A stretch of DNA of 64,000 nucleotides from Thermoanaerobaculia bacterium (GCA_963664405.1 OY761158.1:480001-544000), one strand, 5' to 3'. Counted from the stretch's first letter, positions 1 to 64,000 are shown. Notes: generated by a model not told the origin, from the letters alone. Translations and numbers: made by a program.

Positions 1-1088
1 TAAGAGAAGAGGCGCAGACTCGTACCGTAGGCGACCACCTCTATGACGGACTGCTGGAAGAGTATGAGCCACGAGCCCGCACTGCCGACCTGTTGCCACT
101 CTTCGACACACTGGGCCGCGAGCTCTCGCGGATCGTCGCGCAGGTGGTCGATAGCGGCAGAGTCGTAGACGAGAGCGTCGCCCGCGGCGAGTTCCCCGAA
201 TCGGCGCAACTCGAATTCGGCAAGTGGGTCGCGTCCACCATCGGATTCGACTTCGATCGCGGTCGAATCGATGCCTCGGCTCACCCCTTCTGCAGCGGCC
301 TCGCTCCCGGCGATGTCCGAATTACCTGGCGATCTGACCCCGAAGACTTTCGGCCGGGACTCTTCGGCATCCTCCACGAAGCCGGCCACGGGATCTACGA
401 ACAGGGCCTCCCGCCCGAGTGGCAGCGAACTCCCCTAGGCAAGGCGCGCTCGATGGGCGTCCACGAGTCCCAATCCAGGCTCTGGGAGAATCATGTAGGG
501 CGACACGCTGGATTCTGGCGTTATGTCCTTCCCCGATTTCGCGAGGCGTTCCCCGCCTGGCGCCCAGCCACGGTCGAGGAGCTGTGGCCCGCTCTGCATA
601 GGATCGCGCCATCACTGATCCGCGTCGAAGCCGACGAGGTGACCTACAATCTGCACGTTCTGGCTCGCTTTCGCCTCGAGCTGGCAATGGTCTCGGACGA
701 TCTCCAGGTCGACGATCTCCCGACAGCTTGGAACGACACCTACAACGAGTTGTTGGGGGTATGCCCTCAAAACGACGTCGAGGGTGTTCTACAGGACATT
801 CACTGGGCCTCAGGCCTTTTTGGCTACTTTCCCACCTACACCCTGGGGAGCCTGCTCAGCGCGCAGCTCTTCGCGGCCGCCGAAGCCGACCTCGGCGATC
901 TGGAGAACAGCTTCGCCGGCGGCGACTTCAGCGGCCTCAAGCAGTGGCTCGCCTGTCACATTCACCAGCACGGTAGTCGCTACACAGCGGCAGAGCTTAT
1001 CGAGAGCGCTACGCAGGAACCGCTGTCCTCGGCAGCCTTTCTCGCCTACGTCGGCACCAAAGCGGAGCGCCTCTATGGAGTGGCCTAG
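1..1088 (+). CDS. Carboxypeptidase M32 (Taq-like), 5'-partial at window edge
   Basis: Frame 3 is open from position 3 (YDGLLEEYEP); contains HPFC, HEAGH zinc motif, HESQS, IRVEADE and GYFPTYTLG, typical of M32. Confidence 0.95.
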   Translation, partial: REEAQTRTVGDHLYDGLLEEYEPRARTADLLPLFDTLGRELSRIVAQVVDSGRVVDESVARGEFPESAQLEFGKWVASTIGFDFDRGRIDASAHPFCSGLAPGDVRITWRSDPEDFRPGLFGILHEAGHGIYEQGLPPEWQRTPLGKARSMGVHESQSRLWENHVGRHAGFWRYVLPRFREAFPAWRPATVEELWPALHRIAPSLIRVEADEVTYNLHVLARFRLELAMVSDDLQVDDLPTAWNDTYNELLGVCPQNDVEGVLQDIHWASGLFGYFPTYTLGSLLSAQLFAAAEADLGDLENSFAGGDFSGLKQWLACHIHQHGSRYTAAELIESATQEPLSSAAFLAYVGTKAERLYGVA

Positions 1089-1341
1089 ACCAGCGTTTCC
1101 AAAGTTCGTGCTGCATAGCTCGAGCTCATTCTGTTCGCTGGCTAGGAGCCTGCGAGGCAGGCGAGTAGTTCTCAGGCGGGGATGGGCCGGAGAACGGGCC
1201 GCAGGTCCGTTTTCTGGGGCTAGGCACGCCGACGCAGGCATATTGGGCAATATGTCGAGGAGCGCGGGGGCGCCTAGCCAACGCCGGCAGCGGGCAGAAG
1301 GGGCCGAGATATGTGCGCGAACTTTGGTAACGCTGGTCTAG
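1085..1341. mobile_element. MITE-like palindromic element, family A, copy 1 (257 bp incl. both CTAG; has an extra 78-bp module)
   Basis: TIR CTAGACCAGCGTTTCCAAAGTTCG / CGAACTTTGGTAACGCTGGTCTAG; near-identical to 36917-37095 and 56155-56320; left CTAG contains the M32 stop codon. Confidence 0.9.
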
Positions 1342-1392
1342 AATAAAGTCTGAGACCACGTTGTTCACCTGGCAGAGAGCAGGGACCGAATC

Positions 1393-2292
1393 GTGAACCA
1401 TCGATCTATTTCGCACACCGCAAGGCCCAAACAAGGGGTGGCAGGGCATCTCCTCCTCGCCTTGGCGATCCTCCTCTTGCCTCTTACGCAGTTCCCATTA
1501 CAGGCCCAGGCCGACCAGACTCCTCGTTTCGAGCCTCTCGGCCTCTTCCTCTTCGAGCTCGACGGCAAGGTGCTACCCGACGCGGAGATCTATTACTCGG
1601 GCCAAGTCGGCGCGGTTTTGGTGCTGACCCCTGAGCTGCCGTACCCAATCGCTGTGGTCCAGCGAAATCAAACACTTCAGCGACTGGTTTCCAGCGAGCT
1701 CATCAAAGACCCCGCTGGCTTCATCGCCTGGTCGCTACCGGCAACCAAGACTGCCATCGGCGAGATCCGTCTCCTCGAAGACAACCTGCCCGCCTTCAGC
1801 GTGGAGGGCAAAGAGGCCCGTTTCCGGACCAAGCCACCCCTACTCGGTCCAGCTACGCTGGAAGACATCGTGCGTTACGACCCATCCTACGCATATCGGG
1901 CTAGGCCTTTCCAGCCCGAGCCGGGCTATATGAGCGCCCTGGAGCAAGTCGACACTGACACCTTGGTGAAGATCTATTTTTCCACCGACTGTGATGTCTG
2001 CCGTGAGCTCCTGCCCAATATCATCAAGGTAGCCCAGGAGCTCGACAACCCAAATCTACGTATCGAATTCTTTGGGCTGCCTCTGAAAGCCAGCGAGCAT
2101 CCGGTGGGTCGAGAAATGAACATCACGACCTTCCCGACCGGTATCGTTTACTCCGACGGCGTAGAGGTGGGCCGCGCCCACGGACACGGCTGGAGATTCC
2201 CGTCGATGGCGATTCATCATGGCATCAGCGGGATCAAGGTGGACGTCGAAAAGTTACTCGAGCGACAATCGGCGCCGCCGCCGCCCAAGTAG
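1393..2292 (+). CDS. Exported protein with C-terminal thioredoxin-like domain
   Basis: Hydrophobic signal peptide; CDVC motif and cis-Pro-like TTFPT. Confidence 0.75.
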   Translation: MNHRSISHTARPKQGVAGHLLLALAILLLPLTQFPLQAQADQTPRFEPLGLFLFELDGKVLPDAEIYYSGQVGAVLVLTPELPYPIAVVQRNQTLQRLVSSELIKDPAGFIAWSLPATKTAIGEIRLLEDNLPAFSVEGKEARFRTKPPLLGPATLEDIVRYDPSYAYRARPFQPEPGYMSALEQVDTDTLVKIYFSTDCDVCRELLPNIIKVAQELDNPNLRIEFFGLPLKASEHPVGREMNITTFPTGIVYSDGVEVGRAHGHGWRFPSMAIHHGISGIKVDVEKLLERQSAPPPPK

Positions 2293-2310
2293 CCTCCGGC
2301 CCGTCCGAAG

Positions 2311-3519
2311 ATGCACCTTCTCCGGGCGCTGCTGCTGGTCGTCGTTCTCCCTGCCGCGCACGCAGCAGAGCCGGCGCCGCTGCTGTTGATCTCGATCGAC
2401 GGTTTCCGCTGGGACTACCTCGAGATCCACCAGGCTCCGCATCTCGAGCGGCTTGCGCGCGAGGGGGCACAGGCGCGAAGCTTGATTCCCGTCTTCCCGA
2501 CCAAGACCTTTCCCAACCACTACACCATTGTTACCGGCCTCTATCCCGAGCACCATGGGATCGTCGCCAATACGATGAAGGATCCCGAGCTCGGCTCCTT
2601 CAGTCTGAGCAACAGAAGAGCTGTGGAAGATGGAAGATGGTGGGGCGGAGAACCGTTATGGTCAACGGCCGAAAAGCAGGGAGTGCGCGCCGCAACATGC
2701 TTCTGGCCTGGTTCTGAGGCCGAAATCGGAGGCATCCGCCCAAGCTACTGGCGGCGCTACGACAAGTCCTTTGCCGCGGAGTCCAGAGTCGAGCTCGTAC
2801 TGCAATGGCTCGACCTGCCCGCTGAGGAGCGCCCCGGACTCGTCACTCTCTACTTCAGTGACGTCGACACTGCAGGGCACGAGCACGGACCTGAATCGAA
2901 GGAAACGGCTACCGCGGTCGCCAAGGTTGATCAAATGATCGGACGTTTGCTGCAGGGCCTCGAAGAAAGAGGTCTGCTCGAGTCCATGCACCTTCTCGTG
3001 GTCTCGGATCACGGCATGGCAGTGACCCCTCGCGAGCAGGTCGTCTACCTCGGAGATCATGTGGATCTGCGCGGCATCGAGGTGAGCGGCGGCAGCCCTG
3101 CTCTCCTCCTCCGGCCACCACCTGGAGAAGAAGGGGACGTCCTAGCCGCTCTTCAGAAGGGCCACCCCCGGCTCCATGCGCTGCAACTACGAGACGCACC
3201 ACCAGAGTGGCACTACCTCGAGCACAGGCGGATTCCTCCTCTCTTGGCCATTGTCGACGAGGGCTGGAATCTGCGCACGAAGAGGAGCGGTCTCCCACCC
3301 CCTCGCGGTATGCACGGCTACGATCCACGGTTGCCTTCCATGCACGGCATCCTTCTGGGACGCGGCCCGGGTCTGGCTAGAGGAGCTCGGATCGAAGCGG
3401 TCGAGAACGTACATCTCTACGCACTCATGTGCCACCTCCTCGGCCTCGAACCGGCAGCCAATGACGGCAACCTCGAAGCGGTGCGAGGAATGCTCGGCTC
3501 CGCAAACCGGGAAAATTGA
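2311..3519 (+). CDS. Ectonucleotide pyrophosphatase/phosphodiesterase (alkaline phosphatase superfamily)
   Basis: ISIDGFR, PTKTFPNH, DTAGH, SDHG and HGYD motifs; signal peptide. Confidence 0.93.
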   Translation: MHLLRALLLVVVLPAAHAAEPAPLLLISIDGFRWDYLEIHQAPHLERLAREGAQARSLIPVFPTKTFPNHYTIVTGLYPEHHGIVANTMKDPELGSFSLSNRRAVEDGRWWGGEPLWSTAEKQGVRAATCFWPGSEAEIGGIRPSYWRRYDKSFAAESRVELVLQWLDLPAEERPGLVTLYFSDVDTAGHEHGPESKETATAVAKVDQMIGRLLQGLEERGLLESMHLLVVSDHGMAVTPREQVVYLGDHVDLRGIEVSGGSPALLLRPPPGEEGDVLAALQKGHPRLHALQLRDAPPEWHYLEHRRIPPLLAIVDEGWNLRTKRSGLPPPRGMHGYDPRLPSMHGILLGRGPGLARGARIEAVENVHLYALMCHLLGLEPAANDGNLEAVRGMLGSANREN

Positions 3520-3553
3520 CCGTTCAAAATAGGCAGCGGCCTTTTGCAACGGC

Positions 3554-3581
3554 TTGACTTACGCTTTATTTACGCCATACT
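3554..3581 (+). promoter_or_regulatory. Putative sigma70 promoter of imuA with TTACGC-N5-TTACGC direct repeat
   Basis: TTGACT (3554) N16 CATACT (3576); TTACGC at 3559 and 3570 (11-bp period). Confidence 0.55.
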
Positions 3582-3627
3582 TGTCTACTCCGGCGCAAGC
3601 GACTGCCGGCATTGGGTCTTTGGCGTC

Positions 3628-4401
3628 ATGTCTCCCCCCGCTCTCCCACATTCTCTCCATCGCCAACTGCATACGGCTCGCGATCTGCTCGAGCGGCGAT
3701 CTACCCAGGAGGGAGAGGAAGCCCTTCCCGTTAACCTCCCCGCACTAGAGAAGCTTTTCCCTCACGGCCTGCTCCGCAGTGAGCTACTGGAGCTCGTGGG
3801 CACCTGTAGCAGCGGACGATTCTCGCTGGTGATGTCCCTGTTGGGAGCCGCAACCTCAGTGGGTGAAGCGGTAACGCTGGTCGATCTGGGCGACCAATTC
3901 GACCCTCAGTCGGCGGCAAGCGCAGATGTTCTCCTCGAGCGTCTTCTCTGGCTGCGTCCTACCGATCTGAGAGCAGCTCTCGCGGCTACGGAGACGGCGA
4001 TCACCGGTGGCCTCTCTCTTGTCGTCCTCGACCTCGGTACACCCCCGATCCCGGGGGGGAGAGGCGCTCAAAGCTCTTGGCAGCGCCTCCTACAGAAGGC
4101 TCGGACTCATCGAGTCACGCTACTTGTATCGAGTCCCTATCGGGTGTGTGGAGCAGCAGCCACCATCGTTGTCGAAACAGTGAGACAGAGAGCGAAATGG
4201 CAGGGCCGCAACGCATCTAATCTCTTACTGCGAGCCGTGCGCTCTCGAATGACCCTCGGCAAAGTTCGAGGAGCGATGTCAGGAGCCAATGTCGAGCTCA
4301 CTCTTCGCTACGACCAGGGCGCGGTACAAGAGGATCTCGCGATCTCCGACGAAGCTGTGAGCAGCAGTGACACAACCACCAGGGCGATCGATGCAGCTTG
4401 A
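3628..4401 (+). CDS. imuA: ImuA-like (RecA/SulA-fold) mutasome protein
   Basis: Degenerate Walker A (GTCSSGRFSL), LVD..FDP.SA, LERLLWLRP, LVVLDL; directly upstream of ImuB; start chosen at ATG 3628. Confidence 0.8.
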   Translation: MSPPALPHSLHRQLHTARDLLERRSTQEGEEALPVNLPALEKLFPHGLLRSELLELVGTCSSGRFSLVMSLLGAATSVGEAVTLVDLGDQFDPQSAASADVLLERLLWLRPTDLRAALAATETAITGGLSLVVLDLGTPPIPGGRGAQSSWQRLLQKARTHRVTLLVSSPYRVCGAAATIVVETVRQRAKWQGRNASNLLLRAVRSRMTLGKVRGAMSGANVELTLRYDQGAVQEDLAISDEAVSSSDTTTRAIDAA

Positions 4402-5941
4402 CCGCCTGCTCGCCAAGCCCAGGCTTGCCTGTATCTGCTGCCCGCTATTCCCTCTCGCAGCCCGCCTTCGCAGCGAGCCTGAGCTACTCCACGAGGCACT
4501 CGCGATCTTCGAAGGCAACGGCCACAACGCTCGTGTCATCGCTGCGACTCGTGCTGCGCGCCAGGCAGGCGTCCGCCCAGGCCTCAGTTTGCCTCAGGCA
4601 CGCGCTCTAGTACCCAAGCTCGTCGCTCGAGCTCGCGACGAAGAGTGCGAGCACACCGCTCAGGAAGCTCTCCTCGAAATCGTCGAGTCCTTCTCGCCGC
4701 GCGTCGAGGTCGGGTCTGAAGGGATTGCCTACCTCGACATCCGAGGACTCGGCCGCCGCTTTCGTGGCCCCACTCCTGAAGTAGAGCTGGGAAAAACGCT
4801 GATTCACGCTCTCGACCGAGAGGGATTACCGACGCGTGTCGGAATTGCTTCAAACAAGCTCGGGGCGCTCGTCGCCGCGGGGCTGTATCCAACACCTACC
4901 CTGGTACCGATTGGAGACGAGGAGGCGTTTCTTTCCCCTCTCCCACTTGAAAGACTCTCACCGCAACTAGGGATAGCCGCCACCTTGAAGCGCTGGGGGA
5001 TCGGCTCCATCGGAGAGTTCGCACGCATTCCAGCGGCTGAGATCTCGAGCCGGCTCGGAGACGCGGGGCGAGATCTCCATGCCAGCGCTCGCGGACTAGA
5101 CCTCCACCCTCTGGTTCCTAGGGCGGCTCCTGCCGGCTTTCGAGAAGGCATGAACCTCGAATGGCCTCTGGTGACTCTGGAGCCCTTCCTCTTTCTCGCA
5201 AGCACAGCTCTCGAGCGACTGTGCCGGCGTCTAGACAACCGAGGGCTGGGTTGCGCGAAGCTCGAGCTTTCTTTGCGCCTCGAGCCCGACGGCTTCCACG
5301 AGCGCAGCATCACCTTGCCCAGCCCTACCCACGACGCAAGAACCCTTCTCACCTTGGTACGCCTCGATCTCGAAGAGCACAGCCCAGGAGCGCCGGTCAC
5401 CGGATTCACCCTGGTCGCCATTCCCGATCGGCCACGATCCGCCCAGCTCTCTCTTCTCGGGCCAGCGGCGCTCTCTCCGGAAAAACTGGCGACCACCTTA
5501 GCCCGTCTGTTTGCCCTTCTGGGTCCAGGGCGGGTTGGCTCTCCACGCAAAGCGGAAGGCCACCGCCCTGAGCGCTTCACCATGACCGAGTTCCAGCCTC
5601 CCCCTCCTCCGGACATTCGCTCGCGACCGGCCCGAGCTCGCGGCCTCTTGGCGGTGCGTGTGCTGCGCCCTGCCATCGAGCTCGAAGTGGAGACTCCAAA
5701 GCAAGACGGCACCAACAACGAGCCTACCTCTCTGCGACCTCTCGAGCCGCAGAAGCTCGGCAAGAGGGCCGGTGGAGCGGTCCGCGTCGCTGCCGGGCCC
5801 TGGGAGCTCGAAGAAGGCTGGTGGACCGAGGCCCCTGTTCGCCGGGAGTATTGGGATATCGAGATGAGGAGCGGCGACCTGTATCGGATCTACCGTGACC
5901 GCAGCAGCCACCGCTGGTTCATCGACGGCATCTACGATTGA
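4391..5941 (+). CDS. imuB: ImuB, catalytically inactive Y-family polymerase
   Basis: AARQAGVRPGLSLPQARAL, FSPRVE, AYLD without catalytic DE, QLSLL clamp motif, C-terminal GPW..GWW..REYW..YRIYRD..W.IDGIYD. Confidence 0.88.
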   Translation: MQLDRLLAKPRLACICCPLFPLAARLRSEPELLHEALAIFEGNGHNARVIAATRAARQAGVRPGLSLPQARALVPKLVARARDEECEHTAQEALLEIVESFSPRVEVGSEGIAYLDIRGLGRRFRGPTPEVELGKTLIHALDREGLPTRVGIASNKLGALVAAGLYPTPTLVPIGDEEAFLSPLPLERLSPQLGIAATLKRWGIGSIGEFARIPAAEISSRLGDAGRDLHASARGLDLHPLVPRAAPAGFREGMNLEWPLVTLEPFLFLASTALERLCRRLDNRGLGCAKLELSLRLEPDGFHERSITLPSPTHDARTLLTLVRLDLEEHSPGAPVTGFTLVAIPDRPRSAQLSLLGPAALSPEKLATTLARLFALLGPGRVGSPRKAEGHRPERFTMTEFQPPPPPDIRSRPARARGLLAVRVLRPAIELEVETPKQDGTNNEPTSLRPLEPQKLGKRAGGAVRVAAGPWELEEGWWTEAPVRREYWDIEMRSGDLYRIYRDRSSHRWFIDGIYD

Positions 5942-6018
5942 TGCCGAGCAAGGCGCCATGCGCCGCAGTGCCAGCATCGGTCTCGGTGAGGTCGAGCATC
6001 GCAATGTCCGCGTGCGAT

Positions 6019-8022
6019 CTACTCGGGCCTCGACATGATGTAGTCCCACTGGGCTCGAGCCCGCGAGAGCACCCCGCTCAGATCCTCATCCAGTAGATAG
6101 CCGCCATCGATCAGATCCATCGCCGCTTGAGCTACGAGGCCCAGATACTCCTCACGGCTCTTGTAGCGCTCCTCCGCCGAGAGACGCGGATCGCCGTTGG
6201 CTTCGCGCTCTGCACGAGTACGAGCGAAAGGGATGTAGAGGCCGGCGCCCGATAGGGGATTCGAGGGCACCCATCCGGTGTAGGTCGCCAGAGGCACCGA
6301 TATTTCGGGAGATCTCAGACCGCCCACTTCATTACCGTCCTCGTCCACCCTCGGAACCAGGAAGGGGTAGGCCCCGCCGACCTTGGGTGGCTCGAGGGTG
6401 ATGACTCCTTTGGATCTGAACTGCGGCCCGTGATCTAGAGCGTAAGCTCGGCCCAATTCAGCCGGCGCACGCACTCCGGGCAGCGGCGGGAACGAAAATT
6501 CCTCAGCCTCAACAAGCGTGCCCTCTTCGAGACTTGCTACACGGCTCGGCGGAGGCGGCGTATCGTCTCTGATCCAAGCGTCCATCGCGACCACCAGGGC
6601 TCTCAGGAACCAACCGTAGTCGTTCGGGTTGGCCAGCGCCGCCCCGCCCCGTGGCGGAAACGGTGCGGGTCCGTGTTGGGTTCCGGCGAAGTGGTATGTG
6701 CGCACGTCGCCCGGAAGCCTCAAGTCTGCGGTGCCGTCCACTGTCGTATGGGTGAGAGCACTCACTGATCTCCAGTACTCAGCGGAAGAGTTGGTATAGA
6801 ACACCTTCGGCATGAAGTAGCTGCCCAAGGACAACAAGAGCCCGTCCCGCGCTCCGGTGGCAGGGTCGACTTGCATCCCATCCGCGAAAGGAAAGATTCT
6901 GTTGGCATACTCGAAAGAGGCGCCCGGCGATCTCGAGGGTTGCGCGAAGCGGTGATTGAAGCTGCCACGTGCACCACCGGCGATGTGGGGAATCACTCCG
7001 TCCAGGACCTTGTTGCCGCGCTCGTCTTCGTTGAAACCGTCGTAGAGAAAGGTGCGGAGCAGACGGCCGCTCTGCGAGGATCCAAAGGCAATGGCTCGAT
7101 CGATAGCGCCCGAGGGAATACCCAGCGCATCCATGGCTCCGTCTTTCAGTCCTGAGACCGAGTCACGGATCGCTGCCAGCCCAAGTCCCGCGACCGGTGG
7201 GGCCTGCGCTACGTAGACCACCTCATAGATGCGACCGGGCTCGAAGCCGGTCTCCAGATAGACCATCGTCGGGTCCGGCACGGCGTGCCCGTCTTCGTAG
7301 CGGGCGAATTGCCACTTCTCGCGGGGAATGATCTGCCGCTCCCCCATCGGCCCACGGCGAACGGTCAGGACGCTTCGTGGATCCCGCGGGGCCACCACCG
7401 GATATGCGACATGCCCCCGATCCCCCAGCGAATTGGAGAGAACCTTCTCGCTGACGAAAAAGTCGCTCCGAACCAAGCCCTCGATGGGCCTGCCGCTATC
7501 GGTCGCAATTGGCGGTCTGAATCGGAGGAGGTCCCCCTTCGGCGCCACATCGAGCTGCCAGCCGACCCACAAGACAGAAAAGCCTCTCCTTAGCAGAAAC
7601 GCATCACCGATCTCCGGCTCGGAGTCCTTCTCGCTCGATCCGGCCGCTCGATGGAGCCTTCTCAGAGCTACCCTGTGACCTCGGTTGGGTACGTCGAAAA
7701 GGACCGCCCCATTGCCCGCCTCGATCTGCTTCGGCTTGAGCAGATGAAAGTCGGCTGAGAATTCCACCAGCCCGGCCTCGTTGGTCGGCGCATAGCCGAT
7801 ATCCCGAACCATCCGATTGACACGACTCTCGGGATCCACCGCGAAGTGGATCCGCCCTGAGATCCTCTCGTAGGCACCGGCAAGTCCGTAGGACCTTCCT
7901 TCAGCAACCTCGCTCCTCTCCCGTACGTCGATTCGCACCGCCTCCGCACTCACAACGGAGGTGGACAGCAGGAAGGTCAGAACTATCAAATGTCTATTGT
8001 TCAAGCGACCTCCGATCGGCAT
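6019..8022 (-). CDS. Secreted alpha/beta hydrolase domain protein
   Basis: Signal peptide; GSSQSGR nucleophile elbow; DEDGNEVGG..PEISVPLATYTGW C-terminal region. Confidence 0.8.
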   Translation of the reverse strand: MPIGGRLNNRHLIVLTFLLSTSVVSAEAVRIDVRERSEVAEGRSYGLAGAYERISGRIHFAVDPESRVNRMVRDIGYAPTNEAGLVEFSADFHLLKPKQIEAGNGAVLFDVPNRGHRVALRRLHRAAGSSEKDSEPEIGDAFLLRRGFSVLWVGWQLDVAPKGDLLRFRPPIATDSGRPIEGLVRSDFFVSEKVLSNSLGDRGHVAYPVVAPRDPRSVLTVRRGPMGERQIIPREKWQFARYEDGHAVPDPTMVYLETGFEPGRIYEVVYVAQAPPVAGLGLAAIRDSVSGLKDGAMDALGIPSGAIDRAIAFGSSQSGRLLRTFLYDGFNEDERGNKVLDGVIPHIAGGARGSFNHRFAQPSRSPGASFEYANRIFPFADGMQVDPATGARDGLLLSLGSYFMPKVFYTNSSAEYWRSVSALTHTTVDGTADLRLPGDVRTYHFAGTQHGPAPFPPRGGAALANPNDYGWFLRALVVAMDAWIRDDTPPPPSRVASLEEGTLVEAEEFSFPPLPGVRAPAELGRAYALDHGPQFRSKGVITLEPPKVGGAYPFLVPRVDEDGNEVGGLRSPEISVPLATYTGWVPSNPLSGAGLYIPFARTRAEREANGDPRLSAEERYKSREEYLGLVAQAAMDLIDGGYLLDEDLSGVLSRARAQWDYIMSRPE

Positions 8023-8271
8023 CTGCTCTCCTAACAGGATTCTCTTAGCTTAGATCTCGCCGCGCATCTCGTCCAGTAAATCGATTCGCTACCTCGTTTC
8101 TTGGCGGCGGCCGCATGATCGCTGAACGCACTCGCAGGAGCGGCCGCCGTTCCCGCCGAGCCGCACCGCGCCCGCCCCCGGCGCCTTCGCTGCCACCGTC
8201 TCTTCGCGACGCCGAAGAGTCGAGGCCTTATACTCGGCGCTCGGCTTTCGACAGTAGCGAAGGAGAGAAGA

Positions 8272-8847
8272 ATGCGCCTAAGCGAGCCCCGCATCCGACC
8301 GCTCGAAGACTCTGAATGGACCGGCAAGGCGGCCGAAATGCTCCCTCGCTTTCGGCGTGGAGAGACGAGCGACGGCCCCGTGCACAACATCTTCAGGACC
8401 CTCGCTCGCCATCCGGACCTGCTCAGGCGGTGGACGGTTTTCGGCAACCACGTGCTCTCGAAATCGACTCTACCTTCGAGAGACCGAGAGATCCTGATCC
8501 TTCGCATCGGCTGGCTCTGCCAGTCCGAATACGAGTTCGGGCAGCACACTCGCATCGGGCGCGAGGTCGGCATCACCGACGAAGAGATCCTCCGCATCAC
8601 GGTCGGCCCCGACGCGAGCGAGTGGGACCCCTTCGAGGCAAGCTTGCTCAGGGCAGCAGACGAGCTGCACGACGACGCGATGGTCTCCAACGAGACTTGG
8701 CAGCGACTCTCCGAGCGCTATGACAACCAACAGATGCTCGACGTGCTGTTTACCGTTGGGCAATACAACATGGTTTCCATGGTGCTCAACAGCGCCGGTG
8801 TCCAGCTCGATGAGGGTGTTCCCCACTTTCCGACGCGTAACCCTTGA
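8272..8847 (+). CDS. Carboxymuconolactone decarboxylase/AhpD-family protein
   Basis: NIFRTLARHP, REILILR, YEFGQH and LRAADEL motifs; RBS GGAG. Confidence 0.88.
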   Translation: MRLSEPRIRPLEDSEWTGKAAEMLPRFRRGETSDGPVHNIFRTLARHPDLLRRWTVFGNHVLSKSTLPSRDREILILRIGWLCQSEYEFGQHTRIGREVGITDEEILRITVGPDASEWDPFEASLLRAADELHDDAMVSNETWQRLSERYDNQQMLDVLFTVGQYNMVSMVLNSAGVQLDEGVPHFPTRNP

Positions 8848-8857
8848 TGGAGAGGAG

Positions 8858-9158
8858 ATGAGACTATGCGCTCACCCACTCGATAGCGACCGGCAACGCG
8901 CGCTACGGCATCCGTGCCAACGCCATAATGCCGGGCCTCATGAACACACCGATGGCCATCGAGGGTATCTCGCAAGCAAGAGGCCTCGACAAGCTCGAGC
9001 TGATTCAAGAGCGTAACGCCCGTGTCCCTCTCCGCGGCAAGATGGGCACCGCCTGGGACGTCGCCAACGCCGCCCTCTTCCTCGCCTCCGACGAGTCGCG
9101 CTTCATCACCGGCATCAACCTCCCTGTAGATGGCGGCCAGAGCGCTCGCATCGGCTAG
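8858..9158 (+). pseudogene. SDR oxidoreductase remnant with large internal deletion
   Basis: RBS GAGGAG plus ATG AGA CTA joined out of frame to an SDR C-terminus (ALTHSIA..GIRANAIMPG..FLASDESRFITG..PVDGG); Rossmann fold and YxxxK are missing. Confidence 0.8.
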
Positions 9159-9247
9159 CGCCGACCCCACGCGCCGACTTCGTCGGGCCTACACCTCCGC
9201 CCCGTCACAGAGTAAGCTCGCCGCTCAAATCAAAAAGGAGATACCGA

Positions 9248-10519
9248 TTGAACTTCGATATTGATGCCGACCTTGCTGCATACATTGAGGAGATTGACGA
9301 GTTCATCGAGAAGGTGATCAAGCCGCTCGAAGAGACCGACGACAACATCCGCTTCTTCGATCACCGCCGGGAAGACGCTCGCACCGACTGGGACCGTGGT
9401 GGCCTACCCAACGAAGAGTGGGAGGCCCTCCTTGGAAAAGCCCGCGCTCTGGCTGACGAGGCAGGGCACTATCGCTACCAGCTCCCCAAGGAGGTCGGCG
9501 GCAAGGACGGCACGAATCTCGGCATGGCGATCATCCGCGAGCACCTCGCCGCCAAGGGACTGGGCCTGCACAACGACCTCCAAACCGAACACTCGATCGT
9601 CGGCAACGCGGTTGGCGTTCTGCTCATGCTCGCCCACGGCACCGAGGGGCAGAAAGAGAAGTTCCTCGAACCGCTACTCACTGGCACCACTGGATTCGCC
9701 ATGGGCATTACCGAGCCTCAGCACGGTTCGGACGCCACCCATATGGAGACCACGGCCGTCCGAGATGGCGACGATTGGTGCATCAATGGCGAGAAGACCT
9801 GGAATACCGGCATCCACAAAGCACCCTACGACCTGATCTTCGCGCGCACCGACGGCAATGCCGGCGACGGCGAGGGCATCACCTGTTTCCTGGTCCCCAC
9901 CGATAGCGCGGGATTCAAGGTGGAGGAGATGCTATGGACTTTCAACATGCCGACCGACCACGGCCGCATCTCACTCAAAGATGTGGTCGTGCCCAACGAC
10001 ACAATCTTCGGCGGCGAAGGTCGGGGTCTGCATGTGGTGCAGCACTTCTTCAATGAAAACCGCATCCGCCAGGCCGCAGGCAGTCTCGGCGCAGCACAGT
10101 TCTGCATCGATGAATCGGTCAGCTACGCCCAGGAGAGGAAACCCTTCGGCAAGCCCCTGTCCGTCAATCAGGGGATCCAATTTCCACTCGTCGAGCTGCA
10201 GACGCAATGCGAGATGTTACGCGCGTTCATCCACAAGACTGCCTGGATGATGGATACCTACGGCGCTTTCACGGTCTCCGACAAGGTCTCGATGTGTAAC
10301 TACTGGTCGAATCGCCTCTGCTGCGAAGCGGCCGACCGCGCGATGCAAGTGCACGGGGGCCTCGGCTACTCCAGACACAAGCCCTTTGAGCACATTTACC
10401 GTCACCACCGCCGCTACCGCATCACCGAGGGCTCGGAGGAGATCCAGATGCGTCGCGTCGCCGGCTACATGTTCGGATTCATGAAGCAACAAGCGCCTAA
10501 AGGCGTTCGAGAGGACTGA
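9248..10519 (+). CDS. Acyl-CoA dehydrogenase
   Basis: ITEPQHGSD, INGEKTW, RKPFGK, QVHGGLG and RITEGSEEIQ motifs. Confidence 0.95.
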   Translation: MNFDIDADLAAYIEEIDEFIEKVIKPLEETDDNIRFFDHRREDARTDWDRGGLPNEEWEALLGKARALADEAGHYRYQLPKEVGGKDGTNLGMAIIREHLAAKGLGLHNDLQTEHSIVGNAVGVLLMLAHGTEGQKEKFLEPLLTGTTGFAMGITEPQHGSDATHMETTAVRDGDDWCINGEKTWNTGIHKAPYDLIFARTDGNAGDGEGITCFLVPTDSAGFKVEEMLWTFNMPTDHGRISLKDVVVPNDTIFGGEGRGLHVVQHFFNENRIRQAAGSLGAAQFCIDESVSYAQERKPFGKPLSVNQGIQFPLVELQTQCEMLRAFIHKTAWMMDTYGAFTVSDKVSMCNYWSNRLCCEAADRAMQVHGGLGYSRHKPFEHIYRHHRRYRITEGSEEIQMRRVAGYMFGFMKQQAPKGVRED

Positions 10520-10559
10520 GAGGAGAAGCGACCCGCAAGGAGAGCAGCGGCGGCGGGCT

Positions 10560-11246
10560 CTACACCGAGCGCAGCGATTCGACTCCTCCAGCTTTGAGGT
10601 AGAGGGTGCAGCCTGGTTCTGTCGAAGGCTGAAACACCGCACCAGGGGGAAGCCGAAGCCACCAACCGCTCCCATAGCGGCCCTCATCATCGGTCAGCTC
10701 ACCTTCGAGGATGAAGATCTCCGCCCCGCCGGGAAAGCGACGGAGGGCAGAAGCGACCCCTGCCGCCCACCGCTCTAGACAAGAGGAATCCGCGAATCGC
10801 GAATCCTGATAAAGCACTTTCTTTTCGATTCCAACCTCGGCAGTGGCAATCCAGTCCAAGTCTTCAGTGTTGATCTGCAGTCGCTCCCGTGCCTCACCGA
10901 CGTACTGCCGTAGCTTCACCCACAAGAGGCAGCCCTCGTGAGAGAAGGGTTGGTGGGAACTACCGTGGGGATTCAGTAGGTACGATCCCGGGCCCCAGTC
11001 CCCTGCTTGATCCGAAAAGGTGCCCTCTAGAACAAGGATCTCCTCACCCTCAGGATGCTCGTGCTCCGAGAAGGTCGCATCCGGCGCAAAGCGCACGAGA
11101 GACGTCACTTCTCCCGCTTCCACCGGTCCCACTCGGTGAAGTCGCTTACGAAACACAGAGCCGCTGGGACTTCCCTCCCACGGCATCGACCCGGTATCGA
11201 CCGCGACTCGCCTCGACATATCGCCGTTTACCGGGGCAGCAGTCAA
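10560..11246 (-). CDS. ChrR-like double cupin protein
   Basis: HEHPEGEEILVLEGTFSD..GSYLLNP..S.HQP motif, repeated in degenerate form in the second half. Confidence 0.88.
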   Translation of the reverse strand: MTAAPVNGDMSRRVAVDTGSMPWEGSPSGSVFRKRLHRVGPVEAGEVTSLVRFAPDATFSEHEHPEGEEILVLEGTFSDQAGDWGPGSYLLNPHGSSHQPFSHEGCLLWVKLRQYVGEARERLQINTEDLDWIATAEVGIEKKVLYQDSRFADSSCLERWAAGVASALRRFPGGAEIFILEGELTDDEGRYGSGWWLRLPPGAVFQPSTEPGCTLYLKAGGVESLRSV

Positions 11247-11269
11247 ATGACCCTCTCCTCCAGAAAGGC

Positions 11270-11608
11270 CTAGGTGAACGATGCGAGAGCTTCGGCCTCG
11301 GCCTCGAAGATCTCGAAGACGCCGATCAGCCGGGTGCTCTTGAGCACATCTCCGACTCGCAGCTGAAGGTTGAGCAACTTGATCACCGAGCCACGGTTGA
11401 TGGCCGAGGTGTAGGCCGCGACCAACTCACCTACGCCCGAAGAGTCGACTACCGGTACACCCTTCATGTCGAGGAGAATCTTTTTTTCGCCAGCGGACAC
11501 CGCGGCACGAATCGCGTCCCCGACGTCTGAGTCTCCCTGACCTATCGTCAATCGTCCGGAGAGCTCCACCACCAAGACATCTCCCTCTTTTCGCTGTTTG
11601 ATCTCCAT
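11270..11608 (-). CDS. STAS-domain anti-sigma factor antagonist
   Basis: LSGRLTIG, LLDMKGV.VVDSSGVGELV phosphorylation loop. Confidence 0.92.
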   Translation of the reverse strand: MEIKQRKEGDVLVVELSGRLTIGQGDSDVGDAIRAAVSAGEKKILLDMKGVPVVDSSGVGELVAAYTSAINRGSVIKLLNLQLRVGDVLKSTRLIGVFEIFEAEAEALASFT

Positions 11609-11708
11609 CGCTTCCAGCTCCTTTTCCGACTGCCAAAGCACTGCTTGGCATGCCTGTCTTCAATATCGGGAGGCGTGATCGTATCAGTGAGTCGACAGCC
11701 GAGCTCCC

Positions 11709-13145
11709 CTAGGCGGTCGCTGCAGCCGCTTGGATGCGACTCCATGCAGAGACGACGTGGCGACGCTCGGTATGAGTCTGTCCTACGCAAAGGCGGAGGC
11801 TGAGGCGGTCGTGAATGCGGGTCGTGCTCAGATACAGGGCACCGCTGCGATTGAGCTCATCAACTAGACGTTGATTGATCTCGTCAGCGCCGCACAGCCG
11901 AAAGCAAACCAGGTTGAGAGGTGTCGGAGCTGTGAGCTCGAAGCGCTCGTCCTCTTCGATCCAAGCTCGTAGCTCCTGGGCCCAGGTAATGTGCTGACGA
12001 AGGTGATGACGCAGCCCTTCGATCCCGTAGTGACGTATAACGAGCCACAACTTCAGGGCCCGAAAACGACGGCCGAGAGGAACCTGCCAATCACGGTAGT
12101 CCAAAACACCCCCAGCTTCGCTCGCCTGATTGCGAAGAAACTCCGGCATGATGCTCAGGGCGCCTATCAGCGCCGCGCGATCAGCCACCCAGAAACAGCT
12201 ACAGTCGAAGTTGGTGAACAGCCACTTATGCGGATTGAAGCAATAGCTGTCCGCCAACTCGAGCCCCTCGAAGAGGAGTCGATGCTCGGGGCACACCGCT
12301 GCCGACCCCGCCATTGCAGCGTCAACGTGCAGCCAAACCTCTTGACGCTTACAGACTTCGCCGATCTCCAGCAGGGGATCCATGGCGTGGGACGAGGTTG
12401 TACCCACGGTCGCGCAAACAAAGAAGGGCGTGTATCCAGCGGCACGATCGGCCTCGATCTGGTCCTCGAGCAAGTCTGGACGCATCGCCATGGTGTCGTC
12501 GACCGCGACCGTGCGTAACTGCTGCGAACCGATACCAGCGATGCGGATGCCCTTCTCCACCGATGAGTGCGACTCGCTCGAAACGTAGGCGGTGAGCCGC
12601 CCGTCGCAGCCCTTCGCGTTGCTCGCCCCCGCCGTCGCTCTCTCTCGAGCAGCAAGGATGGCGCACAGGATCGCACTCGAAGCCGTATCTTGAATCACCC
12701 CACCTCCGGACGACCCGGACAAGAACGCATCCGGCAACCCCATCATTTCGACCAGCCAGTCCAACACATGGGTCTCCAGCTCCGTACAGGCCGGGCTGGT
12801 TACCCACAGCATCCCCTGGACCCCTAACCCCGCAGAGAGCAGCTCGCCGAGGACCGAAGGGCCCGAGGTGTTGGCGGGAAAGTAGGCGAAGAAGTTCGGC
12901 GATTGCCAATGAGTGATCCCAGGGAGCACGACTCGCTCGAGCTCCTCGATCAATTGGCCCAGGGACTCTCCCTGCTGCGGAGGCGATGGGGAGAGAAGGC
13001 GACGAATATCTCCAGGCGCGACGCCGGAGAGAACCGGAAGGTCCTCCACCCGCCCCTGGTAGTCCGCGATCCAGTCGACAACCTTGTGCCCGAGCTCCCG
13101 AAACTCGTCGCGGCTCATATGAAAGGCCTTCTCCTCAGACATCAC
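11709..13145 (-). CDS. PLP-dependent aromatic L-amino-acid decarboxylase (group II)
   Basis: THWQSPNFFAYFP, SPACTELE, WLHVDAA, FNPHKW (PLP lysine), RRFRALKLW. Confidence 0.92.
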   Translation of the reverse strand: MMSEEKAFHMSRDEFRELGHKVVDWIADYQGRVEDLPVLSGVAPGDIRRLLSPSPPQQGESLGQLIEELERVVLPGITHWQSPNFFAYFPANTSGPSVLGELLSAGLGVQGMLWVTSPACTELETHVLDWLVEMMGLPDAFLSGSSGGGVIQDTASSAILCAILAARERATAGASNAKGCDGRLTAYVSSESHSSVEKGIRIAGIGSQQLRTVAVDDTMAMRPDLLEDQIEADRAAGYTPFFVCATVGTTSSHAMDPLLEIGEVCKRQEVWLHVDAAMAGSAAVCPEHRLLFEGLELADSYCFNPHKWLFTNFDCSCFWVADRAALIGALSIMPEFLRNQASEAGGVLDYRDWQVPLGRRFRALKLWLVIRHYGIEGLRHHLRQHITWAQELRAWIEEDERFELTAPTPLNLVCFRLCGADEINQRLVDELNRSGALYLSTTRIHDRLSLRLCVGQTHTERRHVVSAWSRIQAAAATA

Positions 13146-13173
13146 GCTCCTCCGGCCAGGGGCTACAGCCTAC

Positions 13174-13339
13174 CTAGTGCCGTGTCTCCGACATGGCTTA
13201 CCAATATCTCGGCCCCTTTTGCCCGCTGCCGTCGTCGCGACTCGTCGACATATTCCCAATATGCCTGCCTCGTCGCTCCTTGACAGCAAATAAAATGACC
13301 TCGAGCTCTTGGCAAGCCATGTCGGAGACACAACACTAG
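13174..13339. mobile_element. MITE-like palindromic element, family B termini around the family A core (166 bp)
   Basis: TIR CTAGTGCCGTGTCTCCGACATGGCTT / AAGCCATGTCGGAGACACAACACTAG; reverse complement of the interior aligns with the family A core. Confidence 0.85.
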
Positions 13340-13386
13340 CGGCAACTGCAAAGTAGATAGGGGGACGGCACTCACCATCCCCGAAT

Positions 13387-14052
13387 CTACCCTAGCTGGA
13401 AGCGGAGCGTCACCGGTCTGCCGTCCTCGGGAAGGACGCCAGGACGGACCCTAAAACGAGTCGTACCCCTGACGAAGTCGCGGACCGTATAGCGTGCGTT
13501 TCCAGTCTTCCCGCCGGGACAGGAGTAGAGACAGGTAACGCAGCCCGATCGCCACTTGGGAATGTTGGCCCGATGTCCGCCGAAACGCATTTCGAATCCA
13601 GCTCCTCCCTCATCTTCGAGAATCTCCGAGAGCGACAGCAGCTCGCCGGCGGCGGAGGGACGCACAAAGATCTCTAGCGGCGGGCCCTCAACCACCCGGT
13701 CCGGCTCTCTCGAAGAATCGTCATTGCGTTGCTCCCAGGTATCGATATCGAGGGCGTCCCCCGCCACAGCTCCCAATGCCTCGAGGGCGTCCAGAATATC
13801 GCTGTCCGAAGCGGCTACCTGGAACAGCGCGGCCTCAGCCGCCGCTCCGCCTTTCCACACGATGAGGTGATAGCCCGCCATCTCTCCCCGCGAAAAGCCG
13901 GCCGCATTGACCACCGCCGACACCTCCAACGCCCGGTCGGCATCGAGGACGATGACCTCCGCGGAGAGACGTGGACGGCAACCGGCGCTAGAAACAAGCG
14001 CCACCAGGAGGAGCCTCCCGCCTACCCTCTTCGCAGCGGTCGAGCGCAGCAT
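13387..14052 (-). CDS. YdjY-like Cys-rich putative lipoprotein
   Basis: Lipobox-like SSAGC; GCVTCLYSCP motif; start overlaps the phhA stop (TGATG). Confidence 0.65.
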   Translation of the reverse strand: MLRSTAAKRVGGRLLLVALVSSAGCRPRLSAEVIVLDADRALEVSAVVNAAGFSRGEMAGYHLIVWKGGAAAEAALFQVAASDSDILDALEALGAVAGDALDIDTWEQRNDDSSREPDRVVEGPPLEIFVRPSAAGELLSLSEILEDEGGAGFEMRFGGHRANIPKWRSGCVTCLYSCPGGKTGNARYTVRDFVRGTTRFRVRPGVLPEDGRPVTLRFQLG

Positions 14053-14975
14053 CAATCTGCTCTCCCCGCCTCCAAGAACGAGTGTAGGTCGGCCTCGCCG
14101 ACAACGGGCTCACCCACGGCGACGTTGCCGAGCCGACCCTCGAGCATCCACTCCTCCAGGCGATCCACCTCGAAGTAGAGATGCTCGAAAGACTCGACGA
14201 CGAAGAGAAGGGGTTGCACGCGGTCAATAGCAAAGCCCTGATTGATCACCCACTCCAGGCGGAAAGGGTGACGTTGCACTGCCGGCGACTCGATACTCGT
14301 CGCGATCTCTTCGTAGGAGCTCAGTAGCCCGCTGCCGTAAGCCTCGAAGCGCCCTTCGTCGCCTCGCATCAGACCAAATTCGACGGTGAACCAGAAGAAG
14401 CGGGCCAAGGCTCGAATGATGCCCTCGAGCTCCCGCAGGCTACCGGAATCTTGCCCCCGACCGGAACTGAGGCGAGCCGCGGTATGGGCCACCTCCCCGA
14501 AGCGCACCAAGACATCAGAGAAGAGACGGTCCGTGTGCATCGGAACATGACCGGCAAGATCATGAAAGATATCGGGCTCGGGAAGATAGTCGAGGCACGA
14601 GAAGTCGCGAATCGTTATCGTGGTCGGAAACTCCCGGCGCCGGAGACAATCGAAGAACAGGTAAGCCGGCACGTAGCCGCTCACGGGCTTCGCCACGAAG
14701 CCGCTCAGCGGCGAAAGAAAGCGGTTTACGTCCTCGAATCTGGGGACGTGATCCGGATCGAGCGCGAGCCGATCCACGCCCTCCAGAAACTTCTTGTTGG
14801 CGTAGCGCTTCCATCGCGGCAAAAGGCGGCGATGCAGCTCCGCCCAGGTCCGATGGTTTGTCGAGCTGTAGAGCTCGTAAGGCTGGTGCACGAAGAGCTC
14901 CCCACTAGCTCTCGCCTCGTCGATGAAGGGCGCTCTTGCGGTCGTCAGGCCGGGGGCATTAATGGCAGTTTGCAA
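14052..14975 (-). CDS. phhA: Phenylalanine 4-monooxygenase (pterin-dependent aromatic amino acid hydroxylase)
   Basis: DYLPEPDIFHDLAGHVP, WFTVEFGL and YGSGLLSS; start inferred at TTG 14975 with GGAG upstream. Confidence 0.9.
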   Translation of the reverse strand: MQTAINAPGLTTARAPFIDEARASGELFVHQPYELYSSTNHRTWAELHRRLLPRWKRYANKKFLEGVDRLALDPDHVPRFEDVNRFLSPLSGFVAKPVSGYVPAYLFFDCLRRREFPTTITIRDFSCLDYLPEPDIFHDLAGHVPMHTDRLFSDVLVRFGEVAHTAARLSSGRGQDSGSLRELEGIIRALARFFWFTVEFGLMRGDEGRFEAYGSGLLSSYEEIATSIESPAVQRHPFRLEWVINQGFAIDRVQPLLFVVESFEHLYFEVDRLEEWMLEGRLGNVAVGEPVVGEADLHSFLEAGRAD

Positions 14976-15013
14976 AGCGTTCGGGCTCCAGAGTTGCTCA
15001 CTTCGAAGGTGGC

Positions 15014-15532
15014 TTAGGGGGCCACTCGCTCCAGCGGCAGCGACGTCGAGTGCTTGATCTCTCGCAGCACGATGCTGGTCCGAATACGGTCGACTCCAGG
15101 GGCTGGAGTGAGGTCTTCGAAGAGAAATCTCTCGAGATGTTTGTGGTTGCGCGCCGCCACCTTCAAAAGGTAGTCGTACTCGCCGGTTAGGTGATGGCAC
15201 TCGAGCACCTCCGGAAGATTACGGATTTCCGCGCGAAAGAGCGCGCGGATCCCGGGCTGGTGCCGAGCAAGGGTCACTTGGACAAAGCAGAGGATGTCCA
15301 GGCCCACAGCCTCTCGATCGAGAAGCGCGACATAGCGCTGAATAACCCCCTTCTCTTCCAAGCGTCGGAGCCTCTTCTGCAGCCCTGGCGGAGAAAGCTC
15401 CACGGCTTCGGCAAGCGACCGATTCGTGGCGCGACCGTTCTCCTGAAGCGCACGGAGGATCTGCCAGTCAGTGTGGTCGAGGCTGACGCCTTCAGAGGTC
15501 TCGGATTGGGGTTGGACTGAAGTCTTTGCCAT
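15014..15532 (-). CDS. Lrp/AsnC family transcriptional regulator
   Basis: LDHTDWQILRALQENGR..LS...RLRRLEEKGVI HTH; ECHHLTGEYDYLLKV. Confidence 0.95.
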   Translation of the reverse strand: MAKTSVQPQSETSEGVSLDHTDWQILRALQENGRATNRSLAEAVELSPPGLQKRLRRLEEKGVIQRYVALLDREAVGLDILCFVQVTLARHQPGIRALFRAEIRNLPEVLECHHLTGEYDYLLKVAARNHKHLERFLFEDLTPAPGVDRIRTSIVLREIKHSTSLPLERVAP

Positions 15533-15620
15533 CGCTTCTTCCCTCGAGAACCGGAAACCCTCTTAGTTTCGCGCCAACCCTACCATGAAATTCATTTAGT
15601 TATCCTAAGCTGTCGTATTT

Positions 15621-15665
15621 GTTAATATACATTAACTTGAAAGAGAATACTGGAAACTATATAAT
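15621..15665 (+). promoter_or_regulatory. Sigma70 promoter of the aminotransferase-hppD-hmgA operon with an upstream palindrome
   Basis: TTGAAA (15637) N17 TATAAT (15660); inverted repeat GTTAAT-ATAC-ATTAAC (15621-15636) abuts the -35; AT-rich island. Confidence 0.75.
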
Positions 15666-15711
15666 ACTCATTCAACGGAATTGAGACACTAAGAACACAA
15701 GAAAAGGCATC

Positions 15712-16926
15712 ATGCTCTTCACTCCCCTCTGCGCGCCGACCGAAGAGAAGAACCCGGTCGGCGAAAGACCCCGCCTGGCTACCTGGCTGCGACATCGCAA
15801 GCGGTCGCTATTGCGCCAGATGGTCACAGGAATTCCGCCAGACGTCCTCTCCTTTGCCGGCGGGCTACCGGCTCCCGACCTCTTTCCAAGCAAGGACTTC
15901 TCGTTCGCCCTCGAGGAAACTCTACGCAACGACACGAAGAGCCTCCAGTACGACTCCGAGTACGGCGATCTAAAGGCACAGATCGTCGCCCTGATGGCTC
16001 GCCGTGGAGTGCACTGCCACAGCGACAATGTGGTCCTTACGGCAGGCGCACAGCAGGGTCTTTCTGTCCTCTCGCATCTGCTTCTGGACCGCGGCAAGAC
16101 GGTGCTTCTGGAGAAGGTTACCTACACTGGAATTCAACAGGCAATTGCCTTCTCGGACCCGCAGGTTCGTGAGCTCCCCACTTCTCTGCACGACGGTATC
16201 GAGCTCCCCGAGCTCACCAAGCTCCTGAGCGCGCTCCAGGACCCCGCATTCCTCTATCTCGTCCCCGATTTCGCCAATCCGACAGGAAGCAGTATTCCAC
16301 TCGTGCGACGCCGAGAACTGGTCGAGCTCGCCCGGCTCCATCGCCTCCCGATAATCGAGGACGACCCTTACGGCTTCCTTGCCTACGACGGTCAGGCCCC
16401 GCCACCCCTGCGAGCCTGCGATGAAGAATGGATTTTCTATGTCGGTTCGTTCTCCAAGATCATCGCGCCGGCGCTGCGACTCGGGTGGATGGTTCTTCCT
16501 CGGGAGCTTGCCGAAAAGGCCTCGATCATCAAGGAGGCCGCCGACCTGGAGTGCTCCGCGCTACTGCAACGCGCAACCTCCCGCTTCCTGGCCCGTCTCG
16601 ACCTATCCGACCATCTCGACCGGCTTCGAAAGGTCTACGGTGAGCGACGGGACGCGATGCTCGAGGCTCTCGATCGCTATCTACCGGCCGGCGTCAGCTT
16701 CAGCCGGCCTGCCGGCGGAATGTTCGTCTGGCTGGAGTTAGCGAAGGGCCTGAACAGCCAGGCGCTACTCGCCAGGGCTATCGACGAACAAGGTATCGCA
16801 TTCGTGCCGGGAACAGCCTTCACCAATAGTGGCCACGGAGCGGAGAACTGCCTCCGCCTGAGCTTCTCCCAGGCCACACCCAATCAAATCGAAGACGGCA
16901 TTCGCCGTCTTGCCAAACTCTTTTAA
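15712..16926 (+). CDS. PLP-dependent class I/II aminotransferase (likely aromatic amino acid)
   Basis: SFAGGLP, PDFANPTG, EDDPY, GSFSKIIAPALRLGW; in an operon with hppD. Confidence 0.9.
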   Translation: MLFTPLCAPTEEKNPVGERPRLATWLRHRKRSLLRQMVTGIPPDVLSFAGGLPAPDLFPSKDFSFALEETLRNDTKSLQYDSEYGDLKAQIVALMARRGVHCHSDNVVLTAGAQQGLSVLSHLLLDRGKTVLLEKVTYTGIQQAIAFSDPQVRELPTSLHDGIELPELTKLLSALQDPAFLYLVPDFANPTGSSIPLVRRRELVELARLHRLPIIEDDPYGFLAYDGQAPPPLRACDEEWIFYVGSFSKIIAPALRLGWMVLPRELAEKASIIKEAADLECSALLQRATSRFLARLDLSDHLDRLRKVYGERRDAMLEALDRYLPAGVSFSRPAGGMFVWLELAKGLNSQALLARAIDEQGIAFVPGTAFTNSGHGAENCLRLSFSQATPNQIEDGIRRLAKLF

Positions 16927-16939
16927 CGGAGATCCAACC

Positions 16940-18034
16940 ATGACCGATTACTGCCCGATCGAGGGTTTTGACCATCTTGAGCTCTACGTCGGTAACGCTC
17001 GCCAAGCTGCCCAGTTCTACAACCGCTGCTTCGGCTTCAGCATCGTCGGCTATCGCGGCCTCGAGACCGGGGATCGCGACTTGGCATCCTACGTACTCGA
17101 CCAGGGGTCGATCCGGCTGGTGCTGACTACGGCGCTCACCTCCGAGCACCCGGTGGCAAAGCACGTCCTTCGTCACGGCGATAGCGTCGGAGCGCTGGCG
17201 CTGGCCGTCCCAAGTGCTCGAAAGGCTTACGAAGCGACTCTCGCGCGCGGGGCTCGAGGCGCCGCCGACCCCCGCGAAGAGTCCGACGACATGGGCGTGG
17301 TGCGCACCGCGGCAATTCACATCTACGGCGACACGGTGCTCCGGTTCATCGAGCGTGGAGACTATGGCGGCAAGTTCGGGCCAGGCTTCGAAAGCCGCGG
17401 CAACGGCGACGCGAACGGATACCGAGCCGGACTGGAGCAGGTGGACCACGTCGTTGGCAATGTCGCGCTTGGCGCAATGAACGAGTGGGTCACGTTCTTC
17501 AGCAACACGATGGGCTTCTCGCAGCTCGCTCACTTCGACGACGAAGCCATCTCGACCGAGTACTCCGCCCTGATGTCGAAGGTAATGCAGGACGGTTCGG
17601 GCAAGATCAAGTTCCCGATCAACGAGCCGGCCGAAGGCAAACGAAAGTCGCAGATCCAGGAGTTTCTCGACTACCACGGCGGGCCCGGCGTACAGCACAT
17701 CGCCTGCACCACGAGCGACATCATCGCCACCGTCGAGGCATTGGAGTCCAATGGCATTGACTTCCTTCGCGTGCCTGGCACCTACTACGAGGATCTCGAG
17801 GCGCGCGTCGGCAAGATCGACGAGCCGATAGACCGGCTCGCCGAGCTCGGAATCCTCGTCGACCGCGACGAGGACGGCTATCTTCTCCAGATCTTCACTC
17901 AACCTGTGGAGGATCGCCCCACCCTCTTCTTCGAGGTGATCGAGAGACACGGCGCACGAGGCTTCGGCGAAGGCAACTTCAAGTCTCTGTTCGAGGCCAT
18001 CGAGCGCGAGCAGGGAGCCCGGGGGAATCTGTGA
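16940..18034 (+). CDS. hppD: 4-hydroxyphenylpyruvate dioxygenase
   Basis: DHVVGNV, KFPINEP, SQIQEFL, GVQHIA, LLQIFT, FFEVIER, GFGEGNFKSLFEAIE. Confidence 0.97.
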   Translation: MTDYCPIEGFDHLELYVGNARQAAQFYNRCFGFSIVGYRGLETGDRDLASYVLDQGSIRLVLTTALTSEHPVAKHVLRHGDSVGALALAVPSARKAYEATLARGARGAADPREESDDMGVVRTAAIHIYGDTVLRFIERGDYGGKFGPGFESRGNGDANGYRAGLEQVDHVVGNVALGAMNEWVTFFSNTMGFSQLAHFDDEAISTEYSALMSKVMQDGSGKIKFPINEPAEGKRKSQIQEFLDYHGGPGVQHIACTTSDIIATVEALESNGIDFLRVPGTYYEDLEARVGKIDEPIDRLAELGILVDRDEDGYLLQIFTQPVEDRPTLFFEVIERHGARGFGEGNFKSLFEAIEREQGARGNL

Positions 18035-19188
18035 GTTACTACTACCGACTCGGCAGCATCCCTCACAAACGGCACACCCAGTTTCGAGGAGACGATGGAT
18101 CCCTTCACCACGAAGAGGTGATGGGTGTTCACGGCTTTGCGGGAGCGCAATCGACTCTCTACCACCTCCGTCCACCCACTCGAGTGCGTCGGATCGAGAA
18201 TCTGACGCTAGCTGAGACGAAGATCGAAGAGCCTGGCCCTCTGCGCCACCGACATCTCCGATCCGCAGCTCTCGAGGGAGCGGGCGATGCCGTCTCCGGC
18301 CGAGTCCAACTGATGGCGAACGGCGACCTCAGTCTCTCCGTGGCTCGCCCGGTCAAGGAGATGAGTTATTGGTATCGCTTCGCTCACGGTGACGAGATCA
18401 TCTTCATTCATGAAGGCAGCGGCTCCCTCCACACACAGTTCGGCGACCTTCGATACCGGTCCGGCGACTACGTCGTCATACCCACGGGCGTGCTCTGGCG
18501 TCTCGTTCCGGATACCGGCGTCGAGCAGCGAATGCTGGTCGTCGAGGCCTACGGCCATGTCGGGCCACCCCGGCGTTACATCAACGACTTCGGTCAGTTC
18601 CTGGAACACTCTCCCTACTGCGAAAGGGATCTACGACCACCGGATGATCTCGTCACCCACGATGAAGAGGGTGAGTTCGAAGTACGCATCAAAGCGCGCG
18701 ACCGAATCACTCGCTATTTCTTCGACCATCATCCTCTCGACGTCGTCGGCTGGGACGGTCATCTGTGGCCCTACGCCTTCAACATCGAGGATTTCGAGCC
18801 GATCACAGGCAGCGTGCATCAACCGCCCCCGGTCCATCAGACCTTCGAGGGCCCTGGCTTCGTGCTCTGCTCCTTCGTGCCCCGGCTCTTCGACTACCAC
18901 CCCGAAGCCATCCCAGCTCCCTACAATCACTCCAACGTCGACTCCGACGAGGTCATCTACTACGTCGACGGCGCCTTCATGTCACGAAAAGGCATCGAGA
19001 GCGCGTCGATCACAGTACACCCCAACGGCATCCCTCACGGCCCCCACCCGGGAACTTACGAGGGGTCGATCGGAAAGAAGCGCACCGAAGAGCTTGCGGT
19101 GATGGTCGACACCTTTCGCCCCCTGGAGCTCACTCGTAGAGCCACTGAGTTGGAAGACCCGGACTACGCCTACAGCTGGCTCGACTGA
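18031..19188 (+). CDS. hmgA: Homogentisate 1,2-dioxygenase
   Basis: HPLDVVGWDG, HQPPPVH, PYNHSNVDSDE, HGPHP, ELAVMVDTF. Confidence 0.95.
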   Translation: MSYYYRLGSIPHKRHTQFRGDDGSLHHEEVMGVHGFAGAQSTLYHLRPPTRVRRIENLTLAETKIEEPGPLRHRHLRSAALEGAGDAVSGRVQLMANGDLSLSVARPVKEMSYWYRFAHGDEIIFIHEGSGSLHTQFGDLRYRSGDYVVIPTGVLWRLVPDTGVEQRMLVVEAYGHVGPPRRYINDFGQFLEHSPYCERDLRPPDDLVTHDEEGEFEVRIKARDRITRYFFDHHPLDVVGWDGHLWPYAFNIEDFEPITGSVHQPPPVHQTFEGPGFVLCSFVPRLFDYHPEAIPAPYNHSNVDSDEVIYYVDGAFMSRKGIESASITVHPNGIPHGPHPGTYEGSIGKKRTEELAVMVDTFRPLELTRRATELEDPDYAYSWLD

Positions 19189-19242
19189 CACGTCCCTAAC
19201 TAGAACTATCGAGGGCGCGACGCGAACCTCGGGAACACGGGT

Positions 19243-19641
19243 CTAGCAGCAGGCTCTCTTTCGTGCCTCGGCGCCGCAAGCGTCCAGATCCGGGCAAGAG
19301 CAGTCCTGCAGAAAGTCGAGCAGCTCGAGCATCCCACGCAGCTCCTCGACCTTCTTCGTAAGCTCACACCGCTTCTCAGCGACGAAGCTCTGCCAACGCG
19401 TTGCCGCCGTTGCTCCGCGAGGAAAGCCCCGGAAGAGCGTGCGAATCTCGGCGATCGAAAAGCCGGCCCGCTGAGCGAGACGGATCACCGCGAGCCGATC
19501 GCATACGGACTCTTCATAGACCCGCCGACCCGACCTCCTCGCAGTCGGGTCGAGGAGGCGCTCGCTCTCGTAGAAGCGAATTGCGGACGGTTTCAGATCC
19601 ATTCTCCGCGCCACTTCTCCGATACTCAGTTCATCACTCAT
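19243..19641 (-). CDS. MerR-family (SoxR-like) regulator
   Basis: LSIGEVA..SAIRFYE..L, AQRAGFSIAEI; C-terminal CSC..C..CC. Confidence 0.9.
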   Translation of the reverse strand: MSDELSIGEVARRMDLKPSAIRFYESERLLDPTARRSGRRVYEESVCDRLAVIRLAQRAGFSIAEIRTLFRGFPRGATAATRWQSFVAEKRCELTKKVEELRGMLELLDFLQDCSCPDLDACGAEARKRACC

Positions 19642-19650
19642 TGAAAGTCC

Positions 19651-19681
19651 TTGACTTCAAGTTAACTTGAGCTACTACGGT
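19651..19681 (+). promoter_or_regulatory. MerR-type 19-bp-spacer promoter with SoxR-box palindrome
   Basis: TTGACT (19651) N19 TACGGT (19676); perfect palindrome TCAAGTTAACTTGA (19657-19670) in the spacer. Confidence 0.85.
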
Positions 19682-19726
19682 ACAGGTCCAAGGCCTTGCC
19701 GTACAACTTCCCGTCAGGAGCGAAAC

Positions 19727-20167
19727 ATGAATGTCCTATCGAGTCCCCCCATCGAAACCATCCTTTCCCTGGCCCTCGCAATCGTCGCGATCGCACCGGT
19801 CACCGCCTTGGCGCTAGCTTCGAGCGAAGAACGCGGCACCCAAGAGAGCAAGGGCACACCGGCAATCGCCTGTTCGCTCACCTCTCCCGAGCTTCGCGAG
19901 CGCACCATCAAAATCAGACGCGACCTACTACCTCATGTCATCAAGACAATAGAGCTCCCCAACGGCATAGCCTTCCTGGTACCCAATGAAGACGGACAGA
20001 TCCAACGACTCGCCGAATTCGTCGAGCTGGAGAGCAAGTGCTGCGCCTTTCTCGACTTCGAGATTCGCGTCGACGCGGGCTCGGCATCCATCTCGCTACG
20101 ACTGACAGGCCCCGAGGAAGCGAAAGCCGTTCTCGAGGCAATGGCCGAGAGCTTCCAAAACCTATAA
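19727..20167 (+). CDS. Exported hypothetical protein with IACSL..ESKCCAFL motif
   Basis: RBS AGGAG; signal peptide; Cys and vicinal CC. Confidence 0.75.
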   Translation: MNVLSSPPIETILSLALAIVAIAPVTALALASSEERGTQESKGTPAIACSLTSPELRERTIKIRRDLLPHVIKTIELPNGIAFLVPNEDGQIQRLAEFVELESKCCAFLDFEIRVDAGSASISLRLTGPEEAKAVLEAMAESFQNL

Positions 20168-20248
20168 CGCTCCAGTGTCCGCTCGGTGCTGCTCTGACAC
20201 CGAAGGCGAACAGCAGGCGCCGTGACCAGCCTCGGAACAGAGCCTGGG

Positions 20249-23200
20249 CTATCGATACTCGTGGTACAGCAACCAGCCGGCCGCCTCCGCGTCACCCAGA
20301 TCCGCTAGAAGTATCTTCCACGCCGCCGCCTCATCCGCATCTCTTCCAATGCCGTAGAGAGCCTGATCGTAGAGCCTGCCGAGACCTGCTATAGCCCACC
20401 AATTCCCAGCCTCGGCCGAACGGCGGAGCCAGAGCAGGCCATTTTCCAGGTCCCGCTCGAGCTCCTCGCCCTTGAGCAACTCGTTGCCATAAAACATCAT
20501 GCAGAAGCTGTCTTTGGCACCAGCACAACGCTGCTGCCAAAGAAGAGCTTGGTCTGTATCAAGCTCAACGCCCTCGCCCCGCCTGTATGCGCCGCTGAGC
20601 ACTCGCATCGCCATCGCTTCTCCCGCATCGGCGGCCCGGTGAGCGAGCACGGCGCTGCGCTCGAGATCCACTTCCCCACCTAGTCCGATCGACAACAGGC
20701 GCGCGAGGAGCGCCGTCGCGGCAGCGTCTCCCCTCTCGGTCAACGCTTCGAGTCGCCGCACGCCTTCTACCAGGAGCTCCTCGTATGCGTCGGAGATTCG
20801 CCCCTCGTTGCCGAGGCGCGGAAATCCGTCTGAGCCGAGGCGCGCGGCCTCGGCCATGAGATCACGCGCGACCTCTACATCCCTCGTCCCCACAACTCCG
20901 GTAGCTGCCAGAAACGCCAGCGTTTCTACGGCCAGCGCGTCGGGCTGGCTTGCTACTTGCTCGAGCAGCCTCAGGCCGCGAAGCGTGCTCGCCTCACTCT
21001 CGCCGGCAAGAATCAGCGCCATACCCAAGTCGTAGGTCGCCCCTCGCTGGTGGGTCTCAGCGCCCGCCTCCAGCCACTCCAAAGACCCTGCCGCATCTCT
21101 CCGGACACACTCTCCGCGCCCGTAGACCAGCACCTTGCCAAGGAAGGCCGCCGCGACCGCGTTGCCAGCACGCGCACCGCGCTCGAGCCACCGCAATCCC
21201 TCTTCACATGCGGGCCCCGTCGGGTAGACGTTGAGGAGCATTCGAGAGGCTGCGACCATCGACTGAGTGTTACCGGCTTCGGCAGCCCGGCGATACGAGT
21301 CGAGGGCGGCGACCGGGTCCGAGGCCCCGAGACCTCTGCCGGTCTCGTTCATCCAGCCCAGGTTGTGCCAAGCCCAGCTCTGACCCTGCTCCGCGGCCGG
21401 CTCCAACCATCGACGGGCGCTCAGGAAATCTACCTCGACCCCTAGACCAATCAGGGCCGCGGTACCCATGAGGTACTGAGCATAGGAGTCTCCCTCGAGG
21501 GCCAAGACCTCGACCGCATCCACCGAAGAGGCAAACAGATCCTCCGCCGCCGGGGCACCTGTCAACACACTCGAAGGGGCAAGCCTCTGCACCAGGGCGA
21601 GCCGGAACATCGCCAGGGGATCGCCCATTGTTGCCGCCCGTGCGTAGAGGTCCGACGCGGCCAGCGGATCGTACCTCCCCCCTTCACCGGACTGGAAGCC
21701 GTCCGCTCTGAGGCGCAGCTCGCTGGCCGGGCCTGCGGTGTTCGGCTCGGATCCGCCGAACGCCGGAAGCGGTGTAGGCCCGGCAGAAGAAGGAGCGACC
21801 CTCGCCTGCGGCCCCAGGGCACGATACGCCTGCCCCAGCTCGTGATCGATCCAGCTCCGACTCCACTCTCCTCCCTTGCTGTCAGGCAGAACTCGCCGCG
21901 CATCGAGAAGGACCGCGATCGCTTTCCGCGGCTGATCCGCAGCAGTGAGGGCTCGTCCCGTGGCGCGGTAGAGATAGCTTGGCGGTGGGGAGAAACTGTC
22001 GCGAGAGTCATCGAGCAGCTCCTCCAGCTCCTCGACCCGACCCTCCTTCTCGAGAAAGACACCGAAGCCCACCCAGGCGTTTTCGCTTCGTGGGTCGAGC
22101 TCCAGAATCCGCCGCAACGCGCGTTCTGCGACCTCCGCCTGGCCGGCACTCTGTGCAGTGGAAGCCAACTTCCGCAGCGACTCCAGATCCTCGGGAAGGT
22201 CGGCTGCCTGAGACGCGAGAAAAACCGCGGCGCTCTGGTCGCTTCCGACCTCTGTCAGGAGCTCTGCCGCGCACTGCGGGACCTTGGCGGCCTCCTTTAC
22301 CAGATTCGTTTCCTCGCAGAGCCGGCGCGCCATTCCTTCCAGTGCCGTCGAGTCCCCCTCCCATGCAGCGGTGGCGAGCAATTCGACGGCAACGTCGCGG
22401 CGAGGGTTCTCGCCTTGAAGTGCCTCCCAGTAATGACGCTCCGCCGCGCCGATCTCCTCACGAATCAGGGCAGATCGAGCCGCCAGCGTGTGACCGCCCC
22501 TCACTCGCCATCGGTCCGAGGCGCCGAGGAGACTCTCGGCGAAGAGCTCGGCCTGCTCTTCCCCCGCAGCCTCGAGATAGAGCTCCCAGAGTGTCTCGGC
22601 GACGACAAACTCGAAACGCGCTTCGAGCTGCCCTTCCAGTAGCTCGACCGCTGCCGCCGGGTCTCCCCTTTCGAATAGCTCCCAGGCAAGATCAACGGCT
22701 TGGTCGCTGCGGAAGGACAGTGGTGCCCGCTGGTACCAGCGACGCAGAAGAGCGTAGTGGCGATCGTCGGGGTCTGCTAGCCGATAAACGACGTCGAGCG
22801 CCTTGAACAGGCCTTCCGCCGCCGGCTGGTTTTGCAATCGCCGTTCGAGAGCGTCGGCAGTGCCCGTCGGTAGCTGGCCGCGGTATACGCCATTCACTTT
22901 GAATACCCAGCCGCCGATGACCTGCGCCACTTCATCGGCAGGGGCAGTCTCGAGGAGCGCCATATAGAGCATGTGGGCATCCGGCAACTCCGAGCAGCTC
23001 CGCAATGCCGAGGCGACAGCCTGGTAACCGTTGTCGCCATCGACGACGACTTCAGCGGCAGCCGACAGAAGCTCGATCACTTCGCCGCAGCGCTCGGGGG
23101 TCTCCAGGCCTCGTGCTGCCGTGATCAAAGCGCGGACAGCGGCCGCAGGATCGAGGCTATCGAGAGCGTTGAGGAGGGCAGACCAGTCGCCGTCGGTGGC

Positions 23201-24133
23201 GGCAATCGCAGCCATCGACGATGTCGCGCGGGTAGAGACTTGCGACGGCTCGTCGGGGTCGCCGGCGATACGTGCCACGCAAGCGCGTGCCGGCTCCGTG
23301 AACTCAGGGCCTCCCTTACTCAGTGCCGCGAGACAGGAGCTCAGCCCGGTATTGCCACTTGGCGGAGTTTCGAAGAGATCGGCCAGCACGCGACGCGTGG
23401 ACTCCGGCTCTTGCTCGGGCATACTCGATGCCATCCAGCGCTCGACCATGGCCGGATCACCGGGAGCGGCACTAGCCCATCGCTGCAGTACCTCAGCCAG
23501 CTGGGTCTGATTGGCTCCCACTGTCTGCGCAAGCATCCGGTAGCCCATCGGGTGCTCGGGATTGCGAGCCAGGAAGGTCTCGACGGCGTCGCTAGCGCGC
23601 GCGACCTCGCCGCTCTGGCGCAGCGTATTCGTGGCTTGCCACACCACCAGTGGATCGTCCGGATAGCGGCCGAGAAGGGCGACGATGGCATCGCTCTTCC
23701 GGACTTGGTCCTGGATCTGAAAGGTGCGGAACAGCTCGGGGCCGCCGGCATCCGGCCGCAATTCCTGCCACCGGGAGAGGACTCGCTCACTCGTCGCCTC
23801 GCCGGCGCCGGGCTCGATCTCCGTTCCCTCGGCCATACTCCGAGCCCGGTCGAGCATGGTCGCGGACATGAGCACCGTTCCCCACGCCTGGAGGACGAAC
23901 ATCGGGTCACCCGTGTCCGACATTGCGAGCGCGGCTTCGAAGGTCTCTTCGTACTGCGCCTCTCGCGTGGCCAGGTCGGGCTCCGCCGAGGCCCGCTGCC
24001 GCGCCCTAGCGACGGAAAGCGAGCTCGCGCCCAGGAGCAGGGCTGAAACCAGAACGGAGACCTCCCGTCGTCGCCACCATCGCTGCGGGAGCGCGAGGCC
24101 GATGGAGTCGGACCATCTTCGTCGCATAGACAA
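20249..24133 (-). CDS. Large exported TPR and Sel1-repeat protein (1294 aa)
   Basis: Signal-like N-terminus, TPR-like helices, C-terminal Sel1 repeats (WLEPAAEQG, YRRAAEAGN, WLRRSAEAGN). Confidence 0.85.
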   Translation of the reverse strand: MSMRRRWSDSIGLALPQRWWRRREVSVLVSALLLGASSLSVARARQRASAEPDLATREAQYEETFEAALAMSDTGDPMFVLQAWGTVLMSATMLDRARSMAEGTEIEPGAGEATSERVLSRWQELRPDAGGPELFRTFQIQDQVRKSDAIVALLGRYPDDPLVVWQATNTLRQSGEVARASDAVETFLARNPEHPMGYRMLAQTVGANQTQLAEVLQRWASAAPGDPAMVERWMASSMPEQEPESTRRVLADLFETPPSGNTGLSSCLAALSKGGPEFTEPARACVARIAGDPDEPSQVSTRATSSMAAIAATDGDWSALLNALDSLDPAAAVRALITAARGLETPERCGEVIELLSAAAEVVVDGDNGYQAVASALRSCSELPDAHMLYMALLETAPADEVAQVIGGWVFKVNGVYRGQLPTGTADALERRLQNQPAAEGLFKALDVVYRLADPDDRHYALLRRWYQRAPLSFRSDQAVDLAWELFERGDPAAAVELLEGQLEARFEFVVAETLWELYLEAAGEEQAELFAESLLGASDRWRVRGGHTLAARSALIREEIGAAERHYWEALQGENPRRDVAVELLATAAWEGDSTALEGMARRLCEETNLVKEAAKVPQCAAELLTEVGSDQSAAVFLASQAADLPEDLESLRKLASTAQSAGQAEVAERALRRILELDPRSENAWVGFGVFLEKEGRVEELEELLDDSRDSFSPPPSYLYRATGRALTAADQPRKAIAVLLDARRVLPDSKGGEWSRSWIDHELGQAYRALGPQARVAPSSAGPTPLPAFGGSEPNTAGPASELRLRADGFQSGEGGRYDPLAASDLYARAATMGDPLAMFRLALVQRLAPSSVLTGAPAAEDLFASSVDAVEVLALEGDSYAQYLMGTAALIGLGVEVDFLSARRWLEPAAEQGQSWAWHNLGWMNETGRGLGASDPVAALDSYRRAAEAGNTQSMVAASRMLLNVYPTGPACEEGLRWLERGARAGNAVAAAFLGKVLVYGRGECVRRDAAGSLEWLEAGAETHQRGATYDLGMALILAGESEASTLRGLRLLEQVASQPDALAVETLAFLAATGVVGTRDVEVARDLMAEAARLGSDGFPRLGNEGRISDAYEELLVEGVRRLEALTERGDAAATALLARLLSIGLGGEVDLERSAVLAHRAADAGEAMAMRVLSGAYRRGEGVELDTDQALLWQQRCAGAKDSFCMMFYGNELLKGEELERDLENGLLWLRRSAEAGNWWAIAGLGRLYDQALYGIGRDADEAAAWKILLADLGDAEAAGWLLYHEYR

Positions 24134-24194
24134 TATTCTATACGCGCGTTTGAACCTCGAGGCGGAGGTGGACCCTTGGACATCTATCGACTTA

Positions 24195-26199
24195 GGGTCG
24201 GCGCGGAAATAACTTCACATTATCGCCGGAGCGTGTGAGGCCGAGGCGCCACAGGGCGGTCGCTGCATTGGAGGTGGTGGTGAGCTGAGCCCAGGCTGTG
24301 GGGCAAGCTCTTCCTGCTCGGTTCGCGGTCTCGGCGAGAGGGTGTAGTTCCACTTTCCTAGGAAGTCGCTCCTGGCCACCGCGAGCTGCAGCATTTCCTT
24401 GTCCGATACCCTGACTCCTTTCTGGTATTGGCGTTGATCACGGCACGGCTCGACGCGCAGTCCGGTGGATGTCGTCGTGTTGCGGACGAGGTTGACGAGG
24501 ATCTCGAAACTCTCGAGAGGAACTCCGGCCCAGTTCTTGCTGATCTCGCTGAACATCCTGTGCTCGATGGGATTCCATTTACTGGTGCCAGTTGGATAGT
24601 GGGCGACGGTGATGATGAGGCCGCACTTGTCTACGAGCTTCTCCTGGAGGTACTTCTTCCAGGCTCGAAGCCGTGCGCCGTTGCTTGCGCCGCTGTCGGC
24701 AAGAATGAGGAGACGCTGAGACGCCGGATAGTGAGATCGACCGTATTTGAGCCACCAGGTCGCGATGCTGTTGACAGCGAACTCCGGCGTGTCCGACGAC
24801 TGTCCGAGGACGAGAACGCCGAAGTTCCTCTGAAGATCGTAGATCCCATAGGGGGAGGCGATGGCGAGAGCTTCGGACCGGAAGTCGTGATCCTTGACCC
24901 GCTTGGCCTCGCGGCACCATGTCTGTCCCTGGTTCTTGAACCGACCGATCAGCTCCTTCTTCTTCGTATCGACGCTGATGATCGGGTCGCCAGCGCTTGT
25001 GAAATCCTCGCGCAGTCGCTTGATGGCCTTGAACTGTGCATCACGATCTGGGGAGTTCCCCGAAGACAGACATTTCCTATTGCTCTTGAGGGAATAGTTC
25101 AGGTCTGCGAGCAATCGACGCACCACCGTAGCCGATACGATGATGTCAAGGCGTTCGGCAAGGCATTGGGCCACCTTTGCAGCGGTCTCGTGCGTCCATC
25201 TTTTTGATGACATGGGATCACCAGCTATATCGGCCTCGAGTATGGAATGGATTCCATCGACTATCTCGGGCGTTTTTTTTCCACTCGTTGGTTGCCACCG
25301 CCTGCTCTTCGAACTCTTCCGCGCTCCACGGAGCCGCCGAAGAGCTCGCGACGTCCTTTTGCGACTGTATGAGGGTCCAGGTCCAGAAGATCGGCGATCT
25401 TCCGGTCGCCGCCATGCCCGAGCTTGGTCGCTTCCAGGCCAGCGAAGAGCCGCCGCTGGCGTTCGTCTAGCAGGCTGAAGAATAAAACGATGGCAGCCCT
25501 GAGCTCCTCGGGGAGCACTTCTGGAACGAGGCTGGCAGCTACATCCTGGAGAGCCTGCCGTTCGTTGCGCATCAGCTTCTGCTGACGACGGCGCCCTGTT
25601 TCCGAGCACAAGTATACGAACCTCTTCCCAACTCTGGATCGTACGATTCTCTTGCGACGAACGAGGTGCAACATCGCGTGCTTGACCTCGACCTGCAGCA
25701 GGAGCTCGAGTTCAGAAGCCGTATAGCCGGCAGCGGACCGGTCCACGGCAGCCACCGCAGTTTCGAGGAGGCTGCCATGCCGACTGAACCTCGCCGAACC
25801 GCACGACCACAAACCCAGATCGTCGAAATCGGGAATCTCGTTCAAGGTATAGAACCGCCCTCGATCCGAGTAGCTGGCCAAATAGCCCAATCGAGACAGC
25901 GAACGGTAGACCGTCATGGTGGCTCGGGTTCCCATGGCGTCCTTGAGCTCATCCATGGTGGCCATCTGTTCGCTCATCAAGAGCTCGCGCACTGTTGCAT
26001 CACGATCTTCGGCTCGTACCATTTGGTATAGTTCCCCTTCCAAAAGAGGTGACAGGGGAAACTATACCAAATGCGGGCAGGGCTATGCTAGCTCTAAACC
26101 TTGCAAACAAGGCGCGTACCGGAGGATTATGCGGTGGCTGAAGAAGGGGGCAGTGGTATGGTCACCCCAGATACTGGAAACTTATTTCCGCGCCGACCC
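24195..26199 (-). mobile_element. ISAzo13-family insertion sequence (2005 bp)
   Basis: Perfect 18-bp TIR GGGTCGGCGCGGAAATAA (24195-24212 / 26182-26199); TTA direct repeats at 24192-24194 and 26200-26202. Confidence 0.92.
24215..26043 (-). CDS. ISAzo13 transposase in two frames (ORF A 25261-26043, ORF B 24215 to ~25280), probable -1 frameshift
   Basis: ORF B: ISVDTKKKELIG, DHDF, ADSG, PTGTSKWNPIEHRMFS; ORF A: DERQRRLFAG..HGG..RVRRAGGG; A8 run at the junction (T8 at 25273-25280). Confidence 0.88.
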
Positions 26200-26212
26200 T
26201 TAGGATTGGCGG

Positions 26213-26715
26213 GTGAAGCCTAGATTGCACAGCCAGAACCAGGGTTTCCGGTGGGAGACCCCGCTAGGTCCCTTCCGTCGTCTCACCACCGACCAAGCTA
26301 GACAGTGGAGCGAGCAGGGTTTCTTCGTCCTCGAGGACGCCATCGACCGCCCAACTCTCGAGCGCCTGATCTCCGAGATCGACCCTTGGGAGGCGAAGGC
26401 CGAAGCCTGGCTACGAAAGCAACCTCAGGGACGGAGCTCCGTCGCCCGCGCGGGCGAGATCACCTTCACGGTCCACCTGGTGAAGCGGTCGGCCTTCCTA
26501 CGTAGCTTCTGCGCTGGAGGGCTCTTTCGCGACCTCGCCTGGGACCTGGTAGGTCCCGACGTTCGGCTCTACTGGGATCAGGCTGTGTACAAGATGCCCA
26601 GCGTGGCGGCGCCCTGCGCATGGAGCCCAAAGAGAGCGGCGGCTATCGCTCCATCCGCCAGGATGACCCCGAGCGCCAGTTTCCGATCCGGAGCGCTGGA
26701 CGTCCGCTGGCCTGA
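26213..26715 (+). pseudogene. Phytanoyl-CoA dioxygenase (PhyH) family remnant with internal deletion
   Basis: N-terminus LT.DQARQW.EQGFFVLED..LYWDQAVYK is joined at ~26595 out of frame to a C-terminal-looking segment (..RQDDPERQFP..TGA 26713); no HxD..H triad. Confidence 0.7.
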
Positions 26716-26741
26716 GATCGGCGATCGACGGACCCGAGCTC

Positions 26742-26771
26742 AAAAAGAAAAGCGCCTCCCGCAGGAGGCGC
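26742..26771 (-). terminator. Rho-independent terminator
   Basis: GCGCCTCC-N4-GGAGGCGC stem followed by TTTTCTTTTT on the minus strand, downstream of the stop at 26798. Confidence 0.75.
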
Positions 26772-26797
26772 CCTTCGACTTCGAAACGGCTTCCTGC

Positions 26798-28048
26798 TCA
26801 GTTACCGCTGGACGGATCGCCGACCCAGCCGGTCTTTCCCGAGGCGTTCTCGTCGGGGTTCGTATAAGTGAGAAATCCGAAGAGCATCTCTTCGTGAGTC
26901 GCTTCGCCCCAAGTGATCGTTTGGCTCGGATCGGGGTTCCAGGGATTGTCAGCTGAATTGTCCCAGACTCCGGTGAAGCTCACTTTCGTCCCCTTGGGCA
27001 CCAGCTTCGGCTCCTTGAAGCGATATGCGGTCTGCCAGTTGTAGTCGTACTTCGGCACGTCGAGAAGGATCTCCTCAGTGCCATCCGGGTACTGAAGCGT
27101 GTACTTCGCCGAAATCCCGCGCAGATGCATATGCGGCATCATCGCGTTGATCAAGGCGTCCGTCTCGAATTCCATCTCGGCCGTAGCCGCGTAGTTCGCC
27201 TCTCCCGGGGGGATGGAGAAATCGAAGGTCCCGAGCGGGTTGTTCAGCAGAACGTGCTCCGGGGTGTATCCCTCGGGATAGAAAACGATGCCTACCGCCG
27301 ACTGGTCCCAGACACCGGTCCCGGGCCCTGGCTCCTTGTGGTAGTGCACGTTCCATCTCATCTCCTCGCCGGCTTTGAGCTTAGCCGCATAGCCGTCGCG
27401 ATAGACATTCGGCTTGTTGCCGGGAGCGATCCCGCCGACCGGGCGCAGGATGATGTGATGCACGGCCGGAGAGCCCGGGCGAAACTCGACCGCTTTGATC
27501 CAGCGATCCGTGGGCAGTTCTTCTTCCGTCAACTTGATGGGAAAGTAGAAAGTGTCGTCGAGGAGCTCGTCGGGAACGAAGAACGCCTCTCTGAACTCGA
27601 GTACCAGGTCCGGTTCGCCGATGCTCCAGCCATCGCTGCTGGCGAAGTCCCGGGGTGCCGGCGCATCCGCCTCATTCCCTGCCGCCGCGCCACTACGTGC
27701 CCAGGCTACGACTGTCTCGATCTCGGCTTCGGTGAGAGTTCGCTCGTCCTCGAAGACTCCGGAGTGAATCGAAGAGGCATCCCAGGGTGGCATATCCCTA
27801 TTAGCGACCGCCTTGCCGATCGCCCGCGCCCAGGGCCGAGCCTCCTGGTAAGTGGTGAACGCCATTGGCGCCACCATGCCGCCCATGTTGGTGCCACCCT
27901 CTCGGTGACAATCCTGGCAATTCTGCTGAAGGATAGGCAGCACGTCTTTGTAAAACGTGACGTCCGCGACCGTTGCGTCGTTGGCGGCTGCCAGAACAGG
28001 CGCCATGGAAATCAACAGAGCCACAACGCCAGAGATCAAAATACGCAT
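26798..28048 (-). CDS. Exported cytochrome c plus copper type II monooxygenase-like protein
   Basis: Signal peptide; CQDCH heme motif, MPPW; VHH, HY, PHMHLRG, YDYNWQ and EM copper-ligand pattern. Confidence 0.82.
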   Translation of the reverse strand: MRILISGVVALLISMAPVLAAANDATVADVTFYKDVLPILQQNCQDCHREGGTNMGGMVAPMAFTTYQEARPWARAIGKAVANRDMPPWDASSIHSGVFEDERTLTEAEIETVVAWARSGAAAGNEADAPAPRDFASSDGWSIGEPDLVLEFREAFFVPDELLDDTFYFPIKLTEEELPTDRWIKAVEFRPGSPAVHHIILRPVGGIAPGNKPNVYRDGYAAKLKAGEEMRWNVHYHKEPGPGTGVWDQSAVGIVFYPEGYTPEHVLLNNPLGTFDFSIPPGEANYAATAEMEFETDALINAMMPHMHLRGISAKYTLQYPDGTEEILLDVPKYDYNWQTAYRFKEPKLVPKGTKVSFTGVWDNSADNPWNPDPSQTITWGEATHEEMLFGFLTYTNPDENASGKTGWVGDPSSGN

Positions 28049-28187
28049 CTTCACTACCTTTCCTTCAGATCCAGGATGGAGCGGCTGAACCGACACACAC
28101 ATCTCGGTACGAGATTTACGGGACAAAGATATCAAATGTGCCTTATTTCGAAAGGCATCGCGCCGATCTGCTCGACCGGAAAGATCC

Positions 28188-29011
28188 CTAGCGGTCGCGA
28201 ATCGAATACAAATGCGAGCGGGTCCGGATCAAGAGACGCTCACCAACGAGGGCCGGCGAAGCCAGCACCATTTCGTCCAAAGCACTCTCATGCAGCTGCT
28301 CGAACTTTCCACCTGCCTCGAATACGAAGGTGCTGCCGTCCTCGTCGATGGCAAAGATCTTCCCCCGGTAGGCCCAAGGCGATGCGGTGAAAGCGCCTGC
28401 CGAGCCCGCGATTCGGGCACGGAACACGCGCTGCCCGTCAGCAGCCTGGTCACCGGCGTCTCCGAGGTGAACGAGTTCTTGCGATGGCGGCCGCCGGGAG
28501 GGCGGCCCTTGAACAGGCTTCGACGCCAGAGCTCCGACCCCGTCTCCAGCTCGTAGGCGATCAAGAGATACTCGAGCTCGATCTCGCTCGGAAACTCCAT
28601 GTCGCGTTCGTTGAGCTTACGGAGCACCTCTTCCTCGCTCAATCCCTGCTTCGTCAGCTCGGCGAGGTATTCGTTGCTGAAGTCAGTCCCGATCTGCGGC
28701 GGTTTCATCACGGTCGAGCTGGTGGCGGTAGTCACCAAGACCGTGTCACCGGCTTCGATCGGCGAGGACCACCCCATACCTGGGACTTCGGCCCCCCACT
28801 CGACGTTTTCGGTCGTCGACCAACGAAGAGGCAGTTTCTCGTTTTCCGAGACCGCCATGGCGCGGGGTCCGCGAAATCCTGGCCAGCTCGCGTCCGAGGC
28901 CGTGGCGGCGCCGCGCAGGGTCGATGGCGGCGCCAGAATCAACGCCATCCAGACACAGCAGAGGAGTCTCAGAGGTAGCCCCACGGTGCAGATTTTGGAA
29001 ATACCAATCAT
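28188..29011 (-). pseudogene. PQQ-like beta-propeller (BamB-like) protein with internal deletion/frameshift
   Basis: N-terminal WPGFRG..WSTTENVEW..GWSSPI..SETPVT is joined out of frame near 28448 to C-terminal ..FTASPW..ASPA..LLIRT.SHLY; central blades are absent. Confidence 0.8.
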
Positions 29012-29284
29012 GCTCACTTCGGCGTCCCTCACCGGCGAGATCGACTCAGACCGGGTAGCCGTATCGGTCCATAGGGAGCCCCAACTCGTCACGGAACCAA
29101 CGATTGCTCGGGCGACTGAGCTCTCGGACTCGCGGGAACATAGTGTGAAGAGAAGAGCGCGGCTACCGTGCGATCCTCTCCACTGACCTCCGCCGGTCGC
29201 TCGGAGAAGACGCCCGAGGTAAGATCCCCGACCGGCGGACCTCAGGCGCGGGACAGCATTCACTGCTCGATTTGACGCAACCCA

Positions 29285-30925
29285 ATGACCCGTCCCGGTA
29301 AGCGGTGCCTGCGCCCCTCCCTCTCCGTCCTAGAGGTAGCTCTCTTTAGCTGGCTGCTCGTCTTGGCCGCTTGTGGGCCGGAGAGCACTGACAGCCATCG
29401 GGCCGGGGGCAGCGACTCAGCCGCATTCGAAGCGATAGGAACCGGCGAGCCGCGGCGCGGCGGTCACCTCCGCGTGGGCTACGCCCTCGAGCCCACCTCT
29501 CTGGACGCGGTGCTCGGCCGCTCGGGCGGCGACGCCTACTATTGGCACCAGATATACGACCAACTCGTCGATGCCGATCCCGACCTCTTCCCTCGACCGT
29601 CCACCTCACTGGCCCAGTCATGGGAGATCTCTACCGAGCCCGACGCCATCACCTTCTACCTGCGTGAGGGCGTGACCTTCCACGATGGCACCAAGTTCAA
29701 CGCGGATGCGGTCAAGTTCAATGTCGAGCGGATTCTCGAGCCAAAGACGATGGCTACACCGCGCGCCGCGATGACGGTCATCGAATCGGTCGACGTCCTC
29801 GACGAATTCACCGTGAGGTTCAACCTCAGTCGACCCTGGGGAGCAGGCCTCAACATGCTGGCCGATCGAGGCGGAGTGATGAACTCGCCTGCGGCGGTTC
29901 GCGCGCTGGGCAAGGACTACGGCTGGAACCCGTCGGGCACCGGACCGTTCAAGATCGACAAGGTCATCACCGGCACTCTGGTCCACTTGGTTCGCAACGA
30001 GAATTACTGGGGCACCGACGAGAGCGGCAACCCCTTGCCCTACGTCGACGAGGTCACAATCCGAGTGATTCGAGACCAAACGGTGCTGTCTTCGGCGTTG
30101 CGCACGGGTGAGATCGACATCGCCTACCTGCCCTATAAAGACGTGTCGGCGTTCCAGCGTGACGATCGATTCCAGATCGAGACCATGCCCGGTGGCGCGA
30201 TCGCACTGTTGATGGCCTTCAACCTGGCTGCCCCCCCTTTGGACGACATCAATCTCCGCCTCGCCGTCGCTCACGCGGTCGATCCGGAGATCCTCAATAA
30301 AGCCATCTTCTTCGACCAGGTGATCGTCGCCGACGCGGGAATGTGGCCGATCGGCGCCTGGGTATACGACAACAGCCTGCCGCGCCCCTACTACGACCCA
30401 GACAAGGCGCGCGAGTACCTCGTTGCCGGCGGGCGGCCTGACGGCTTCGAATTCACTGCTGTGACCTACAACAGCCCTATTTTCGTACCGGCTGCCGAGG
30501 TTGTCCGAGCGATGCTCAAGAAAGTGGGCATCACGATGAAAATAGACGTGCTGAGTAACGCCGCGGCGACGGAGAGATTCTTCTTCGGGGGCGACTACCC
30601 CATGTATCTGACCGGATGGAGCCGCTACCCGGAGCCGGACTGGCTCGCCTCACTGGCCTACAAGAGCGACGGCTACTACAACGCGGGCAATCTCGAGCGC
30701 CCGGAGATCGACAGACTGGTCGAGAAGGGTGCGTCGCTCTATGACATCGAGGCTCGCAAAGAGGTCTACAACGAGATCAACCGCACCGTGCTGAGCGAGG
30801 CCTGGTTCACGCCGCTGCTCTACGCAGTAAACTACGCCGCGGCGCCGAGGAAGGTGCGTAATCTCGATCGGCTGATGGGATGGGACGGCAAGATGGATCT
30901 GCGAGAGATCTGGCTCGACCCTTAG
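29285..30925 (+). CDS. ABC transporter substrate-binding lipoprotein, family 5 (peptide/nickel)
   Basis: Lipobox LAAC; LREGVTFHDGTKFNADAVKF; GTGPF; RNENYW. Confidence 0.93.
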   Translation: MTRPGKRCLRPSLSVLEVALFSWLLVLAACGPESTDSHRAGGSDSAAFEAIGTGEPRRGGHLRVGYALEPTSLDAVLGRSGGDAYYWHQIYDQLVDADPDLFPRPSTSLAQSWEISTEPDAITFYLREGVTFHDGTKFNADAVKFNVERILEPKTMATPRAAMTVIESVDVLDEFTVRFNLSRPWGAGLNMLADRGGVMNSPAAVRALGKDYGWNPSGTGPFKIDKVITGTLVHLVRNENYWGTDESGNPLPYVDEVTIRVIRDQTVLSSALRTGEIDIAYLPYKDVSAFQRDDRFQIETMPGGAIALLMAFNLAAPPLDDINLRLAVAHAVDPEILNKAIFFDQVIVADAGMWPIGAWVYDNSLPRPYYDPDKAREYLVAGGRPDGFEFTAVTYNSPIFVPAAEVVRAMLKKVGITMKIDVLSNAAATERFFFGGDYPMYLTGWSRYPEPDWLASLAYKSDGYYNAGNLERPEIDRLVEKGASLYDIEARKEVYNEINRTVLSEAWFTPLLYAVNYAAAPRKVRNLDRLMGWDGKMDLREIWLDP

Positions 30926-30937
30926 ACCTGACGTTCG

Positions 30938-31891
30938 ATGCCGCAGTACGTGCTCCGACGCCTCCTGCAGGCGCTCCCCGTCCTCCTGATCGCCACCTTT
31001 CTGGTATTCGCCCTGATGCTGGCGATTCCGGGCGACCCTGTGCGTGCCTTGATCGGCCCGGGCGAGGCCCTCGACGAAGAACAGATCCAGATCCTCCGCG
31101 AGGAGAATCATCTCGACGAGCCGGTACTCGTCCAATACGCGCTCTGGCTGGGGAAGGCTCTCAAGGGTGACCTCGGGCGCTCAACCCAGAACCAACGGCC
31201 GGTCGCCGCGGAGCTCCGCACTCGTGCCCTGACCACCTTCCAGTTCGGACTCGCCGCCTGGATCTTGGCGGTCCTGATCGGCGTTCCGGCCGGGATCGTC
31301 TCCGCCGTCTACAGAGGCAAGCCGGTGGATTACATCGCCACCGTCGTCTCGATCGGCGGCGTCGCTATCCCCAACTTCTGGCTCGGCATCATGGCGATCC
31401 TGCTCTTCGGAGTCACCCTCGGTTGGCTGCCGACACAAGGCTACGTCAACATTTTCGAAGATCCCGTGCAGGGTCTACGGCACATGATCCTGCCGGCGTT
31501 CGCCCTGGGCATCACCAGCTGTGCGCTGATCATGCGTCAAAGCCGCTCGGCGATGCTGGAAGTCCTCGCACAGGACTACATGCGCACGGCAAGGGCCAAG
31601 GGCCTGCGCGAGCGCACCGTGGTTTGGGTTCATGCCCTACGCAACGCGCTCTTACCGGTCATCACCGTGCTCGGCCTCCAGACCGGCCGGATCTTCGCCG
31701 GCGCGATCGTGATCGAGACTCTCTTCGGCATTCCCGGCACCGGTCAGTTCATGGTGCAGGCGATTTTTGCTCGCGACTTCAAAGTGGTTCAGGGAGCGGT
31801 CCTGCTGATGGCGTTGGCGGTCTTGACCGCCAATCTGCTCACCGACATCGTCTACGCCTGGCTCGACCCGAGAATCAAATACGATGGCTAG
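30938..31891 (+). CDS. ABC transporter permease (DppB-like)
   Basis: PGDP, IPNFWLG, DYMRTARAKGL (EAA loop), ETLFGIPG. Confidence 0.95.
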   Translation: MPQYVLRRLLQALPVLLIATFLVFALMLAIPGDPVRALIGPGEALDEEQIQILREENHLDEPVLVQYALWLGKALKGDLGRSTQNQRPVAAELRTRALTTFQFGLAAWILAVLIGVPAGIVSAVYRGKPVDYIATVVSIGGVAIPNFWLGIMAILLFGVTLGWLPTQGYVNIFEDPVQGLRHMILPAFALGITSCALIMRQSRSAMLEVLAQDYMRTARAKGLRERTVVWVHALRNALLPVITVLGLQTGRIFAGAIVIETLFGIPGTGQFMVQAIFARDFKVVQGAVLLMALAVLTANLLTDIVYAWLDPRIKYDG

Positions 31892-32789
31892 CGTCCCTGA
31901 GAGAGCCGCGTCGACACCGGTGCCTGAGAGCCGCCTGCGTCGCCACCCCGCCCTGCGGGTGCTGCCCAAGCTGGCCTCGATCCCCCAGGCGATCTTCGGC
32001 ATCATCGTAATCGGCGCGATTGTGCTCGCGGCGGTCTTTGCTCCCTGGATCGTGCCGACGGACCCAGAGGAGATGGACTTCGACAACCTTCTCAGCGGGT
32101 TTAGTAGCCAGCACCTGCTCGGCTCGGATCAGATGGGGCGAGACACACTCGCGCGGCTCATTGTCGGCGCTCGAATCGCGTTGATGGTGAGCCTCGGCGC
32201 GGTCGGTCTCGGGGCCCTCATTGGCGTACCTCTCGGCCTGATTGCAGTGTATTTCCGGGGCTTCGTCGACGACCTGATCATGCGCGTGATGGATGCAGTA
32301 GTGGTGTTCCCGAGTCTCTTGATCGCGGTCGGTCTGGCCGCGGCCCTGGGGGGATCTCTGAAGACCGTCATCATCGCCATCGGTATTGCCAACGTCCCTT
32401 GGATGGCCCGCATTGTCCGCAGCCAAGGGCTTTCCATCCGCGAGCTCGACTACGTGGCGGCCGCGGAAGCGGGCGGTTTGAGTAGCCAACGAATCATCTT
32501 CAGGCACATCCTGCCAAACACGCTTGCCCCGGTCATCGTTCAAGCTACGCTGAGCATGGGCTATGCCGTTCTCACCGAGGCCGCTCTCAGCTTCATCGGT
32601 GTGGGCATCCAACCACCGACTCCGACCTGGGGCAATATGCTCCAGCAGGCCTTCCCCATGCTCGACCAACAGCCTTTGCTGTCGATCGTGCCCGGGTTTG
32701 CCATCTTTCTGTTGGTCCTGGCTTTCAACTTCATCGGCGACGCTTTGCGCGACGTTCTCGATCCGCGCCTCCGAGGCGTGATTCATTGA
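31884..32789 (+). CDS. ABC transporter permease (DppC-like)
   Basis: HLLGSDQMGRD, RHILPN, EAALSFIG, GDALRDVLDPR. Confidence 0.95.
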   Translation: MASVPERAASTPVPESRLRRHPALRVLPKLASIPQAIFGIIVIGAIVLAAVFAPWIVPTDPEEMDFDNLLSGFSSQHLLGSDQMGRDTLARLIVGARIALMVSLGAVGLGALIGVPLGLIAVYFRGFVDDLIMRVMDAVVVFPSLLIAVGLAAALGGSLKTVIIAIGIANVPWMARIVRSQGLSIRELDYVAAAEAGGLSSQRIIFRHILPNTLAPVIVQATLSMGYAVLTEAALSFIGVGIQPPTPTWGNMLQQAFPMLDQQPLLSIVPGFAIFLLVLAFNFIGDALRDVLDPRLRGVIH

Positions 32790-32831
32790 TATAGCCTGCC
32801 GCCAAATACACCAACTGGAGACGAGGAATAG

Positions 32832-34394
32832 ATGTCACAAGATCCACCAGACCGCAGCGGCGCGGAGAGCCTGGTTCAGACCTTCGTCGATAGTGGCGTC
32901 GACGTCTGCTTCGCCAATCCAGGCACTTCGGAGATGCATTTCGTCGCCGCTCTCGACACCAACCCTGGGATGCGCTGTGTCTTGGGCCTATTCGAGGGCG
33001 TCGTTACCGGAGCCGCCGATGGTTACGGTCGGATGAAAGGCTCCCCCGCCGCGACACTCCTCCACCTGGGGCCCGGGCTCGGCAACGGCCTCGCCAACCT
33101 CCATAACGCCAAGAAGGCCCACACACCCGTCGTCAACGTAGTCGGCGACCATGCAACCTACCATCGCAAATACGACGCGCCCCTGAGCTCCGACGTCGAA
33201 GCGATCGCTCGACCGGTATCGGGCTGGGTAAAGGTTTCCGAATCTGCGGACGATGTCGCCTCCGACGGTGCCGAGGCGGTGCAAGCCGCGATGGCCCCTC
33301 CTGGGCAGGTGGCCACCCTGATCTTGCCCGCGGACACGGCATGGAACCGCACCCGAGCGACCGCCGTGCCACTCAAACCGGTGGCGCCAGATCCTGTCGA
33401 CAGCGACCAGGTAGAGGACGTGGCGAAGGCGCTGAGCAGTGGCGAGCCTGCCGTTCTGTTGATCAACGGGACCCTCACCGCCGAGCGAACAGCGCTCGCG
33501 GATCGCATCGCCCGAGCCACCGGTGCGCGCCTGATCATGGACACTTTTGTCTCTCGCCTGCAGCGCGGCGCGGGCCGAGTGCAGGTCGCGCGACTCCCCT
33601 ACTTTGGCGAGCAAGCAGCCGAAGTGCTCGCCGGCACCAAGCACCTGATCCTGATCAGTACTCAGCCACCGGTCACCTTCTTCGCCTACCCGGAAAAGCC
33701 GAACTGGCTGACGCCGGAAGGTTGCACAATCCACACCTTGGTGGAGCGCGACGGCGATGTCGATGGAGCCCTGGACGCGCTGGCACAGGCCGTCGGGGTG
33801 GGATCTCAGCAAGCCGAGCTGGTGGCGCCGGAGCGCCCACCTCTCCCGACCGGCGAGCTCACCACCCGTTCGGCCGGGCAGGTAGTGGGGCACCTCTTAC
33901 CGGAGAATGCGATCGTGGTCGACGAGGGCGGAACGTCGGGAGCCGGCGCGACCTACGCGACCCGCGGAGCTCCGCCCCATGACTGGTTGATCCTGACCGG
34001 CGGCTCCATCGGCTACGGGCTACCGACAGCCACCGGGGCTGCAATCGCCTGCCCCGACCGCCCAGTTCTCTGCCTCCAGGCGGACGGCGGCGGGATGTAC
34101 ACCCTGCAGGCGCTGTGGACCCAGGTTCGCGAGCAGCTCAACGTCACCAACCTCATCTTCGCCAACAGAAAGTACGCGATCCTGCAGATCGAGTTCGGCC
34201 GCGTCGGAGCTCATGCGCCGGGGCCGAAGGCGATGAGCATGCTCGACCTGACCAACCCCGAGCTGAACTGGGTGTCGCTGGCCCGGGGCATGGGTATGCC
34301 GGCCTCGCGAGTCACTACCGCGGAAGAGCTCAACAAGGCCCTCGCCGCTTCGCTCAGCGAATCTGGACCCTCCTTGATCGAGGCCGTTCTCTAG
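32832..34394 (+). CDS. Thiamine-diphosphate enzyme, acetolactate synthase large-subunit-like
   Basis: FANPGTSEMH, GAADGYGR, GGSIG.GL, ADGGGMYTLQALWT..N TPP motif. Confidence 0.9.
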   Translation: MSQDPPDRSGAESLVQTFVDSGVDVCFANPGTSEMHFVAALDTNPGMRCVLGLFEGVVTGAADGYGRMKGSPAATLLHLGPGLGNGLANLHNAKKAHTPVVNVVGDHATYHRKYDAPLSSDVEAIARPVSGWVKVSESADDVASDGAEAVQAAMAPPGQVATLILPADTAWNRTRATAVPLKPVAPDPVDSDQVEDVAKALSSGEPAVLLINGTLTAERTALADRIARATGARLIMDTFVSRLQRGAGRVQVARLPYFGEQAAEVLAGTKHLILISTQPPVTFFAYPEKPNWLTPEGCTIHTLVERDGDVDGALDALAQAVGVGSQQAELVAPERPPLPTGELTTRSAGQVVGHLLPENAIVVDEGGTSGAGATYATRGAPPHDWLILTGGSIGYGLPTATGAAIACPDRPVLCLQADGGGMYTLQALWTQVREQLNVTNLIFANRKYAILQIEFGRVGAHAPGPKAMSMLDLTNPELNWVSLARGMGMPASRVTTAEELNKALAASLSESGPSLIEAVL

Positions 34395-34454
34395 CCAAAG
34401 TCGAGTCCAGCCCCACACGGAGCTCCGGATGCGCCGTCCGCGGCACCATGTTAT

Positions 34455-34494
34455 TTAGCCGAAGGAAATGATAGGGATCATTTCCGTAAGCTAA
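34455..34494. repeat. Short palindromic repeat, family C, copy 1
   Basis: TTAGC-CGAA-GGAAATGAT-AGGG-ATCATTTCC-GTAA-GCTAA; overlaps the SDR stop; homologous to 46478-46517. Confidence 0.7.
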
Positions 34495-35288
34495 GACGAC
34501 GCCACCGCCCCTCCATCGCAGGTAATGGTCTCACCGACGGTGTAGGCGCCGACGCGTGAGCACAGAAAGATCGCCAGGCCGGCAATATCCTCCTTCGTCC
34601 CCACGCGGCCGCGGGGATTGCGGCGGCCGATGCTGTCCCAGTCTTGTCCCTCCACCTTGCCGCCGAAGCCCACGCCTGCCGACAACATCCAGCTCGGGAA
34701 CGGACCGGGGGCGATCGCGTTGACGATGATGTTCTCCTTGACCAGGTGGGCCGCCAAGACCCGCGTCAGGTGGTGGACCGCAGCCTTCGACGGGCCGTAG
34801 GAGAAGTTGTCGAAGATCGGGGTCTTGATGCCATCGACCGAGCCTACGTTGACCACTCGCGCCGGATCCTCATCAGTTGCCGAGGCCCGCAACAGCGGCA
34901 GCAGCTTCTGAGTGAGGAAGAAGATCCCCTTGACGTTGACGTCCATGACCTTGTCCCAGCCAACTTCGGGGAAGTCGTCGATGGGAGCTCCCCAGGTCGC
35001 ACCCGCATTGTTAACGAGAATGTCGAGCTTGCTCTCTCGCTCGCCGAGCGCCGCAGCGAGGGCCTCGATGCCCTCGAGCTTCGAGAGGTCTGCGGGCAGG
35101 GGTACGCACTCGCCCCCATACTCCCCCATGAGTCGCTCGGACGTCGCGGCGCATGCGTCCGCTTTTCGCGAGCTGATGTAGACCTTGGCGCCGTTGGCGA
35201 GGAACCCGGCAGTGATCATCTCGCCGATCCCTCGCGAGCCGCCCGTGACGACGGCGGTCTTTCCCTCGATTGAAAACAGATTCTTCAC
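34491..35288 (-). CDS. SDR family oxidoreductase
   Basis: TGGSRGIG, NNAG, YGPSK. Confidence 0.95.
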   Translation of the reverse strand: MKNLFSIEGKTAVVTGGSRGIGEMITAGFLANGAKVYISSRKADACAATSERLMGEYGGECVPLPADLSKLEGIEALAAALGERESKLDILVNNAGATWGAPIDDFPEVGWDKVMDVNVKGIFFLTQKLLPLLRASATDEDPARVVNVGSVDGIKTPIFDNFSYGPSKAAVHHLTRVLAAHLVKENIIVNAIAPGPFPSWMLSAGVGFGGKVEGQDWDSIGRRNPRGRVGTKEDIAGLAIFLCSRVGAYTVGETITCDGGAVASS

Positions 35289-35320
35289 AGTAGATCTCCT
35301 TTTGTATTGATGAGAGCGCC

Positions 35321-35349
35321 TTAGTGTTGTGTCTCCGACATGGCACTAG
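35321..35349. repeat. Collapsed family B element (termini only)
   Basis: TTAGTGTTGTGTCTCCGACATGGCACTAG matches the TIRs of 13174-13339; right CTAG is the stop of the enolase-superfamily gene. Confidence 0.7.
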
Positions 35350-36512
35350 GTAGGCGGGTATTTGGCGAGTCCAGCCTCGTCGGGCTCCGTGCCCCAGCCG
35401 GGCCGGTCGGGAACGACAATGTGGCTGTTCTCGATCTCGGGCACTTCGGTAAAAAGCTCTTCGTCCCAAGGCAGGCGGTCGATGTCCGTTTCCATGATGC
35501 GCAGGTTTGGCACCGCCGCGCTCAGGTGAACGTTCATCATCGTCGACAGATGGCCGTAGTAGTTGTGGGGCGCCACATTCACCTCATAGGCGTCGGCACA
35601 GGAGGCGATCTTCATCGACTGCCAGACCCCGTTCCACACCGCGTCGATGATCGCGACATCCATCGATTGGGCCGCAAAGAAGGGCAGGAACGCCTGCTGG
35701 GTGATGAGCGTTTCGCACGAGCTGATCGGGTGCGGACTGGCGTTGCGAATCGTCGCCAGATTGGCCGGCGAGAGCGTATCGATCTCGATCCAGAAGATGT
35801 CGAGATCGGCAAGAGCCCGAACGATCTTCAGATAGCCCTCGGTCCTGGCGTTGAAGTTGAGGTCGAGGAGGATGTCTACGTCAGGACCGGCGCCCTCTCG
35901 GAACGCCTGCAAATGGCGACGGATGTCGTTGATCGTCTTCCTCTCGATGTTCCGCGCCGGCTCGAACGGCCGACCGAAGCCTGGCGCCCAGCCTCGGGGC
36001 GTGCCACTGCTGTAGTCGAAGATATTCGTCTTGAGCCCGGTGAATCCTTTCTCGCGAACCTCCGCACCCATAGCTTTGACGCCGTCGAGGTCGGTGATCG
36101 CCTTGCCATAGACATCCGACCGGCCGATGCGCCAGGTTCCACAGTGAGACCAGTAGACCCGGACCCTGTCGCGCACCTTGCCACCCAGGAGCTCGTAACA
36201 AGGCACGCCCAGCCGCTTTGCGTTGGCATCGAGAACCGCGTTCTCGATCGCCCCGATCGCCATCGCCATCACCCCTGACATCGACTGGCGGGCTCGCGAC
36301 TGCAGGCGCTGATAGATGAGCTCGATGTCGTTCACCCGCAGCCCGACAACCAGCTTGCCGAGTCTCTCGACGACGGCGGTGACGCCGAAGGCCCCCTGGT
36401 GCTCGTCGTACTCGCTCCACCCGACGATGCCCTCCTCGGTCGTGAGCCGTACAAAGTGGTAGTTGCGCCAACCGGCGTCGCAGTGACGAGTCTCGATCCC
36501 GGTGATTTTCAT
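35346..36512 (-). CDS. Mandelate racemase/muconate lactonizing enzyme family
   Basis: TEEGIVGWSE, ELLGGKVRDRVRVY, KTN, LLDLN, WIE, SCE, APHN. Confidence 0.92.
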   Translation of the reverse strand: MKITGIETRHCDAGWRNYHFVRLTTEEGIVGWSEYDEHQGAFGVTAVVERLGKLVVGLRVNDIELIYQRLQSRARQSMSGVMAMAIGAIENAVLDANAKRLGVPCYELLGGKVRDRVRVYWSHCGTWRIGRSDVYGKAITDLDGVKAMGAEVREKGFTGLKTNIFDYSSGTPRGWAPGFGRPFEPARNIERKTINDIRRHLQAFREGAGPDVDILLDLNFNARTEGYLKIVRALADLDIFWIEIDTLSPANLATIRNASPHPISSCETLITQQAFLPFFAAQSMDVAIIDAVWNGVWQSMKIASCADAYEVNVAPHNYYGHLSTMMNVHLSAAVPNLRIMETDIDRLPWDEELFTEVPEIENSHIVVPDRPGWGTEPDEAGLAKYPPT

Positions 36513-36611
36513 GCGCGCGACATTACATGAAACGAGCCCTTTCTGGGCATGTCGTGGAGGTTTCTCGCTCCGCTCGATCTAGTTTAGGCGCTCGAAGCCG
36601 CACTTGGAAGA

Positions 36612-36637
36612 TGACTACTTAATCGTTAAAGTAGTCA
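36612..36637. promoter_or_regulatory. Putative TA autoregulatory operator
   Basis: Inverted repeat TGACTACTT-N8-AAGTAGTCA ending 4 bp before the antitoxin ATG. Confidence 0.65.
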
Positions 36638-36641
36638 CATC

Positions 36642-36920
36642 ATGACCGATCGGAAACGGCGACAAAGCGGCATCCGGACGCTTAAGAACGAGGCACCGCG
36701 TATCCTCAGTGAGGTTCGTGAAGAAGAGGCTGAGTACGTCATCACCCATCGAGGGAAGCCAGTTGCCGTCATTCGTCCCTGGTCGGCGGAGGACGAGCGC
36801 GACGAGCGCGCATCCCGAGCTCGGGACTACATCGCCTCAGTCGACGACTTCGCCAAGCGGGTGGCGGAGCGCGCAGGCAAAAAGACAGCGGCGGCAGCGG
36901 TCTCGGGTCAGAGGCACTAG
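36642..36920 (+). CDS. Phd/YefM family antitoxin
   Basis: GIRTLKN....L.EV....YVITHRGKPVAVI. Confidence 0.88.
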   Translation: MTDRKRRQSGIRTLKNEAPRILSEVREEEAEYVITHRGKPVAVIRPWSAEDERDERASRARDYIASVDDFAKRVAERAGKKTAAAAVSGQRH

Positions 36921-37095
36921 ACCAGCGTTTCCAAAGTTCGGGCTGCATAGCTCGAGCTCATTCTGTTCGCTGGCCAGGCGCGCCGACGCAGGCATATTGG
37001 GCAATATGTCGAGGAGCGCGGGGGCGCCTAGCCAACGCCGGCAGCGGGCAGAAGGGGCCGAGATATGTGCGCGAACTTTGGAAACGCTGGTATAG
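36917..37095. mobile_element. MITE-like element, family A, copy 2 (179 bp)
   Basis: Same TIRs and core as 1085-1341 (right end GGTATAG); lies between antitoxin and toxin. Confidence 0.9.
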
Positions 37096-37110
37096 AGAGG
37101 AGAGGGCTCA

Positions 37111-37515
37111 GTGGCCGTGGTTGATGCCAGCGTGTGGGTCTCGATCTGCCACGCGGGCGATCGCTTTCACGGGCGATGCCGTGATTTGCTCTCGAGCCGT
37201 CTGGCGAACGGTGAAGTGCTGATCGCCCCCAGCCTTCTCGCGGTCGAAGTCGCGGCAGCGATCCGGCGCCTAACCGGCGACGCTTCGCTCGCCGCCGAGG
37301 CAAGCAAGGGGTTGTTGGAGGCAGGCCCGGTTCGTCTGTTTCCGCTGACGCACTCACGCAGTCGAGCTTCGGCCGAGCTTGCGGCGCGGCTGGGGCTTCG
37401 CGGCGCCGACGCCGTGTACCTGGCACTGGCGGTGGAAAAGGAGAAGGGTCTGGTGACGTTGGATCGTCAGCAGCTGGAGCGCGGTCGAGGCGTCGTCAAA
37501 GTATCGCGTCCCTGA
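37111..37515 (+). CDS. vapC: VapC-like PIN-domain toxin
   Basis: VVDASV, VEV, LRGADAVYLALA and LVTLD acidic PIN residues; RBS GAGGAG. Confidence 0.9.
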   Translation: MAVVDASVWVSICHAGDRFHGRCRDLLSSRLANGEVLIAPSLLAVEVAAAIRRLTGDASLAAEASKGLLEAGPVRLFPLTHSRSRASAELAARLGLRGADAVYLALAVEKEKGLVTLDRQQLERGRGVVKVSRP

Positions 37516-37545
37516 GCCCTCAGTTTCCCCTGCTAGACTGACGGC

Positions 37546-37776
37546 GTGACGGACGTGGTGCCCAAAGAGTCGCCTTTCGAGCCCGACCCCGTCATCGAGG
37601 CGTACAAAGCGGGCATCGATCGGACGCTGCTCTGCGAGAACCTGAAGCTCTCGACCGAAGAGCGAATTCGCAACCTAGCCCAGTTGCAAAGGTTCGCTGA
37701 GGAGGTGCGACGCGCCGGTGCGCGCCATCGCGATGACCGACTCCGAAGGTCTGCTACGTCGCCTGCAAGAGACTGA
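37546..37776 (+). CDS. Small hypothetical protein, putative partner of the nucleotidyltransferase
   Basis: 76-aa helical ORF (GIDRTLL.ENLKLS.EER) overlapping the NTase start. Confidence 0.65.
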   Translation: MTDVVPKESPFEPDPVIEAYKAGIDRTLLCENLKLSTEERIRNLAQLQRFAEEVRRAGARHRDDRLRRSATSPARD

Positions 37777-38218
37777 AGTCGATTTCGTCGTGGTCGGAGG
37801 TGTCGCCGCGATCGCGCACGGATCTGCGCGCCTCACGCAGGACCTCGACATTGTCTACGAGAGATCGGCCGAAAACCTCGCGCGTCTGGCTTCCGCCCTC
37901 AGAGAAACCAGGCCTTACCTGCGAGGAGCCCCACCGGGCCTTCCCTTCGTTCTCGACGAAGCAACCCTTCGCCGTGGTCTCAACTTTACTTTGAGCACAG
38001 AGTTGGGCGACCTCGACCTTCTCGGTGAAGTCGCCGGCGGCGGCAACTACGAGAATTTGCTCTCAGGGAGTGTGGACCTCCAGATTTTCGGCCGGAGCTG
38101 CAAGTTCGTCGATCTCGCAACACTCATCCGACTCAAGAGGGCTGCGGGGAGGCCGAAGGATCTCGAGACCATCGCCGAGCTGGAGGTTCTCCTCGAGGAT
38201 CCGACCGCGGAGTCTTAG
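37733..38218 (+). CDS. Nucleotidyltransferase (pol-beta superfamily, DUF6036-like)
   Basis: VVVGGVAAIAHG..R.TQDLD, LDLL, KRAAGRPKD. Confidence 0.85.
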   Translation: MTDSEGLLRRLQETEVDFVVVGGVAAIAHGSARLTQDLDIVYERSAENLARLASALRETRPYLRGAPPGLPFVLDEATLRRGLNFTLSTELGDLDLLGEVAGGGNYENLLSGSVDLQIFGRSCKFVDLATLIRLKRAAGRPKDLETIAELEVLLEDPTAES

Positions 38219-38264
38219 TCGATCGTCCGCCAGCCGTCGGCCGTCCAGATACCCTGCCCTCCTG

Positions 38265-39851
38265 TCACCGTCTGTCTGACTCCGAACACATCTCTAATTT
38301 CGATTGTATGGGTGTCGCCTTACGCGGGTCGCATGCATAGATTTCGCGAACAAGGCCCCCCGGCTTTAACAGCACCCATCTGCCCGCGGTGCCGAAGTAG
38401 CGGATCGCCGGCGTTTCATGGGGCCCGCGCCCTCCACTCGGAAGTGTGCAGGCCCGACGAGGCTGGGCCCCAAGCGCCGACAGCTGCCAGACGCTCTCAC
38501 CCACCTCGTCGGCTGATTGAGGCGAGATACCCAGCCACACCACTCCTCCGACGCCGTCCTCACCGAAAGACCCTATCTGCAATTCGGCCTCCGGACCCTC
38601 GCGAACAACGCCCGTATCGTGATCGAGGGCGACGACTCGCGACGGGACGCCCGGATCTGTCGATTCGAGCACCACCGCCGGAAGACCCTCGAGGAGTGGC
38701 AACGCTGTATTTCCGAACCAGCGAATCTCTCCGAGAGCGGGCGCAGCCAAGCTCGCTCCGGCCTCGAGCGGCCATGGTCCCGACACCTCGCCATGGACAC
38801 TCACAGTCAACCACCAGCTGTCCCTAGCCACGAAGCGCGAAGACCGAAGCGTGATCAGAAGGGTCTCGTCGTCGATCCACGAAGCGACCCATGGGCCGAG
38901 TGGCTCCGTCGCCGGCAGCTCGAGAGAGCGAAGGGACAGATCCTCCTCGAGCACGATCACGTTGCGGTTGCGCTGCCAGCGCTGTCGAGCCTTTGGCGTC
39001 TCTGAATCGGGATAGCTGTCACCCCAGAAGGTCCAGGCGAAGCGCCGTCCCTGAGGCGACCAGCCAAGGGGAGCGCGATGGTAAGTGTCCTCGACATCGA
39101 GGTAAGTGATCGCGCCCTGCCGATCAAGAGCAAGCCACCGTCGATCGTTCTGACTCGTGTATTGGTCCATCACCGCCACTCCGAGCTGGCGCGAGGCAAA
39201 GAGGTGTTGCCCTCCCCACAGCTGCGAGGTCACTCTTCTGGTGTCGCCGGTGACGATCACTGGGTGGGCAAGAAAGTCGCCGCCAGCGGCGGGTTCCAGC
39301 CCGATGGCCGAATCATCTCCAAACGGCAGCTTGAAGCGCGCGGGTCCCGATACGCCGAGGGGCGCGTAGAGAATTGACAGCGCGTAGGCGACTGTCACCA
39401 GCGAGAAGGGGACGAGGACGGCAAGGCCCCGCCGCACGCGACGGCGATCGTCCGGTGCCCTGATGCTCGCGGCCCATGCAGCGATCAAGAGCGACAGGGC
39501 GGCGCCGCTGAGAACAGTCGTAGTGAAGCCGATGGACGCGGGCAAGGTGAGCCCGTAGGCCCTATGAAGTCTTTCAGCATGGGGCACGAGTCTGGGCGTG
39601 GCGCCGGCGCCGGTCCCGACGACCAGCAACAGCAACAATGCAAGGCGGCCTGCCGCCGCAGAAGACTCACTGACCGCCGAGGCAAAGAGTCCAGCTCCAA
39701 GAGCGAGGGCTAGTACGAGCCCGGCGAACACGATGGGGCTCCCGACTGAAGGAGCTAACTCCTGGAGATTCGAGAGTGCTTCGTAGCCGAGATCGTTGAG
39801 CGAAGGGCCGCGGCGAAGCTCGAATGCGAAAAGGGCGCGGATCGCGGTCAC
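38265..39851 (-). CDS. Membrane protein of YtrA-type ABC operon, with soluble C-terminal domain
   Basis: MTAIRALFAFELRR start typical of ABC-2 permeases; several TM segments; coupled to the ATPase. Confidence 0.55.
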   Translation of the reverse strand: MTAIRALFAFELRRGPSLNDLGYEALSNLQELAPSVGSPIVFAGLVLALALGAGLFASAVSESSAAAGRLALLLLLVVGTGAGATPRLVPHAERLHRAYGLTLPASIGFTTTVLSGAALSLLIAAWAASIRAPDDRRRVRRGLAVLVPFSLVTVAYALSILYAPLGVSGPARFKLPFGDDSAIGLEPAAGGDFLAHPVIVTGDTRRVTSQLWGGQHLFASRQLGVAVMDQYTSQNDRRWLALDRQGAITYLDVEDTYHRAPLGWSPQGRRFAWTFWGDSYPDSETPKARQRWQRNRNVIVLEEDLSLRSLELPATEPLGPWVASWIDDETLLITLRSSRFVARDSWWLTVSVHGEVSGPWPLEAGASLAAPALGEIRWFGNTALPLLEGLPAVVLESTDPGVPSRVVALDHDTGVVREGPEAELQIGSFGEDGVGGVVWLGISPQSADEVGESVWQLSALGAQPRRACTLPSGGRGPHETPAIRYFGTAGRWVLLKPGGLVREIYACDPRKATPIQSKLEMCSESDRR

Positions 39852-40696
39852 GACTTAGTTCCAGTGATCGCGATGAAGATGTCTTCCAAATCCACGGGTT
39901 CCGCAAGCGCGCCGGGAAGCTCGGCGGAGAAGGCACGCCACGCCTCTTCGTCCCACTGGGTCGCCAGGGCTCCTCCCTCCGCCGCTAAAGCAGCCAGCTC
40001 GTGAGGCAGATCGTCGGCGAAAGCAGGAAGACTGAGGCGCCTGCAGCGCTGTCGCAGCTCCGTGACACCTTCGTCGAGGATCACTTTCCCCGATTGCAGC
40101 ACAACGATCCGATCCAAGGCTCGATCGACCTCGGCCAACAGATGAGTGCTGAGAAGAACACCCGAGCCGGCCTCGGTGGCTGAAGCAAGCAGCTCGCCTA
40201 GAAGCAAGCGACGCGCCTGTGGATCGAGTCCGAGACATGGATCGTCGAGAAGTAGGAGGCGCGGGCGATGAGCTAGAGCGAGAAGCAGCGCAAGGCGCGC
40301 CACCTGCCCTCGGGACAAGCGGTCGCCACGCGCGGCCGGGTCGATCTCGAATCGCTGTGACAGCTGCTCCGCAAGGGCCGGATCCCATCCAGGCATGGTT
40401 GCGGCCTGAAAAGCGAGGATCTGGCGGATCCGCATCCGCGGAGGGAAGGCAGGGCGCTCAGACATCCACCCCACCTGACCCAGGTGCTTTCGCGTGATCG
40501 GATCGACTCCGAGGATCTCGATTCGCCCTCGGTCAGCCTCGAGGAGACCCATCAAAATACGTAGAGTCGTGCTCTTACCGGAACCGTTGTGACCCGCGAG
40601 ACCTACCACCTCCCCTGTGTCGAGCGAGAAACTCACCCCGTCGAGAGCAGTCTTGCGACCGTACTTCTTGGCAACACCCTGCACTTCAAGCAGCAT
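39848..40696 (-). CDS. ABC transporter ATP-binding protein
   Basis: GHNGSGKST, LSRGQ, LLLLDDP (atypical D for E), STH. Confidence 0.92.
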   Translation of the reverse strand: MLLEVQGVAKKYGRKTALDGVSFSLDTGEVVGLAGHNGSGKSTTLRILMGLLEADRGRIEILGVDPITRKHLGQVGWMSERPAFPPRMRIRQILAFQAATMPGWDPALAEQLSQRFEIDPAARGDRLSRGQVARLALLLALAHRPRLLLLDDPCLGLDPQARRLLLGELLASATEAGSGVLLSTHLLAEVDRALDRIVVLQSGKVILDEGVTELRQRCRRLSLPAFADDLPHELAALAAEGGALATQWDEEAWRAFSAELPGALAEPVDLEDIFIAITGTKS

Positions 40697-41090
40697 GACT
40701 GGTCTCCTTCCATCTCTCGACAAGTGATTCGAGGGTCTCATCGAGGTCGAGGCCGAGACTGCGAGCCACTTCGATCGTGGCATCGAGCTCACGCAGCACG
40801 GCGCGGCGGGCCAGGGGCGCAGCTGCACCCCGAGCTTCGTCTGCAACCACACTGCCAACCCCGCGCACCGGCCGGGAGAGTCCTTTCGCTTCCATCTCAC
40901 GGATGGCCCGCGCAGCCGTGTTCGGGTTGATCCGCAGGTCGGCAGCGAGTGAACGTACAGACGGTAGAGGGTCGCTAGGAGCGAGCTCACGACTCGCAAT
41001 CGCGAATGCGACAGATTCTACGAGCTGCTCGTAAAGCGGAACCGCACTCGAGTCGTTGATGCGAGGTCGCCATCCGTATCTGTGTACCAT
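40686..41090 (-). CDS. GntR family regulator, YtrA subfamily
   Basis: PLYEQL..LPSVRSLAADLRINPNT; short C-terminal domain; precedes an ABC ATPase. Confidence 0.92.
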   Translation of the reverse strand: MVHRYGWRPRINDSSAVPLYEQLVESVAFAIASRELAPSDPLPSVRSLAADLRINPNTAARAIREMEAKGLSRPVRGVGSVVADEARGAAAPLARRAVLRELDATIEVARSLGLDLDETLESLVERWKETSHAA

Positions 41091-41103
41091 TACACTAATA
41101 CAC
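41082..41103. promoter_or_regulatory. Putative YtrA operator
   Basis: GTGTA-CCATTACACTAA-TACAC inverted repeat overlapping the gntR start. Confidence 0.6.
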
Positions 41104-41213
41104 TAAGTCTCGATCACGAGTTTGTCAAGCGAGCAAACTCGACGGACCGAGCTCGGCCGCTAAGATGTACCGCACTTCAGTTGCGCATACACTCTCTAAC
41201 GAGGAGATTGACG

Positions 41214-42122
41214 ATGTTCGGATCGCAGTTGCACAACAGTCGCACCACTTGGGAGGCGATCGAGGCCAGCCTGAAAAGGATGGAGTCCGGACGCTGGACC
41301 AGCGCATGGTTCTGGGATCACTTTCTACCCCCTCTGAGCAGAACCGACGAGATCATGGAGCACGACACTCTGGACAACTTCGAGGGTTGGTCGCTTCTCT
41401 GTGGCGCCGCGGCGATAACCAAGCGCCTGAAGCTCGGCGTCTTGGTAACCGGGAACACCTATCGCAACCCCGCCCTACTGGCAAAGATGGCAGCGACCGC
41501 CGATCACATGTCGGGCGGCCGTGCGATCCTGGGAATCGGGGCCGGCTGGAACGTCCGCGAGCACGAGGCCTACGGATGGGACTTCCCCACCATGGGCGAG
41601 CGCTCCGATCGTCTCGAGGAAGCCTGCGCGCTGATCAAGGCTCTCTTCACTGCCGAAGGCCTGGTCGACTACAAAGGCAAGTACTACAGCCTCCATCAAG
41701 CGCCGTTCGCCCCCAAATGCGTGCAGACACCTCACCTACCGATCATGATCGGCGGCATGGGAGAGAAGCGAACCCTTCGTACCCTCGCCATGTACGGCGA
41801 CATCATGAATGTGATCGCCGGCCCTGAGGAGGTAAAGAGACTCGGTGGAGTCTTGGAACGCCATTGCGAGTCCGTGGGGCGTGACCCGGCGGAGATCCAG
41901 CGTACCGCTCATGTTCCGATTCGAATTGAGAAGGACGAAGCCAGAGCCCGTGAGCTACGCGGCGAGCGCGACTGGGCGATGATCGGACCCGTCGACTTCG
42001 TCATCGACCGAACCCAGGACTTCATCGACGCCGGCATCACCGAGTTCACCTTCCAGTTGGTTCCCAACAAGCCCGAGGTTTACGACGAGATCGATCGCGA
42101 AGTGCTCAGCGCGTTCGACTGA
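41214..42122 (+). CDS. LLM-class (possibly F420-dependent) oxidoreductase
   Basis: WDHF, LVTGNTYRNPALLAKMAAT.DHMSGGR..LGIGAGW..EH, PIMIGG.GEK. Confidence 0.92.
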   Translation: MFGSQLHNSRTTWEAIEASLKRMESGRWTSAWFWDHFLPPLSRTDEIMEHDTLDNFEGWSLLCGAAAITKRLKLGVLVTGNTYRNPALLAKMAATADHMSGGRAILGIGAGWNVREHEAYGWDFPTMGERSDRLEEACALIKALFTAEGLVDYKGKYYSLHQAPFAPKCVQTPHLPIMIGGMGEKRTLRTLAMYGDIMNVIAGPEEVKRLGGVLERHCESVGRDPAEIQRTAHVPIRIEKDEARARELRGERDWAMIGPVDFVIDRTQDFIDAGITEFTFQLVPNKPEVYDEIDREVLSAFD

Positions 42123-42153
42123 AAGAGCCGCCGCTGGATTTGGAGAAGCTGCT

Positions 42154-43392
42154 ATGGGTCAAGAACAGCAACGAAAGCCCGTCACCGACTGGGCCACCGA
42201 CTACGATGTCTTCGACCCAGCCTTCGTCGAAGACCCCTATCCCGCTTGGCAGGAGCTCCGCGGGCGCTGCCCGGTCGCCCACACCGAGCGCATCGGTGGC
42301 TCGTGGATGCCGACCACGATGGAGGACATCCGCGCGGTGGCCAAGGACGTCGTGCACTTCTCCTCACGTGAAGTGGGCGTCGTCCCTCCGCAGATCGAAG
42401 GCGAGCCAGAGGACTATGACCGGATCCCGGCACCGCCCATCCAAGTCGATCCCCCGGTGCACACCTGGAGTCGGCGGCTCATTCTCCCCGCCTTCTCGCC
42501 GCAGGCGGTCGCGGAATACGAGCCCTACACCCGCGATCTCTGCCGCTCCCTCATCGCCAACTTCGAGCACCAGAGCCACGCCGATGCCGCGCAAGACTAC
42601 GCACAGCAGATTCCGGTGAACATCATCGCCCGCCTACTCGGCATTCCCGCCGACATGAAAGACACCTTCACCGGGTGGGTACGCGACCTACTCGAGTTTG
42701 CCGGGGAAGACCCTGCCCGTGCTCAACAGGCCCGCAGAGAGATCTTCTCCTTCCTCGACACCCAGATCGAAGATCGGCTGCGGAATCCCGGAGACGACAT
42801 GATCTCTCAGCTGACGGCTGCAGAGGTGGAGGGTGAGCCTGTTGCGCGGAAAGTCGTTCTCGGCATCTGCGGCCTGCTGCTCATTGCCGGCATCGACACC
42901 ACCTGGAGCGGCATCGGTTCCTCACTCTGGCATCTGGCAACGCACCCTGAAGATCGCCGCCGCCTCGCCGCCGAGCCGGACCTGATCCCGACCGCGATCG
43001 AGGAGCTCCTTCGCGCCTACAGCCCTGTGACGATGGCGCGCGTGGTTACCAAAGACGTCGAATTCAAGGGTTGCCCGATGAAAGAGGGGGACAAGGTGCT
43101 ACTTCCCTTCCCCGCCGCAAACCGTGACCCCGAAGCCTTTGAGAACGCCGACCGGGTGATCATCGACCGCCAGCGCAACCGCCACGTTGCTTTCGGCGTC
43201 GGCCTGCATCGCTGCGCCGGTTCCAACCTCGCACGCATGGAGCTGCGAGTCGCAGTGGAAGAGTGGATGAAGGCGATTCCCGAGTTCGAGCTCGACACCA
43301 CAAAGAAGACCACCTGGGCGGGCGGCCAGGTCCGCGGCCCTCGCCGGATTCCTATCCTGTTCGCCGGCGTTGACCAAGGAGCTGAGGCATGA
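42154..43392 (+). CDS. Cytochrome P450
   Basis: AGIDTT I-helix, EELLR, ANRDP, FGVGLHRCAG heme cysteine. Confidence 0.96.
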   Translation: MGQEQQRKPVTDWATDYDVFDPAFVEDPYPAWQELRGRCPVAHTERIGGSWMPTTMEDIRAVAKDVVHFSSREVGVVPPQIEGEPEDYDRIPAPPIQVDPPVHTWSRRLILPAFSPQAVAEYEPYTRDLCRSLIANFEHQSHADAAQDYAQQIPVNIIARLLGIPADMKDTFTGWVRDLLEFAGEDPARAQQARREIFSFLDTQIEDRLRNPGDDMISQLTAAEVEGEPVARKVVLGICGLLLIAGIDTTWSGIGSSLWHLATHPEDRRRLAAEPDLIPTAIEELLRAYSPVTMARVVTKDVEFKGCPMKEGDKVLLPFPAANRDPEAFENADRVIIDRQRNRHVAFGVGLHRCAGSNLARMELRVAVEEWMKAIPEFELDTTKKTTWAGGQVRGPRRIPILFAGVDQGAEA

Positions 43393-43586
43393 AGATCTGC
43401 GTCGACCCCGAAAAGTGCGAAGGTCATAGCCGCTGCTATGCCCTAGCTCCAGAGCTCTTCCAAGTCGACGAGCTCGGCTACGCCACCGCGGCCAACAGCG
43501 GAGAAGTCCCCCAGCCACTGGAGGACAAAGCGCGCCTAGCGATCGACAACTGTCCCGAGTTCGCGATCGACATCGTCGAGGACTAG
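43389..43586 (+). CDS. Ferredoxin (3Fe-4S type, P450 partner)
   Basis: CEGHSRC...CP motif; ATGA overlap with the P450. Confidence 0.92.
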   Translation: MKICVDPEKCEGHSRCYALAPELFQVDELGYATAANSGEVPQPLEDKARLAIDNCPEFAIDIVED

Positions 43587-43611
43587 ACCCCAGGCGCCCT
43601 TCGGCGCAGGA

Positions 43612-44580
43612 TCATGGAGCCGGGTTCCAGTCGTTGAGATGACCGACCATGGCTCCAAGGTTCGACTCGACCCGCACCGAAGCACCAGGGCGGCGCTGAC
43701 CTTCGATCGGCACCGAGGCCTGTCGCAAAACAAAGGCAGTACCTTCGAGTGTTCGACCGTCAGCAAGCGAGACCTGAAACGAGCGCTCACTAGGGCCGTA
43801 GGCATCGATGCTGAAGCCGTCGACCAAGGTGATTGCGTCAGCCTCCAGGAAGTAGCCCCATGGATCTGACGTGGGGCCCCGACGGGCGAGGAGCGCTATC
43901 TGCTCGGTAGCGCTCGAGCCCTGTACCGTGAAGTAGGTGAATGCCGGCGCGAAGCGAGGCCGAGTGCCGACCTGCTCGTGCCACTTTCCAGGCGCTCTCA
44001 GCTCGACCTCGCCACCAGGGAAGCTCACCTTCGCCGTCACTTCGCCAAACACCTCCCAGCGCCCGGCGCGTACGCGCACCCCTTCATGGCGGGCTCGAAA
44101 CTCCGCCTCGATGCGCAGCGGTTCGCCGCCACGACCGAGCGGCGGGTGGAGAGACTCGTGAGCCGGGGCCTCAGCGCTGATCGTGGCGACCATGGCGCTC
44201 CCTAGCCGGTCGCGACTCTCGACTACGGCACCCTCCCCGCCCTCGCCCACTGTAAAAGTGACTCGGTCCTCCTCGACCGGGGTCACACCGAAGAAGGGCG
44301 CGAGATCGAGGCCTTCGAAGGCGGCCGCATAGTGGCTCCCGCCGACAAAGGCCGACATCCACAGCGTCCCCTCACGCCTCCCGGGAAAGCGCGCGAGACG
44401 GAGGCTCATCTTCTCGCTGCCGTCGAGTGCCATCGCCATGAGGGCGACCGACTCGGCCCAGTCACCCGGGGGAGGCTCAGCAGGGGCAGGCGTAGCTGGG
44501 ACTGACGTAGGCGGTGACGGGCAGCCAAGCACGACAAAGATCGCGAGAAGGCTCGAAACCCGTCTGAGAGTGTGTCCCAC
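43612..44580 (-). CDS. Hypothetical lipoprotein
   Basis: VLGC lipobox, Pro-rich linker, beta-rich body. Confidence 0.6.
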   Translation of the reverse strand: MGHTLRRVSSLLAIFVVLGCPSPPTSVPATPAPAEPPPGDWAESVALMAMALDGSEKMSLRLARFPGRREGTLWMSAFVGGSHYAAAFEGLDLAPFFGVTPVEEDRVTFTVGEGGEGAVVESRDRLGSAMVATISAEAPAHESLHPPLGRGGEPLRIEAEFRARHEGVRVRAGRWEVFGEVTAKVSFPGGEVELRAPGKWHEQVGTRPRFAPAFTYFTVQGSSATEQIALLARRGPTSDPWGYFLEADAITLVDGFSIDAYGPSERSFQVSLADGRTLEGTAFVLRQASVPIEGQRRPGASVRVESNLGAMVGHLNDWNPAP

Positions 44581-44595
44581 CGGAATTAGAGAGCT

Positions 44596-45822
44596 CTAGC
44601 CCGCTCTTCCACCGGGTACATCGCTGAACGGCACGTCACGGTCGACGCGAATGTCGCCAGGAAGCTGTAGAACTCGTTCGGCGATGATGTTGCGCAGAAT
44701 CTCGTCGCTGCCACCTGCGATCCGACTGCCTGGAGCGTGAAGGAAAGCGTCCTGGTAGAGCCCGTCATCGGCTCCCTCCTCGACCAGAATACCGGCCATC
44801 TCCTGGAGGTCGATGCCGAAGCTGGCCAACGACTGAGTTTTCGAGGCCGCGACCACCTTCCGGATCGAGGCTTCGGGGCCGGGCGTGCCGCCTCGAGCTA
44901 GCGCAGTGACCATTCTGGCGCCGACCAACTCGAGCCCCTTCGATTCCACATACCAATCGGCGAGGCGTTGGCGAACTGCGCCGTTCTCCAGAGCCGAGCT
45001 GCCATCGATCTCGGTGCCGCGCGCGAGCTCGAGCGCGTGCGAGTAGTCCGGCGGCAGAGAAAGGGAAGATGCGCCCAGTCTCTCGTTCATGAGAGTGGTG
45101 AGGGCCACCGACCAGCCTTCGCCGACTTCTCCAAGCCGCTGTGAGTCCGGAATCCGGACGTTGGTAAAGAAGACTTCGTTGAAGTTCGAGGTGCCCGCGA
45201 TCTGTTTGATCGGGCGAGCCTCGACTCCCTCGGAGTGCATATCGAGAAAGAAATAAGTGAGCCCTTTGTGCTTGGGAAGGCTCGTATCGTGTCGCGTCAC
45301 CAGGATGCCGTAGTCGGCCAGATGCGCGTAGGTGTTCCAAATCTTCTGGCCGTTGACCACCCACTCGTCCCCGTCGCGCTCGGAGCGAGTACGCAGTCCG
45401 GCGAGATCCGACCCGGCAGACGGCTCGGAGAAGAGCTGACACCAGATCTCTTCGCCGCTCAGCAGCTTCGGCAAATAGCGGCGCTTCTGCTCTTCGGTGG
45501 CGTACTCCATCATCGTCGGAGCACAGAAGCCGAGGCCGATGCCGAAAAAAGCCGACGGCAGGCTGTATTTCGCTTCCTCCTGGGAGTAGATGATCACGTG
45601 AAGCCGGGAGAGGCCACGCCCGCCGTACTCCACCGGCCAATGAAGACCGGCCCAACCCGCTTCGGCCTTGCACTTCTGCCAGGCCTTCGCGCGAGCCAGA
45701 TCTTCCGCCGTTGCGGCGCCACTGCGACCACGCCGTGCAGTGTAGTTGGGTGCATTGGCCGCCAACCAAGCTCTCGCCTCGGCCCGAAACTCGGCCTGCT
45801 CAGCCGTATCGTTGAAGTCCAT
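44596..45822 (-). CDS. Acyl-CoA dehydrogenase
   Basis: WCQLFSEPSAGSDLA, VNGQKIW, FNEVFF, IAGGSDEI. Confidence 0.95.
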   Translation of the reverse strand: MDFNDTAEQAEFRAEARAWLAANAPNYTARRGRSGAATAEDLARAKAWQKCKAEAGWAGLHWPVEYGGRGLSRLHVIIYSQEEAKYSLPSAFFGIGLGFCAPTMMEYATEEQKRRYLPKLLSGEEIWCQLFSEPSAGSDLAGLRTRSERDGDEWVVNGQKIWNTYAHLADYGILVTRHDTSLPKHKGLTYFFLDMHSEGVEARPIKQIAGTSNFNEVFFTNVRIPDSQRLGEVGEGWSVALTTLMNERLGASSLSLPPDYSHALELARGTEIDGSSALENGAVRQRLADWYVESKGLELVGARMVTALARGGTPGPEASIRKVVAASKTQSLASFGIDLQEMAGILVEEGADDGLYQDAFLHAPGSRIAGGSDEILRNIIAERVLQLPGDIRVDRDVPFSDVPGGRAG

Positions 45823-45826
45823 CGCC

Positions 45827-46336
45827 CTATTCGAGGACGGACAACTGGAGCACGTTGGCCTGGGTCGCACCCACCATTGTCACGTGGATCTCGAACTGAT
45901 CGTGAGCAGGGCGCGCGTAGCCCAGAGTAGCCATGCCCTCGGTGGCCCCCTCGTTGACGAAGAGGACTCTCCCCTCTTCGACTTCTTTGAGCTTCATTAC
46001 CATAGGTTCGGGGCTACGAGGCTTGAAGCCCGCGTTCCACTGCTGGAGCCGAAGCACGATGCCGTCAGCCTCTTCTTCGATCGCGATGAACTCGAGCATG
46101 TTGGTCCTGCCGCCGCCAACCATGCGAACCGCGCTCACCAGAGACTTACCGGCCACCTGCGACCAACGCTCTTCGATCCAAGCTCCGTTACCGAGCTCAC
46201 CCCGCCAATCGCCGGTCATCCACGACAGCTGATCCAGAGTGGCGCCGGCACCGTCCTCAGCAACCGCCGGCGTGAGCATGCCTGTCAGCGCTAAGCCCAA
46301 GGCGAGACAGAGTAGGTTTCTTCTAGAAGTGAGCAT
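45827..46336 (-). CDS. Exported DUF6265-like protein
   Basis: Signal peptide; LSWMTGDWRG..IEERW motif. Confidence 0.7.
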   Translation of the reverse strand: MLTSRRNLLCLALGLALTGMLTPAVAEDGAGATLDQLSWMTGDWRGELGNGAWIEERWSQVAGKSLVSAVRMVGGGRTNMLEFIAIEEEADGIVLRLQQWNAGFKPRSPEPMVMKLKEVEEGRVLFVNEGATEGMATLGYARPAHDQFEIHVTMVGATQANVLQLSVLE

Positions 46337-46477
46337 AGCGGCTCCTTTCATTGATAAGCAGGCTAGGGAACGAGTTGACGCAAGGACGTTATCAGGAGAC
46401 GACCGCGGTGTTTCGACGCGCCCCGAAGCGTATAGGAAGCAAAGCCCAAGTGCGCCGTCCTCGGCGCCAAAAGACAA

Positions 46478-46517
46478 CTAGGCGGAGGAAATGATAGCCA
46501 TCATTTCTGGAGCCTAG
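46478..46517. repeat. Short palindromic repeat, family C, copy 2
   Basis: CTAGGC-GGA-GGAAATGAT-AGCC-ATCATTTCT-GGA-GCCTAG; overlaps the parC stop. Confidence 0.7.
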
Positions 46518-48424
46518 CTCGGCTTTTCGAGACTGATGCGCTGTACCGGCTTAGAGCCCATCCGCTTGCCGCGTGCATTCAAGCCGCTGCTCTCGAGCTC
46601 ACTCAGATCGAACCAGTCTTCTTTGCGGCGCTGGCGCTTGTGCGGAGCGTAGGTGAGGTGCACCACGCGGTCGGATTCACCCAGGAGAACCCGGTCCACT
46701 CGACTTCCTTCGCGCGCCAAGCGGTACTCCTTGTCGCGTATGAAACCCTTGATGTGCACTTTCTTCGCCCACGCCATCCTCTTCTCGTCACGATAAAGCA
46801 CGATAAGAACGGCGCCCTGGTCTTCGTCGAAAACCTCCAGCGCCTGGGCTCGTTTACCAACGAAGAGCTTTTCGGGCGAGCTCACGATCCGATACACGCC
46901 ATCGGCCGCCACCACCAGAATCTTGTCGAACTCGCTGGCGGTGATCGGGTACTTCGAACCGCGCACCGAGGAACCGAAGAAACCCGTGTCGGGGTCATAG
47001 CTCAGCTTCAGATCCTGGCGGGCGACTTCCTTCTTCGAGACCGTGTCGAAGCTGGTGATCTCGGTACGCCGAGGGTAGCGGGAACCGTACTTATCGAGCA
47101 GAGATTCCAGATACGCAACCGTAGTCGCGGTCAAATTCCGTAACTTGCGCTTGCAGAGCTTGATCGCGGCGACGACGTCTGTGATTTGCGTTCGGTTGCG
47201 CTCGATGTCGTAGGCCGAAATGCGGCGAATGCGGATCTCCAAGAGACGCTCGATGTCCTCCTCCACCATCTCCCTCACAAAGAGGGCGGAGTGCTCGTGC
47301 ATGCCGGCCCATACCTCGGCGCGCACCGCTTCGGCCGTCGAGGCTTCTTCGATCCCCTTGTACACCCGCTTCTCGATGAAGATCTGCTCGAGGGTCAGCG
47401 CATGCTGCCTGTCGTCGAGCTCACCGAGCTCGAGCTCGAGCTCGGCGCAAATCTGCTGGCGCAGCCGCTTGGTCAGCTTGTCGAGGATCTCACTGACCGA
47501 AAGATCGACGGGCCGGCCACTCTCGATCAGAATCGGGTTCGGAGTGATCGCGACTTCGCACTGGGTGTAGGCCCAAAGTTGCGGTACGACCTCATCGGCG
47601 TAGATCCCGCGAGTGAGATGAAGCACGATCTCTACCTTCTCGCCGGTGCGGTCTTCGATCGATGCCAGCTTCAGCTTTCCCTTCTGTGCCGCGGTCTCGA
47701 TCGATTGGATCAGGGACTCGGTAGTGGTCGAGAAAGGGATCTCGCGCACCGTGATCGTCTTGCGATCGCGAGCAACCTCGACGCGTGCCCGCACCCGGAC
47801 GCGACCACGGCCGTCAACGTACTCCGATGCATCGAGAAGTCCACCCTGCAGAAAGTCAGGCAAGGGCTCGGCCTGCTTGCCCTCCAAGAGTGCGATCTGG
47901 GCTCGCAGCAGCTCGCCGAAGTTGTGCGGCAGAATCCTGGTTGCCATACCTACCGCGATACCTTCGGCGCCGACCAGCAGCACCACCGGGAGCTTTACCG
48001 GCAGGAAGACAGGTTCATCCTTGCGGCCGTCGTAGCTCGGTTGAGTCTCGGTCAGCTTCTTGTTGAACAGAGTCTCGAGAGCCAGATCGGAGAGACGGCA
48101 TTCGATATAGCGAGCCGCCGCCGCGGGGTGGCCGGTCAATATATTGCCGAAGTTCCCCTGCTTCTCGATGAAGTACTCCTTGTTGGCCAGCACCACGAGC
48201 GCGTCGGAGATCGACGCATCGCCGTGGGGATGAAGCTTCATCGTTTCGCCGATGATGTTCGCCACCTTGTGGAAGCGACCGTCATCGAGCTCGGAGAGTG
48301 TCACCAATAGACGCCGCTGTACCGGCTTACAGCCGTCGCGGAGATCGGGGATTGCGCGGTCGACGATGACGTAGCTGGCGTACTCGAGGAAATTCTGCCG
48401 CATCAGCGGCTCGATCGACGGCAT
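46514..48424 (-). CDS. parC: DNA topoisomerase IV subunit A (short type)
   Basis: RAIPDLRDGCKPVQRR, HPHGD, AAARYIE catalytic tyrosine; no GyrA-box. Confidence 0.88.
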   Translation of the reverse strand: MPSIEPLMRQNFLEYASYVIVDRAIPDLRDGCKPVQRRLLVTLSELDDGRFHKVANIIGETMKLHPHGDASISDALVVLANKEYFIEKQGNFGNILTGHPAAAARYIECRLSDLALETLFNKKLTETQPSYDGRKDEPVFLPVKLPVVLLVGAEGIAVGMATRILPHNFGELLRAQIALLEGKQAEPLPDFLQGGLLDASEYVDGRGRVRVRARVEVARDRKTITVREIPFSTTTESLIQSIETAAQKGKLKLASIEDRTGEKVEIVLHLTRGIYADEVVPQLWAYTQCEVAITPNPILIESGRPVDLSVSEILDKLTKRLRQQICAELELELGELDDRQHALTLEQIFIEKRVYKGIEEASTAEAVRAEVWAGMHEHSALFVREMVEEDIERLLEIRIRRISAYDIERNRTQITDVVAAIKLCKRKLRNLTATTVAYLESLLDKYGSRYPRRTEITSFDTVSKKEVARQDLKLSYDPDTGFFGSSVRGSKYPITASEFDKILVVAADGVYRIVSSPEKLFVGKRAQALEVFDEDQGAVLIVLYRDEKRMAWAKKVHIKGFIRDKEYRLAREGSRVDRVLLGESDRVVHLTYAPHKRQRRKEDWFDLSELESSGLNARGKRMGSKPVQRISLEKPS

Positions 48425-48441
48425 CGCCTTCTAGCCCCTCT

Positions 48442-50289
48442 TCAAACAGTATCGGTGATCAGATGATCAACAATAAAGTCCCTGCGCTCCGGAGTGTTCT
48501 TACCCATATAGAAGTCCATCGCATGGGAAACTTCCGACATGGCCCGTATAAGCACAGGCTCGAGCCGGATATCGGCGCCGATGAATTGCTTGAGCTCTCC
48601 CGGTGAGATCTCTCCTAGGCCCTTGAAACGGGTGATCTCCGGCCCCTTGATGTGGGCCAACGCCCGATCGCGCTCTTCTTCGCTGTAGCAATAGCGCGTC
48701 TCCCGTTTATTGCGCACCCTGAACAGCGGGGTCTCGAGGATATAGACGTGACCTCGCACGACCAGCTCCTCGAAATAGCGCAGAAAGTAGGTCAGCAACA
48801 GGTTTCGGATGTGCATGCCGTCTACATCCGCGTCGGTCGCGATCACTACTCGGTTGTAGCGAAGATCGTCGACCGATTCCTCGATGCCGAGAGCGCGCAT
48901 GATGTTGTAGAGCTGCTCGTTGGTGTAGATGGCGTCACGCTTCTGGCTGTGGCAATTGAGAGGCTTGCCCTTGAGCGTGAAGATCGCCTGGGTGTCTACG
49001 TCGCGACTCTGCACCATGGAGCCACCGGCCGAATCGCCTTCGGCCAGAAAGATGGACGACTCTTCGGACTTGGCGTTCTTGTCACCGCGGTGGTACTTGC
49101 AGTCGGTCAATTTGGGGATGCGGATCGCCGTCTTTTTGGCCCGCTCGCGAGCCTGTTTCTTGACCGCGTTCAGCTCTTTTCGCAGGCGCTCATTGGCGGC
49201 GATCTTCTCCACCAGAGAGTCGGCTACCTTCTGGTTCTTGTGCAGCCACACCATCACCGCTTCCTTGACCGCCGGAACGATCCAGGAGCGAACGTCGGTC
49301 GATCCGAGCTTGTTCTTGGTCTGGCTCTCGAAGACCGGGTCCTGCAATTTCACCGCGACCGCGCCTACCAATCCATCGCGCACATCCGGGCCCGCAAAGT
49401 TTTTCTTGGCGTACTCGTTGATCCCCTTGAGTATGCCCTCGCGAAACGCACTCTGGTGGGTGCCACCGTCGTTGGTGTGCTGTCCGTTGACGAAGCTGTA
49501 GTAGCTCTCGCCATAGGTATTGGTGTGGGTGAACGCAAACTCGAATTGCTTTTCTTTGATGTGTACGATCGGGTAGAGCGAGGGCTCTTCGCCAAGCTCC
49601 TCTACCAGAAGGTCCGAAAGCCCCCCCGTGCTGCGAAAGCTGGTGCCGTTGTAGTTGAGGGTCAGGCCGCTGTTGAGGAAGCTGTAATAGCGCAGCCGGT
49701 GCTCGATGAACTCTTCGTTCCAGGAAAACTCGCCGAAAATCTCCGGATCGGGCGAGAACTCCACAAAAGTACCGTTCTTCGCCTTGGCGTCCTTACCGCC
49801 CTTTTCATGTAGCTTCTCGCCACGACTGAAGAGCGCCCGCTTGAACTTCCCTTCGCGGAAGCTGGAGACAGTGAAGTGCACCGAGAGCGCATTGACCGCC
49901 TTGGTGCCAACGCCATTGAGACCGACCGAGAACTGGAATACGTCGTCGTTGTACTTACCGCCGGTGTGCATCTCCGAGACACAGTCCACGACCTTGCCGA
50001 GCGGGATACCACGGCCGAAGTCGCGCACCGACAGAGTATTACCGTCAAGACGAATCTCAATCCGTCTCCCCGCTCCCATGATGAACTCGTCGATGGCGTT
50101 GTCTACGACCTCCTTGAGAAGGATGTAGATGCCGTCATCAGGGTGGGTGCCATCACCGATGCGGCCAATGTACATACCCGTTCGCAGCCGGATGTGCGAC
50201 AGAGGATCCAGGGTCTGAATCGCGTTTTCGTCGTATGTAATCGAGGTCTGCAGGGCCGGCTCCACAGTCTTCCTCCCGCCCGGACGCAT
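48442..50289 (-). CDS. parE: DNA topoisomerase IV subunit B
   Basis: EVVDNAIDE, GLNGVG, EGDSA, KGK, DADVDGMHI, RFKGLGE. Confidence 0.9.
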   Translation of the reverse strand: MRPGGRKTVEPALQTSITYDENAIQTLDPLSHIRLRTGMYIGRIGDGTHPDDGIYILLKEVVDNAIDEFIMGAGRRIEIRLDGNTLSVRDFGRGIPLGKVVDCVSEMHTGGKYNDDVFQFSVGLNGVGTKAVNALSVHFTVSSFREGKFKRALFSRGEKLHEKGGKDAKAKNGTFVEFSPDPEIFGEFSWNEEFIEHRLRYYSFLNSGLTLNYNGTSFRSTGGLSDLLVEELGEEPSLYPIVHIKEKQFEFAFTHTNTYGESYYSFVNGQHTNDGGTHQSAFREGILKGINEYAKKNFAGPDVRDGLVGAVAVKLQDPVFESQTKNKLGSTDVRSWIVPAVKEAVMVWLHKNQKVADSLVEKIAANERLRKELNAVKKQARERAKKTAIRIPKLTDCKYHRGDKNAKSEESSIFLAEGDSAGGSMVQSRDVDTQAIFTLKGKPLNCHSQKRDAIYTNEQLYNIMRALGIEESVDDLRYNRVVIATDADVDGMHIRNLLLTYFLRYFEELVVRGHVYILETPLFRVRNKRETRYCYSEEERDRALAHIKGPEITRFKGLGEISPGELKQFIGADIRLEPVLIRAMSEVSHAMDFYMGKNTPERRDFIVDHLITDTV

Positions 50290-50418
50290 CGCGGCTAAAT
50301 ATGGACCCTTAAAGGCTTTTCGTCGAAGGTCAAGACGCCTTCCATGTTATCAGCCTCAGACCGCGAGCGGGTGCCCATTTTCCTGCAAAAACGGCTGTTC
50401 TGAGCCGTCAGCGGTGCT

Positions 50419-51444
50419 TCAGGAGCCGCCTTCGGCGACCATCTGACGCGCCTCCGCAACGGTGCCGTCAGTGATCTTGACCCCGAGCTGGGTGATGGTG
50501 TCGGCGGCAAGCAGGGTGGCAAGCTCTCCGCACTCACGCAGAGACAGCCCGGTGGCCAGCCCGTGCAGAAAACCGGCGGCGAAGCAGTCGCCTGCGCCGG
50601 TAGTGTCGAGTACCTCGACCCGGCGAGCCGGCACGTGGATGAGCTCATCGCCGCTACCGATGTAGGCACCCTCCGCACCAGCGGTAACGACCGCGATCGC
50701 GCTGCGACGCGAGAGCTCGCGGGTCGCCGCGACTGGATCGGTCCCAGTCAGAATCCTGGCCTCCTCCGCGTTGGCAAAAACAACGTCGAGGCCCCGATCG
50801 AGCTGCTCCTCTATTACCTCTCGCGACCGCTCCACAACAAAGGGGTCGGCAAGATCCAGGGCCAGCTTGACCCCGGCTCCGCGGGCTACCTCGAGCGCCG
50901 ACTCGATGGCCTCGATCTGATTCGGCGAGTCCCACACATAGCCGGTGGTAAAGAAAAGTTTGCTCTGCTCGATGTCGTCTGTCGAAACGTGCGCGGGGCA
51001 ATAGTCCCGGCAGACTCCGAGGTGTGTGTTCATGGTGCGCTCGCCGTCCGGAGTGACCAGAATGACTGAGGTGGCCGTCAACCCGTCGACGCGCGCCAGC
51101 CGATTCCGTACACCGTGACGCCCGAGCTCGTCGGAGAACGTGTTTCCGTTCTCGTCGAACCCAACCGCGGAGCTGTAACTGGTTGCCGATCCTAGCCGCG
51201 AGGCCACGCGCAAAGCGTTCGCTCCGGAACCGCCGGCGGCGACCTCGGGGTCGAGGTTGCCGATGGCCTCGAGAATGCGACCTTGCTCCTCGGGCTCGAC
51301 CAGCTTCATGGTCCCCTTGGTGAGCCCGAGGGCTTCGACGTCAGAGTCCGCAGCCATCACCAGAAGGTCGAGAATCGCATTCTCGATACCCGATATGTCG
51401 AGCGGACGAGAGTGTAACGAGTCGGGAAGAAATCCTTGGCTCAA
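50419..51444 (-). CDS. PfkB-family (adenosine-kinase-like) kinase
   Basis: GGSGAN, ERTMNTHLG, FANAEEA, DTTGAGDCFAAG. Confidence 0.92.
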   Translation of the reverse strand: MSQGFLPDSLHSRPLDISGIENAILDLLVMAADSDVEALGLTKGTMKLVEPEEQGRILEAIGNLDPEVAAGGSGANALRVASRLGSATSYSSAVGFDENGNTFSDELGRHGVRNRLARVDGLTATSVILVTPDGERTMNTHLGVCRDYCPAHVSTDDIEQSKLFFTTGYVWDSPNQIEAIESALEVARGAGVKLALDLADPFVVERSREVIEEQLDRGLDVVFANAEEARILTGTDPVAATRELSRRSAIAVVTAGAEGAYIGSGDELIHVPARRVEVLDTTGAGDCFAAGFLHGLATGLSLRECGELATLLAADTITQLGVKITDGTVAEARQMVAEGGS

Positions 51445-51456
51445 GTCGTAATCTCC

Positions 51457-52047
51457 TTATTGCGGGCGAGCGCTCAGAATGCGCTCAAGCAAATCAGCAT
51501 CGTCCGGAAGCAAGCCTGAAGCCGGGAGGCGGCGAGTCAGCTCACGCCAGCGTTCTTCCTCGGCAAAGACTTCTGCAAAGATCGGCAGGGCCTCGTCGAC
51601 ACGGCCGGCGGTCGCCAATGTCAGCGCTTGCCAGTACCGCACTTCGACCTGCTCCGGGTAGAGCGCTGCCGCCGCAGCGTACTCTTCCAGGGCGCCGGGG
51701 ACATCCTCTTGCGCCAAGCGCTCGTCTCCGCGATTCATGTGCTCGTAGGCCCGGTGCACCTTTACCAGTCGCCGCAGCTCTTCCACCGGCCGAGGGTGAT
51801 CCTCGACCCGGAGATCCACGAGGCGCTCGCGCCAGGGAGCCCCCTCACTGACTCCAGGCACCACCAGGATCGCGGCTGATTGCATGCCACGGATATCGCC
51901 GCCCTCCTCCTGTGCCGCCTCCAGAGCCACGAGCAATCGTTCGACGATGTCGCCGGAGGAGGCTTCATACGCCTCGGCCATCGCCGGCCACACCGTCGCC
52001 TTCTCCATCATGTTCGCCTGCACAGAAAACTGGGGTCCGATCATCAC
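51457..52047 (-). pseudogene. DUF1028 plus TPR protein, N-terminally truncated
   Basis: FSVQANMM..AL.AAQEEGGDIRG.QSAA..DLRVEDHP.P..EL.RL present; the usual N-terminal T(F/Y)SIVA segment and signal peptide are absent. Confidence 0.6.
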
Positions 52048-52982
52048 TCAGCCCCTCCACTCATCGCGTCGCGCAAGACTTCGATCAGCTCCCGAGAGGC
52101 CGCCTGACCACGTTCGATGAGGTGCCCCATGGAGAAGAAATTGTGGATCTGGCCTTCATAGCGATGATGGGACACCGAGACTCCAGCATCAGCGAGGCGG
52201 GCGGCGTAGAGCTCGCCCTCATCGCGAAGGGGATCGTACTCGGCGGTCGCCACATGGGCCGCCGGCAACCCCTCCAAGGTCTCAGCCAAAAGAGGTGAGG
52301 CCAGGGAGCTCTCCCCTTGAAGAGGGTCGTCCAGGTACTGCTCCCAGAACCACTTCATTCCCGCTCGGGTGAGCAGATAGCCCTCGGCATTCTCGATATA
52401 GGAGGGTCGATCGAACGCATGCTCGGCCACCGGACACAAAAGAAGCTGGAAGCACAGCGGCGGGCCATTGCGATCCCTGGCCATTTGCGCCACCACCGCA
52501 GCCAGGTTACCGCCGGCACTATCGCCGGCCACAGCCAGGCGGGCCGCGTCGATGCCGAGATCTTCCGCGTAGGCAGCTGTCCAGCAAGTTGCCGCGTAGC
52601 AGTCTTCGGGCGCAGCAGGGAACTTCCACTCCGGCGCCAGACGGTAGTCGACCGAGACGATGACGACACCCGCTCCTCGGCACAGGGAACGACAGAAGTG
52701 ATCGTGAGTCTCTACGTCTCCGATCACCCAACCGCCGCCGTGAAAGTAGACCAGTCCGCCGTGCGGGCCCTCGCCCGGCGGAGTGTAGGTCCGAGCCCTG
52801 ACCTCGCCTGCCGCTCCAGGCACACGACGATCTTCCACCCGCGCCACCGCCTCCCCCTCCCCAGTAGGACTCATATCGCGGTACATCTGGCGAGCGGCCG
52901 ACACCCCCATCTCTTCGAGAGCCGGGCCGCCGGCCGCACCGATGGCATCGAGCAGAGCCTTGGTTTGAGGGTCGAGGGGCAT
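52044..52982 (-). CDS. Alpha/beta hydrolase, HSL-family esterase
   Basis: HGGGW, DYRLAPE, GDSAGG, DPLRDE, H. Confidence 0.95.
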   Translation of the reverse strand: MPLDPQTKALLDAIGAAGGPALEEMGVSAARQMYRDMSPTGEGEAVARVEDRRVPGAAGEVRARTYTPPGEGPHGGLVYFHGGGWVIGDVETHDHFCRSLCRGAGVVIVSVDYRLAPEWKFPAAPEDCYAATCWTAAYAEDLGIDAARLAVAGDSAGGNLAAVVAQMARDRNGPPLCFQLLLCPVAEHAFDRPSYIENAEGYLLTRAGMKWFWEQYLDDPLQGESSLASPLLAETLEGLPAAHVATAEYDPLRDEGELYAARLADAGVSVSHHRYEGQIHNFFSMGHLIERGQAASRELIEVLRDAMSGGAE

Positions 52983-53118
52983 CAGCAATGGCGGTGCCGT
53001 CCTCGGCGCCTGGCATCTGAGCGGAGGAAAGCAGCGATCACCTCCTCCAGGCAAGTGTACTGCGAGGTCACAGTTTTCGGTCGGATAGGATTGGCTTTTA
53101 GCTGGGAGGGAGAGAGAC

Positions 53119-53877
53119 ATGCCGCTAGAAGGAAGAGTCGCACTGGTGACTGGAGGCGGTCGGGGAATCGGCCGGGCAATCTCGCTGGCCTTGGCGGAGG
53201 ACGGGGCTGACGTCGCGGTCAACTACCGAAGAGACCTCGAAGCCGCCGAAGAGACAGTCGCTGCGATCGAGTCCATGGGCCGTCGCGCCAGAGCTTTCTG
53301 TGCCTCGATTGACGATTTCGAAGCCGACGCCACCATGGTCTCCGCGATTTCCGCAGAGCTCGGCGATGTCGATCTGCTGGTCAACAACGCCGGAATAGCC
53401 AGCCGCGGCAACACGGTCGAGGATACCGATCCCGCGGAGTTGGAGCGGGTGATGCGGGTCCATGCCCTCGCCCCACACTTTCTGGCAAAACTGACCATTC
53501 CGGCCATGAAGCAAAAGAAGCGTGGCGACATCATCATGATCTCGAGCGCCGCCACGATCGGATTCGGAGCTAAAGGAGGCCCTTACAACATGGGGAAAGC
53601 CGCCATGGAGGCCCTCGCCTGGACTCTGGCCAAAGAGCTGAGGGACAACGATGTACGAGTGAATGTCGTCGCCCCGGGACTGGTCGAGACCGAGATGGGA
53701 CGCCGCCTCATGCGAGCGCGGAGCGGAGTAGAGGATCTGCGCGAGCTCGACGCGAGCATGCCCTTCGGCAGGGTCTGCCAGCCGGAAGACGTTGCGAACG
53801 TCGTTCGATTCCTGGTATCGGACGGCGGGTCCTACGTCTCAGGGCAGAGGGTCTACGTACACGGCGGCGGACACTAG
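53119..53877 (+). CDS. SDR family oxidoreductase
   Basis: TGGGRGIG, NNAG, YNMGK. Confidence 0.95.
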   Translation: MPLEGRVALVTGGGRGIGRAISLALAEDGADVAVNYRRDLEAAEETVAAIESMGRRARAFCASIDDFEADATMVSAISAELGDVDLLVNNAGIASRGNTVEDTDPAELERVMRVHALAPHFLAKLTIPAMKQKKRGDIIMISSAATIGFGAKGGPYNMGKAAMEALAWTLAKELRDNDVRVNVVAPGLVETEMGRRLMRARSGVEDLRELDASMPFGRVCQPEDVANVVRFLVSDGGSYVSGQRVYVHGGGH

Positions 53878-54923
53878 CGCGGACGCTCGCTGTCGGGCTC
53901 TCGGCTTACCTTCTTCCACTGCCGGCTCTCTTCTTGCTGAGCCTTTTCTACTCGTCGCGCACCGAGCGCCGCCAACTCCTTTTTGAGCCCTCGGAAGTTC
54001 GTCAGTCTCTCGCTGCCCAAACGCCCTTCCTCGACCGCCAGCAACACTGCGCAGCCGGGCTCACGCTCATGACTGCAGTCTCGAAAGCGACAGTCACGGG
54101 CCAACGCCTCGAGCTCTGCGAAGGTATCGTCATCTCCGCTTTCGACAGTCCAAAGTTGCACCTCTCGAATCCCGGGGTTGTCGACCAACAGAGCGCCGCC
54201 AGGCAGCAAGAGGAGTCGGCGGTGGCTGGTGGTGTGCTGGCCTCGATCATCGCGCGCCCGCACAGATCCGGTCTCCATCACCTCAGCACCGCTCAACGCG
54301 TTTACCAAGGTCGACTTCCCGACTCCGGACGATCCGAGCAGCGCGACGGTACGACCCGGTTGCAGCCATGTCGACAGCGCCTCGATCCCGGTTCCCCGCT
54401 CCAGACTGGTCACCACTATCGCAACTCCAGGGGCGATTTTCTCAGTTTCCTTCACCCTCTCGGCGACGTTTTCGCACATATCGGCCTTATTGAGCACGAC
54501 GACCGGCTCGGCTCCGCTCTCCCACACCACAACCAGGAACCGCTCGAGGCGACGCAAGTTGAAGTCGCTATCCAACCCCATCATCACGAACACCGAGTCG
54601 ACGTTCGCCGTGACCACCTGCTCCTCGGATCGGGCACCGGCGACCTTTCGAGAGATCTTTGTGCGCCTGGGTAGCACGGCCTCGATGTGGCCGCGGTCAC
54701 GGCTCCCCTCGGGAGCGACAACCGCGACCCAATCGCCGATCGCCGGTGGCCCCGTTGGAGATCGGTGGAGTTTGCGCTTTGCGACCGCGCTGACCTCGCC
54801 GTCACGACACCACAGGACGAAGGCACCGCGCTGTTGCAGACAGACCCGCCCCGGAACCCAACCGCGATCCGCGTAGGGAGCAAACTCCTCCGCCCAGCCC
54901 TCGTCCCAACCGTAGCGTTTCAT
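53874..54923 (-). CDS. rsgA: Ribosome small subunit-dependent GTPase A
   Basis: NKAD, GSSGVGKSTL, GQHTT, DNPGIRE, CRFRDCSH..EPGC zinc finger. Confidence 0.95.
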   Translation of the reverse strand: MKRYGWDEGWAEEFAPYADRGWVPGRVCLQQRGAFVLWCRDGEVSAVAKRKLHRSPTGPPAIGDWVAVVAPEGSRDRGHIEAVLPRRTKISRKVAGARSEEQVVTANVDSVFVMMGLDSDFNLRRLERFLVVVWESGAEPVVVLNKADMCENVAERVKETEKIAPGVAIVVTSLERGTGIEALSTWLQPGRTVALLGSSGVGKSTLVNALSGAEVMETGSVRARDDRGQHTTSHRRLLLLPGGALLVDNPGIREVQLWTVESGDDDTFAELEALARDCRFRDCSHEREPGCAVLLAVEEGRLGSERLTNFRGLKKELAALGARRVEKAQQEESRQWKKVSREPDSERPR

Positions 54924-54928
54924 CTAGG

Positions 54929-56365
54929 TTAGCGGCATAGAGTCGCCCACTCGCGAAAGCGAGCCTCCGCACCGTTGGTGAACTCGGGCGTGAGCAAGGC
55001 TCGTCCAGAGACTTCGAGGGGTGGCGTGAACCGCAGCTCTCGTTCCTCTTCCGGGTGGAAGCTCGAGATCACTCGCCGATGGCAGCGAACGCAGGCGCCG
55101 CGCAAAGTCGTCACCGGAGCCACCATCTGCGACGGCATTCCGTCGACAAAGCCGGTTCGCGACATCGCCGCCTCGTCGAGGTCGGTATAGACGAGCTCAT
55201 CCGAGTCGAAGTTCCGCTGGTAGCGAACCGACCTGAAGCGCACTCGGTCCTCTGCCTGCTCATGCTCATCAACGTCGAGACTGAGCTGCCCCTGAAACGA
55301 GACCTGCTGCCAGAACGCCACCTGATCGGTGGGCTGGACCTCGAAATCACGGCCGAGAACGTTGAAGTAAAGGATCAGCACAGATTCCACATCCGGCACC
55401 TCCAGCGCCAGCCTGCCCATGCGATCGTAGGAAGTGCCACCGGTGAGGTACTCCTTGACAGCCGCGCGTCCGTCGGGAGTCGAAGCTGAGAAGAACACCC
55501 TCACCGTAAAACGACCCAGGAGGAGTCGCGCGTGGGCCTCCGGCGGAGGCAGCATTTCGACAATCGAGCTGTCCTGCGCGGCGATGTCGCCGGCCAGCGT
55601 CGCGATCTCCTGAACGCCGGCCAGTTCAGGCAACTCGACGAGCGTGTCGGGAAGGGAGCCAATCTCGTCCGGTGAGTAGGCGGTATCTCGAAGTAGCGAC
55701 AGGGTCTCGCAGCGGAGACGCTCCAGAGCGCCCCCCGGCGTGCTCCCGGACGCATCTGCGACCGCATAAGCGAGCTCCCAGGCGGTGCTGTGGAACATGA
55801 GCCGCTCCTGCGCGGAAGCCTCTTCGAGGCGCCCTCGGATCTCCGTCAGCACCGTAACGAGAGCTTCCACCTTGGCCGGGGATCTGAGATCACCGGCCAA
55901 ACCCTGCGTAGCGCGAGTGACGACCCCATGAAGATCGGTTGGGAATGGAAGCATACAGGCACCGGTCCGGCCGTACCAGACGCGCACATCGCCTGAATCC
56001 CATGCGGTTTTTACCCCGCGCGCGCTGCACAGTGCCGGGCTCGCTGCGACAATGACCTCGCCACCCTGGATCAGCTCCATCAGACGGCGATGCAACGGAC
56101 TCAAAGGCGACGCCGGCACAGCTGTCGGCGCAAGCGCCAACAGCAATAGACCCACTAGACCAGCGTTTCCAAAGTTCGGGCTGCATAGCTCGAGCTCATT
56201 CTGTTCGCTGGCCAGGCGCGCCGACGCAGGCATATTGGGCAATATGTCGAGGAGGCGCAACGCCGCCAGCGGGCAGAAGGGGCCGAGATATGTGCGCGAA
56301 CTTTGGAAACGCTGGTCTAGGCTCTTAGAAGAGAGCAGTAGACGATGTTTTGGTGCCACCATCAC
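54929..56365 (-). CDS. Hypothetical exported protein with C-terminal CxxCH; signal peptide interrupted in frame by a MITE
   Basis: 478-aa ORF; CVRCH; 54-aa insert from the element at 56155-56320. Confidence 0.7.
56155..56320. mobile_element. MITE-like element, family A, copy 3 (166 bp)
   Basis: Perfect 24-bp TIR CTAGACCAGCGTTTCCAAAGTTCG; shared core. Confidence 0.92.
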
Positions 56366-56441
56366 GCCCGGCCTAAGATATCATCTGCCGCCTCAGGCAC
56401 TGGCCTCGGTAACGCCTCTGTCGACCCTTAGGAGACACCTC

Positions 56442-57569
56442 ATGGGACCCCTCGAAGGAATCAAAGTCATCGAGATCGCCGGTATCGGCCCAGGCCCCTT
56501 CTGCGCCATGATGCTTTCCGACATGGGCGCCGAAGTCGTGCGCATCGACCGCCGCAGCTCGCTAGGTCAGGGCACCAAATTCGACGTGCTCAACCGCGGC
56601 CGTCAGTCGCTCGCCCTAGACCTCAAGAAGCCCGAAGCTATAGAGGTGGTGCTTCGCATGGTCGAGAGCGCCGACGCCTTGACCGAGGGCTTTCGGCCAG
56701 GCGTCACCGAGCGTCTCGGCATCGGTCCGGAAGCCTGCCACGCCCGCAACCCGCGACTAGTGTACGGAAGGATGACCGGCTGGGGACAGGAAGGACCGCT
56801 CTCCCAGGCGGCCGGCCACGACATCAATTACATAGCTCTGAGTGGCGTACTCCACTCGATCGGCCGCAAAGGTGAGAATCCGGTGCCCCCCTTAAACTTG
56901 GTGGGCGACTTCGGTGGCGGCGGCATGTATCTGGCGTTCGGCATCGTCAGCGCACTCCTGGTGGCTCAGCGCACAGGCAAGGGTCAGGTCGTCGACGCAG
57001 CGATGACCGACGGCTCCGCTTCACTGATGGCTTCCGTTTACGGAATGGCGTCTCGAGGCTTCTGGCTCAACCAGCGCGCCAGCAACATGTTGGATAGCGG
57101 CGCTCACCACTACGACACATACGAGTGCTCCGATGGCAAATGGATTTCGTTGGGCTCGCTGGAGCCGCAGTTCTATGCCTTACTCCGAGAGAAGGCCGGA
57201 CTGGACGACAGCGCCTTCGACGCGCAAATGGATCGCGACGCCTGGCCTCACCTCAAGGAAAAGCTCGCCAAGGTGATCAGGGCCAAGACTCGAGACGAAT
57301 GGTGCGAGATCATGGAGGGGAGTGATGTGTGCTTCGCCCCTGTTCTCGATCTAGAGGAAGCTCCGGCCCACCCTCATAATAGCGGCCGAGAAACCTTCGT
57401 CGAGCTCGACGGAGTCACTCAGCCCAACGCGGCGCCTCGCTTCAGCGAAACACCAGGCGCAATCCAGGGCCCCCCGCCCAAGGCCGGGGAGCACAGCAGC
57501 GAGGTGCTCGACCGCTGGGGCTTCTCGACCGACGAGATCGCGGCACTCGAGAAGTGCGAAGCGGTGTAG
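56442..57569 (+). CDS. CaiB/BaiF CoA-transferase family (alpha-methylacyl-CoA racemase-like)
   Basis: GIGPGPF, NRGRQS, EGFRPGV.ERLG, AGHDINY, GDFGGG; RBS GGAG. Confidence 0.93.
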
Positions 57570-57906
57570 GCGCGTGAGCGCGAGCCCGGCTGCCGGTCTC
57601 ACAGGCCCGCGCCATCTACAAGCTGGGTTAACGCCTGCTATTTGAGATCGTAAGGCTCCTTGAGAGTGATCAGGGTAGTTGATGGGATTCGCCTCTGTTC
57701 TAGTCACGGTAGTCGAGGGAAGAGCGTACTGGTCCCTCGGATAGCGTGATCAAAGCGGGCAAAAGAGCCGGCATCATCCGCGGCCACCGGGCGCGCCGTT
57801 GTTGTGGGGGGGGGAGTGAGGTGCCCTCCGGGGGTTGACGTCCCCTCGGAGGGCGTGTCTTCTTTCGTTGAATTTAAAAACGAAAGGACGAAAGGAGACA
57901 GCCCTC

Positions 57907-58473
57907 TTGTACCAGACCCTGCTTCAGGATGCCAGTTTCTACGATCTACTGCTGCGACTCGACGAGGATCTAGCGGAGAAGACTCGCGCCCTAGGCTGCG
58001 AATGCGGTGGGCGTTTGCACCAGGCTCACTATCCACGTAAGCCTCGCGGAGGGCCCGAGGAGCTGCGCAGAAGGACCTCGTTGCGGCTGAGCTATTGCTG
58101 CTCGGTGGAGGGGTGCCGTCGTCGTCAGACGCCTGCGTCCTTTCGTTTTCTGGGCCGGAAGGTGTACTTCAGCGTGTTGGTACTTCTGGTCCCAGTGCTG
58201 CGGGAAGGGGCCAAGGGAGAGCGGCTGCATCGTCTACAGGAATTGTTTCAGGTGAGCGCACGTACGGTGCGCCGATGGCAGAGATGGTGGCGAGAGGACT
58301 TCGGTCTCAGCCCGGTCATGACTCGCTTTCAAGGCTTTCATGCCGAGCCGATCCAGCGGCAAGACTTGCCGGGCTCTCTGCTCCTAGTCTTTCGTCAATT
58401 GTCGCCGGCAGGCGAGAGGGTGCTGGCGGTGATTCGCGCCCTATTGGTCGGGCCCTCTGTGCTCGCTGTGTGA
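57907..58473 (+). CDS. Transposon accessory protein with Zn-ribbon and HTH
   Basis: RBS AGGAG plus TTG; CECGG..CCSVEGCRRR; SARTVRRW. Confidence 0.75.
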   Translation: MYQTLLQDASFYDLLLRLDEDLAEKTRALGCECGGRLHQAHYPRKPRGGPEELRRRTSLRLSYCCSVEGCRRRQTPASFRFLGRKVYFSVLVLLVPVLREGAKGERLHRLQELFQVSARTVRRWQRWWREDFGLSPVMTRFQGFHAEPIQRQDLPGSLLLVFRQLSPAGERVLAVIRALLVGPSVLAV

Positions 58474-58579
58474 GGGTCGCCGGAAACCCGCAGAAGATGC
58501 GTCTCGACTCGCCGAGAAGCGGGCCTTAAGGTCTCTGTTCTCGCCGCCGATGGAAGGAATCGGCGCCCAGGAGAGGGAG

Positions 58580-60004
58580 ATGAGCCATCGAGCCTCGACG
58601 CAACAACGCTGGGCGCAGTTTCGCTTCAGTGTGGTGGGTGAGCTGTTGGCTGCGCCTCCCGCACCGGGACATCTGCAGGTGGAATTGTCTCGACTCTCCC
58701 AGAAGGCCTGGCGCCATCCGATCACGGAGAAGGCGGTGTACTTTGCCCGCTCGACGATTGAGCGTTGGTACTACACGGCCCTGGCCGGTCGCGATCCGAT
58801 CGGGGCGCTACAACGCCGATCGAGAAGCGACAGCGGCCAAGCGCGCGCCATCCCAACCCGGATCGCCGAGCTGATCCACACGCAATACAAGGCCCACCCG
58901 ACGTGGAGCTACCAGCTCCATTGGGACAATCTGGACGTGGTGCTAAAAGAGCGACCGGAGCCAGGGAAGGTGCCTTCCTACTCCACCCTGCGCCGCTTCA
59001 TGATCGCGCACGGTTGGCCCAAACAACGACGCACGAAGGGAAAGGATCGCAGCACTGCCTCCGGTGCCCCTGCGCGCGAGAAGCGCAGCTACGAAGCCGA
59101 GTACGTCAACGGGCTCTGGCACCTCGACTTCCACCACGGCTCGCGCAAGATCCCGAGCTCCGCAGGGACCTGGGAAGTACCGATGCTGCTGGCGATTCTC
59201 GACGATCACTCCCGGCTCACCTGCCATCTGCAGTGGTATCTGCACGAGACCGCCGAGTGTCTGATCCACGCTCTGATCCAAGCCTTCATCAAACGCGGAC
59301 TGTGCCGCTCACTGCTCACCGATAACGGCAGCGCCATGATCGCCGACGAGACCACCGAGGGGCTCCTACGCCTCTCCGTCGTCCATCGCACCACATTGCC
59401 CCGGAGCCCCTATCAAAACGGGAAACAAGAAAACTTCTTCTCTCGAGTCGAATCCCGCCTCCTCGCCATGCTCGAAGGACACGCGGATCTCAATCTGGCA
59501 TTGCTCAATGAGGCGACGCTGGCTTGGGTGGAGATGGAGTATCACCGCAGCGTCCATTCCGAGACCGGCCAGACGCCGCTCGACCGCTTTCTCGAGGGTC
59601 CCTCCGTCTCTCGGATCTGCCCCAGCCTGGACGAGCTGCGCTTCGCCTTCACCGCCGCTCGAAAGCGCACCCAGCGCCAAAGCGACGGCACCATCAGTCT
59701 TGACGGCACCCGTTTCGAGATCCCCTCTCGTTTCCATCATCTCAACCGGATCTCGGTGCGATACCAGAGCTGGGAGAAAAGCTCCGTCTTCATGGTCGAC
59801 GAAAGCTCCGACGTCCCACTCGAGCGCCTCTACCCCATCGACAAGGCAAGAAACGCTTCCGGCATCCGCCGCCCGATCCAACCCCAGAGCACCGACGAGC
59901 CGACAGGCCCGGAGCCTGGCATCGCACCCCTACTCCGCAAACACATGGCGGAGTACGCCGCCACCGGGCTCCCGCCCGCCTACCTCAAAAAGGAGACACC
60001 GTGA
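58580..60004 (+). CDS. DDE integrase/transposase (rve, Mu/IS481-like)
   Basis: HTH (STIERWYY), WHLDFH, TDNGS, NGKQENFF, HSETGQTP; Mu-like C-terminal DGTISLDG.RFE. Confidence 0.92.
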   Translation: MSHRASTQQRWAQFRFSVVGELLAAPPAPGHLQVELSRLSQKAWRHPITEKAVYFARSTIERWYYTALAGRDPIGALQRRSRSDSGQARAIPTRIAELIHTQYKAHPTWSYQLHWDNLDVVLKERPEPGKVPSYSTLRRFMIAHGWPKQRRTKGKDRSTASGAPAREKRSYEAEYVNGLWHLDFHHGSRKIPSSAGTWEVPMLLAILDDHSRLTCHLQWYLHETAECLIHALIQAFIKRGLCRSLLTDNGSAMIADETTEGLLRLSVVHRTTLPRSPYQNGKQENFFSRVESRLLAMLEGHADLNLALLNEATLAWVEMEYHRSVHSETGQTPLDRFLEGPSVSRICPSLDELRFAFTAARKRTQRQSDGTISLDGTRFEIPSRFHHLNRISVRYQSWEKSSVFMVDESSDVPLERLYPIDKARNASGIRRPIQPQSTDEPTGPEPGIAPLLRKHMAEYAATGLPPAYLKKETP

Positions 60005-60846
60005 ACAACCAGAAACTACTGGCACTCTTCGGACTCAAATGGAACCCCTTTACCCCCAACATCCCCGTCGAAGCGCTGTGGCGACACCCGCATCTCGACC
60101 ACTTCTGCTGGCGCCTGGAGACCCTCGTCCACGACGGTGGCTTCGCATTGATCTCCGGTGATCCCGGCACCGGCAAGTCGGTCGCTCTACGCACCCTCGC
60201 TCACCACCTTCAACACCTGCCCGACCTGCGCACCGGAGTCCTCACGCGGCCACAGAGCAGTCTCGCCGACTTTTACCGTGAGCTCGGACAGCTCTTCGGG
60301 GTCCCGCTCAATCCACACAACCGATGGGCCGGATTCAAAGCCCTCCGACAGACCTGGCTCTCCCATGTCGATGCCACCCATCAAAGACCCGTACTCTTGA
60401 TCGACGAAGCACAGGAGCTCGCCGCCAACGTGCTGGCCGAACTGCGCATCCTCGCCTCTGCGGACTTCGACTCACGCTCCATCCTCACCGTCGTCCTGTG
60501 CGGCGACTCCCGACTCACACAGCTCTTCCGACGAGACGATTTCCTACCCGTCGCCAGCCGCATCCGCGTACGCCTCCTCCTCCTCGACTACCTGCCCCCA
60601 GAGACGTTGGCCGAATGGCTCCAGCACTCCCTGACACAAGCCGGAAACCCCAGTCTCCTCGACCACGAGGTCATCACCACTCTCGCCGAGCACGCCGCCA
60701 GAAACCTCAGAGTACTCGCACACATGGCCAACGAGCTCCTCGCCATGGCCGCCAAAGAAGAGCTACCCAACATCGATCAGAAGCTCTACCTCGAGGTCTT
60801 CTCGCCACCTACCTCCCAGCGCTCTCCCAGGAAAGCCCGTGCCTGA
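60001..60846 (+). CDS. ExeA-like AAA+ ATPase (transposition helper)
   Basis: Walker A GDPGTGKS, Walker B LLIDEAQ; GTGA overlap with the transposase. Confidence 0.92.
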   Translation: MNNQKLLALFGLKWNPFTPNIPVEALWRHPHLDHFCWRLETLVHDGGFALISGDPGTGKSVALRTLAHHLQHLPDLRTGVLTRPQSSLADFYRELGQLFGVPLNPHNRWAGFKALRQTWLSHVDATHQRPVLLIDEAQELAANVLAELRILASADFDSRSILTVVLCGDSRLTQLFRRDDFLPVASRIRVRLLLLDYLPPETLAEWLQHSLTQAGNPSLLDHEVITTLAEHAARNLRVLAHMANELLAMAAKEELPNIDQKLYLEVFSPPTSQRSPRKARA

Positions 60847-61186
60847 CTCCCCATCCGCCCAGCAACAACGACGGCACCTCCAGAGCGTCCTCGAGCTCTA
60901 TCGACGACATCCCCAAACCACCGGACGAGTCAGAAACGCCGATCGCCGCCTCGCCGTACATCTCTATCGAAACGGCGTTACCCTCGACACCATCAACGCT
61001 GCCTTACTACTCGTCGCCGCCAGGAGATGCAACGAGGCACACACCACAACCCCCATCCAGAGTCTCCACTACTTCCTCCCCGTCATCCGAGAGATTCGCG
61101 ATAGACCCCTCGATAACGGCTACCTCCGGTACCTTGAAACTCTCATCCGCGACAGCAGCCAAGACCCAGACCATCATTTACTGTGA
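60839..61186 (+). CDS. Small hypothetical transposon protein
   Basis: 115-aa ORF overlapping the ATPase stop; PIQSLHYFLPVIRE motif; stop lies in the right-end repeat. Confidence 0.7.
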   Translation: MPDSPSAQQQRRHLQSVLELYRRHPQTTGRVRNADRRLAVHLYRNGVTLDTINAALLLVAARRCNEAHTTTPIQSLHYFLPVIREIRDRPLDNGYLRYLETLIRDSSQDPDHHLL

Positions 61187-61216
61187 TCAGCCCGCCATCG
61201 ATTACCGTGATCACTC

Positions 61217-61801
61217 TCACTCCTCGGCGGCGAGGAGCTCCGTGACCCGAATCACCCACTTCTTCTGTGGGCGACTCTTGGTTCCGTGGACGGTCTCTCC
61301 GTCGTAACGAGCTTGCATCGTGAAGAGATCTCGCATCGTCCGCTCATAGATCTTCGCGACCTTCGTATGCAGCTGATTTGCAAGCGCTGGTCCCCCTTCG
61401 CTCCCGCTGACCTCCGTGGCGTCGAGCTCTTTGATCAGAAGGCGAGCGTGGTACTCGCTAATGTCGAAGTGCAACTGTTCATGGGCGAGTGTCCGATCGT
61501 TTCGTCCGCCAGGCTGCGCCCCCGATTCGAGCTTGTTCATCAGGGCATAGACAACCGCGTTCCGGGGCCGAGCAACAAAGCCATCGCCCACCTGCTCAGT
61601 CTGGATCTTCAGCGGATCGAGCACCACTATCGAAGCGATCCACGCCACCCCCTGACCTCGGACTACGGGCCCCCTGAAATCGCTCCAACTCAGGGTCTTA
61701 TAGGTGCACTCGGCCTCATGGTCGATGCGCGTGGCCGCACCGCTCGACGCACTCACCCCAAGGGCGAGAGCAAGAGCGAGCAAAGTCGAGCACAGTCGCA
61801 T
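61217..61801 (-). CDS. DUF922-like exported Zn-peptidase, last 5 codons displaced by the transposon
   Basis: LSWSDFRG, LAHEQLHFDISE; stop TGA supplied by the transposon end. Confidence 0.75.
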   Translation of the reverse strand: MRLCSTLLALALALGVSASSGAATRIDHEAECTYKTLSWSDFRGPVVRGQGVAWIASIVVLDPLKIQTEQVGDGFVARPRNAVVYALMNKLESGAQPGGRNDRTLAHEQLHFDISEYHARLLIKELDATEVSGSEGGPALANQLHTKVAKIYERTMRDLFTMQARYDGETVHGTKSRPQKKWVIRVTELLAAEE

Positions 61802-61865
61802 AACTACATACCTCTACGAAGATTGTAGACTTCTGGCCTTGCCTGCGAAATCTCTCGAAGCACCC

Positions 61866-62663
61866 GTGTCGCGTCGACTTCGAGTCATCTCCTGGAACGT
61901 CAACGGCCTCAGGGCCTGTGGTCGCAAGGGCTTCCTGCCCTGGCTCGCCAGCAGCCACGCACAGATCGTCGGTCTCCAGGAAGTGCGGGCTCTGCCCGAG
62001 CAGCTCACCCCTGAGATTCGCCGTCCGCGACGCTGGAAGACCAGCTTCAGCCCGGCGGAGAGACGCGGCTACAGTGGCGTAGGTCTCTTCAGCCGGACAG
62101 TGCCGGACGGCGTGCGCACAACTCTGGGCGAAGACCGTTTCGATCGCGAGGGCCGACTCCAGATCGCCCGTTTCGGACGTTTGGTTGTCGCCAACATCTA
62201 CTTTCCAAAGGGCAGCGGCACCCTGCGCGACAACAGCAGAGTGCCTTTCAAGCTTGACTTCTACCGCGCCCTCTTCGACCTTCTGGAGCGTTACAGGACC
62301 TCGGGCTACCGTGTTCTCGCAATGGGCGACTTCAACACCGCCCACAACGAGATCGATCTACGAAACCCCGGCCCCAACAAGAAGAACAGTGGCTTCCTGC
62401 CGGAAGAGCGGGCAGAGCTCGATCGCTGGGTGAAGGCCGGCTGGGTCGACACCTTCCGCACTTTCGAGGCCGGCCCGGGGCACTACAGTTGGTGGAGCCA
62501 GCGAATTGGCGCTCGCGACCGCAACGTCGGCTGGCGCATCGATTTCGTGCTGGCGTCGCCGGCCGCTGCGCGCCACCTTCGAGCAGCTTTTATCTGGCCT
62601 CACGTCACCGGGTCGGATCACTGCCCGGTGGGAGTAGACCTCGACCCTCAGATCGTCGAATGA
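61866..62663 (+). CDS. xth: Exodeoxyribonuclease III
   Basis: SWNVNGLRA, LQE, GYSGV, GDFNTAH, GWRID, SDHCP. Confidence 0.95.
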   Translation: MSRRLRVISWNVNGLRACGRKGFLPWLASSHAQIVGLQEVRALPEQLTPEIRRPRRWKTSFSPAERRGYSGVGLFSRTVPDGVRTTLGEDRFDREGRLQIARFGRLVVANIYFPKGSGTLRDNSRVPFKLDFYRALFDLLERYRTSGYRVLAMGDFNTAHNEIDLRNPGPNKKNSGFLPEERAELDRWVKAGWVDTFRTFEAGPGHYSWWSQRIGARDRNVGWRIDFVLASPAAARHLRAAFIWPHVTGSDHCPVGVDLDPQIVE

Positions 62664-62712
62664 TCCTTCCCCGCAAGCGGTCTCCATTCTTCGCCTCCAC
62701 TAGAATAGGACC

Positions 62713-63195
62713 GTGAGCCTGCCGCGGGCCAAGCAACCGCCGGAAGTGCAATCGAGCGCTCCGGCCCGAGATTTGCCGATCGGATGCGATCTCGTGCTTT
62801 ACGACGGGGTGTGCGCACTGTGCAATGGCACCGTGCGCTTTCTTCTAGCTAGAGATCAGGCGCGTCGTTTCCGCTACGCTCCGCTCCAGAGCGACTTTGC
62901 GCGTGAAGTGCTGGCTCGCCACCACCGGGACTCAACCGCCCTCGACACGATGTTTCTGGTCCAAAGCTACGGCGGCCCGGACGAGAGAGTGCTCCAAAAG
63001 TCGCAGGCCGTACTCGCGCTTGGCCGTCTACTGGGGCCACCCTGGAGCGCGGCGCGCGTCTTCGGCATCCTCCCCAGAGCCCTGCTCGACTTCAACTACG
63101 ACCTTGTCGCACGGCTCCGTTATCGACTGTTCGGGCGCTACGAGACCTGCCCACTGCCCAAACCAGAGCACCGTGCTCTCTTCATCGACAGCTGA
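62713..63195 (+). CDS. DCC1-like thiol-disulfide oxidoreductase (DUF393)
   Basis: YDGVCALCNG, APLQS, YDLVA..RYRLFG..C. Confidence 0.9.
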   Translation: MSLPRAKQPPEVQSSAPARDLPIGCDLVLYDGVCALCNGTVRFLLARDQARRFRYAPLQSDFAREVLARHHRDSTALDTMFLVQSYGGPDERVLQKSQAVLALGRLLGPPWSAARVFGILPRALLDFNYDLVARLRYRLFGRYETCPLPKPEHRALFIDS

Positions 63196-63351
63196 GCGAC
63201 CAACATGAGAAAGACCTACCCATCTTCGCCACGGAGCTCCTGCTGCGGGCCTAGGCGAGAAAATATCGGGCCGTCGAGAACGCCAGCGCCATCGACCGTA
63301 TCCTCGAAGCAACGGACGGTCTGACAGAGACCGCCACCCGATGGCGGCGCT

Positions 63352-64000
63352 TCAGTGCGTTGACCCGGGCACGACCTCACTGAAATTCGGCGCAGCGGCG
63401 AGAGGCGTCTTGCCCAGAGCCCAGTCGAGGGCATCCACAAAGGCGTGTTGAAAATCCTGGCGGTCCCAGACGTCCGCACGATGACCCATGCCGTTGTAGA
63501 AGACCCTGCCCTCGCCGACCTGAGCGCACCAGATGATCGGGTAGTCAGGCAGGTCGTACTTCTCGTCGACGAGGCGCTGCTTTGCGGTCTCGAGAAGAGC
63601 GAGAACGTGCATCCGGTCCTTCGCGAGGTTCTTGAAGACATACCACTCATCGAGCACCGTCCAGCCCTGCGGAACATGCCTCATCGTCGGATGGGCCTTG
63701 TCCACGACTCGCAACGCTCCTTTGAATTGTGCGCCATGAGTCGCGAACTCGCCGCCGATCAGCCGAACGTAGGGTGAGGCCTCGCCGGAAGGATCCGCGA
63801 GAGTATCGGTGGCCGAATGGAAGCCGAGAAAGGCCCCTCCGGCTTCGACCCAGGCGGTGAGCTCAGCAACGCCATTCGCTCCCATCGGGGGTTGAGAGTC
63901 GCCGCCGAAGATCCCCTCGCCATCGCCCGATTCGGTGAGATCGCCGGTGGTATAGAACACAAGCGCATCCAGCCCGGCGAGGACCTCGGTGCGAATGCGG
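63352..64000 (-). CDS. ThuA-like domain protein, 5'-partial at window edge
   Basis: FYTTG, GFHSATDT, GGEF..H, DEWY, GRVFYNGMGH. Confidence 0.88.
   Translation of the reverse strand, partial: RIRTEVLAGLDALVFYTTGDLTESGDGEGIFGGDSQPPMGANGVAELTAWVEAGGAFLGFHSATDTLADPSGEASPYVRLIGGEFATHGAQFKGALRVVDKAHPTMRHVPQGWTVLDEWYVFKNLAKDRMHVLALLETAKQRLVDEKYDLPDYPIIWCAQVGEGRVFYNGMGHRADVWDRQDFQHAFVDALDWALGKTPLAAAPNFSEVVPGSTH

Follow-up and report, generated by a model that had tools for sequence, protein, structure and literature searches.

Genes and ends of the element

Within the 64,000-nucleotide window analysed here, taken from the genome of a Thermoanaerobaculia bacterium (GCA_963664405.1 OY761158.1:480001-544000), positions 57661-61219 are occupied by a 3559-bp element with TG..CA tips and four genes on the same (plus) strand. 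The element is bordered by two copies of its target site duplication, CTCCT (57656-57660 and 61220-61224), and its terminal inverted repeats (left, with the TG tip, 57661-57685, plus strand; right, with the CA tip, 61195-61219, minus strand) pair at 22 of 25 positions, i.e., they are 88% complementary and have 3 mismatches. These termini include the outermost two (L1 and R1) of a set of 19-bp end repeats, three of which are located at the left end and two at the right. The subterminal repeat L2 (57701-57719, plus strand) has a direct orientation, and its positions 57704-57719 are 88% complementary to the right terminal site; L3 (57733-57752, minus strand) is inverted, its positions 57733-57749 matching 57704-57720 at 82%; R2 (61171-61189, minus strand) is 84% identical to 61195-61213, 24 nt apart. 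The inverted L3 site is an addition to the preliminary description, which had listed the tips, the 25-bp repeat with 3 mismatches, the extra end repeats and the CTCCT duplication, all of which are present in the sequence at the positions given above. The repeated 19-bp end sites are conserved, and the terminus TGAG..GATCACGGTA..TGATGG is shared by relatives from other phyla, with a second copy approximately 25 bp inward.

A 101-nt leader precedes the first gene and folds at -48.9 kcal/mol (z -5.73). Its first hairpin (57821-57856, plus strand, 14 pairs) carries a TTGACG hexamer in the loop and looks like a terminator because a U-rich run follows it; in the second hairpin (57856-57899, plus strand), an upstream stretch is paired with the ribosome-binding site of ORF1, and all seven helix pairs vary on both sides in relatives (82.9% of cells paired). 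The leader is conserved with compensatory changes in 31 relatives: 83.3% of alignment cells are paired, compared with 70.5 +/- 1.3 in shuffles (0/500 reach the observed value), and the covariation score is 0.564, compared with 0.334 in shuffles (0/500) and at most 0.291 when the partners are slid. It appears from this predicted fold that the leader, conserved and covarying, can stop transcripts entering from outside and mask the ORF1 ribosome-binding site. A sigma-70 scan found no promoter for the element.

The first gene, ORF1 (57907-58473, plus strand; 188 aa, TTG start after GGAG, alternative start at 57835), combines an N-terminal Cys/His cluster (C31, C33, H38, C64, C65 and C70, with Cys and His invariant among relatives) with a helix-turn-helix (HTH) region (HTH_23, E 2.6e-5). 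Its family comprises 742 related clusters, and Pfam HTH models match a large part of the 60 members searched (HTH_23 in 39, HTH_28 in 36 and HTH_Tnp_4 in 33). The structures nearest to the HTH are DNA-binding domains of transposases, TnpE of Shigella (Z 5.8) and the end-binding subdomain of MuA (Z 5.0), which are weak matches, since the tool itself states that Z below 6 is noise, and the predicted model of the protein is poor (pLDDT 62, below 55 in the putative zinc-binding region).

The second gene encodes a DDE transposase of 474 aa (58580-60004, plus strand, ATG at 58580; 484 aa if read from 58550) with an HTH_32 region and an rve core; its homologues start near the 58580 position. The predicted catalytic residues D183, D248 and E284 have DD35E spacing, with no variation at these three positions among 34 sequences. 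The best solved matches are retroviral integrases, and Mu-transpos_C (PF09299) gives a weak match in only three of the 34 family members (best E 0.001). At the sequence level, the core of the transposase has its closer relatives in IS481, IS3 and retroviral integrases, and MuA, TnsB and TniA are more distant.

The third gene (60001-60846, plus strand), whose start overlaps the transposase stop, encodes an AAA+ ATPase (AAA_22, E 1.9e-22; Walker A GDPGTGKS). It matches phrog_296, 'DNA transposition protein' (E 1.5e-16); among solved structures, its profile comes closest to MuB (E 2.8e-6) and ShTnsC (E 1.3e-4), and comparison with TniB gives a probability of 55%; sequence comparison thus classes it as an ATPase of the MuB/TnsC/TniB kind. 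The fourth gene, ORF4 (60839-61186, plus strand), shares 8 nt with the end of the ATPase gene and extends into the right-end repeats. Its product is a predicted five-helix protein of 115 aa (pLDDT 92.1) that belongs to a family of at least 1364 representatives (50% identity, E <= 0.001). ORF4 has no Pfam match, and the family members tested were matched by neither a Pfam nor an NCBIfam model. The structure search gave no confident relative, the best matches being AAA+ lid domains (Z up to 7.3) and DnaD-like domains (Z 5.5-5.9), values in the noise range for helical bundles.

Genomic copies and the Tn6049 group

Five copies of the element are present in the genome, the other four being 99.2-99.8% identical to the window copy. 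Each has different flanks and its own duplication, which measures 5 bp in four copies and 6 bp in one. Such five-fold recurrence of the whole unit places the feature far beyond chance. These boundaries are reproduced when four public runs, drawn from two studies, are assembled: the element contigs start at 57661 and stop at 61219 or 61220 in all four, and in two of them a single contig covers exactly 57661-61219. In the run assemblies, the depth of the element contigs is approximately 5-9 times that of the flanks, and the contigs are joined by branches to the flanking sequence of the other copies. The proposal that this is a complete mobile four-gene element, with repeated end sites and 5-bp duplications, is therefore borne out by exact boundaries and by near-identical copies, each with its own duplication.

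The genome also harbours a 477-bp non-autonomous element (MITE) with the same site layout, including the three sites at the left, and with ends 86% similar to those of the element. It occurs in 8 plain copies and 7 copies with an IS256-like insertion, mostly 100% identical. A genome search found no further transposase of the element's family, and mobilisation of the MITE in trans by the element is plausible. However, four of the five MITE end sites read TGAGCAC, whereas the element has TGATCAC, and the true driver of the MITE could thus be a lost relative.

When the transposase was searched against plasmids by tblastn, 148 records were matched, among which Cupriavidus metallidurans CH34 pMOL28 and pMOL30 and the P. 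aeruginosa plasmid pHS87a show 47.9% identity over 97% of the protein. The element in these replicons is Tn6049, described as a 3.5-kb transposon with 12 copies and a 'gspA' ATPase in the available text of PMC2864759 and as present on pHS87a in that of PMC4739549. The annotated gene order of Tn6049 (an approx. 181-aa Cys-rich/HTH protein, an approx. 479-aa DDE transposase, an approx. 277-aa AAA ATPase and a small ORF) is the same as here, and the same order is found in an element on a Paraburkholderia plasmid. The transposases of both are 48-52% identical to that described here, and the ORF1 proteins are 40% identical, the invariant Cys and His being shared with Tn6049. The ATPases of the element and Tn6049 are of similar length (281 vs. 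277 aa), with conserved motifs common to both translations when compared by eye. Both elements are approximately 3.5 kb long and multicopy. They differ in the fourth ORF, which is non-homologous (hhalign probability 0.08%), and in their hosts (Betaproteobacteria and Gammaproteobacteria for Tn6049, an Acidobacteriota genome here). The ends differ as well: the accessible part of PMC4739549 gives Tn6049 a 12-bp imperfect inverted repeat starting with TGTGC and 4-bp repeats, whereas the 25-bp repeat here begins with TGAGAG and the duplications are 5-6 bp. This layout had already been catalogued as Tn6049. For the preliminary description, a match to a described family with known accessory roles would have counted against its reading; the described element type exists, but the accessory roles for that type are not known, and the portions of the literature that were available to us describe Tn6049 at catalogue level only.

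The ORF1 family was matched at no fewer than 585 places in species-representative genomes. Among the 80 loci kept, the transposase gene lies directly downstream in 72, and the ATPase gene is present too in 58; many of the remaining loci are interrupted by contig ends. In the reverse search, ORF1 was found upstream in both intact informative transposase loci. By these sequence comparisons, ORF1, the DD35E transposase and the MuB/TnsC-like ATPase form a conserved trio in many phyla. The fourth position is variable and is occupied by at least three unrelated families, i.e., the ORF4 family, an AAA_25 ATPase that has a helical region at its C-terminus and occurs in many relatives, and an approx. 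70-aa acidic protein; in Tn6049, it is a small unrelated protein. The ORF4 family itself is present in just 7 of the 83 scanned loci of relatives. ORF4 is a genuine protein with a large family behind it, although it is not conserved across the group. Neither ORF1 nor ORF4 has a described function, as had been noted from the outset.

Relationship to known families and alternative explanations

As in IS21 (IstA/IstB), the element is small and a transposase gene is followed by an ATPase gene. Nonetheless, it was correctly judged a misfit to that family: the transposase scores 43.6 bits against the IS21 model NF033546, for which the cut-off is 160, IstB_IS21 (PF01695) is absent from the 15 Pfam matches of the ATPase, and the transposase lacks the Mu-transpos_C_2 match seen in IstA of the IS21-family element of this genome. 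The presence of a Mu/Tn7-kind ATPase was likewise correctly anticipated. With Mu (MuA/MuB), Tn7-like elements (TnsB/TnsC) and Tn5053 (TniA/TniB), the element shares a DDE transposase with a dedicated AAA+ ATPase, several end sites per end and 5-bp duplications. It differs from all of them in its transposase core, as outlined above, in the absence of TniQ, TnsA and a resolvase, and in having an extra conserved Zn/HTH gene upstream. Descent by reduction from the Tn7 or Tn5053 family could account for the tips (TG..CA), the duplications of 5 bp, the repeated end sites and the TnsC/TniB-related ATPase; however, TniQ was not found, there is neither a TnsA-like gene nor a resolvase gene among the four, similarity to TniA is confined to the catalytic core (probability 16%), and, in the accessible text of PMC6210171, Tn6048 is assigned to the Tn5053 family while the Tn6049 transposition module "could not be categorized". 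Such an origin is therefore very improbable. It is unlikely, too, that the element is an IS481-family insertion sequence with extra genes, moved by the transposase alone through copy-out-paste-in, even though NCBI annotates the Tn6049 transposase as 'IS481 family transposase' and IS481 is the best NCBIfam match here (E 1.2e-35), with DD35E spacing. The score of 123.4 bits remains below the NF033577 cut-off of 224, the model (284 positions) aligns to residues 63-347 of 484 and approximately 130 C-terminal residues lie beyond it, the ATPase and ORF1 are conserved with the transposase across phyla, and multiple subterminal sites are present at the ends, as they are in Mu, Tn7 and Tn552. A circle junction, moreover, was not seen in assemblies in which contigs could hardly show one. 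Many relatives of the IS481, IS3 and retroviral type operate without an ATPase, and it is thus from conservation that we infer ATPase dependence here. Taken as a whole, the evidence makes it probable (approx. 0.7) that the element belongs to the Tn6049 group as an intact and autonomous copy with recent activity, and that this group consists of widespread small ATPase-dependent transposons.

Alternatives also have to be weighed for the accessory genes. Small TniQ proteins contain a zinc-binding region and an HTH, a combination to which ORF1 can be likened, and no other accessory gene of the group is as conserved as ORF1; a TniQ/TnsD-like selector would bind a specific DNA or protein feature and bring the ATPase there. 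In this context, 11 of 21 insertions (element and MITE) are found no further than about 0.8 Mb from the terminus that GC skew predicts, and three are no more than 10 kb from each other, although the sites behind this enrichment are few and selection is a confounder. However, ORF1 has no detectable homology to TniQ of Tn402 (hhalign probability 0.14%), Pfam TniQ matches none of the four proteins and none of the ORF1 family members tested, and the gene lies upstream of the transposase rather than after the ATPase. Furthermore, 18 insertion sites yield no target consensus, and insertion orientation relative to replication is unbiased (12/20, counted by hand). The idea of a new target selector is thus unsupported for ORF1 and quite unlikely to be correct; a regulating or assembling role is the most likely one. 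As for the fourth-position genes, it is somewhat unlikely that they, including ORF4, are passengers outside transposition with host-directed or addiction functions, which would suit a position filled by unrelated families and the scarcity of ORF4 among relatives. Against this, ORF4 is open in all five genomic copies, and an unrelated IS21 element, present in 21 copies in this genome, carries an ORF4-family gene in the same place, directly behind istB and likewise overlapping the ATPase stop. Of the 17 strong loci of the ORF4 family in Acidobacteriota, 12 directly follow an IstB-like gene, and 2 are in this element. A protein found behind two different transposition ATPases, and behind nothing else, suggests a partner more than cargo. 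The available portions of structural papers on IS21 describe IstA and IstB and no third protein.

Proposed pathway and significance

As a Tn6049-group transposon, the element would be expected to work as follows. The leader would act as a shield against outside transcription, with hairpin 1 stopping read-through and hairpin 2 masking the ORF1 ribosome-binding site. The transposase would bind the repeated end sites (three left, two right) via its N-terminal HTH region and pair the ends. The ATP-bound ATPase would coat or mark target DNA and trigger strand transfer, like MuB, TnsC and IstB, and the outcome would be staggered joining 5 bp apart without sequence preference. We infer the functions of ORF1 and ORF4. 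ORF1 would be a DNA-binding third subunit that regulates or aids assembly through element DNA, its candidate sites being the end repeats or a palindrome around the -35-like hexamer of the leader. In this respect, it may act in the manner of IS1 InsA or IS3 OrfA, which it resembles as a small protein encoded upstream of the transposase with a transposase-type HTH; IS1 InsA has a zinc-binding motif too. The likeness seen is one of features, and, unlike those proteins, ORF1 is not joined to the transposase by frameshifting.

ORF4, as one of at least three interchangeable occupants of its position, is probably translationally coupled to the ATPase and would most likely modulate the ATPase step or connect the transposition intermediate to host replication or repair. 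It can be proposed, tentatively and at rather low probability, that the ORF4 family is an unrecognised portable component of ATPase-dependent DDE transposition, placed after either an IstB or a MuB/TnsC-like ATPase and acting on the ATPase step, and that, together with the conserved Zn/HTH protein ORF1, this makes the Tn6049 group a distinct three- to four-component transposon family. ORF4 could then, for example, serve as a separate lid-like or DnaD-like adaptor, either tuning how the ATPase assembles on target DNA or passing the strand-transfer product to the host replication-restart machinery.

ATPase-guided transposons (Mu, Tn7, CRISPR-associated transposons and IS21) are models for target DNA choice and underlie programmable insertion tools. 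Tn6049-group transposons appear to form a further system of this kind, compact, found in many phyla and barely studied, in which the third protein (ORF1) looks obligatory and the fourth exchangeable. If ORF4 is merely cargo, the element is still a clean, well-delimited and active example of a catalogued but uncategorised transposon. If, however, it is true that the ORF4 family serves both IS21-type and Tn6049-type elements, it would represent a new class of regulator for a well-studied family.

Structure and mobility of the element

The transposon is 3559 bp long (window 57661-61219), has TG..CA tips and is flanked on both sides by the target duplication CTCCT. Its terminal inverted repeat (57661-57685 and 61195-61219) spans 25 nt and is 88% complementary, and the terminal site of 19-20 bp recurs further inward, once on the right as a subterminal repeat (61171-61189, 84%) and twice on the left, in direct (57701-57719) and inverted (57733-57752) orientation. 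Four ORFs, all on the plus strand, encode the zinc/helix-turn-helix protein ORF1, the DDE transposase, an AAA+ ATPase, and the 115-aa ORF4. The transposase stop and ATPase start overlap at 60001-60004, and the ATPase and ORF4 genes overlap by 8 nt (60839-60846). The TTG at 57907 is the most likely start of ORF1, because it is preceded by GGAG and homologues begin there; for the transposase, the ATG at 58580 is the most likely start.

Five full copies are present in the genome, a single contig of 6.78 Mb. The other four are 99.2-99.8% identical to the window copy, and all four frames are open in each of the five. The flanks differ between copies and carry duplications of 5 bp (CTCCT, CTGAG, AGGAC, TCCGG) or 6 bp (CCACCG); one solo right end and one short fragment accompany the full copies. 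In assemblies of public runs (four runs, two studies), element contigs have their left boundary at 57661 and their right boundary at 61219 or 61220 in all four, and in two runs a single contig corresponds exactly to 57661-61219. These contigs have approx. 5-9 times the depth of the flanks and branch into the flanks of other copies, as well as into at least one flank absent from this genome. The element is mobile and has recently been active, and what the preliminary description had observed of it is borne out.

Several further observations concern individual copies. In the copy at G000:C1:264981-268535 (the contig that carries the window), 7 of 23 substitutions are bunched in 44 nt of ORF4 (window 60957-61000) with the frame open, as if this stretch had been patched from a relative. 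At the right end, the insertion lies within the last codons of a minus-strand ORF (61217-61801), the stop of which is now the terminal TCA of the element; by eye, the uninterrupted ORF would run five residues longer. An additional flank after 61224, missing from this genome, appears in three public runs, a hint that the population harbours additional insertions. In one run, a contig links the left end of the 3390-bp IS21-family element described below to the transposon at 58705, and this nested insertion is also found in a related genome (loci L023 and L139).

The genome also contains a 477-bp non-autonomous element (MITE) with the same three-plus-two layout of end sites as the transposon and ends that are 86% similar over 51 nt. 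There are eight plain copies (e.g., G000:C1:410937-411413) and seven further copies in a compound form of 1849 bp that carries an IS256-like insertion, and most MITE copies are 100% identical. No other transposase of this family was found in the genome, and the transposon is therefore the likeliest driver of the MITE, although four of the five MITE end sites read TGAGCAC, where the transposon reads TGATCAC. The compound copies have their own duplications at differing sites and thus appear to move as a unit. At G000:C1:3800330-3802657, a plain and a compound copy adjoin in head-to-tail orientation. One base separates the abutting ends, and the outer flanks have no common duplication; this arrangement could be a junction of the tandem-dimer type or could reflect insertion beside an end.

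Collecting insertion sites, which the preliminary description had suggested as a way to detect target bias, revealed no consensus among 18 sites (5 of the element and 13 of the MITE). With respect to chromosomal position, 11 of 21 element and MITE insertions are located no further than approx. 0.8 Mb from the GC-skew-predicted terminus, and a trio near 6.49 Mb falls within 10 kb; given the small numbers and gene essentiality as a possible confounder, this clustering is only suggestive of a real bias.

The transposase-ATPase pair and the Tn6049 group

The transposase combines an rve core (E 2.6e-9) with an HTH_32 region (Pfam). Its residues D183, D248, and E284 are invariant, and a spacer of 35 residues separates D248 from E284. 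Its best curated family is IS481, at 123.4 bits against a cut-off of 224, with IS3 and IS21 scoring lower, and the phage transposase family phrog_310 matches residues 59-418 (E 2.4e-36). When a profile of 34 transposases was compared with solved structures, retroviral integrase cores were the only matches; the hhalign probability against TniA of Tn402 was 16%, and Pfam Mu-transpos_C was matched weakly, in 3 of the 34 family members. The ATPase belongs to AAA_22 (E 1.9e-22) and matches phrog_296, annotated as 'DNA transposition protein' (E 1.5e-16). The best solved relatives of its profile are MuB (E 2.8e-6, positions 45-256) and TnsC of a CRISPR-associated transposon (E 1.3e-4), and the comparison with TniB gave a probability of 55%. 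Judged from these comparisons, the pair unites a core enzyme of the IS481/IS3 kind with a putative target ATPase of the Mu/Tn7 type. Among the PADLOC defence-system models, none matched ORF1, ORF4, or the transposase, and the ATPase had one weak P-loop match.

Searching plasmids by tblastn with the transposase returned 148 records. The best matches are on Paraburkholderia plasmids (52% identity), and those on pMOL28 and pMOL30 of Cupriavidus metallidurans CH34 and on pHS87a of P. aeruginosa are 47.9% identical over 97% of the transposase. The annotation of these matches gives the same four-gene order. Thus, the complete mobile element recognised in the preliminary description stands, whereas its layout proves to be one already catalogued, as Tn6049. 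The original description of Tn6049 is reportedly that of Van Houdt (2009). In the excerpts available from the literature, Tn6049 is a 3.5-kb transposon with 12 copies in CH34, each with a 'gspA' ATPase gene and often located in genomic islands (PMC2864759); on pHS87a, its imperfect inverted repeat measures 12 bp and is accompanied by 4-bp repeats (PMC4739549), and related transposons occur in Acidithiobacillus (PMC3414803). According to PMC6210171, the transposition module of Tn6049 fits no established category, whereas Tn6048 is placed in the Tn5053 family. Literature searches for a functional study of the Tn6049 group found none. Likewise, literature on IS481 transposases accompanied by AAA_22, on ExeA/TniB/MuB, and on extra ORFs of IS21 elements (passages of PMC3281130 included) yielded no account of ORF1 or ORF4.

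The group is widely distributed. The ORF1 family comprises 742 clusters at E ≤ 0.001 among 1393 candidates scored, with at least 585 matching sites across species-representative genomes; among the matches listed are Acidobacteriota, Planctomycetota, Alpha-, Beta-, and Gammaproteobacteria, Myxococcota, Chloroflexia, Verrucomicrobiota, Binatia, Spirochaetia, Methylomirabilota, Dormiibacterota, and Solirubrobacteraceae. This spread may already be recorded in the original description of Tn6049 or in Table S5 of PMC3414803, a list of Tn6049-related transposons. The transposase lies directly downstream of ORF1 in 72 of the 80 loci kept, and the ATPase is also present in 58 of the 80; most of the remaining loci hit contig edges or are truncated. 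Conversely, the transposase is found in 6 of 301 Acidobacteriota genomes, and of its five loci outside this genome, the two that are intact and have upstream DNA both carry ORF1 there. Relatives present in several copies form units of approx. 4.2-5.0 kb in Terriglobia, Planctomycetota, Binatia, and Alphaproteobacteria. Their ends were defined from the multi-copy genomes, an exact 11-mer seed search having mostly failed. The Terriglobia, Planctomycetota, and Binatia units, together with a Thermoanaerobaculia relative, have a common right-end motif, TGAG..GATCACGGTA..TGATGG, and a second copy of it approx. 25 bp inward. In the alphaproteobacterial relatives (L042, L046, L047, and similar loci, with units of approx. 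5.0 kb), there is an apparent divergent gene upstream of ORF1, the start of which reads, by eye only, like a metal-binding motif of the SEC-C type.

ORF1 and its structured leader

The invariant residues C31, C33, H38, C64, C65, and C70 of ORF1 and an equally invariant RKPRG motif are followed by a helix-turn-helix, which Pfam recognises among 60 family members as HTH_23 (39), HTH_28 (36), or HTH_Tnp_4 (33). The structure model is of low overall confidence (pLDDT 62), with blocks of 71-84 at approx. residues 110-180 and values below 55 in the zinc region. In Foldseek, ORF1 had no match in the PDB at E ≤ 0.001. The nearest structures to its helix-turn-helix part all score within the noise range of the tool: TnpE of Shigella (Z 5.8), then the end-binding subdomain of MuA in a Mu transpososome chain (Z 5.0; 4.7 for the isolated subdomain 2ezl), and TnsB (Z 4.1). 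NCBIfam had no match for ORF1, ORF4, or the tested relatives of either. The idea that ORF1 selects targets, raised in the preliminary description with reference to TniQ, the target selector of Tn7/Tn5053-type elements, finds no support, since no homology to TniQ was detected and the insertion sites share no consensus. An atlas hint of DUF6431 came from distant clusters only; none of the 60 family members matches such a Pfam model (E ≤ 1), and literature on DUF6431 yielded, by title, nothing relevant to ORF1. ORF1 is probably a conserved DNA-binding subunit with a role in regulation or assembly.

The 101 nt around the ORF1 start are predicted to form two strong hairpins (-48.9 kcal/mol, z -5.73). 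The first looks terminator-like and has a TTGACG hexamer in its loop, and in the second, the ribosome-binding site of ORF1 pairs with a stretch upstream of it. Both hairpins are also present in 31 relatives, where compensatory changes are seen and 11 of 13 pairs are altered on both sides. Pairing is retained in 83.3% of cells, compared with 70.5 ± 1.3 in shuffled alignments (0 of 500 shuffles reach the observed value), and the covariation score of 0.564 exceeds both the value from shuffles (0.334) and the maximum obtained with slid partners (0.291). A sigma-70 promoter scan returned no sites. The leader might stop transcripts that enter from outside or leave them untranslatable, as in other insertion sequences.

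A variable fourth gene

The gene that follows the ATPase varies across the group. Of the 46 loci in which the ATPase is complete and followed by sufficient DNA, 22 have an AAA_25 ATPase of approx. 317 aa in this position (L036:5077-6030, L094:3927-4880, and 20 others), which lies inside the mobile unit in multi-copy relatives. This protein is RecA/RepA-like with a C-terminal helical region, and a second ATPase is unusual in so small an element. An ORF4-family gene occupies the position in five loci (blastp identified four, and tblastn together with the family profile identified L040; across all 83 loci scanned, L021-L103, the profile finds seven), and an acidic protein of approx. 70 aa in three loci and in the Paraburkholderia element. 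The fourth ORF of Tn6049 differs from ORF4, to which it is not homologous, and resembles the acidic protein by eye only.

The model of ORF4 is confident (pLDDT 92.1, pTM 0.82) and has five helices. Foldseek found no PDB match at E ≤ 0.001, and comparison with sequences of solved structures gave no match below E 0.29. In a wide structural search, AAA+ lid domains (best Z 7.3), DnaD-like domains (Z 5.9 and 5.5), and TnsC (Z 4.8) all fell short of the score recommended for helical bundles; for the DnaD-like domains, the tool indicates a possibly common helical arrangement. No homology links ORF4 to the AAA_25 protein. A profile search against 1.84 billion representatives retrieved 1364 ORF4-family proteins at E ≤ 0.001 (603 at E ≤ 1e-10), mostly of 100-150 aa, and 0 of 17 sampled members reach a Pfam cut-off. 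Weaker family matches (E 1e-10 to 1e-5) correspond to the N-terminus of a chromosomal protein of approx. 230 aa. In sister genera, this protein (L124:1078-1770, minus strand; L122:1426-2151, plus strand) has no Pfam or NCBIfam family, and its neighbours look, by eye, like biotin-ligase and pantothenate-kinase genes.

The family is also associated with another type of transposon. In this genome, approx. 25 additional hits fall in a 3390-bp element (G000:C1:593337-596726; L134:301-3690) with 21 full copies, 18 of which have 5-bp duplications. It is typical of the IS21 family: rve and Mu-transpos_C_2 (E 1.6e-23) are present in its IstA, and the IstB_IS21 model matches its IstB (E 1.8e-62). Its ORF4 paralogue, which has 118 aa and is 41% identical, overlaps the istB stop by 4 nt and ends 9 nt before the right tip. 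The element has four ORFs rather than two, and the Cys-rich 131-aa ORF that precedes istA matches no family and has no homology to ORF1. The ORF4 family is found in 30 of 301 Acidobacteriota genomes and in one of five genomes of other phyla with relatives. Of 17 strong loci in Acidobacteriota, 12 are directly after an IstB-like gene, two are in the element studied here, and three have an ambiguous context; one genome that is flagged as unpublished (G049, locus L119) contributes to both Acidobacteriota counts (30 genomes, 17 loci).

ORF4 may be an exchangeable partner in the ATPase step, or it may be cargo. The element itself can be added as a new member to the Tn6049 group, which is catalogued but uncategorised; it is active, distantly related, and differs in its fourth gene.
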